Shown: positions 1 through 64,000 of the stretch, piece by piece | Position numbering within the stretch: the first letter of the stretch is position 1 | How the letters are laid out: each line of letters starts with the position of its first letter | Translations under genes and position numbers: made by a program | Notes under the pieces: model-generated | Database searches by the model: none | The model's input: the letters and a program-made list of their open reading frames with translations, nothing else | What the model was told of the DNA's origin: nothing | NCBI GenBank assembly: GCA_965285935.1 | Contig: OZ260662.1 | Span: forward strand, 121,272,001-121,336,000 | Direction of reading: 5' to 3' | DNA from: Ophelia neglecta | Lineage: Eukaryota | Length of the DNA stretch: 64,000 nt

Positions 1-408
1 CCACTGTACATTGATCTTTACATGCCAAAAAACATTGATAAATTCAATTATTGGGTGTGTATATGGTTTGTAAATAACCTGCCAACAGGTAACTATATGA
101 TTATGTTCAAGCCAGGTGAAGACACGCTTCTGACCACTGCTGCATTATACCATTTTGAGAGGGCAAAAGGTGAGAGGGTCATCATTAAAAAGTGGGGGGC
201 CAAAACATATGTAGCCTCCCCCCCCCCCCCCCGCTTCCTACGCCACTGTAGTGTGAGAAATGCCGTTTCTGTTATGAGCCTGCTGCTGTCGTGTTACGTA
301 TCCTGCTAGATAGATGTATTGAAGTTATTGGAATGCCTGTCATCCAATAGTTTTAACTTAAAACTCCGTCCTCTAAGAACGGGTATACAGCTCAGTTATG
401 TCTAATTA

Positions 409-2946
409 GGGAGCGTTCATTATTTATGGCCGGGAGGGGGGGGGGTGGTGAATTTGGGGGGAAGGTTTTTTCAACCCATTTCCATGGGGGGGACACTTTT
501 TTTTTTAACCTATTCACAGGGGGGGACACTTCTTTTTTAACCTATTCACAGGGTGCGCAATTTTTTTTAACCCTTTTTACAGGTGAAGCATTTTATCACG
601 TATTTCTTATTGACACTTTTGTGTAGCTATTTTATAGAAATATATATTGTACAAAAGTGTGTAGTGAAACTGCTAATGCAAATGCTAATACTTAGACAAA
701 TTCTAGAATTTATACAGTACTGACACATGAATAGCAGGTAGATACAACTCTTTGGCATGAAATGATACATCAAACTCATGACTCCGAATTCTGAACAAGT
801 CATAAGGCAGAGAATGATTTATTTCGTATTTATAAATGTGCACATTGTTTATAAGCCATGCAGTCCTGTTTAGTCCAGACATGGAGTATTCGTATTCAGT
901 ATTCGTATTCAAATGTATTCGAATACACAAATGCTGTATTCTTATTCGTATTCGAATACATTCGGAAAAAAACCAATATAAATTCGTATTCGAATACATT
1001 TCAAAATTAATGTATTCATATTCCTAAATACATTTGGTATTACAATGATAAATATTTATATATAACTTTCCCCTTAAAACCCTTTTCAAGAAAAAGTTAA
1101 TTTATTGAATTTACTGATCTTAAAATTTCCACATCTTACTTAAGTTCCATGCTAGCTGGAACCTAAAACAGATAGTTGAGACTGCTTGTTAGTTTGGTCG
1201 TTTTGAAAGTCCCATTGATCAGTGTGATGTTTGGATTGAGGTGAGACAATGACTGATATTTTCTGACAATATGATATGTAGCAGACTAATCAAATGATCA
1301 GGTGAGACAATGGTTGATAGTATGAAATTAAATAGAATCATTTGTCTTAAGTCTAGGAATAAGGGAAGGAGAGTGTTGAAAGACAGATGCCTTGTACCCT
1401 GGTCGCATTGACAAGATCAGTTATAAGCTTTACCAAGTGCTTCTGTCTCCTTGGTCACAGGTTCAATTTCAATTAATACTCCTGAAATTGGTGCAAAGTG
1501 GAGACCAGTGAATTGGACTTGAATGTTGATTTTCACACATATATATGGCACTTTTGTACATCCTTAATACTGGTAGAGGTGTGGTAATTGGCTAAATTTG
1601 ATGAGTGACCATGTTCTTGAAGGTGTATTTAGGGCTGAGCCATCTCATCATAATCAGTGTTCAACCCCCAAGACAAACAGTACACATTAGCTGAATTTTT
1701 AGTCCTCAGGTGAAACCATGGCAGTATCTGTTGTGGCTAGCCACTTAAACATCCAGACAATACAACAGGAAGGTACAAGGCACATACAATATTTTCTGCC
1801 ACTAAAGGTGCAGATTGTCAGACAAAAACTTTGTCTGACAATCTCATGTTTCTAAAAAGTAATACTAAATTTGTAAAATACATGTCATTGACAAATGCAC
1901 TAAATACATGGGACAGTATATGTAGAAAGGCCAATAATATTTTATTAGTGTGTATTTTTCTCTTAGTACATAGCATAGTATCCGTACCAGTGTAATTTGT
2001 TAAGGCATTTAATACAGTTTTTGTTATACCTCCTATATCAGGTAGTGTAATCAATAATATATAATTTAATTAATATTAAATTGCTATATACTCTAATTAA
2101 TATATAATCCATTTATTGGCATACAAAACCCTAAATATTCATGAATGTATTCATGAATACTTTTGAAAGTATTCGTACTCGAATACATTTGAAAACTGCT
2201 GTATTCGTATTCATGAGATTATTCAGTATTCGATTCGTATTCGAATACTTTCCAAATGTATTCGCCCCATGTCTGGTTTAATCCATTATTATCATACAAT
2301 ACTTATCAAAACAATGAGATAATAACAGATTTAGGACTTGTAGAAACGTACAATATGACAAGATTTTCGCAGTGACACAGGACTAGCCAGGGTCTACACT
2401 AACTTTTCTCAGCACTTGCCCTGAGGGCAAGTAGCACCAGGAAACTACTTGCCCGCACCATAGGCTTACTGTCCCAAAATATTTGTACATATAAAATATA
2501 CAAGATATCCAACAATCAGCTATTGGGGGAATTTTAGCAGGTTGATAACATGTTCGACCGAAGCTCAGGTCGAACCATCAGGAAAAGAACTTTTAGTGAC
2601 TATTATATGTATTAATATTGTAATATTCCGACAAACCCAGTGGTGAAAATTGTATAGATCATAGATGTTGTTATTATCTAGCTGCAAATGTGTTCAAATG
2701 TATAGAATAAAAATGAATAATGTCATAAGCCTGATATCTGCCGCCTGTCTTTGATGGGGGGGGGGGGGGGCAGTTATTTTTCCACCTATTTCCAGGGGGG
2801 GGGGCAATTCTTTTCCGCCTATTTCTGAGGGGGGGGGGGGCAATTTTTTTCCCACCTATTTCCAGGGGGGGGCAATTTTTTTTGACGTACTCTTTTCAAG
2901 AATTTACCACCCCCCCCCCCCCCGGCCATAAATAATGAACGCTCCC
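409..2946. mobile_element. Non-autonomous PIF/Harbinger-like DNA transposon
   Basis: TIRs GGGAGCGTTCATTATTTATGGCCGGG...GTGGT(G/A)AATT at 409 and reverse complement ending 2946. 3-bp TSD TTA (406-408, 2947-2949). An empty paralogous site is present at ~10790-10815. Confidence 0.8.
876..2275. mobile_element. Non-autonomous hAT-like element nested in the Harbinger-like element
   Basis: TIR CAGACATGG / CCATGTCTG. 8-bp TSD GTTTAGTC (868-875) vs GTTTAATC (2276-2283). Subterminal GTATTCG/CGAATAC repeats at both ends. Confidence 0.75.
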
Positions 2947-2949
2947 TTA

Positions 2950-4661
2950 CTCGCATCCCTCACCAAGTGAAGAAACCTCCCAAAAGTCTAAAAGCCAATA
3001 TTCCCTAACCCCGGGTTGGTAACTCGGTGGGTCTAAATCTGCCCATCCCTAAAGCCAGTTTAGCAGCTCAAGTATGCGTAAATCATCAACGGCGTTAGGC
3101 TTTGTACAGTATTACTTCCCCGGAACCACGGATACGCCGCTCAGAGATGTATACATCTTCTCATCCCTTACCACATGTAGGTTCAGTAATGTTTTCACTA
3201 ATGACTCCAATATCTAACCACTGGTAAACACCTCAGCTATGCATACCTTGCCACCCCTAAACTCGGGTAGGCATCTCAGCTAGCTCTCCATATGTCTATC
3301 TCTAACCTTAGGTAGGCACCTCAGCTATGCCTTAATATCTCCATCACTTACTAGGGTAAGGCATTTCACTTACGCCTCAATGGCTCTCATATGTAACCAC
3401 GGGTAACCACCTCAGCTATATCCAAAGCTATATCCACCCCTAAACTCCGGAAGGCATCTCAGCTAGGTCAGTGAGTCAATCTCTAACCTTTCATATTGAT
3501 ATATACAAGTGTGATATTTCACAGCCACGTTTTTGGCTTTGCATTTCCCATAGCAATAAAATAACAGTAAAAGGTAAACAATATATGCCTACTGAACAAA
3601 CATCGTGTGGTACTCCTGTAATAGTTCACTAGCATTCTACTGTCCAGAATATAGCGTATTGTATATTTTGTGAAACTGTAATCCAAGTAGAGTGTGCAGC
3701 TGCTGCCGGTATTGATACATTTATTATCTCTCTAATTCATCAATGATAATATTCTATCATGACTATTTCTCGGTTTACAGTACTTGACAGAGAAATGTGA
3801 TGTCTGGTGACTACAACTGAAATAACTTTATGTACACTTTATATGTGTAAAATGTGTCTTTTATCAAAACATGGATACTAGTTGACACGGGTGGCCTGCT
3901 CAGAAGTCAACAGTACTGGAAGGTTATATATTAAAAACACTGAGAGGAGATTCAGGGGACTTTGAATAAAAGCATGTCATACAAATCATTGTATTATTGT
4001 ATTATTGTTTAATCATTACAATAGCATACAAAAGAAATGTTTAAGCAAAATAAATATATATATATTTTTTTTTTCATACACATGCATCTGTACGAAGTAT
4101 GACACTGGATGGATAACTATCATCAACCTGCCTGACTCTGGCCTTCTTTAGCTGAGTGCCAGTGTAATAAATATGGGATAGTAGTATTAGCTGCTAACAG
4201 ATGGCACCATGCTACGGCGTCATTTCTTAAACCACTCTTCAACCTCAGCCTAGGGGCTGGGAATACTGTCAACAAAGCAGCGGTTGTACACCTGTTTGCT
4301 GAATGTCAAACCGGACTAAGGCACATTAAATGCGGTGAGAGCTGGGTTCTAGTATACTTGAAACACCCATGTATCATCCATTAAATATGCCTCACGCCTG
4401 TACAGGTTTGTACGTTTTCATTAATGAATGTCACATGTTTATCTGGCAATTACAGACGAAGCTCAACCCTACATGTTTAACGGTCTGTTATCAGGAAACA
4501 GTACGCATGTAGTGTTATCTAAACAGGGCCTATAAGGGGCGGAGTTATGGTTCGATTAATGACTCCACTTTCCCTTGAAGGATATAGGATGATTGTTTTC
4601 AGCCTGAGGGAAATGTATTGGGAGAAAAATGGTCCAGAGTCCGTTTGTTCCTGTTAATCCG
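2950..4661 (+). repeat. Local duplication, copy A (paralog at 10809-12533)
   Basis: Near-collinear, high-identity match to 10809-12533 read directly. It also continues 345-405 across the Harbinger insertion. Confidence 0.85.
3180..3490. repeat. Degenerate ~44-47 bp minisatellite (core GGTAGGCACCTCAGCTA); also at 11040-11335 and 12610-12795
   Basis: About 6 units with conserved core GGTA(A/G)(A/G/C)CA(C/T)CTCAGCTA preceded by CT(C)TAACC-like motifs. Confidence 0.7.
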
Positions 4662-7600
4662 ACCCTGAACTGCTAGGTCAACTAGGCGATAATACAGTCG
4701 GTGATATGGCTTGCCCTAGTTGAGTCTGTTTACATCTCAGGTCAATGACACACCTGTCAAGCGTTTCAACGTGAACAGATTATATGAAATATCTGCAGAC
4801 TTCCTAGGCCAACCACACGAGCTATGCTTTGAGCCGATTCTATGCTTCCTGTGCTGTGGACAACCCAATGACAATACATTGAGTAAATAAAACAAACCTC
4901 CCACGTGCCGATGAGGATAACAAATATGATATTATAGCTTATCTGGTGATAGTGAATAACAATCTACCTCACCAGACGCGAACACCCATGAATTAGCTTT
5001 CCTCCTGTGAATCAATACGAGTTTTCATTTCTCACACCGATACAGTCCTATCCAGGATAGCTCGTCAGTTTGTATACATCTGAGGTCAAGGACACGGCTG
5101 TCAGACAGTGGTGATAATGTACGCTTATACCTGGGCAGGATTGTTGCGTAGATTTTCAAATCAATACAGACTTTTAGTCAATAAAATAAAAACCCCAGCC
5201 TTCGTCGCCGCCCTCTATTAGGCCCGAGCATCTGCCACACAACGTCCTAATTAGCCTAATGTACAGGATTTCCCCTGTAGATTGGTTTCAGCCGAATATG
5301 GCTCCGAGGGGAAGGGTGATTTAGTTATAATATATATTGTCCAGAGAGGAGCAGGAGTGTCCAGGGGAGGTTTTATACATACTGATGGATTGGGAGGTGT
5401 TCCGGGAGGCGATGGCCAAAATATCATTGTAAACATGTGTGCGTAACGGGTAGGGTTAAAGGGGGGGGGGGGATTGGCCGGCGATTATTTCCATGACGGT
5501 CCCATAAAAAAAATAAAACAATCCCCATACCTAGTATAGCTTTGTCTAGACAAACATTCAATAAACATACGACACATAGACTGGGACTTTAAATATCACT
5601 TGCCAGAAAATTACATATTGCCCTCGACTCAAAGACTTTTGAATATACTTAAATGTAGGTTTTGACATGTTTTTATATAATCCAAATGCATACTAATATT
5701 GGTTGTTCTTTTTGAAGGTGACGTGGGGTGATCATTATTCACCTAAATAACAGATATACCTCTCCTTCATTGTACTGACACCTTGTATTGTGTACTTTAA
5801 AGAATACATAGGTTCATAACGCGGAGTTTACTACCAGGTGACATCTATCTATTTAATACTATTGAAGTCATGGTATAAATTTAAACATATAAATGGTTCA
5901 AGAATGATCCACATCGTGTGTAGGGTAAAGGTATCATCCTGACGTGAAATCACCTCTCCTCTTATACTGGTATAATCACTTTGACTTTTACCAGCTAAGC
6001 AATAGAAATAGATATATAAAATATGTCTAATAACTTATATTATAAATATGGCCGAATAACTAATACTTTCTATATAAATGTAGACTAATACTAGCGGCCG
6101 CCATTTTGATAAGTGCGACTGCTCAATTCAATATCAATTCATTATAATGCAGTATTGTATCCCACATATGCCGATATCTGATAAGGACCCAGCTTCCCTT
6201 ACAGCCCTTGTCCCCACTCAGCCTGTCATGTTAGCAAGGTAGTTTAAAGCAAATGACAGCACCTATGGCATGTAATGAATTGTGTAGCTTCTCACCTCTA
6301 TATCCGCCACTCCTACACAAATGAATGAAGTTGTGACGTGATTAATCCAACATTGTTTCAAACAAATTTTCTTTCACTGTGTCATATGTCTAACTAAGAT
6401 ATCAACAAACTGTTCAATGCTCATGTTCATGTTATAAATTAAAAGAAATGATATATTTCCTAATCTCAGAGATGAGATGAATAATCCTGCAATATTTGGC
6501 GAAGCCATACTTGTAACTACTTGTTATAACATGTCCTACTATTCAAGATTGTATACACGACAAACCCTATCCACATTGGACTGCATAGTTACCTGCGCAG
6601 GTGATGAATACAGTGTGTGTACATCAGGTGTATCTTATACCCTCTTGACGCTTCATTCGACTAGTGATTGGATTGTGTAAACACTTATCTTCGGGACTTT
6701 ACACAGCTTGTCTGGCGTATTATCATTCCTGAAAAATGCATATCCCCGCTCTGCTATTTCCATCTACATAGCTTCAACGATATAACCTCCGTCCTTTCAT
6801 AAAACCATAAAACCACTGTGGTATAATGCACTCAACTGGTTTTCCCTAACGTCATCTCCCTTATTATGACTTCTCTGGTCATGTTGCTACCCCTGTTTCT
6901 CTCACCACATTATGTAACTCTTTACTGCCTATTAAACACAATATTATCTCCGCCATCTCCCTCCAGCCCTATTATTATATGTAAACAAATGTCAAATGAC
7001 GTCTTGCAATCGCCTTTATTATTATACACTGGCTATGATAACTTTAATAAATGTTAGCCAATTGTTTTTTAATTCGCTCCATTGCGACGAATCTCAAAGG
7101 AACTAGGATCTCACAGTGTCCAGATTGTATAATGTGATAGATTGTTTGAATATCTGAACCTGCTGACATCTTTTTTTCTGTAAAGCCAAAGCAATGCATA
7201 CCCTGTCGGACTAATTACATTATTTAGGTTTAGCGGTGCGTGAAAAATTAACCAGAACAACTTTACGACATAGTTGGGCGTGTTAGTTGGTCGCCTCAAG
7301 AGCAACAAGACTGTTTAATATCGACGTTAGATATGTGAGGGTTGAACAGATGAATCGTGGTTTTAGTATGTTTGTCTGCGTTGTTCTTGGACACAAATCA
7401 TATACCAAGCCTAAATATGACTCGTGTGGTGGTTTAGGACAAGGAAAGGTTTTTGTTGAAAGTTATATCAAATCGCCCATATAAAATCCGAACTGTAGTA
7501 TGTCCTGAATGTCGAAACTCCCATTACATGCAAATCCCTCTATGATAGCGAGTGTATATGCCATGAAAACATTAAGCCTTATATATGTGATCTGTAATTA

Positions 7601-10600
7601 AAGCAACACCACATGACTTCAGCCAAGCCACTTGGCAGCACACAAACATTTGTAGCAGTACTGCGAGGCCAAATTAATGTAAAAATTCCAACCATAACGG
7701 GAACACATCGACAAAATTAATGTCCTACAATTATCCCCAATACCTACGTTTCCCTTCCTTGACCCATTGCTCCCTTCCCCATTTATACGACTGGAATCAA
7801 AGTTAAATACGCAGTGATAAATGGTATCATGAATGCTTGAACACGACAATTCCGCGGGCCCTTGCTGGGCGGATGGAGATAAGGCCTGCCGCCAGGTTAG
7901 ATTGCGATTGAAACGATTAGGATAGAGGCATATGTCAATATTCAGGCGATGTCAAATTTTTATTACTAGGTGACTATTATTTACCCTCAAACGAAAATTT
8001 AAGTATTGGTTACCAGAGTGATTGACGATTGGGTTTGGATGGGGGATGTGTGTTTAGACAGAAATGGGTGCTTTAGGAGAGGTACGAGGAAATGGAATCA
8101 GGAAAATTGTTATTCATGATATGCATTAAGTCATTAGTAGATGTGTGCAATGTGCGTCCTGTTTTGAATTAATATGGGTTATGATTTGTGAATACATTTT
8201 TTTCCTCGTTTTGAGATATAAAGCCATGCACCATGTTAATACAGGAAATATGAATCCGCCCCACGTGGCCTTGCATTGTTTGCATAATGATAACATAAGC
8301 CGCGCTGTAGGATTCTATGTTTATCGCCTTGCTGAACTCAATGCATTGTAACTGAGCGATAATACAGTCATTCATACATCGGAGACATAGTTGTCAAAAT
8401 TTCCATCATAAACGGTTTAGTATCTACAGACCATTCTGGAAAACAAAAAGGGATATATGCGTTTTAAACTAACCGTGTGCTTTGTTTACGTGTATGTGTT
8501 AAGGTAAGGGCATTTGTACAATATACATTGATATTGAGATATTAAACAACACTTTTCTGGTGACTTTAATCATTAGGTAAGGTTAATCTACATGTCAAAC
8601 TCAGATGCTTCTGGCAAGGAGTTGATAATCTATATCAGTAATCGGTTATTCACAGCCCGTGTCCTGCTGGACTACCTTGCTTGTCAATCACATCAGTTAT
8701 CCTGGTACACTCCATTCACTACTGCCTGGCCTTATAACGCCGGCTTTATGCATACGCCTAATCATTTCATTCATTTAATCTCGTGTAGCAAACGGAACAT
8801 GGTGGGGTCGTAGCCTGAACAGGGGATTATTTGTGTCGCTATGTGCATTTGAGCTCCAAATGCAGTCTCCCTAACTCTTGGGTCCTTCTGTGTATACAAT
8901 TTAGGGAATTTGTTGACCATAACCTTAATTCAATTAAGTGTTTAGGAGGAATGGGCGACCGGTAACTGTTTCGCTCGCGGCTGCATTGGCATGATAGTTA
9001 TTCCCGCTTACTTTTTCTTCGGGGTTCCACCTTCAGGGGCTGCATCCGCTTCCAATTGGGACTGCGCTAGAATATATTTACTGGTGTGAGGGAGATATAC
9101 TCCGTTAATTGGGCAGATATGAAATGACTGTGGAACAACCCACTGTCCTGCATAAAGTACTTACTCCCATATTGATACATAAATCTTGAGGATTTATACA
9201 GCCATGTGAGCGATAATACAGTCATATAGTTAACAACGCTCACCCAATTGAGAGAGGGTTGAACTTTGCCACTTAGCAGACACTTAACAGTATAAGCTAG
9301 GCAGGATAGGCCTACTGAACAAACGTTGTGTGCTACTCCTGTAATAATTCACTGGCTTTGCACTGTCAAAACGATAGCAATATGGGCCATGTTTACTTTG
9401 TGATACTGTAATCCAGGTTGTGGTCAGGTGCGACAGGCAATGATAATCTAGTATCTACCAAAGTCATAACATGTTCACTGAACTCTTTTGTACAGCAACT
9501 CAAGTAGAGATGAATTTGTTTGCGCTAAGATTCCATCGTGACTATTTCCCTGTTTACAGTACTTGGCATAGACATTGTTATCTCACAGGTTTGTAACTGA
9601 GAGGTCAGCTGTCATCAACCTGCCTGAGTCTGGTCATGTTTAGCTGACTGTTAGTGTAATAAATACTGGATAATTATATTGGAAGGATTTGGCTGCCAAC
9701 AGGGGGCAGCATGCTACAACGGCGTTTCTCAAAACATTCTGTACTAATAAACTGCTGGTTAAGGTTAGGATAAACAAAGCAGGGTATCACAGAAGACAAT
9801 GTTAATAACAATAAATACGCCAGATACATGTTTCAATACTATGCAGACCAATTACCATAACTTTAATGTCCACTTCATTGTTCCATGGGCGGGTGTAAAC
9901 CTGTTATTATTATTATTATTCCTAAAACTTGTATAGCGCCCTAATCATAAAATGCCCTAAAGCGCTGAACAATCTTCAGTTACACATTAAAAAAAAAATA
10001 GAACCATGCAAGCTTTATGTCAAATCAATATTGCTCTTATACATGGCGCCTATACTAAAGTACTTCGCATATGGTGACAGCTAGGTCCCTTGTGTACCCG
10101 AGATACCCAAATCTTTCATCCATTCTATAGGCCTCATGCCTTAACATAGAGCTTGTTTTTTTGTTTTTATTGATAAATGCCATTGCAGGTTCATTTGATA
10201 ATAACAGACGAAGCTCAACATAAACGCCGTGTTGAACGGTGTGTTATCAGGGGACGAGCTATAATTCGCTGGATGACTCCACATTTACTTCGTTCAGGTT
10301 TGGGGACACTTCTTTGAAGAGAAATAGTCACTACCAAGGGATGACTCTAATCTAGTTAATTTAAACCGAGTCATCGTTGGTGATGGGACTGCTGAGTTAC
10401 ATTTACTTGCATTTATTGCCGCCTGACGGCTCTACTCGTGCAGGAGCAGGGGATTTCATTTCGTTACCTTTGTACATTAGGTAATAAATGCCGGAAAAAA
10501 GGCCTTAAAGATAGCATGGTATACCCGTTCGATTAAGACTAGAGAATACAAGTGCAAGTCCTTCCTTCAAAAGTGAAATGTTCTATTCATTGTTAATGCA

Positions 10601-10808
10601 AATACACATAAAAAGATAAGGCAACCAGGACGGGTATGAAAGGGAAAATGTAATCCAAAACGGGGCTGTGGGAAAATATTGCAACAGAGCGTGTAAGGAC
10701 TATAGTATATCTGCCACATGAGTATTGAACTTTGATATTTGATTGCAACTATGCAACTAAAAACTCCGTCCCCAAAGAACGAGTATACAGCTCAGTTATG
10801 TCTAAATA

Positions 10809-12533
10809 CTCGCACCCCTCGCCAAGAGAAGAGACCTGCGAAAAGTCTAAAAGCCAATTTCCCCTAACCCCGGGTTGGTACCTCGATGCGTCTAAATCTG
10901 CCCATCCCTAAAGCCAGTTAAGCAGCTCAAGTATGCGTAAATCATCAACGGCGTTCGGCTTTGTACGGTATTAGTTCCCCGGGACCACGGGTACGCCGCT
11001 CAGAGACGTATAAAACTTCTCATCCCTAACCACGTGTAGGTTTAGTAATGTCTTCACTAATGACTCAAATATCTAACCACTGGTAAACACCTCAGCTATG
11101 CATCCCTTGCCACCCCTAAACTCAGCTAGGATTCCATATGTCTATCTCTAACCCCAGGTAGGCACCTCAGCTATGCCTTAATATCTCCATCACTTACCAG
11201 GGTAAGGCATTTCACTTACGCCTGAATGGCTCTAATATGTAACCACGGGTAATCACCTCAGCTATATCTATATCTTTCTACCGCTAAACTCCGGTAGGCA
11301 TCTCAGTTGGGTCTCAGTAAGTCAATCTCTAACCTTTCATATTGATATATACAAGTGTGAGATTTCACAGCCACGGTAGAATACATGAAATTATTTTACA
11401 AATTTAATTTTCAGGGCTTTGCATTTCCCATAGCAATAAACTAACAGTAAAAGATAAACAAGATATTCCTACTGAACAAACATCGTGTGCTACTCCTGTA
11501 ATAGTTCACTAGCATTCAACTGTCCAGAAAATAGCGTATTGTTTATTTTGTGAAACTGTAATCCATGTAGAGTGTGCAGCTGCTGCCGGTATTGATACAT
11601 TTATTATCTCTCTAATTCATCAATTATAATATTCTATCATGACTATTTCTCGGTTTACAGTACTTGACATGTGAAATGTGATGTCTGGTGACTTTATATA
11701 CACTTTATGTGTAAAATGTGTCTTTTATCAACACATGGATACTAGTTGACACGGGTGGCCTGCTCAGAAGTCAACAGTACTGCAAGGTTATATATTAAAA
11801 ACACTAAGAGGAGATTGAGGTGACTTTGAATAGAAGCATGAAGAACAAATCATTGTATTATTGTTTAATCGTAACAATAGCATACACAAGAAATGTTTAA
11901 GCAAAATAAATATATACTTTTTTGCATATACATGCATCTGTACGAAGTATGACACTGGATGGATAACTTTCATCAACATGCCTGACTCTGGCCTTATTTA
12001 GTTGAGTGCCAGTGTAATAAATATGGGATAGTTGTATTAGCTGCTAACAGATGGCAGCATGCTACGGCGTCATTTCCTAAACCACTCTTCAACCTCAGCC
12101 TAGGGGATGGGAATACTGTCAACAAAGCAGCGGTTGTACACCTGTTTGCTGAATGTCAAACCGGACTTAGATACACCGAGTCTATACTAAGGCACATTAA
12201 ATGCGGTGAGAGCTGGGTCTGTAGTGTACCTGAAACACCCATGTATCACCCATTCAATAGGCCCCATGCTTTTCCGGATTATTATTTTTTCATTGATGAA
12301 TTTCACATGTTTATCTGGCAATTACAAACAAAGCTCAACCCTACATGTTTAACGGTCTGTTATCAGGGAACAGTACGCATGTAGTGTTATCTAAACAGGG
12401 CCTATAAGGGGCGGAGTTATTGTTCGATTAAGGGCTCCACTTTCCCTTGAAGGATATAGGATGGTTGTTTACATCCTGAGGGAAATGTATTGGGAGAAAA
12501 ATGGTCCAGAGTCCGTTTGTTCCTGTTAATCCG
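10809..12533 (+). repeat. Local duplication, copy B of 2950-4661
   Basis: Direct sequence match, same orientation. Confidence 0.85.
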
Positions 12534-14289
12534 GCTTTGTACAGTATTACTGCCCCGGGACCACGGGTACGCCGCTCAGAGACGCATAAATCTTCTCATC
12601 CCTAACCACGTGTAGGTTTAGTAATGTCTTCACTAATGACTCAAATATCTAACCACTGTTAAACACCTCAGCTAGGATTCCATATGTCTATCTCTAACCC
12701 CAGGTAGGCACCTCAGCTATGCCTAAATATTTCCATCACTTACCAGGGTAAGGCATTTCAGTTACGCCTGAATGGCTCTAATATGTAACCACGGGTCCCT
12801 TCACTGCTTGACAACAAGGCCAATGTACCAGGGCATGTTTACTACAATTGTGCTTGGCAAGGAGCAAGGTTGAACTGGATTATAATTTGATAAACACTAC
12901 TAACATAATGTAGAACTCGATACAAATCATTTAAATGCATGACCATTAGGAGGTGTTTGTGAAGACTGAAAATCTAGCTCAATGGTTACAGCAGAATGTT
13001 TGAAGGTAGGACCTGTATTCACCATCATCTATTCACGTCGTTATATAAGTTGGCATATAAAGATAATTGTTTCGTTGTCTAATGACCGCTAGGTAGCGGC
13101 AGCGACAGGTCTGTTACCACACAGAGAAGACTAAAGAAGCATTTCCCGAGAATTCTATAGCAACTGAAGGAAGCTCTCGGCCCCAACTGCCGCGGCGTAA
13201 AATGAAAACCTTCATCGATGTCTAAGTGCAGAGTCTAACAACAATGAACGGAATCAAGCACAAATACTAAACCTTCGTTGATAGATAATATATACTTAGC
13301 ATAAATTACCCAAAAATACTGAAAGGGTATTTAACGCCAATCCACCTCCTCCCTCTTACCTAGCGGCTCATAATTCACCCTCTAAGGTGCATTTCTGACA
13401 GGTTTTCACTTGAAACAGTGGCGGATGAGACAGCAGCCGTAGGACTATAAGAAGCACCTTAATAAATTCGCTAGAATGACAATAAGCTTTCATTTGAGTG
13501 TGCGTGTTGGTGGGAGGGGGTGACAAGGGGAAGATTTGGCTATATTTGAAGAAACAACTATGGTTTCGCAACTAAAAACTCTGTAATTTTCTTACCTCAA
13601 ATCTTATATTTTATATACAGGCCATCGTCTGTGAAAACATATACCACTTCTGTACTAAAACAATAAATTGAGGGGGGGGGGGGGGGTCGGAATATAAGAA
13701 TCCAAATCATCGGATCTCAGAAACGTTTTAACACCATCCACATATAAGCCCCCGTATCCAACCCCCGCCATCCCCCCCCCCCCTCCCAAATCCTTACTCT
13801 CCCTCATATTTTCACACCCATCGCTCGCGAAATAAAGACAGATTCACACACAAATAAACATACCTTCAATGCTTAATAACCTGCCAATTTCTTAGGATCT
13901 ATGTAGAGGAGCCAGCTCCTCCCCGTAGACATAATAGCGGGTTTGGGCCCCAATCCATGCTGGTATACGCTTTCCATATGACGATGATTATATGATAATG
14001 GTATATGATGATTAACAAAAATGACTTTAATCATACCTGAGCTTCTAGTCTCAATCGTCAATGGTAAATGGTAAAAAGTATGTCTGGGCACACACCTCAG
14101 CTTTGTATTTCTAGACATGGCTGGATAGGGTTTGGTTTAATAAAGGGCGTCCTGTGATTTGGGCGGTAGGGGGGGGGGGGGGGACAACCAGCATTACGTT
14201 TACACCGAGTCAGTGAGTCTCGTCTGTTGAAACAAATGGAGGATGAGCAACGTTTGCTTGCCAGTCTGTCATCTAAGGAAAAATATACC

Positions 14290-14961
14290 AATAACTTGAT
14301 TTTGCAGGGCGTTACGCTATATCAGTGGCCCGACATAAATTATTAGTAGCCCGCCATGGTCATAGCGCCCGAGGCGTAGCCGAGGGTGCTATGACTATGA
14401 AGGGCTGCTAATATTTTATGGAGGGACACTGAAGTAGCGTAACGCCCGTCAAAATCATGTTATTACTATTATTATCACTTTCTTAAATGACGTCCGGTGT
14501 CTACGTGAAAGAAATATAGCCCCCGCTTTGTGTATCCTATCGAGTAGTATGTGTATTCTATAGCAGTGAACGGCACCAGAAGACTGCTAGGTAATACTAC
14601 TAATGCTTGAGATATGTATATGCCGACTTTTGTCCTGCTACGCAATATTTATACAATTTTCTCGAAAAACAATATGATCAAAATAAACATTTTATACACA
14701 TTTGTAGTCAAATCTTGTAATTTAGCTATTTCCTGGAAATATATGTTAATTTATGCATTTAAAGGTTAATCATTATAATCGTACCACCCGGCTTAACGTC
14801 ACTAATGAACATGTATATAACACTACCAGTCCGCTAATCATTAGCTGACTGCTTCTCATTAGCGGACTGGCTCTGACGTCACCAGTCAACGGTTACGCTG
14901 TTTTACCGCCCATGTAAAATAGATCTATCCTACAGGTAATGCCCTCGTTAGTGATAATAAC
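14290..14961. mobile_element. Crypton-like non-autonomous element (palindromic)
   Basis: ~175-bp imperfect palindrome (14290-~14465) centred on CCCGAGGCGTAGCCGAGGG. Second inverted pair TTATTATCACT (~14470) / AGTGATAATAA (14950-14960). 6-bp terminal direct repeat AATAAC (14290-14295, 14956-14961). Family assignment is inferred from the structure. Confidence 0.55.
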
Positions 14962-16249
14962 AACTCTTTCTAAAATGCTATATGCAATGTTTTAGGAGAG
15001 GGAGCGTATGTTTTATCCACTCCCTTAGGACACCAATTATAAATAATCGTAGTTTATTTATTTGTGTACGTATTCTTTTTTTATTATATAAATGAAGATG
15101 TGCGTATTGTATTTATCTACATTTTAACAGTAAATATTTTTACGATGTTGTATATACAAGTCAGCAATGACTTTTTTAAGTTGAATAAACTAAAAATTGA
15201 ATATCGATAGAATTTGTTCCACAAACTACCTACCGGATATGCTTTATCTAAGTATGGAATTGTTTACAAGTACTTATAAAGAAAAAATATTTGTATCAAT
15301 ATACAATATTGAGATATTTTACTACATTTTCATCTCGTGAAAACGCTACCTAATTCGATAGCTTATCTGCTGGCTGTAATTTGGTATAAGATAAGTCACC
15401 ATGTAATACTACCGGAGCTTCCTGTAAGGAGTTGCTCACTCCACCGCTCACCTACCACGACCCATTTCCTTCAATCACCTGACATACCCTTCACTTTCCA
15501 TTGATCATAATCATGTGAAATATAAATTATAACACCCTCCCCCTACACCCCCAAACCCCACCTCTCGCCATCACACACATGTACTGCTCCCGTTATCTGT
15601 TATTTTTCGTGGCAGTTTTGACAATTACGCCTCTGACATGCAAGAGAATATATGTTGAATCTTACCTCAAATCTTCATATTCAGTCCATCGACTTTGAAA
15701 ACATTATATGAACACTCAATAATCAATGTCCAGATATCCCGGTGGATTTGAGGCATTGGTATATAATCGAACGCTGAAGTAATCTTTGCGCACCGATTCA
15801 GTGTTGTTTATTATCCGGAAAAAGACGGATTTATACCAAATTTTATCCTTTGACACTCTTACTGTTTGCAATACGACAACCAAATAGTCATGCCCTGCTA
15901 TAAGACGTGCATTTTGTACCTTGGACGTTATCCTAATTACCATTCTCGACGCAGGTGGTGTACAATGTGTACGATGTGTGCATTGGACTCTTGTCGTTTC
16001 AATGGGGGTAAAAACTTTCCTGATGTCATCTTTACTAGAGTGAATCGGTAAATGTTGAGTGCTTCATAACGAATGTGCATGTTAAGGCTCGCATTTCACG
16101 AACTGAAGAGCCTGTATCGCCAAGAGAAATGCACGAATATTAAAGTGAACAGTGTACATTGTACAATAACATGCCTATTACGATATGCGTGTGTGGAGTG
16201 GAGAATGCTTACAAGGAACGGCGCATTATGGGATTCAAAGCAGGATTCT

Positions 16250-17420
16250 AACGGGGTTTGGTTTATCCCCGCACTATTCCTGGTCAACTAGGTTGCTTTG
16301 TCAGTGTATACTAGTCGCTATAAGCATTAGATATTCCTGCCAGAATTTTCTATACTCCTGAATAAATTATTACCAAGTTTTAAAAGATAAAATTATAAAA
16401 TAAAACACACTATTTGGGTAATTCAACAAATCATTGACTCCAATCTAAGTATATTTAAAAAATATGGGGTGTCTACAGAACAGCGTAAACAATTCATACA
16501 TGTCTATGGGGGAGTTAATCCACCAGCTAGAACAGCCAAGCTGTTTTCCTTCACTTCCTTTATACATAATTCAGTGTTAACTCTTAATATTGTGCTGTAT
16601 TAGTAAAACGTCGATGTTGTTATGAGGTATTGAGCAGGTGATAACACACAGGTATGCATTAAATGTATCGTGTTGGCGCAAATGGTAAAAGTTTCGTGGT
16701 TTTTCGTGACAGGCATTTTGTTTGCATTCATGCCGTCGGTGAGCAATAATGTGTTTCTTAAAGGGTTACGGATTTTCGCGGTTGGTGACGCCACCCTACA
16801 GCCAGGTATTGACTTTTTAATGGGCACAAGTAGCCCAGTGCCTGTAGTTATATCCCATACTGGCCTTATTATAAGAGGTTCCCTACCTATATAGCGTTTG
16901 ATGTAGTCGCTTGCTGTATAGATGCACTGTGATATGGACCGTCCGTTATCTATTAACTGTCATCCGTAATGACAGTTATTGCCAACGATAATAAACTACA
17001 TTTATATAATTATATTAGCACGTTGTTTCAGTTGTTTTAAGTGTTATTACGATCAGTCCCTGCAATAAAGTAATACTGTTAAATCGACCAACAACGACAT
17101 CCACCCACTGAGTTAAGGGGTAGGATAAAGGTAAGGGTATGTTCTAAAAGGTAGTACTGCTGTCTGGAATGTTAAGGTCAGTGTTATTGGTCTTAACAAG
17201 AGTAGTGCCCACCTATTTTTGATGTTTTCAAGAAATCCCAGTTTTACCAAATATCTCAAATATATAATCCTTAAGAATTGCCAGTTGACAAGTAAAATAC
17301 TCTTCACGTGATTCGTTTGTGCGCTTATATTGACAACTAAAGGAAAATAATGATGATGTGATAATAATCAACTTTACTACGGTGGCTTTGTCATAATGAC
17401 TAGATTCTAGTTATTTATAT
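16250..17420 (+). repeat. Diverged duplicated module, copy 1 of 3 (others ~26650-27820 and ~36725-37380)
   Basis: Shared anchors in all three copies, same strand: GGGGAGTTAATC(C/A)ACCA, GACAG(G/C)CATTTTGT, CCACCCTACA, CCTACC. Confidence 0.75.
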
Positions 17421-18825
17421 TATCTTTTGAAATCTCCTTGACTTGTAAACAACGTGATTTGATTCTAGTAGATTTTATTTCTTTAATGTAATCATATGAC
17501 TAGATAGAAATCTTATTACCCACTCTTAGGTTTACTGGGTCATTTCGAATACGAGATATTAAACAAGACAAAACACCTAATGTTATTAACACAATTTAAA
17601 ATGATTATCTACAAATTCATGTACATACATCCATACATGAATATATTTTTATATGCATACTCTCAACTACAATACATGCGGTCAAAATTAAAACACGAAA
17701 CATTAGAAAAATAAAATCACAGTTTTATGAAACGTGCAGATATGTGATTATGATCCAACGATAAGGGCCCTGTCTTTAATCAATTGAGTAAAATATTTCA
17801 TAACCAGGATAAGGTTTGCTCGTTCTACGACGACATTAATAATGCAAACAGTTGCTTGGATAATTCGCCCTAAAGTTGGTGCGTGTAGAACTCTACTTTT
17901 AATGGCCTCTCCCTATTTCCAAATCATGACTACTTAGGCAGAGTTCTGTTAGAGCATGCCGGAACCGAACATTCGTTTGGCTAACAAGCTATTTTCTAAT
18001 TTACATTCAGATATGTATGATCATTTATTCTCTTTATACTTAACTACGTTAATTTGCCATACAAACATGTTTTTGATCTAGTAATATAGTATTTAATCTA
18101 GTCTTAATTTAACCACATACTAGGGTGTCACGAAGCGAACATGTATTTCATTTATTTGCGATAAATTTCAATATTAATAACCATAAAAATCTTCATTTTA
18201 GTTTTGTACACAGCTAAAGGCATTTCCTTTACATTCATATAATGCATTTGGATAGTTTGTGGCAAAGGAATGTTGATTTATGACAAAATGCGAAAGCCAG
18301 CCCCTCTGGTCCCTCCTTTAAGTTTCAAGTCTGAAAAGACAATCAATCACTTCCAACCCTGTATCTTAACTGAATAATCACTGATATGCCTTATTGTAAT
18401 TATGAGCTGGCAACATACAACTACCCACTTCTACAAAACCACCCATTTTTATTTATATGATAGTCAGAACCCAAGTTTCACAAATTGTACATATATTTCA
18501 TCTATATTCATTGAATTTATAGCTTCTGTTCTAAAATAATTATCTAATTACTTCTCTTTAAGCTAATGTCACTTCCTTTACATTCATATAATGCATTTGG
18601 ACTATTTGCGACAAAATTGTGGACGTGAACAAATGCAAATCCAGACTCTCTGATCCATGTCTGCTTCAAAGCATCATATGCGTGTGCTGTTGATATTTCG
18701 AGTTATGTGATGATATTTCTATCGTGTAATGGTTGCCTTTGATAAGCATTGACACATTGCATACTATGGAATTTACTCAAAATCCGACTTTTCCAGGTCG
18801 TAGGCCTTAAAAGACAATTGATTAC

Positions 18826-18916
18826 ATCCGTCTGTCTGTCTGTCTGTCTGTCTGTCCCTGTCCCTCTCTGTCTATCTCTGTCTATCTCTGTCTCTCTCTC
18901 TCTATCTTTCTCCCTC
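18826..18916. repeat. (TCTG)n/(TC)n microsatellite
   Basis: Directly visible. Confidence 0.85.
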
Positions 18917-21900
18917 TTGCATAACATAATAAGTGTTCTTTTCCTGTGTGTAGCCTACCTTTATCATCCTATTGATTGGATTCCAAAAACAGCCTGTATT
19001 GAAGCAAAATATAAATGCAACTAATACAATTTTGATCCATTTTATGCCTATTGATTAGCCTGTAACCCGATACAATTGTCACTGTAGGAAATCCAATCAT
19101 GCTCCCCATCCCCTTTTCGCCACCTGCATTTATGTTGGTAGCGAAACGCAATGCAATGTTTACACTGCAACTAGAATTCCACCCATTGAATACTCTGAAT
19201 TACGACTTAATGACCGGCGCTGTAAATATATATGCCTATCGTCACCTTCAACTCAAAATTATTTCTATACAAGGTAAACAACGGTATTAACAATTCTATA
19301 TATGTAAATATATCCTCTAAGAGGGTGTTTAATATATTTGACATATATTTGACATATTTCAAAAATGCAGGTTGTTAGGATAAATACAATTATTGGTGTT
19401 CAGTTTGTGTGCCGTTTGAAGGCAACAAATCATTAGCTGCCATAATAAGATCCCATTAAGTGTAGTCTGCTTAAAAATGTGGAAATCATTATCTACCATA
19501 ATAACAAACATACATCTCCTTGTACTGACACCTTATAGGGTGTCCGCTAAAGAATATATAACATAGGTTTATAACGCGGATCGCGCTTACAGTTGACATC
19601 TACATATTTAATATTATTGATGGTATAATTAAACAAATGGCTAAGAAATGAACTAAATCTTGTATAGGGTAAAGGTAAAATCACCTGCTATTGGTATAGT
19701 CGCTATGACATTCTACCAGCTAAGAAACAGAAATCCTTTCCTTTCTAAATATCACATAGATATATAATATATGTCTAATTACTCATATAATACATGGTCG
19801 AATAACCTATACTTTCTATATAAATGTAGACCAATAGCAAATCCCAAAGGAACTAGCATCCCACAGTTTCCAGACTGTATAATGTGATAGATGGTTGAAT
19901 ATATGAACCTGCTGACATCTGTTTTCGGTCATGAGATATAGATCGATACTACAACCGTAAATGTGGTTCTGACCCTATGCCCCCTTTCTAAACCCGCCTC
20001 TCCAAATGATCCCCCAGTGTACTATACTAACTTCCTCTGCCATCAGTGGCACTTGACACATATATAATCTCTCACATTATAAACACTCCTAAAATATTAA
20101 ACCACAATATGTATAATTTTGTAAGACTGTTACTCTCATCAAAGAACCCCAAGACTGCTGGATTACTTTCAGACTTCGATGGCATATTCATTATCATCGT
20201 CGAAATCTCATTCATTTCCGTATTGCTTTGGAAAATCCCCCGAGGTTGAATGGCCGCCAGGTAACAGCATCGACAACAGAAAATCAGTATCTATTCACAA
20301 TTTCGAACACTTCCGTATTTTATTATTTCTAATCGTGGCGTGAAGTTGTAGAGACGGTATATGTAGTGGGTGCTCAGGGGGTTACCACCTTTAAATTTAA
20401 TTCACAATGAAACTAATATCTAAATTTTCACATTTCCTGGGAGACATCTAGTTAATGGATTTGGGTTGGGGGTTATTGTAGTGGTAGTATGTTTTCCTGT
20501 GTTGTTCGTGGTCAAACAATCATACACCAAACCTAAATAAGATTCGTGCGGTGCTTACGGACAAGGAAAAACTTCTGTAGAAAGTTATATGAAATCGTCT
20601 ATGGCTTGAAAATTAAAGAATCTTCCCATATAAAATCCGAACGGTAATATGTGCTCACTGTCAAAACTCGCATAACATGCAAATCTGTCTATGATACCTA
20701 TTGTGTCCGTCATGAAAACATTAAGCCTTATACCTGTGATATGTGATTAATGCAACACCACATGACTTCAGTCAAGCCACAAACACATTTGTAGCCGTAC
20801 TGCGAGGCCTAAATAAATGTAAAATCTAACCATAATGGCAACATATCGACAAAATTAATGTCCTACAATTATCCTCAATACCTAAGTTTCCTTTCCTTGA
20901 CCCCTTGCAATTTATTTTTATGTGACTGGGATATTTGATATCACATGCAAGAATATTTGATTAGCAGTAGTCTCAACAGATGGCGACGCCCGGTTCATAG
21001 TTAAATACAGCTTTTGTTGGGGCGGATGTAGATAAGGCCTCCCACCAGATTAGATTGTGAGTGTAAAGATTGGAATAGAGGTACATGTATATATTTAGGC
21101 GGTGTCCAATTATTATTAAAAGGTGACTATCATTTACCCCTCAAACACCCGAATAAGTATTGGATACCAGAGAGTGTGGCGATTGGGTTTGGATGGGGGA
21201 TGTGGTTGTAGTCATAAATGTATGATTAAAGGGAGGTACGAAAATATGAAGTCGAATTGGTCCGAATAAATTGTATTAAGTCATTAGTAGATGTGTGCAA
21301 TATACGTCCTGTTTTGAATTAATATCGGTTATGACTTTTAAATACATTTTTCCCCTCGTCTTCAGATATAAAGCCTTGCACTATGTTAACACAGGAAATA
21401 TGAATCCGCCCCACTTGGCCTTGTTTGCCTAACGACAACATAACCCGCGCTGCAATTTTCTATGTTTATCGCCTTGCTGAACTCACTGCATTGCATCTGA
21501 GCGATAAAACAGTCAATTATAGTCATTCGCAGTCTGTTTACATCGCAGGTCGGGGATATAATTGTCACAATTTCCAATAAAATTTGATATCTACAGACCA
21601 TTCTGGAAAGCCACCTGGGATATATGCGTTTTAAACAAAGCGCATGCTCTTTGACGCGTGCGTTGTAAGGTAAGGGCATTTCTAGTAATATACAAAGATA
21701 TTGAGATACTAAACAACACTTCTCCAGTGACTATAATCGTTAGATTAGGCTGGGATTAAAATAGATATCTTAATCTCAGGATTAGGTAAATCTACATGTC
21801 ATACTCAGGAGCTTCTGACGAGGAGTAGATAATTTATATCAGCAATTGGATACGCACACCCCCTGTCCTACTAGTCAATCACGGACAATCATAACAGGTA

Positions 21901-24900
21901 TCCTGGCACACTCCATTCACTACAGCCTGGCCTTATAACGCCGGTTTTTGCATACGCCTGATCATTTCATTCATTTTAGCTCGTGGAGCCGTAGCCGGGG
22001 AAACATTTGTTTCTCTATGTGTATTTAAGGTCCAAGTGAGGTCGCCCTAACTCTAGTGTCCTTCTCTGTGTACAATTTAGGGAATTTATTAACCAATAGC
22101 ATTAATTCAATTAAGTGTTTAGGAAGTATGGGTGACCAGAAACCTTTTCGCCCGCGGCTGCATTATAGCGCGTGGCATGGTTATTCAGGCTGACGATTTC
22201 TCAGGGGTTCTACCTTCACTGGGGCTGCTACCAATTGGGCCTGCGCTAGAATATATTAGCTGGTGTAATTGGGACATACTCAGTTGATTTGGCAGATATT
22301 AAATGACACTATTCGGGAGGGCTCTCACGACGGTCTTATAATAACGTAAATAACTTAATTATGTAAAAGCCTATCACCAAAGTTCGCTCTGCAAAATCTA
22401 ATTTTAACCCGTATCTTTAAAACAAAGTCCAAAATACAAGCCATACAACTTCTTTCAAAATTTCAAAATTAAGTCACGCTGCCAAACTTAAAACTAACGA
22501 GGCCTTTTGCATAGACCGGCATTTCTCATCTGGCACTGAATATATGGTTAAACTGAGACTCACTTTGATGCTTTTTATACGTGACTTCACACATTTTATG
22601 GCTTTTGTGGGTGAAGTATACACATTTTCATGCAATCTAACTCTCCCAGCCCGCGCACATCCGTTCCCCTGGAGAGCTGATAGGAACACCCTAGTTTGTC
22701 GACTTCCCAGGGGGGGGGGGGGGGTAGCGATCGGTCCCGGGCAATAGCGCTTGTAAAATCTGAAAATATTTAATTCAATGAGTACCAATGAGTCGTCCCA
22801 GACTTTTTGCTACCAATTGTCAACAGCAGGTATTTTATTATTTTTTATATAAATTGATATGCCACATTTCCCAAAGCAAAGTACCCTCTGTATATTTGGG
22901 CTGTTTGAATTAAAAAAAAAGGGGCAAAGCGTAATTCGACTTATTTATCCTACTTGACTACAAAAATTTATGGTGAGAGACAGCGAGAGGTTATTCCTGG
23001 AACTTGCTAGATATAGGAAAGAGGATACTAGTTTTCCAGGCTTTCACGGACCATGTCTCCCGCTAATTAATATGCCCAATACCAACTGGGTGACAAGAGT
23101 GATGGGAGATTTGGTAGGTTTGTACGTATGTTAGTAAAATGACTGTGATACAACCCACTGTCATGCATAAAGTATTTCCTCTCATATTAAAGTATACAAG
23201 TGTAAGATTTGAGAGCCATACAGTAATGTATTTATTAACACACACTCAATTGAGAGAGGATTGACCTTTGCCACTTTGTCACTTAACATTATAAGGTAAC
23301 CAGGATAGGCCTCCTGAACAAACACCATTTGCCCCTCCTGTAATAATTCAATGACCTTGCACTGTCAATACGATAGCAATATGGGCCATGTTTACTTTGT
23401 GATACTGTAATCCAGGTAGTGTTCTGGTGCAACAGGCAATGATAATCTCGCAAAATCATTGCATGCACACTGCAAGGTGTTGTGCAGTTATTTAAGTGGG
23501 GGTGATTTTTTGCGCTAATATTCCATCGCGACTATTTCCCTGTTTACAGTATTCAACACAGATATTGTGGACTGAAAGGGAGTAAGGTGTCTGGTGGCGA
23601 CAACTGAAAAAACATTTAACGCATTATATGTGTGAAATGAAAAAAAAACATAAAGTAAAAACTATTAAATGTATGTTCACTCAATGCAATATAATAAGGA
23701 TAGTTTTATTGGAAAGATTTGGCTGCAAACAGGTGGCAGCATGCTACATCGGCGATTCTCGAACCCATAAATTGCTGGTTAAGGTTAGGATAAACAAAGC
23801 AGGGTATCACATATGACAATGTTAATAGCAATGAATATGTCAGATACATGTTAAAATAAAAAGCCGTTTTACCTGGTGACCTATTATCTTCACTATACAT
23901 TCGTATGAAAAGATTTATCTATGTGTCAAACCAATACAGCTTTAATACATGGCGCCTATACTAAGGTGTGTCGCATGCAGTGAGATCTGGGTCTCTTGAG
24001 TACCCGAGAAATCCTTGACTTGACTTGACAGACGAAGCTCAACATACACGCCGTGGAGAACGGTCTGTTAACAAGGCCTATAAGGGTAGGAGCTATAACT
24101 CGCTTGATGGCTTCACATTCACTTCAATGGAATAGGATGGGTGTTCACAGCGATATAGCGTTTTGGGGAAACCTCTTTAAAGAAAAACGGCCCAGATCCT
24201 GCGTGTCCTTGATATCCGTCCCTGCCAATGTAACAAGCGATGTTTTATTGCAAGTGCGCCTGGCACCGAGCCAGCGTGAACTATATGCTAACTTGCTAAA
24301 CACTATACACTGCATTGCAATGCGACCGCCAGGTAGCGGTAGCAACGGGAGCACTACCACAGCAGAGACATAAATAATGCAAACTAGGTCTTTCCCTACT
24401 AGTTGTTTGTATATTGTGATAGATGACGGCTGTACTAACGAAGGAAAGTGACGAAATGACAAGCTCATTCGTGGAATGCCGAAAGTCGAAGAAGTTAATC
24501 ACAAATAAAGTGGTTTATAAAAACACAGGTTAAATCAGGAAGGCAAACGAAGACCGCGAAAACTTTCCCAATAAAAAGCTATAGAACACAAGCCGGCTCT
24601 CGGCCCCAACAGCCGCCGCGTAAGATCAAAACTTTCTTCCAAGTCTAAATGCAAGATCAGACGAAAAGTAATAGAAAATATTAAAGCACAAAGAGGAATT
24701 TGGTAACTGACCATAGTAAACGTCCCTCTTCTTACCTATCAACTCATATTTCACCCTCGAGAATGCAATTCTAACTTTTACTCCCATGCACTTATAAAAG
24801 TTTGTAAGAAGATTATTTTCCAGACACCTCCCCCCTCACCTCTACAGTTATCTAATGCTGATTCCCTTACTGCCATGCCTGAGGATACAAAATAGTGACT

Positions 24901-27900
24901 CAGAAACCACACGAGCTATGCTTTGAGCCAACTCTATGCAGACCATCCCATGACAATACATTGAGTATATACAACAAGCCTCCCCCGTACCTTTGGGTAC
25001 AACTATAGTTTAGCTTGTCTGGTGATAGTGATCAGTAATCTACCTCACCAAACGCGAACTCCCGTAAACTGGCGTCCTTCGTGTAGTACAATGGAATAGA
25101 CATTTTTCATCAACACTTCCGATGATATTTGTGATAAAAGGACCGAACCTTATTACGGAAAGCTAAATGCACCCAACCAATTGTATTCCGCAAGTCGTTT
25201 GGCCCATTGACGTATAAATCGCAAACTGATATCATCAAATCATAAAATCCAGGAGGGCACGTCAGTTTGCTTACACATCAGTTTGCTTACACATGTGGTA
25301 AAGATCGCTCAAGTCAATCATCGATAGTAAGGAATGCAATATTAGAAATTTTGGACGGAGGGGGGCTAGTAGAAATGTAGTATTTCTGTCGAACGGCCTC
25401 ATACCTGCCCCTGTTTTAGCAAAATTACAGAAAAGGATTCCTGTACCTGATTGGCCAAATTTGAATACCCAAATAATAACAGCCATCTATTTTATCTCTA
25501 AAATATCTACCCCCCCCCCCCCTGTATTTTGCCAATGCTGTTTCCTAATGAACTCTTAGACCAGTAGGGATTTAAGGTATTGATTTTCGTCCCAAACCGG
25601 AATATTTAACGCCGAGGTGGTTTCACACATATTGATGGCTTGGGAGGTGTTAAGGGAGGCAAAGGTTGCAAGAAGGCGGTATATGTGTGCGGAAGGGTTG
25701 GGGGTTGGGGTATTTGGGATAAACGACTGTCAGACGAAGTTGACAATCGGGATAATATGACAATGTCTTATGACTTGTCTGCTCAAGTAGGCAGTGCCGG
25801 TTTCCTGCCTACTAATGCCTTTTCCCACCGCCAGGTAAATTGTCATATGACAGTCAAGACAAGACAATCCCAATTCTTGTAGAAACTGTGGAAGGTCAAG
25901 GGAAATACATCGTGTTCTATTGAATAGTCTCTGTTGCATTTACTTATTGGAGAACATCTTTACAGAGTCTTGTATAAAGGCATGCGGGTAGCAACACAGC
26001 AATGCGTCAAAATATTCCATCTCGAACGAAAATTTGAAAGCTTCCCTATTATGTCCATTCAGGTCTATAGGACCTCTTCGGAGCCAGAGGTGGACCTAAG
26101 CCCCACTGCATTCTCTGTTATACTAGGTTATTCTGTCAAATATAGTACAATATGAAACAACTGGCAATTTCAGATGTGATTAAATGTTCCCCTCACCCCC
26201 CCCCCCCCTACTCCACCCCCACCACACACATCTGTTAACAACTGACAGATCTAGAGAGGAGGTTTGCAGAAATCTCACCCCCTCCCCCTCCCAATTAACA
26301 ACTTTTAGTCATAGATGGGGCTTGGGGGTCTTGACGCCCGTCAGAAATCCAAGCCCCACCCAACCCCCATATAGCAGTGACAGATCTAAAGGGGATCCAG
26401 TCCGGGCGTTTTGGGACGACATATTTATTTTATATTTTTCTAAAGTACCAAGCAGCTACACTTGGAAGCGTCAATAAGCAAACCTGACCAGCATACACCA
26501 TAAAGTATCAGTCTATACAGGTTCTTTCTGGGACAGAATAAATAAATATAATAAGCTTAAATGTTCCCTGGCTTGGTATATTTATATTCTGTAGTATTAA
26601 AAACGTCAGAGTGTCGGATCTTTGAGGGAATTTGTCAATATTATATTTGGCACTATTCCTGCTATATCAAGTCGGTTGCTTTGTCAGAGTGAACCATTCA
26701 AAACGAGCCTTATTCTTGCTTAAATTATCCTACCGCTTGTATAAATAATTACCAGCTGTCTAACTATTGTTTTTACTAAAGATGTGCAATGTGTAGCTAA
26801 TATTATGCCTAGGAGTTTAAATGATTAGATTTCAATATAAAATACAACGTTTGGGTAATTCATTGACTACTATCTTTATAAATATTATATTTCATAAGTA
26901 TCTACATAACAGCGAAAACAAACCATATATATCTCTGGGGAGTTAATCAACCAACAGCCAAGCTAGTTTTCCTTCACTTCCTTCATATAAGATTCAGCAT
27001 TAACTCTATAAATTGTGTTGTACTAATAACAAGTTCAGTCAGTAATGAGGCAATAAACGGGAGTGAACACACAGGTAGGTAATAAAGGCATCTTGTGGGT
27101 GCATAGGGCATCTGTGGCTTATTTTTCGAGACAGCCATTTTGTGTGCACTCGTGCCGTCGGTGAGCGATAAACGGTTGCGGAGTTTCCCGGATGGTGTCA
27201 CCACCCTACACTCAGATATTAGTTCTTGTATGGGCACATATTGCCTAGTGCATGTAGTTATAAACTATACTGTCCTCATTATTATAGGGTCCCTACCCAT
27301 GTACCGTTTGATGTAGCATACGTGCACTGTGATACATACTGTCCAGTGACTGTCTTTGAACAGTCATCTGTGTCCACAGTGTTTGTCACCGTTCATAAAC
27401 TACATTTTTATAGTGATTATAGCATAGTGTAATACTGATACAAAAGGGTATAAAGGGAAGGCCACCAACAAAGATCTCGACCCACTGAGTTAAGGGGTAA
27501 TTAATTGAGGGGTTGCGTGCCGGTTAGGGTACGTGTCAATACTGTAGTATTGCGGTCTGAAATGTAAGTGTCATTGTTAACAGTGTTAACAAGAATAATG
27601 CCTACCTATTTCTGAGGTTCCCAAGAAATCACTGTTACACCATTCTTGTCAACTATATACTTAACAACAGACGTCCATAGGAATTGGCAGTTGCCATTGG
27701 TATAAATAAAATGTTGCTCGTGTGTTTCTTATGAGTTCTTATATTGAAACTTAAGGGAAATCATGATGATAATAATCAACTTTTCGTCTCTAATGACTTG
27801 ATTCTAGTTAGTTATATTAATTCTTGAGTATTCGGTGTTGAAAGCCGGGAAGCTTGTGTATCGGTTACAAGCTTAGAGCGAAGGCTGCCGGTCGGGTTGG

Positions 27901-27929
27901 GGGCATAATTTTTTGTCAGGGTCTATCAA

Positions 27930-28490
27930 CATTTAATGTATAAAGCACTGAATAAGTTCGGGTGTGCAGATGAATGCGCAAAAAACATAACAAAAATAAT
28001 GCCAAATGGTTTTCTAACTAATAGTTTCATTTTGACTAGCGGCGTAAGACACTGCTCTCCTTTACCTACTTTACTTGATATTATGTTGGTAAACTATTTG
28101 CTGATCACAATAAATGAATCCAGAAAATGTATATGGTTTATTTTACCTACAAAAGAGGACAAGTCTAAGGCATGTGCAGATGATGGGAATGTGTATCTGA
28201 TTGCTAATCAGGATAAGAAGCCCTCAATATCATGAACACATTTTTATAAGTGAATTACGAATATGGACAAAATGTAGATTTGTTGTGTGGCCGCCTTACA
28301 CCGGAGAGGTGGACTTATAAGGATATAAACAATATTACACACACAACAGATAACGCAAGAAGAAACAGGCTAAACTTGCCGAAAAAGTATGGAGAGATAG
28401 GCGTAATAAATTTTATCAAACAAGCCAAAGCCTTGCAATTAATGCGGTGTCTTAAGTTCATTTCTAGCAGCTAGTACAGCATTTGGATGG
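27930..28490 (+). pseudogene. Degenerate L1/Tx1-like LINE reverse transcriptase fragment
   Basis: NGFLTNSFILTSGVRHCSPL resembles NG..S..F...RGVRQGCPLSP. KACADD resembles YADD. LNLPKKYGEIGVINF..QAKAL resembles L.LP...GGLG..N. Broken by stops and frameshifts. Confidence 0.7.
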
Positions 28491-29774
28491 CTAGAATTTA
28501 CCAGGTAAATAACCATTATAATCATTCGGTATGTACGTATGTCTTATCATCTATCATACACAGATATACACTCCGGTATTTCAATCTCAGGGTGCGGCTC
28601 CTTTGTGTTGATGTTTAAGCGATCCCCTTTGTGTATACAGTGAATATGAATCCAGGTCATATAACTTTGCACTGTGTACACAACGATAATATGAACCGCG
28701 CTGTATTTTTCTATTACATAGCTAGCCTCTACACAATATAGCGATAGAATTTAAATGAGTGATAATACAGTAAACAATGTAGCCATCATTTGGTCGCTAA
28801 TTTCTTTCCGTCAGAGGCCAATGACACATCTGTCGACCGCTTCAACGGGAAACAGTTTACTGTAAAAAGCGATCCTCTCACGTGCCGATGGGGAGAACTT
28901 ATATGAAATTTTAGCTTGTCTAGTGGCAGTGATTGTCTATTAGCGAATACTCATACGGAATATTTTCATCAATATTTCCAAATATATTGTTACCAGTGGT
29001 ACTGAATCAGTTGTTTAAGTTTTTTCTTCACTGTACGCGATCCGTAACATAATCAAACCTGATCACAGAAGCTGAAAGCACCAATTGGGCTCCACAAGAA
29101 AAATGCTGCACGCGTTGTGTGGTGTATTGACATACATTTCTCACACCGATTCAGTCAATACCAGGCGAACAAGTCGGTTTGTTTACATCTGAGGTCAAGG
29201 ACACGGCTGTCAAACAGTGGTGATAATGTACACTTATTCCTTTGTATGATGAATGTGTAGATTTTCATATATAAACATACTTTTAGTCAGAATAATAAAG
29301 CTCCTCAACACTCATCTTTTAACACCGCTCTCTATAAAAGCTTCTGCCGCACAATGTCAAAATTACGTGAGGGAAATAGACAGAGGTAGGATGTGCCACT
29401 GCTGATTGGTTTCAGCCGTATATGACTCCGAGGGGAAGGGTGGTTTAATTATAATATATTGTCCAGTGCAGAGAGGGACAGAAGGTTCGAGGGGAGGCTT
29501 TATACATACTTATGGCTTGGGAGGTGTTAAGGGAGGCAATGGTGAAAATAGGGTAGTATATATGTGTGGGTAACGGGGTAGGGTTGGGGGTTTGGGGGTT
29601 GGGGGGGGGAGAGAAATTTGCCGGCGATTATATTTATGACGGTGCCATAAAAACGAGAAAATAATCCACATACACAGCATAGCTTTGACTAGACACACAT
29701 TCAATAAACATGCGACACATAGACTGGGACATTGAATATCACTGACCAGAAAATTATATATTGCCTTCGAATAA

Positions 29775-30432
29775 TAAAATTATTGCGGTTGTATTAAGGC
29801 ATTACCTAAAAACCTTGTTACCTTGCTGTTCAGGTAGCTTTGATTCCGATATCAGAATTTCAGTTTCATATTTATCTTATTGATCACATATTTGGCCATA
29901 TTTTCTCCAAACATATGTTGATCAATAAATGCACCTAGGTACTTTACAAAAGTCTTGTATTCAATTGCAATACCCTTGAATAGAAAACATTCAGTCTATC
30001 CAAGATGCAAAGACAGCTTATCTGTGATTAGCCAGTCACTTAAACAGTTGAGCTCTATAGTAAGTCGACCCTCAATTTCGCGAAAGTCTGACCAGACGCA
30101 ATTAAAGTTGAGCCATCGGCATATAACATAAGGTGACATTTTGTAGAGCTTTACATGTCGTACTTATACAACAGGAATATCAGTGGGCCAAATATGGACC
30201 CCTTTTGCGCCCCGCATTGAACGTCTAGACTCTCTGACATAATACCATTTACATTAATAAACTGACCACCGAGATATGATTTAAAGCATGAAAGCAGTTA
30301 TTTGCATCCCAATGGTATCCAGTTTCTAAGCAAAATTGTATGGTCAACAGTGTCGAAAGCTTTCTGCAAGTCAACAAGAAAACCAGTGAACAAACCATCG
30401 TCAATGTTCGATAAAACTTGATCTGTTAAAAT
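29775..30432 (-). pseudogene. Degenerate CR1/L2-like LINE reverse transcriptase fragment
   Basis: Minus-strand translation gives FLVDLQKAFDTVDHTILL, a GS..GPLIFLLY-like motif, LYADGS, WL..DKLSLHLG*TE and VKYLGAFIDQH. Confidence 0.8.
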
Positions 30433-31561
30433 GATGTCTGATTTCTAACTACCCTTGTCTACCTCTTGTACAGACATCCTATTAATGATATATATAAGTT
30501 CTACCTTCTTTGACCCGCCACTGGCAGGCACAGTGGAAGTCGATACAAATGGCTAATATAATCAGAGAGTATATAATAATATATAGTATATACTATAGAG
30601 TATATACTAAAGTATATTAAATATGATAAACAGTGTATCTGCGGCACCCAAGTATAATCATTAAATGGGTGCACAATTTTCCGTTGACCAGGATTGTATG
30701 TTTTCAATGATCAATGTCCATTACGTTAATCCAGTATTTCGATACTAATTTAAACAAGACTTATAAGGTCTATATTTCGTTTTAAAAGGGGAACGGTCCA
30801 CTTTATAGGGCAATGTGCTGTATGGGTTTTTCTATCCAGAGGGAGGTCAGGGGAAATTCTTTGAACCAATAGAGTCCGGACCCCATTTTTCTCTGTGTAT
30901 CCGTTAGTGCACTGCCTGACAGCAAGACTAATGTATCAAGCAGCCTTGTTTACTGCCATTCCGGTCCACTTCTACATAACACATTGTAGTACTAAAAACT
31001 ACTGATTATTTCAATTAATGACCTTTAGACAGCAACGTGTATTTATCGACACCAATTCACATGGTCCTACATGTTATATTCTAGAAAATCTCTTCATTAT
31101 AAAATGACCGCTAGGTAGCAGCAGGGAACGGCTCATTACCACGACGCATAGACCAGACACATATAATGCAAAATAGGCCGTACTAGTTGTGTATATAATG
31201 TGATAGATTGCAGCTTGTACTAGCCTAGGTACTTAAAATTGTTGATCTGTTGCAATGTGGAATGACGAATTCAAAGAAATACGAATATATTTAAACAAAC
31301 ACAAAGTACAAACATAACATGTTTGTTCATTCATTACAATAGCATGATAAGGAAATGTTAAAGCATAACACGTATATGTTATCGCATACATGTGTATCTT
31401 AAAATTGTTTTCTATAGGAGACCAGGGTTTGTCTTACGAGGTGGACATCTATCATCAGCTTGCACGAATCTGGTACTGTTTAGTTGACTGTTAGTGTAAT
31501 GAAAATGGGATAGTTTTATTAGGTGCTACAGAAAGCAGCATGCTACAGCGGCATTTCTCAG

Positions 31562-31793
31562 GGCTATTGATTAAACGCGGACGTGCGGAAGCTATGCAGA
31601 CGCGGACGTCATGGGTATTTCAGAGTGACAGAAAGCAAAAAAAGCGTCAGCAAGGCTAGGGTTGGGGCTGAGCTGAGGGTTAATTTCAGGGTTAGGGGAA
31701 GGGTTAGGGACAAGTTTAACATGTCCTGTGTTCCGTTCTAAATTTGGGATTTACCTCCGCAAGGCTCCGCGTTTCCGCTTTTAGCCAAAAGCC
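31562..31793. mobile_element. Small MITE with 8-bp TSD and internal GGGTTAGG-like repeats
   Basis: Imperfect TIR GGCTATTGATTAAACGCGG / CCGCTTTTAGCCAAAAGCC. Flanks TTTCTCAG (31554-31561) and TTTTTCAG (31794-31801). Confidence 0.55.
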
Positions 31794-34700
31794 TTTTTCA
31801 GACAGTAAAAATAACACAGGCGCCAAGTAAGAGGCCTTACAGCGCACATTTGGCGGCGGACCAGGGCAGTGGTAAATATCATGGACATATATAGTATATG
31901 TCTAACTACTTATATAATAAATATGGCCGAATTAACAATACTTTCTATATAAATGTAGACCAAAAAAAGCAGTTGCCATTGCCATGCGCTCCAATAAATC
32001 TGTCATTTTAGCAAGGTAGTCTAAAGCAAATGACAGCACCTGTGGCATTTAATAAATTGTTTAGATTCTTACCTCGATATCACCCACTCCTACACTTATC
32101 CTGCATGAAGTTATGACGTGATTAATCCAACATTATTTTAACTAATTTTCTTTCTTTGTGTTATATGTCTAACTACATATATCAACAAACTGTTCACCCT
32201 GTCCAATGCTCATGTTCATGTAATAAATTAGAGAAAACATGATTTACTTCCGAATCTCAGCGATGTACAATCTTGCAAAGATTGGCAAAGCCATACCTGT
32301 TACAAGCATGTTATAATATGTCCTACTATTCATGATTGTATACAAGACGTAGCCTATTTACATTGGACTGCACCGTTACCTGCGCAGGTGATGAATACAG
32401 TGAGTGTACATCAGATGTATGAAATACCCTCTTGACGCTCAGCCATTCGACTAGTGTTTAGTTTGTGTAAACACTTATCTTTGGGGCTTTACACAACTTG
32501 TGGGACGGATTATCATTGCTGTTTTGCCTGCTCTGATACTTCCATTCACATAGCTTCCACCTCCATTTTTTTCTCTTTCCCAATTCTCCTCCATAGTCCA
32601 TTCTACCCCTATACGGTCCCCGCGTAAATACATGATCATCAAACAATACAACTTTAACAAACGTATCTGATATTCATACAATCATTTTGGTAAAATGCAT
32701 TCACCTGGTCTTCACTAACTTCATCTTCATTATTATGACTCCGTCATCTCCCTTAATATGACTCCTAGGGTTATTACCTAACTCTATACTGACTATCAAC
32801 CACAATGTTATCCCCGCTATCTCCCTCCAGCCCTATTATCACATGTAATCCAATGTCAGAAAAAAGGGCTAAATACATTCTATTCTAACGGCCTGTCGTT
32901 TCCCGAGGAGTCTGTTGTTTCCCGAAGGGGTTGGTTACCATTCTCTTGACGTCTTCGGGTCGATTTTCAATATCAAGATTGTGGAAAAAATTTCACCATG
33001 AATGTGGTCCTGGCCCTATGCCCCCTTTCTAAACCCGCTTCTCTAATCTTATGTACTATAAAGGCCAAGCCTAACGTTCTCTGCCATGTTTACAATAGTG
33101 GTACTTGACACACATCTAACCTCTTACATGAGAGACACTTTTGATATATTATAGCACAATATGTAGAATTTGTATCACTGTCCGTCTCATCAACCCCCAG
33201 ACTGCAGGAGTATTTTCAGCCTTCGATGACATATTTAATAGATAGACCATTTGTGATTATCATCGTCGAAATCTCATTTGTTCTAACATTTCGATATTGC
33301 TTTAGAAAATCACCCCTAACGTAGAGTGGCCGCCAGGTAACACCATCGATCGGTCCATTGCAGGGTAAAAGAAAATCAGTATCTACTCACGATCATGTGT
33401 ACTTCGAATATTTTCGTATTTTAATTTTCTAATCATGGTGTGAAGTTGTAGAGGCGATATATGTGGTGGGTGCGCAGGAGGCCAGCATCTTTAAATTTAA
33501 TTCAAAATGAAAGTTATATCTTACTAAGTTTTCACATTTCCTGGGTGAAATCTAGTTATTAGTGTCGGGTTGGGGGTTATTGTAGTATCAGGGCTTAAAA
33601 AGAGGGGTAGATCAGAAATAACCATGCATCAAGAAAAAACGACGTTAAATATCCGAGTGTTGTACAGACGAATCTTGGTGGTAGTATGTTTTGTTCGCGG
33701 ACACAAATCAAAACCAAACCTTAATAAGATTCGAATGTAGGCTAAGGGCGAAGAAAAGCCTTTTTAAAAATCGCCCATGGCTTGAAATTGATGAATCTTC
33801 CATATAAATTCCATATTGACAAGAGTGATAGGAGCTTTGGTAGGGTTGTACGTATTATAGTAGAATGTCTAAGGATAAAGTATGAAGTATTTTCTTTCTT
33901 ATTGATATATACATGTGTAAGATTTGACAGCCATGTGAGCGATAATACAATCATGTAGTGATCAACGCACACTCAATTGAGAGAGGCTTGAGCTTTGCCA
34001 CTTAGCAGTCACTTGATATTATAAGGCAACCAGGATAGGTCTACTGAACAAACATCGTGCCCTTCTGTGATAATTCACTGGCCTTGCACTAGCAAGACGA
34101 TAGCGCAATGTGCCATGTTTACTACGCGATACTGTATTCAGGTAGTGTTCGTGCGCAACAGACAATGAAAATCTAGTATCTCTGAAAGTCATAACATGGA
34201 CACTGCAATGTTTTGTAAAGCAACTTAAGTGAACTTGCATTTATTTGTGCTAATATTCCATCGTGACTATGTCCCTGTTTATGTAAAGAGACATGGTTAA
34301 CCGACAGGGAATAAGGAGGTGTCTAGTGGCGACAGCTGTAATGGATAAAAAGCATACGGTACAAACTATTACATGAATGTTCATTCATTACATTATCATA
34401 CAAAAGAAATTGCTATCAGGGCTTTTTTTGAAAGAACGCCATACATTCGTAGTCATCTATTCACATGGTCCTACATGTTATTTTATTTTTAATAATCCCT
34501 TCATCGTAAAATGAAGCCAGGTAGCGGCAGCGACTGGTCGAGTATATAATAAAGTACATTAAATGCGGTGAGAGCTGGGTCTGTAGTATACATGAAACAC
34601 CCAAGTTTCATCCATTCAATAGGCCTCACGCCTTTACAGGTTTGTATGTTTTCTTTGATGAATGTCGCATGTTTATCTGGCAAATACAGCCAAAGCTCAA

Positions 34701-37471
34701 CGCGTCCGTTTAACGGTCTGTTATCAGGAAACAGTATGTATGTAGTGTTTTCTAAACAGGGCCTTTAAAGGGCGGAGATATGGTTTGATTAAGGGCTCCA
34801 CTTTCCCTTGAAGGATATTAGATAGTTGTTTACATCAAGAGGGTGGCTGTTGGAAATTTATTTGGAGAAAACTGGTCCAGAATCCGTTTGTTCCTGTTAA
34901 TCCGTCCCTACACTGCTTGACAACAAGGCCAATGTACAAGACCACGTTTACTACAATTGTGCTTGGCAAGGAGCCATGGTGTACTGAATTATAATTTGAA
35001 AAACACCAGATACGAATCATTTCAATGCATGGCTATTAAGAAGGTGTTTCTGCCGACTGAAATGGTATCTCAATGCCTACCAGGGCATGTTTGAAGGTTC
35101 AACATGTATTAATCATCATCTGGTCCCGTTGTCATACATGATGGTATATTTAATATGATTGCATCATTGTCTAATGACAGCGACAGGTCCATCACCACAA
35201 CAGAGATACATGTAATGCAATGCTTATATGTCCAAATATCTTAGTGTGTTTGCGGCATTAGGATAAGGTCGTACACTAAAGGTATCCTGACGCAAACGGC
35301 CCAGTGTTGTTTTCTATCCGCCAAAATTCTCGTGTAGGACTTATGCTGGAATTTATCCATTTACACTCGTACTGAATTGGACAACCCAGTAGTCATGTCC
35401 TGCTATAAGACGTGCATTTGTACCTTGGACTTTATCGTATTACTATTCTCGATATACAATGTGTAAACTTGTGTGCACTGGACTCTTGTCGTTCATTAAG
35501 AACCCTTGTGTTTTTTATAAGTATAATCAAGAAGATGGGGGAGATTGGGTTCGGAATAATTGGATCAAATATCTGAGAAGAGGTTTAACCCCAACTAAAT
35601 ATTATCCCCCGTATCCACCCTCCATAAACAACAAAGCCGTCCCCAATCCCCAAACCCCACCACACCCTCCACCAACCCCAGCCCCCCCCCCCCGACACAT
35701 CCTCCATCAACCCCACCCCCCCTCAGGGTTACTGCTGTTAAACACCTTCAATGGCAGTGCCGTATAATATGTAGTGGAAAGCAAAATCCAGTAAAATCCA
35801 GCGATCAAAATTTCAGGCAATCCACGGATAAAAAGCCGTTTATTCATATACATTTCATGGTTTTAAAAGTTTAAAGTGTTCACCGACTCACAGTTCCACA
35901 CACATCGATTGCAGAAATAAAGACCCTTCCCTCATTAATCACAGCTTCACCCACAAATAAACATACATTATTCAATGCTTTATAGCCTGCCAATTGCTTT
36001 GGATCTATGTGGAGGAGGGAGAGGAGGAGGGACGGGGCGAGTGGCGTCAACTTTGACTTGGAGGGTGGGGCATTTCTATTCCCTTCCAGCAATGGACACA
36101 TTGTGGACAGTAAATACCTACCCTTGCCCCCCCCCCCCCCCCGTAGACAGAATAGGGGGTTCGGGCTCCAGTCCAGACCCCCCCCCCCCGACACACACCC
36201 TCCATTAAATGCAATAATGGGTCCGGATCCCCTTCCCATAACCACACCCACCCCCTGAGAAAAGAAAAAAAGGGAACCCGCGAATGTGTGCAGACAAGTT
36301 TTAAAGAAAAAAATCCCGCAATGGTTTAGAAGATACCCATTCCTAGCTCGGACGGAAACTGGTCACCAGACGGTAGACGCCGGGATAGCACAAAAGCAAA
36401 ACTCCTGTAGCGACTTGCAGCTGAGGTGTAAAAAGAGAAAATTTTACAACTAATCAAACCTTAAAAATCCGCAGCTATAAAAATATTTACTTGCCAGGTT
36501 ATGTAGAATCGGGAAAGTCATTATTCAGCTGAAGCCGGAAAATTAACATTTATGTAAAAAAAACCTGGAATAAAAGCTAGAAAACGTTAATAAAAAAGCC
36601 ATCTGGTGTTGTAAAGTTCCCTTAAGGGCCTAGAGGTGGCTGCTTGGGAGTGAGGTAGTCTCATGGGCCTAGGTTTGTTTGTGGTTTAAAGCCCGGAGCG
36701 GTAGCTCACTGGGTATATATATATATAAGCCTTAGACATTCCTGCATAAATTATCCATAACCTTGCATAAATTACTAACTGCTGTCAAATTGTTGGTTTT
36801 ATTATATATGTGTAAGGTGTGGGTAATATTATGCTAAGAAGTTTTAAAAGATTAAAGCATAATATATAATACAACATTTCGGTAATTCAGCGAATCTTTG
36901 ACAACTATCTTTATAAAAAGAGATTTTAAAAAGTACGCGGTGTCGACAGAACAGCGTAAATAAAACCATATATGGTCATTGGGGAGTTAATCCACCAGTT
37001 AGAACAGCCGAGCTGTAATCCTTAACATTCTTCATATTAATTTCAGTGTTAACTGTCTATATTGTGTTGTAGTAGTAACACATTGAGGTAGTAATGAGGA
37101 GGTGAAAGCACTGATAGTTATAAACCGTATCTTGTTGGTGCAAGGGCATAAGTGTCTTGTTTTTCGAGACAGGCATTTTGTGTGTATTCATGCCTTCGAT
37201 GAGCGATGATTTTTCGGAGTTGCCCGATAGGTGACACCACCCTACAGCCCGGTATTGGCTATTATTGAATGGGTACAAGTAGCCTAGTGCATGCAGTTAT
37301 TAGCCACCGTGGCGTCAATATGAGAAGTCACCTACCTCATTTACCGTTTGGTGTAGACACTCTGGCATTGTGATATGTACCGGCAGCTACATTGGGTGTT
37401 CCTAAACTCTTTTCAAGGAAAATATCAGCTACATTTGGTATAGTTTTTTCACACCCAACTCCCTTGTGTAC

Positions 37472-37730
37472 TGTTGTGGAGGCACGGCAACTGACTATTT
37501 CCCAGGCGCTCAACCTGCATGTGCATTATCCGAAGACCACTGGCGCCCCTAGCGACCGGATCGGATCCAGGGACTGGGACCAGGTCACCAGCGGGACAAA
37601 CAGTCGATCTCGAGAAGTCAATGCAGTAAGTCGCACAAGCGGTTAAATTAGTCTATATCTTGTATCCTTGTATAAATTGTGATAAATCTACGCAGAATTA
37701 GCCTGTGAACCCAAGGCCAGATCCTCGACA
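37472..37730 (+). repeat. 5' LTR (259 bp)
   Basis: TGTTGTGGAGG...CCTCGACA. I count 4 substitutions versus the 3' LTR. Confidence 0.97.
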
Positions 37731-37731
37731 T

Positions 37732-37742
37732 TGGTGTTGTGA
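37732..37742 (+). promoter_or_regulatory. Primer binding site (possibly tRNA-His)
   Basis: TGGTGTTGTGA lies 1 nt after the LTR. It matches the tRNA-His-type PBS TGGTGCCGTGA if two G:U pairs are allowed. Confidence 0.55.
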
Positions 37743-38564
37743 ATTACAGGTACGTTGTGTGGATTTTTCTACAGTTTTCATTGTTGTTCTGTCAAACTTG
37801 CGTATGGCAATGGCCTTTAATTTTTGACAGAAATTACGATCCCTTTGTGTGCAGGCTGATGTGTGTTTATTGTCATCCTTTAGGCTGACGTTATTGAAGG
37901 CATGCCAATCAGCTATCAAATGCTATTATTTCACCACTGTTAACCTATGGACATTGATACTCTGTACTATTGTGCAATAATTATTGGTGCCGCCATTTCC
38001 TTTGATCTTGTTCGGTACCACCATCTTGCTTCTTCAAAATTTGGCGGGAAAATTTCTTTGTTGGGATCCAGTTGTGGGCTTCTAGTGTTTAACAACAACC
38101 ATCAAGTTCAATTAATTCCCATATCTATCATTCTTTGCATAATTATCTATAGACTGATAACTAAATCGGAGATTGACAATTCTTGGCAATGTTATGAACT
38201 TTGATGGGGACTAACACATTCAGTAATGGTTCAATAACATTCTTTATTTTCTGATTGAATAATTATTACAATATTGGGAACACAACTGTGAATTGTATGT
38301 CATTGATTGTTAAGTTTCATTGATTACAGTACATGAAATTTACAATTCATTGATTATACATTTTTACATATTTATTAAGTACTTCATACGCACCAACATT
38401 GTCGATCTCTGATCTTGATAATGTAGTATGACATCATACTGAGAAATTACAACCATAATGAAATTAATTTAAATTCGTGTGTGTAATAAAAGGTTCTACT
38501 GTATTGTCTTTAGATAAGTGCTAAATTGTCTGGATACATAACGTTGGTATTGAACTTGTCAATC

Positions 38565-41170
38565 ATGGCACATGCAAACAAAATTGATGTGAATGATGTC
38601 ACAATTGACGAGTTACAGAATTTTTCTGGCATTGGTCCTGCAACTGCCCTTGCTCTAACTGAAGGTAGGGACAAGGCTCGAATAATGGATATCGAACTTG
38701 GTGCTTTCATTAGGCCCCAATTTTATGCATTAGTCAGGGAGAATGGTCTCGTTGGGGACGGGTATGTATCGGATGAACCAGAAAATAACCTTCCTGCCAA
38801 ACCACCTCCTGGATTCCCTAAAGAAGAGAAACCGGTCGGTGGGGATTCTCAAAATTCTGCCATTAACTACCAACCTAGTGAGGAATTTCATAATTTGCGT
38901 TTGGAAATGACAGATATTTTACATAGGCAGAATAATATGATTCATTCTAATACAAATGAAATCCAAAAGATTTCGCAAAGCTTAGACAAGCAACAGGATG
39001 AATTTGCAAAAATGAAATTATGTTTCAAGAAGCAAGAACAAAACTTTTTAGATATAAAAGGTTTGATTGAGTCAGTGAACAAACCTAGGGGTGCTTCGAC
39101 CAGCCAAAATAGTACCCCAAGCAGATCAATTGCCTTGGTTAGAACTAAAGGGTCAAGGAGTCTGCCAGAAACTCCAAATATTCCACCTAATAGTTTAGAT
39201 TCTTGTCACCAAACTAGATACTCTCCCCAAGATGTTAGGCAAGATGCCCGTTTTATACTAACTAAACCGTTAAGGGCAATCCCAAAGACTTTAACCTCGG
39301 GTGCAAATATGGGGGGCACTAGCAGACCTTCTGACGGCTCGAGAATACCTATAAGCCACTTTCCAGGAGTGTATGCTATGCCACCATCATCCCAACTAAG
39401 CAAGCCCTACCCCTGCAGTCACAGTGTACCCGAATATCATACCAAGGAGTATGGTGGGTCGGAAGAGGTACAGCATAGCGTAAAGTATGATTACCCCCAG
39501 ATCAGGTTTAAACCAACTAGCAGTCTCCCCACCCATCATACAAATTCACACAGTATGATAAAACAGGCCCATGATCCTAAATTCACTCCAAGACCCATGT
39601 CTCTTGATGGTGCTCGCAGGCCTACCTCTGATGGGACAAGACATGAGGGTCAAAATCATACCCAGTCGTATGGTATTCGTGGGCCCACAGAAGCCAGTCA
39701 TAATGCATGTTATGAAAATGAGAGTGGGGCCCCCAGGGGTGGTGCTGACCCCTTCGGGAGGGGTGGTGATGGTCGGGCGTTTGCTTGTGGCGTGCAAGCA
39801 CCAACAAACCAAGGTTTTGCGTATGGCAATGGTGTTGGCGTCGTGTCAAGCTCACCACCGTTTGCACACACTACTACAAACAGCATGGTGGATCCCCCCA
39901 GGATTGTCCGTCCTAACAGGTATGACTTTTCACAGCCCCCGCCCGAGGCCATCGGTCTGGGCATGCCGGGGCCCGTGCCAGGGCCACCCCATACCACGGA
40001 GTGTGATGTGTCTGTTCCCCCACGGGCGGACAGGAAGGTTTTTCATGCCCTGGAGTATGGTAAACCAACAAGGGACATTGGCTCAGCTAACCAAAGCATG
40101 GGAAGCTCGAGTAACTCATTAATTACTAATAGTATGGGCAATACTCATGATACCCCCGACCCCTCACAGGTACTGGTAAACACCCTGGTACAGGCTTTAG
40201 AAAGGACTAGGAATCCTAATCCCCCACCAACGCAAGGGCGTGGTCGTCCCCATTTAGGAAGCCTCCCTACCTTTGGCGGTGGTGGAGTCAAATGGCCAGC
40301 TTTTTTCTTACAATTTGATAGAATGGTTTCTAGGCTAGGACTCACTACAGAAGAAAAGTTAGATGCACTAATTGGTACTTTGAAAGACAAAGCTCTAACA
40401 TATTATTCAAAATTGTCCCCAAACACTCAAAATAATTACACGGAACTGGTTGAGAAACTACGGTTCAGGTTTGGCCCTGAAGAAACAGCTTCCGTGTCAA
40501 GACGCATGTTAAAGAGTGCTAAACAAGCATTAGATGAGAGTTTAGTGGAGTTTGCTGAACGTGTGCAATGGCTGGCAGCAGATGGCAACCCACAGGCCAA
40601 TGAAGAGTGCCTCAATGCGATAGTCATTGACACCTTTTTAGAGGGTTGTTACGAAAAAACAGCTGCACTAAACGCAATGAACGCTGAGCCTAGCACACTT
40701 GCTGAAGCTATGCGTTTGATTCAAGTTTGTAAAACTAACCAACAACACTTGAAAATTAGGACAGTAAGAGTCGCCGAAGACGATGGTGAAATGAATGTAA
40801 GGGCCATCAAGGCGACAAACAGTGGTTCAAAGAACTCTGTAGAAACAGATAGACTTAATGTACTGGAGAACAAAGTTAATGTCTTAGAAAAGCACCAAGT
40901 TGGCATAAAAGAGAGCTTGCTTCAGCTCACAGAACTAGTAAAAGGCATGAGAATGGACCTAATTAGTAAAGATACCCCCAAAAAGAATTTATCCTTTAAT
41001 ACTACCCCCACCCCACCCCCACCCCAAACAGTCCAAACAGGAGACCCAATAGGAGGTCCCCAGGTAGTGGTAGTCCGCTGTTGTGTTTCCGCTGTAAAGA
41101 GGCGGGCCACTTCCAACGGGATTGTCCTCTAAATGCGGAAAACACTTCCCCAGGCTACTCAAAAAACTAG
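38565..41170 (+). CDS. gag: Gag: N-terminal HhH motif, coiled coil, long low-complexity region, capsid domain, CCHC knuckle; one frameshift at ~41000-41025
   Basis: ATG 38565 (ATCATGG). Capsid-like LPTF..G..W..F..QF...KL..L...L...A..YY...FG region. The knuckle CFRCKEAGHFQRDC (41084-41125) is in a shifted frame ending SKN* (TAG 41168-41170). Confidence 0.9.
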
Positions 41171-41221
41171 AGATGACTGGTACATGTGACCAAATACCAG
41201 TCTGTTGTCAAAATGGTCACA
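41161..41221 (+). promoter_or_regulatory. -1 programmed ribosomal frameshift signal (slippery heptamer plus H-type pseudoknot)
   Basis: A AAA AAC at 41161-41167, then a 7-nt spacer. Stem1 GACTGGTA 41175-41182 / TACCAGTC 41195-41202. Stem2 TGTGACCA 41185-41192 / TGGTCACA 41214-41221. Confidence 0.85.
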
Positions 41222-41418
41222 CTTTTCATGGACCGAATTCAAGGTATTCAAGCATGCCTGAAAGTAAAGGGGAAAAACAAATAAGTGAACACAGTAGTAT
41301 ATGGGGGGTTGGAAAATGCAGTGCTCAGAAGGACAGCAAAATTGTACATTTATATGAGGAGCCATCTGACAGTATAGTCAAGCATCTTAGCCATGATGGT
41401 AAAAAGTTGGCTTATACT

Positions 41419-42140
41419 GATAACAACCTAGCAGGATTTGGGTACTATTTGACTGAAGGTGGCGAAATAAGAGACATTGAAACAAACAAAAAATTTCAAT
41501 TTGAAGTCTCAGAAGATAATTCCTACAATCTAAAAAGGTATGAGCAAATTGGAAACATACTCACAGAATATGTGTATGACAAATTGGTGTCTCAATGCCA
41601 CCTGCAGAAAATGTATCTCGGTTCTGTAACAAAACAAAACGAGACAAATGGCTTTGTTTTTGTGAGTGAGGATGCATTTACCAACCCTGATAAATTGCTA
41701 TTGATCATACCCGGTGCTGGCATGGTAAAGGCAGGACAGTGGTCTAGAAGGGTTATGAAAAATGACAGTCTGGAAAAGGGCTCTCCAGTGCCTTATATCA
41801 ATAAAGCCATTGAATCAGGTTATGGTGTGGTTGTCCTCAACCCAAATCATAACACATTTATAGTTGATGGGACGCAAATGAATATAAAGGGTAGTGAGGA
41901 TCCCATTAGTCATGTACTGTCTGTCTGGGACCAAATTGTCTCAAAAACACTTGCCAAGCACATAGCTATAGTTGCCCATAGTTATGGCGGGGTTATCACT
42001 ACAATTCTGGCCAATACGGCAAAGGATTTTTTGAATAGGGTGTTTGCCATTGCCTTTACAGATTCAGTTCACAATTTGTCTCATCAAATTATCAAACAAA
42101 TGCTGTAAACTGGGTAAAGAGTGACAAGCCACTGGACACG
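41419..42140 (+). CDS. FAM172A/ARB2-family alpha/beta-hydrolase-fold domain in the Pol frame (C-terminally truncated, one frameshift at ~42095)
   Basis: Motifs collinear with FAM172A (ARB2A): LAGFGYY..GEIRDI, KRYEQIG.ILTEYVY, FVSEDAFTNPDKLLLII.G.G.V.AGQW.RR, PYI.KA...GYGVVVLNPN, VWD, VAHSYGG (41971-41991), AFTDSVHN. After the shift comes NAVNWVKSDKPLDT (42099-42140). No introns. Confidence 0.92.
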
Positions 42141-42143
42141 CTT

Positions 42144-52356: not shown

Positions 52357-54450
52357 ATAATTCACGGCCCATCAGTTTCGGTAAACTTCCGGTAACTTCG
52401 CATCACCCCGTGCTGGGTCGTTCGCAGTGTTTATTTCATCGATAAACTCGTGTATCGTTGATCGACAACCGCTGTACTAAACTAACTTGAGTAAGGTAAA
52501 TCTTATCCTAACCTGATTTGTAATTGGTAATTAATACTGTTTTTTTTTATAGCAACGAGATAAACTAAAATGCCGTTGCACATGTACTTGTGTAGCCGGT
52601 AGCCTGTCATTTGCTGTGGGCGAGGTGGGGGCTGGGGAGTTGTCATTTACTGGGGGGGGGGGGGGGGGTATCCTTGGGGATGGGAGGGAGAGTCAAAATA
52701 TTGTGACACTGTCAGATGGGGGTGGAGAGAGTTCTAAGGTTGAATTTAGCCCATAGGAGAGGATTGGGGTTGTAAATTAATCAGTGTGGTCTCTGATAGG
52801 GGTTGTCACAGAATTGGCACCGTATCTGACAGGGGAATCGCAACATTAACTCTGAAAGCACAGCATGGATTGTGCCCCCCCCCCCCCCCCCGTAGTAGAC
52901 AACCCCCCCCCCCCTTATGGGCTAACAACACCCTTGGGGTGGAAACTAAGCACAATCACATTGGTAATGGTATACTGAAACGTGCCCCTTACATGGATGG
53001 GTTATCCAGAGCCGGGACCTACAAGCATATTACATTGTGGGGTCCATTTTTGGCAAACCTTATTTGGAAAGCAGGGTTGGTGCCAGGGTTGTATCAGCTA
53101 GCTTACTTGTAAGCAACAGGGTTTGAAATTTTGCTTAAACGGGGAAAATTCCGAGTACAGGGTCTTCAATTTGTATATTGTAGTAGATCGATTTTCTGTA
53201 TCTCAATAGATGTAGCCGAATTTCTGTCCGGTAAGAAAATAATTGAACTGGGTGACGAACAATGGGGGCCGGAAACTCAAATCTGCTAACGTTGGAGGCG
53301 AGATTTGTATGACGTGATCATGTGACTCAGCACATCTTGTACAAAATGGCCGACCGTAAAACAAACTTGTGAACGAGAATAAATTGCTAGTGGCCTACAA
53401 ATTCTTGGCTATTATCATGAATTTTTGCCAGTCACTAAAACGTCCGCTAAAAGCAGTGCGTACGTTAAAGCATCAGCGGTCCACTTTTTGCGTACAAATT
53501 ATGACAAATTGCGTAAATACGGCGTCAGCGCGAACCCTGGAAAGGTATGTTTTTTTATGAATTTGATATATTTGGTAAAACTAAATGTGTTTCTTTATTG
53601 CTTTCAGGTTTTTTATTCACATGTATTGGTACCTATTTGTTAGGTTTGTTTAAATGAGTCGAATTGTAAAGGCACCTTCCCCCCACCTCAGACTAGCTGC
53701 CTTTGAAAGAACCATGGTGAATTCTCAGTGTCCAGATTAGCACAGGTGCTTGGAGCTGTCCACAGTGATAATTTGTACCAATTATTTTATGTACCATTCA
53801 GTCTTGGGTAATTCTAAATTCTTGATTTTGGGCCATGTTTACCATAAATATAAGTATGGCAGATTTAATGAAAAATGAGGCAGTCACAATGGTCACACAA
53901 TATGCAAGTTTTCGCATACAGACATATCAAATGAAGTATGTCATTTGAATGTGAGATTAAATTAACATCGTTTTTTTGTGACATTAAGAAATGTCTTATA
54001 CTTAAGAGTCCTTGACTGAATGTTAAAAGGTGACACAATTAATTATAAGGACAAAACATCAAACGATCTTGAAATCAAAGGATGCCCCTTGTTCCGGGGC
54101 CCAATGATACAGGTGGGCTGGTGGGCCTTTACCTGTAAATACATATTGTGTTCAACATAGATGGCTTTTTAAAGCCTGGTTTAAAGCATGAAAGCACTTG
54201 TCAGTAATTAACATATATCTGATCAAGTAAAAAGCAATGCACCTATAGTTATTTCTAAGACTGGCTACTTGTTGGGTTTTTATTTTTGATATACAGTGCT
54301 GTCTTTAATCAGGCCAAATAACATATTGTCTTTGAAAATCTGATTTTATATCTATTTTGTTTTACTAAAAAAGGCAATTTTATTATCTTTGTATGTGTTA
54401 AATAACCCTGACATTTATTTAGACTAGCTGCAGTCTAGTTATTTTAATTA

Positions 54451-55090
54451 ATCCACTACCTGTAATGCTGTTATCTACCACCTGTACCCACCTGTAATCC
54501 ACTGTTATCCACTACCTGTAATGCTGTTATCTACCCCCTGTACCCACCTGTAATCAACTGCTATCCACTACCTGTAATGCTGTTATCTACCACCTGTACC
54601 CACCTGTAATCCACTGCTGTCCACTACCTGTAATGTTGTTATCTACCACCTGTACCCACCTGTAATCCACTGCTATCCACTACTTGTAATGCTGTTATCT
54701 ACCACCTGTACCCACCTGTAATCCACTGCTATCCACTACCTGTAATGCTGTTATCTACCACCTGTACCCACCTGTAATCCACTGCTATCCACTACCTGTA
54801 ATGCTGTTATCTACCACCTGTACCCACCTGTAATCCACTGCTGTCCACTACCTGTAATGCTGTATTCTACCACCTGTACCCACCTGTAATCCACTGCTAT
54901 CCACTACTTGTAATGAAGTTATCTACCACCTGTACCCACCTGTAATCCACTGCTATCCACTACCTCTAATGCTTTTATCTACCACCTGTACCCACCTGTA
55001 ATCCACTGCTATCCACTACCTGTAATGCTGTTTTCTACCACCTGTAGTCCTGTACCCACCTGTAATCCACTGCTATCCACTACCTGTAAT
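54451..55090. repeat. 56-bp tandem repeat, ~11 copies
   Basis: Unit ATCCACTACCTGTAATGCTGTTATCTACCACCTGTACCCACCTGTAATCCACTGCT. Confidence 0.95.
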
Positions 55091-55317
55091 CAGGGATGAA
55101 AAGATTGGCCACAGAGTGGAACTTTATCCCATTTCCACTTTACAGTGCTGCCACCTGGCCCTGTAAATGATGGCAAGTGTTTATGAAGGCCACAGAAATC
55201 TACATGATATTGTAAGCATGGAATTTTGGTGTTTTTTTTCACATATATTGGATAATAGTAGGTAAAATTCATGACTATTTGGCTGTTTGACAGAAAACAT
55301 GTTATTTTTCCTTGCAG

Positions 55318-55566
55318 GATTTCACAGCTCTACAGGATATGTGGTTCACTGAATGTCAGGCTATTGCAATCACATAGGAAAGACATTATGATGTTAATAT
55401 CCTGGAGGACATTCCTGGAACTCACCCTGGCTGAGTTTGTAATAACTGCCGCAAACTATTGGATTGTATCAGGAAAGGAAGAGATAACGGCAAGAAGATC
55501 CAGACTGTTATAAGCGCTGGCCTCGTTCCCTGCTCACTCTGATGATACAGCCTGTGCCGTCTGCTC
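55318..55566 (+). pseudogene. Decayed Chapaev/RAG1-N-terminal-type zinc-binding domain exon
   Basis: Follows the acceptor TTTTTCCTTGCAG. Encodes QL[Y]RICG ... HYDVNILED-IPGT-HPG*V-CNNC ... FPAHSDDTACAVC across two frameshifts. Confidence 0.65.
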
Positions 55567-58500
55567 TGCCCGGTCTCTAAGATGGCTTCCCTTGGCTATA
55601 CAGAACAGACAGGTTTTTATGTCTTTCCAAATTGTAATCAGTTTTTAGTACCTCCTTAATCCATTGCTAAGTTATAATGAAATCTGGGTGCAGAATACTG
55701 TGATGGTAAAATTGTTCCCTCAGAAGTAAATGTGTCTGTTGCAGTGTTTGGCATTCTGTATGATTTAATTTGGTGGCTACAGATATTTAAGCTTTAAAAT
55801 ACATACGAATACAATTTTCACGAGTTTTTGTTTCACGGCCGCCAGTTTTCTTGGGGAATTTAAAAATTCAATCCCCAAGGAACATTTCATTGCTACAGTA
55901 TATGCTTCTCTATCATTTAAGGGCAGATCAGCAGAATGAGAATTACAGGCAGCCCAAGAACAATCCCTGAGTGAGCAACACACTGGGAAAATCCTAGAGC
56001 CTGGAAGCCATAATGACCAGACAGGCAAGCACAAAACTGGGAAAACCCAAGCAGGAGTGAGTCTGTTACTCTTATGCTTCAGACACCTACTAAAATCCAG
56101 CAATTCGTATAATTAGGGATAATTTAACCAAAATTATTACTAATTTGATTACTAGTCTCCATTATAGCTTAGCATGTAAGGGTACTAATACTTAGAGGAT
56201 AGAAACAATAGGGGACCCTGGAGATAATTTACTACTCGCCAACATAGCCTATTTGACATGTACCGCTGCGAGGCACTGCCACTGAGTTGTGCAAGGTTAA
56301 CGATTTCTGTGAGAAAGTAGAGTTTAGAAAATCAGCTGTATACAGCACATGTGTTATGGAAGTGTAAGCCAATACTTGCCATTACTATAATTTTTTAGGT
56401 CTTAAAATTTTACTTAAGTAGGATATATGAATATTAATGTTTGTGGTGATGATTGCAGTGATCGCCTTTAAAGGCTCGGCAAATCTACGGCCATTATCAC
56501 ATGTGTGGAATTCAGTTTCAAGACGCAGGTGACGCAGTATTTGACTTTGTTTTTTAGCTAGTAATTGCCCAAACCCGTGCTAATATTAGCTTTTTATTTT
56601 TGCAAGGCAATGTTATTTTAAGGGTGTTTGCTATTTACTTTGCATTGGTTTGGTTTAATTTGTTGGCTTTTTCTTCTATTTATCAATAATCTATTGATAA
56701 GCAGGACTTGTTATATTATGTTCCTGTTAATATGAAACACATATTTGCTATTCCTATTGTATTTAAGGTGACGATAAACCTTTTTATTATCATGCTAGGA
56801 TTTTAGTTATGTGCTTGGGGGCTGAATGGTAGCTAGAAAACAGAAAGGAAGTAGCAGGATGCGGTTTGCTAAGTAGGTCCTATGGTTTTAAATGCTGACC
56901 TGCAGATTGACAAAACTCTCCTAAATCCAGGCTTACTCAGGCCCTTATCATATACAAATCAAGATGGTTTGAGTTATCTCGCTGGTGTCTCCATTGCATA
57001 TTGGGTGTTTTTTGCTTGTATTTCTGCAGGCTATCAGTCGATAAATATGGCCTGACCTACATAGCTGGTGAATCTGGAATGCATGTGTAGACAAATTACT
57101 ACCAATTACAAAACTAGTTAAATTTACTGATGGACCCAATTAGTGTTAAGTATTGGATGAAATAATCTTTAATTGACTTCGGATACAGCAATGCACAGAT
57201 TATTCTTCCTTACAATGCTGGCACTGCTTGAAAAAATGAAATAAGCAAAATATATTAAAAGTATCATATCTTTAACTTTCTGAATAACTGCACAATGTGT
57301 ATCACCATAAATATTACTCCACACGATGGATATAATATATAAATGTTCAATCAATCCTAAAAACATAAAACTTTTACATGCATATTGTATGCACTTCTAA
57401 ATTTCGCTTTTAACTTGGCAGTGAATACCCAGATTTATTATTGCATTATATTATGTTATTGCTAATTACATATTGTAATTACATATTGATCAGTGTGACT
57501 TTGGGTAGTAGCCATGTGTACTATCAATTTACTGTTAATGCTAGTAATGATCCAGAAAGAAAACCTTTAAATATATTAACTATAGCCACAGGTAACACAG
57601 AGTGTGAGCTAAATGTTAAATATATACAGTCATCCATTGTGGTTCATAGCTGAATAAGTTTATTTGGTGTTATAACAGACACTTTGTATCATACTGACAT
57701 TGCTGGCACATTGGAATGCTGGTTGGAATGTCCATTTTATGTCAATTGATGTGAATTATTTATCCGCTTCATGTTTGTTAATATATTTCTTATCAAATGA
57801 ATATTGTTACATTGCCAGACCTTAATAATTTAATTAGATTATGTCAAGTATATTTAGTATATCTGCTGAATTGTAGATGAAAATTTATCTTGTACCCCAG
57901 GCATGTATCAGAGTATTGTGTGCGCGTTTGGGATATTGCTCTAGCATAAATATCCGAACGATCCAGCGCTTGTTAGGCGAATACCGGGCAATTTTAGCCA
58001 TGAAATTATAGTTAAGATATTATGAAAAGCCCCTCCAATTTAACCATAATCATTTCAACATCATTTGAAAAAGAACCGCTTTTTTCGGTGTCATGGATAA
58101 TAACTCGATGGCGCAAGATGGACATTTCATGTCAGTTGACCACTAAAAATAGTTCACTTGAACTGTGATATGGTAAAGGTCGATCTTGTAACCTAAAAGG
58201 TCATCTTGAAGGTCAAATTAGAAATAAACAATCAAGGAATACGTTATTAATAATGCAGATATTACAGTTTGCTCTGAGATGGTAACATTAAACTCAACTT
58301 AGACTTCACTGTACGTCTGGTCATACTCACCAAGAAGCACTAGCTGCACATCAGATGATGACCTTCAATAAGACTATCATTCTCAATGTCAAATCATTAG
58401 GTTGGGAATGTATGTTATTTGCAATTAATGATAGCAATTTAGCTTGCAAGATTGTAGCATATGGTATCCTAATTTTTTCAAATAAACATTCTATTTGGCT

Positions 58501-59771
58501 GTCTTTGGCACAGCGAGGGGGAAAAACAATTTTCATGCACAATTTTAAAGAGAACAAGATTAGTTCTTTAATTTTGCACAGTCAATTTTAAAGATCTATG
58601 TATTATTATATTTCAGCTACCCAAAATTTACCTAGAGGATCATGTCAACACTTGGCAGTTAGGACAGTCAAAGGAGTTGAAGAGGTAATGTTGGATCTGG
58701 AATGATTTCATCCTCCAAAAGACCCCCTGGCAAATCTAAACGGAAGCCTAAAATCTTGGTGACGGTTGACAGAGTTTTTTGTTGATGCTGAAAGTAGTCA
58801 GCTTTAGCACAAGCCACTCACACCCATGGAAAGGGTGATTTGGAAAAGGCAAAATTGTGCAAGAAGGAACACAGAGAGATGAAAATAAAAAAAATTATGG
58901 AAACTTCTAAAAAAAACTTCTGTCTGTCAGACATAATTTGACTGAGGAAGACAAAGAACCCCAGAGGAAAAAATAGAGAGAGGATGAAATAAATACATGT
59001 CGTGTCTCATGGAAATAGTGTTGAAGTAAAAGAGGCCAATTCTGAATAGATACTATTTTGTTAATTTTGAAGGATGGAAAAACAGCCCCGTTAGGTCATG
59101 GTACTGTAACTGAAAAAATGTTTGTGCAGATTTAAATTAACATGAAATTTAAACTCGCTAATATTGTATTGGCATGTATTTATAGGACCAACATACCTTT
59201 GGCTGGATATTAAAAACCTGCGAAGTGTCGTTGTTTGCAAAACACAAATTTAAACCTTTTGGGACATTTTTACCGCTACAGCATTAAGTGAAGCGTAGAT
59301 TAGCCCAGACCAATCAGGATCCGCAATGAGCGCAGACCAAGTCTCATTTAGTATATGGAGAAAGAGAAAGTAACGACAGCATCTAATTTGAAATATCTTT
59401 AAAAGGAGCCAAGAACAGCTCTGATTGGACATTATGTATAGTGACATTACCTTTGTAACTCAATAAACTGATATTCAGTACATCAACTTTATTTTATCAG
59501 TCAGAACTTGTTGCCTTTGATATCCACATGCGTTTTTACAATATGAAGGATCTATGTATTAACCGAAATATCTGGTGCATGGCAACAGTAGTTCCGAAAT
59601 GACAAGAATGGTATAAAACTACTCGGGAAGATTCACAATTTACACTGTGGTTCATTATTAAACAGACCCGCTTGTTACAAATTGTGGATAAAATCATAAT
59701 AGAATAGATCTATATTTGTGCAGTTTAAGTAAAAAGATTTAACTTTTTTATGCCTACAGCATAATGGAGTA

Positions 59772-59949
59772 CAGTGAAACCTGTGAATTAAGACCACCAA
59801 AGGGACTTGGAAATGCTGGTCTGATTTCAGAGGTGGTCTGTTTATACAGGTTATTTAACATTGAAAGTATACAGCATGATCTTCATATTAGTAGTCTGAA
59901 TTTACAGGTGGTCTGATTAAAGAGGTGGTCTTTAAGGCAGGTTTCACTG
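59772..59949. mobile_element. Tc1/mariner (pogo/Tigger-type) MITE
   Basis: TIR CAGTGAAACCTG / CAGGTTTCACTG, TA TSD, internal GGTGGTCT repeats. Confidence 0.85.
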
Positions 59950-62016
59950 TATTTCCTTCTAGTCATCTTTGTCATCTTTCCCATGTTAAATTTGTAAAAC
60001 ATGTTAGTACCCAGACCAAATGCAACATAACAAGGCTTACTATGGTTGTTTGGTTGCGGTTTTCAGTTTATGAAAATTCTGGCTAAAACTGTCTGGATAC
60101 ACTTTGGTATTCCCCACACAGATATCACCAAAGTAAGGATGTCACACAGCCAGTGCAACTAGGCTTTAGTTAGCTATAGTGCATCCAGGATTACTTATCA
60201 AACTAGGCAACCAGTCAGATACAAATCTAATTCTGATATTTAGCTATAGTCTACTCTAATGTGTATACTCTAAGTACCAGCCAAATTCAACATAACATGT
60301 ATAACTAATTTGACAAGTATATCATGATATCAAAGTGTCTTTACCAATAACTATATATTTATTAAGTGATGAGTTGAGTTATAAATCTCCCCTGGTGCCA
60401 TAATCCATAACATACCTTTGATACTAAACAATGCAGAAATATCGGCGAGGAAAATATGCTATTATTTCCTTAAATGGAGCATTCTTAACCTTAGAATAAA
60501 AAATATTATTTGGATACAATTCCCAATACTCTTATGATAGGCTTTTTATGGAGTCATTTAATGTTACATATTATGCATCACCCATGTTTGGTTAAAATTA
60601 AGGCAGAACTAGTTTATTTAACATGTTGTCATTTTATTAACTGTCGAGACTCCTCTTGCACTAGTCGGGTGTTTATGAATTCAATATTACCGGTAGTCTA
60701 AGATTATAGTCTAACAATTTAAACCAATGGTAGTCTCTCTTGAGTTATATGTTTGTTCTATGTTAACCATTAACTCTTTGTGAGGTTTGGCTCCCATATT
60801 TTAAAAAAGTCAACTTCTTCATTTTGCAGCTGATATCATTATTTATATTTTCGAGTCCAGTACAATATAAGCATAATTACAGCTATGGTGTTGGGTACTG
60901 ATTGTCGCGGGCTGCAGTTGACAGTTTCTGCGGGTTTTGGACTTTAATGAATATTCTTGATTACAGATTTCACTAGGTCCAGCGGTTATCCATGCCGGTT
61001 GTACCCGATGATTTCTTGTCAATTTAATTCACTATTCAACTTTTTTGGTAGCTGTTAAGGATATTCACTCTCACCCATTTTCCTTTGCGGGTGAAAATAC
61101 TAAAAGCCATGAACCATTTTCATTTTCAGGAGCTGCTCCACGGCAGACAAACAAAAAAATCTGTCAAGAATATTCCATTTGGTCCAAAATCTTTGAGAAA
61201 TATAAGACGCCACAAACATATTGGTAAAACATGCATTAAGACGACGTACATCAAATTTGAATGTCATTTACGAACCATTGCGTTGAAGGCAACAGATGTT
61301 AATGTTGAATAGTAGAATGGACATCTCTTGTGGGGCTATTAGAATAACTTAAACAATAATTCAGTTGGTATTTACAGATGATTTATGCACAAAAATATGG
61401 AAAAATCAGGGAAGAATGCGATTATTGTGTTCGCACTTTTACAAAATACGCTCTTGATAGGTCAGACCAGATACACATATGTTGCAGGGCTTTGTGGAGG
61501 CAGTATACAATGCACCAGCCACTGCCCCGGGTCCTCTTGTTTGGTGTTTGGCAGGACATGGCGTGTTTAATACATGAGGTGACCCTGAGTGGTCCCGTGT
61601 CAGAACCAGACTACACCAGGTCTTGTCGATTAGTATAGGCCCAACACAAAGAAACCTAGACAATATTCCCTGATCTCAACTTAACTGATACTAAGTCTGC
61701 CAACTGTTGTGTAACATATTACAAGCCCTAAAAGCAGGATTTATTAAGGCAATAGTTGCCAATAGTGCACAACCTACAGATGAAAATTCTTCTTTTAAAA
61801 AGTATTGCTTGTTGAGAATAAACATTAGGCAACACTAGCGAATGAAAATGAATTTTTGATCAATTATCGGCTGCAGTCGGCCATGATTTGTATTGGAATT
61901 TGTAATAAATCATTTTCACATTTATAGCGGGCCCCGGCTCAATTTAATGAAAATTATTGCCATTTTTCATGGCATGCCCTGAAGGTGACCTTGGGCACCT
62001 CGTGGTGCATCATATA

Positions 62017-62195
62017 CAGTGGTCCCTGTGATGTAGGGCCCCCTCCGATGAAGGACCCCCTGCGATGGCAGGACAGTTTTTTAATTCCCATGTCCTATCT
62101 TGACCATGTTAAAGTACCTCTGATGAAGGGCCACCTGCAATGTAGGGCCACTTTTTCTTGGATATAGGGGTGGCCCTACATCGCAGGGACCACTG
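62017..62195. mobile_element. Tc1/mariner (pogo/Tigger-type) MITE
   Basis: TIR CAGTGGTCCCTG.GATGTAGGGCC and its reverse complement, TA TSD. Confidence 0.85.
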
Positions 62196-62292
62196 TATAG
62201 GCATACAGTGTTAGAGGGAAAGTTTGACCAATGACCTGCTGCTTACCGAGTCATATACACACCTACGGTAGTGCCACCTTAAAGAAGGCCTG

Positions 62293-62520
62293 GGCCCAGT
62301 TTCTGAGAGCAGGCTTAACTCGGATTCAAATCAGGATTAAAGTGCTTAATCGGTGTTAACTAGCTTATCGGGGATTGTAGATGCTGGATTTGGCCTTCAA
62401 GCTAGCCATTCTTGTCTTAAACTTAATCCTGGTCGTTGAAAACACCGATTAACACATATCAGCTAATCTGTAATAGACTTATCTAATCACTTAACTAAAA
62501 CGACTTCTAGAAACCGGGCC
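62293..62520. mobile_element. PIF/Harbinger-like MITE
   Basis: TIR GGCCC(A/G)GTTTCT / AGAAACCGGGCC. 3-bp TSD CTG (62290-62292, 62521-62523). Confidence 0.65.
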
Positions 62521-62523
62521 CTG

Positions 62524-62800
62524 GTTTACATTCAAAGTCGTTGACTTCATTGTGCGTTTTCCGTTTGTGCACATTCAGATTATTTTTGAACTTTGTTTTG
62601 TAAGGACAATATGGACATTGATTCATGGCGCCATCTACACAGTGTTTCAGGTGTTTAGTTAGTGTATCTGGATGGCTAAAGGTGGAGCCACACTTGGAAC
62701 ATAATTGTTTGATTTCATTGTGGACAGCGTCTACATGCAGCTTAAGGTCCTTCTTGTGGACATATGCCTTGTCACATTGTCCACACGGATAAGCCTGTAC
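62524..62800 (-). CDS. C2H2 zinc-finger exon (three fingers), cut short by a MITE; possibly a pseudogene
   Basis: Acceptor TCTCTTTGCAG| at 62801. Fingers YPCGQCDKAY...LKLHVDAVH, CSKCGSTF...LTKHLKHC and CPYCPYK...LNVHKRKTH. Confidence 0.7.
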
Positions 62801-63187
62801 CTGCAAAGAGATCCAATCATTAGAAATACATGGTCTTAAGCAATGACTTGCATTAAGATATTTAAAGAAGGAAGGCCAGGTGATTTCAAAAAAGGTGTCA
62901 TTTTTTGTTTCATGTTGCTATTGTTTTCTGTTCAAATAATATATTTATGAAAATGTGTATGGTGACTCGTATAATATATAAATATTTCTGAATCTCAATC
63001 TATGAGCCCTTGAGCTATCACAACCTTTTTGTACTTTCCCATTCTTTTAATTGGAGATAAACACCACCAAGGAATAATAGAAGTAAACAAAGGAGAGTCT
63101 GTTGTAGATGGAACGGTAATAGATTGAATCAAGTTATGATGTCCTATTTAGTCATTTACAAGATACTGTCAATAAAGTGATGTATTA

Positions 63188-64000
63188 ATCCAAAAGAGAA
63201 CCCCACAGTACAGAGCATCCAAAAGAGAACCCCACAGTACAGAGAATCCAAAAGAGAACCCCACAGTACAGAGAATCCAAAAGAGAACCCCACAGTACAG
63301 AGAATCCAAAAGAGAACCCCACAGTACAGAGAATCCAAAAGAGAACCCCACAGGACAGAGAATCCAAAAGAGAACCCCACAGTACAGAGAATCCAAATTA
63401 GAACCCCACAGTACTGAGAATCCAAAAGAGAACCCCACAGTACTGAGAATCCAAAAGAGAACCCCACAGTACAGAGAATCCAAAAGAGAACCCCACAGTA
63501 CAGAGCATCCAAAAGAGAACCCCACAGTACTGAGCATCCAAAAGAGAACCCCACAGTACTGAGCATCCAAAAGAGAACCCCACAGTACTGAGAATTCAAA
63601 AGAGAACCCCACAGTACAGAGCATCCAAAAGAGAACCCCACAGTACAGAGAATCCAAAAGAGAACCCCACAGTACAGAGAATCCAAAAGAGAACCCCACA
63701 GTACAGAGCATCCAAAAGAGAACCCCACAGTACTGAGCATCCAAAAGAGAACCCCACAGTACTGAGCATCCAAAAGAGAACCCCACAGTACTGAGAATTC
63801 AAAAGAGAACCCCACAGTACAGAGCATCCAAAAGAGAACCCCACAGTACAGAGACTCCAAAAGAGAACCCCACAGTACAGAGAATCCAAAAGAGAACAGT
63901 ACAGAGAATCCAAAAGAGAACCCCACAGTACAGAGAATCCAAAAGAGAACCCCACAGTACTGAGAATCCAAAAGAGAACCCCACAGTACTGAGAATCCAA
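63188..64000. repeat. 29-bp tandem satellite, ~28 copies, running off the window end
   Basis: Unit ATCCAAAAGAGAACCCCACAGTAC(A/T)GAG(A/C). Confidence 0.97.

Follow-up and report, generated by a model that had tools for sequence, protein, structure and literature searches.

Signals for -1 frameshifting that combine a slippery heptamer with a pseudoknot at the gag/pol border are described for PEG10 and for animal LTR retrotransposons, and in the survey cited pol lies in the -1 frame in 28 of 51 animal elements, with A_AAA_AAC among the most shift-prone sites (PMC5009743). An accessory domain can open the -1 frame and immediately precede the protease, as in the frameshift-made betaretroviral NC-dUTPase, MMTV p30 (PMC4531489). 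Captured domains are also described for the giant Gypsy elements Burro and GYPSM1, in Burro between Gag and protease (PMC6431247), and for rotifer LTR elements, which have captured a GDSL esterase or a DEDDy exonuclease (PMC5408684), while macro domains have been noted in fish endogenous retroviruses (PMC4977317). The Ty3/Gypsy family described here resembles the first of these systems in having a heptamer and a predicted pseudoknot at its gag/pol border, and MMTV in having an accessory domain, ARB2/FAM172A, at the opening of its -1 frame, directly before the protease. We interpret the locus as a conserved gag-pol junction with a likely -1 frameshift, at which the frame of one subfamily starts with an ARB2 domain likely derived from the host, so that unbroken copies would make Gag-ARB2-PR-RT-RH-IN while the copy analysed first is broken. 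For the frameshift, and for the slot between it and the protease that ARB2 fills, this reading has a probability of about 0.8.

The window, which is the whole 64-kb stretch of DNA analysed, contains a Ty3/Gypsy element with two LTRs and with GTAC at both flanks, a likely 4-bp target-site duplication (Table 1). The original prediction had described a heptamer, a spacer of 7 nt and two 8-bp stems that interleave, with loops of 2, 2 and 11 nt, and every one of these parts is present as described, in an H-type arrangement. Searching the whole + strand of the window gave one 8+8 H-type arrangement, the cassette itself, and the single 8+8 match on the - strand was taken as the mirror image of the + strand cassette. 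An 8+6 pseudoknot stood 3' of one of the 520 slippery heptamers in the window (245 on the + strand and 275 on the - strand), again the cassette, and an 8+8 pseudoknot did not arise in any of 200,000 base shuffles of the 47-nt sequence. The site has the canonical features of -1 frameshifting, with an in-frame X XXY YYZ heptamer 5' of the 0-frame stop, a spacer within 5-9 nt and a conserved 3' structure. An Rfam scan of the cassette returned chance matches only and no family. Three DNA-type runs of one sample span the cassette and list no change in its stems; no RNA datasets with the sequence were listed in our search.

Table 1. Features of the Ty3/Gypsy element and its frameshift cassette in the window
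Feature	Position	Strand	Remarks
5' LTR (TG...CA)	37472..37730	+	4 mismatches in 259 vs 3' LTR
Primer-binding-site region	37731..37745	+	10 nt shorter vs L020
gag ORF from first ATG	38565..41132	+	Retrotrans_gag E 8.7e-7; exits zinc-knuckle frame near 41008
14 extra bases in C-rich tract vs L020	41008..41021	+	breaks gag frame
CCHC zinc knuckle	41084..41125	+	zf-CCHC E 4.7e-7; 0 frame of slippery site
Slippery heptamer A AAA AAC (AAAAAAC)	41161-41167	+	before zinc-knuckle-frame stop
7-nt spacer	41168-41174	+	contains 0-frame stop TAG 41168-70
Stem 1	41175-82 paired with 41195-202	+	perfect 8-bp Watson-Crick
Stem 2	41185-92 paired with 41214-21	+	perfect 8-bp Watson-Crick in window
Variable linker, -1 frame	41222..41418	+	dN/dS 0.57-0.78 on 44 codons
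ARB2/FAM172A domain, -1 frame	41419..42108	+	PF22749 E 2.2e-44; C-terminal part including His gone
Short deletions (11 nt and 14 nt, at 42080-89), then junction	42080..42158	+	~720 nt missing vs L020: ARB2 end and protease
pol remnant (RT, RNase H, integrase)	42158..45745	+	TAA at 42552 and 42999; frame break near 44540
Third ORF, 440 codons	46025..47347	+	before 3' LTR
3' LTR	47834..48092	+	

The heptamer had been placed directly before the gag stop. The TAG found there does end the zinc-knuckle frame, but the long gag ORF of the window (38514-41132) runs in another frame and ends at a TAA (41130-32), 30 nt 5' of the slip site. Since gag is out of frame after 41008, the Gag of the window copy would end before the slip site is reached, and the cassette, which had been called intact, is so in sequence only. 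The 14-nt change at 41008 could be an assembly error, as it is bridged by none of the listed contigs or runs; the other lesions are enough, as far as the sequence tells, to make the window copy a dead one. Its ARB2 retains the Ser (41980) and the Asp (42061), and the break in pol near 44540 amounts to one base fewer than in locus L020. The third ORF carries a Cys/His motif, and other copies have an ORF in the corresponding position; it matched no Pfam family, and its Atlas matches were all under 0.9. At the N-terminus of Gag (window 38574-38675), a weak helix-hairpin-helix match was seen below cut-off (HHH_3, E 0.0012). Outside the element, the window holds 262-nt inverted repeats, 98% complementary and 1589 nt apart (50244-52356), which likely belong to a DNA transposon, and tandem arrays whose periods are 56 nt (54339-55178) and 29 nt (63043-63980).

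A genome search with a pattern of heptamer and stem 1 matched 29 places, and its control matched 2. This lineage accounts for 25 of the 29, and the remaining 4 seem unrelated. Among a first set of 17 cassettes (15 distinct), stem 1 was nearly invariant (7 of 8 pairs). A second set comprised 20 loci chosen among 119 protease matches, 19 of them without an ARB2 match and one with an ARB2 fragment. A zinc knuckle was recognisable in 17 of these 20 sister loci, and in 15 of the 17 the protease is encoded in the -1 frame with respect to it. All 14 representative elements align without gaps and all share the 7-nt spacer, with AAAAAAC, CCCAAAC or TTTAAAC as heptamer; GGGAAAC occurs in a further family with a slightly different geometry. 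Across these 14 elements, 92.9% of stem 1 cells are paired and five of the eight pairs have changed on both sides. The covariation of stem 1 was 0.50, against 0.28 when shuffled and at most 0.18 when slid, although the compared copies are related and shuffle controls therefore overstate significance. The covariation that had been proposed as a check among family copies was thus found, with two-sided changes in both stems, and the geometry is conserved, stem 2 being weak in some families. What did not survive is the idea that the cassette serves ARB2 specifically, which is ruled out by the same cassette in sister families that have no ARB2. As the signal is conserved in letters-changing form across the clade, ARB2-less families included, it is likely the usual -1 frameshift signal at the gag-pol junction of a Ty3/Gypsy clade. 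A degraded A-like copy (L035, G000:C1:143.33 Mb) was also seen, with a damaged stem 1 and no ARB2 between cassette and protease.

A protein search with ARB2 returned 33 matches, among which we count 18 element loci, one multi-exon host gene and some unassigned fragments. The domain is carried by subfamilies A/A', B and C, with 41-49% protein identity between groups and saturated synonymous sites. Locus L020 encodes a Gag of 868 aa followed by a single -1 frame of 1794 aa in the order ARB2-PR-RT-RH-IN; it has the PR-RT-RH-IN domain order of Ty3/Gypsy, from which the window copy lacks PR. An open -1 frame into pol that is reached from gag is present in L020 and in sister families and absent in the window copy, and the ARB2 frame lacks a conserved start codon. 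The arrangement of L020 supports a Gag-ARB2-Pol product for the family. The original prediction that the ORF at 41122-42108 is not independent but made as Gag-ARB2-Pol can therefore be kept for the family, given the L020 frame, the lack of a conserved ARB2 start and the conserved -1 geometry. It has to be given up for the window copy, from which such a fusion is excluded by the loss of the gag frame, the truncated ARB2, the deleted protease and the broken pol. In unbroken copies, translation would mostly end at the TAG and yield Gag, and a minority of ribosomes would slip by -1 at the heptamer and pseudoknot to yield Gag-ARB2-Pol. The fusion, presumably made at Pol level, would enter particles via Gag, and the protease could then free nucleocapsid-ARB2 or ARB2 alone inside the particle, comparable to the betaretroviral NC-dUTPase. 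A young non-autonomous family of ~5 kb was observed as well (L065-L070 and L072-L075, 10 loci), with an open gag and the frameshift cassette and without the ARB2 core and pol. Its LTR pairs are 98.7-100% alike in the seven loci with both LTRs found, and the -1 frame is open for about 340 aa in most copies.

Little is understood of FAM172A/ARB2A, a nuclear protein that has been tied to AGO2 and to CHARGE syndrome. The element domain falls into the Arb2/FAM172A family by a Pfam PF22749 match above cut-off and by its predicted fold, the predicted structure (pLDDT 89) matching Clr3 and Hda1 and then alpha/beta hydrolases. It is intronless, whereas the host FAM172A gene is split into nine exons or more, a contrast consistent with capture from mRNA, and the transcript of this gene is the likely source of ARB2. 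Among the sequences compared, the element ARB2 is closest to the host gene (53% identity to its exons). Trees of 20 rows group the element ARB2s with the host gene and Capitella (97/98; 82/98); in a quick tree of 41 rows they are placed apart from the host gene. The grouping gives the host an annelid-like look. Between subfamilies A and A', the dN/dS of ARB2 was 0.32 (0.18-0.55) and 0.28 (0.16-0.49), with intervals that exclude 1, a constraint similar to that on the protease (0.31-0.37) and weaker than that on RT. Ser196, Asp223 and His276 follow one another in this sequence order and are invariant in 18 of 18 aligned proteins, four of them element-borne, that were hand-picked among the top matches. 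A copy of subfamily C has Gly at the position of the ARB2 Ser (Ser lost in L027). A recent one-off insertion of ARB2 was considered and rejected.

Beyond this family, a full HMMER search found retroelement domains in one of 157 examined ARB2 proteins. This protein, P0120, is a single record from one ENA contig of 8179 bases and consists of a distant Gypsy Pol (25-29% identical), PR-RT-RH-IN, ending in an Arb2 domain that follows the integrase and keeps the Ser, Asp and His. Its Arb2 is possibly a second capture at another position; a test of P0120 as a separate capture in the ARB2 tree gave an AU p of 0.28, and no relatives of like length were found for it. Word-indexed searches returned no ARB2-Pol fusions elsewhere, viral contigs yielded no ARB2-retroelement case, and on metagenome contigs gag or pol lay near ARB2 in none of 80 kept loci (138 found).

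The slot between frameshift and protease differs in content by lineage, holding ARB2, a macrodomain or spacer alone, and measures 35-380 aa among sister loci. The ARB2 trees unite the domains of A, B and C in a single clade (98/97; 90/93), whereas a single clade is rejected for their Pol proteins (AU p 2.7e-10): A has the ARB2-less L156 as its sister, and B and C group with the ARB2-less L071 and L169. Either one gain followed by several losses or an exchange of the module could have produced this slot history. A Macro domain (PF01661) was detected in one of nine slots scanned (L165, E 9.6e-36; G000:C7:109900541-109901026) and is missing, with the frame kept, from L163, which is 99% identical to L165; a Macro domain in this slot is also recorded for L176 and L177. 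Two degraded loci carry a diverged macrodomain immediately 5' of a like protease, and a putative host macrodomain gene matches at 40-68% per exon. Many ARB2-less sister elements have long open pol frames, so that ARB2 appears dispensable for the clade. In L167 (1884-3017), the slot is occupied by about ten in-frame tandem copies of a ~24-residue repeat. At G000:C1:136.2-139.7 Mb, macrodomain matches in long open frames cluster densely (more than 30 of them) and may represent a host gene family that has expanded.

Low abundance, the kept triad residues and a hydrolase in a sister slot make an accessory enzyme the first guess for the function of ARB2, and we propose tentatively, with weak commitment, that it may be an optional particle-borne serine hydrolase. 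Our literature search found no paper linking FAM172A to a serine hydrolase, and the pocket of the Hda1 ARB2 is described as disrupted (PMC5036196). This guess stands only level with chromatin or Argonaute binding and just ahead of a passenger role, and all are close rivals. The first of these alternatives, which we hold just as tentatively, takes ARB2 for a counter-silencing or chromatin module that, particle-borne or Gag-fused, would bind Argonaute/PIWI, histones or host FAM172A and either blunt silencing or guide the integration complex. The Arb2 of P0120 speaks for such a role by its place after the integrase, where targeting domains are usually located, but the ARB2 of the present family precedes the protease, far from the integrase. 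Mouse FAM172A homodimerises and binds AGO2 directly (PMC10205598), and the Hda1 ARB2 dimer binds H2A-H2B and H3-H4 (PMC5036196). However, the vertebrate loop that splits ARB2, in which PMC10205598 places the NLS and the AGO2-binding E229, is missing from both the element and the host gene, and a Pol-level output would be low for a decoy, retroviral Gag being about 20-fold more abundant (PMC4531489).

Somewhat more doubtful is the view that ARB2 is a tolerated passenger, in which the slot would take almost any in-frame sequence and the domain would be constrained only to fold harmlessly in the polyprotein. The wide range of slot lengths, tandem repeats included, is consistent with it, and so are the in-frame losses of the macrodomain (L163 vs L165) and of the ARB2 core (non-autonomous family) and an ARB2 dN/dS of 0.92 between the window copy and L020, a value based on few changes and a dead copy. 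Against it stand the retention of ARB2 in three lineages that have diverged to saturation at synonymous sites with the motif residues in place, and the A vs A' dN/dS intervals given above. Broader, and rather unlikely, is the idea of the slot as an exchangeable cargo bay that would load captured host enzymes into particles against host defence, with ARB2/FAM172A moved as a module, a MacroD-type ADP-ribose hydrolase as another load, and ARB2 taken up again, after the integrase, by a distant Gypsy. If this were true, the second ARB2 uptake would suggest that FAM172A has an unrecognised part in transposon control.

The frameshift signal itself can be read in other ways. It is improbable that the stimulator is a single nested hairpin, an extended stem 1, to which stem 2 would be incidental. 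Folding of the window sequence with a program for nested structures only, pseudoknots being outside its model, recovers stem 1 at an ordinary energy (z 0.23). Extended hairpins fold well in subfamilies C and D (z -2.9 and -3.4), and stem 2, 4-9 bp long across families, measures just 4-5 bp in some of them. By shuffling, stem 2 reached p <0.05 in 9 of 15 cases and had p >0.05 in the other 6, and in most ARB2-lineage copies its two outer pairs do not form, leaving a conserved core of 5-6 bp. The hairpin account is opposed by the two-sided changes of stem 2, seen in three of eight pairs in the first set (85.8% paired), and by its 3' arm, which still pairs although loop 3 ranges from 10 to 17 nt. 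Separate translation of ARB2 from the ATG at 41173 or from its own mRNA, with the structure acting in stop readthrough, reinitiation or packaging, is very improbable. The in-frame ATG, four codons after the slip site in A and A', speaks for it, but this ATG is missing in B, C and D, readthrough past the TAG of the window would run into a TGA two codons on, and the heptamer type and 7-nt spacer are preserved while letters change.

A conserved -1 frameshift junction with ARB2 as its cargo thus remains our preferred reading, in which the signal is conserved and of a known type and the cargo unusual and probably undescribed. Our search found no paper on ARB2/FAM172A in retrotransposons; Repbase and Dfam notes, subscription papers and supplements lay outside it and may record the domain, and the available text of the review on giant Gypsy elements has 0 occurrences of ARB2 and FAM172 (PMC6431247). 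The signal offers a natural series of compensatory variants, and the retention under selection of an ARB2 with hydrolase-like residues hints at an activity and at a connection with transposon control. A slot with ARB2, macrodomain or spacer in near relatives provides a compact model for accessory-gene gain by retroelements. Compared with host FAM172A/ARB2A, Hda1 and Clr3, the element version shares the Pfam Arb2 domain and the fold but is intronless, lies within a polyprotein and is without the vertebrate NLS loop. Compared with signals of the PEG10 type as described (PMC5009743), the sequence differs, Rfam gives no match and a host domain follows 3' of the signal. The captured enzymes of rotifer elements are separate ORF3s, unlike here (PMC5408684), and Burro has its captured domains between Gag and protease (PMC6431247). 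The cargo of MMTV p30 is a dUTPase of proven activity, in a retrovirus that has its own pro frame (PMC4531489), whereas here an ARB2 or macrodomain sits in the Gag-Pol of a retrotransposon and varies among sister elements.
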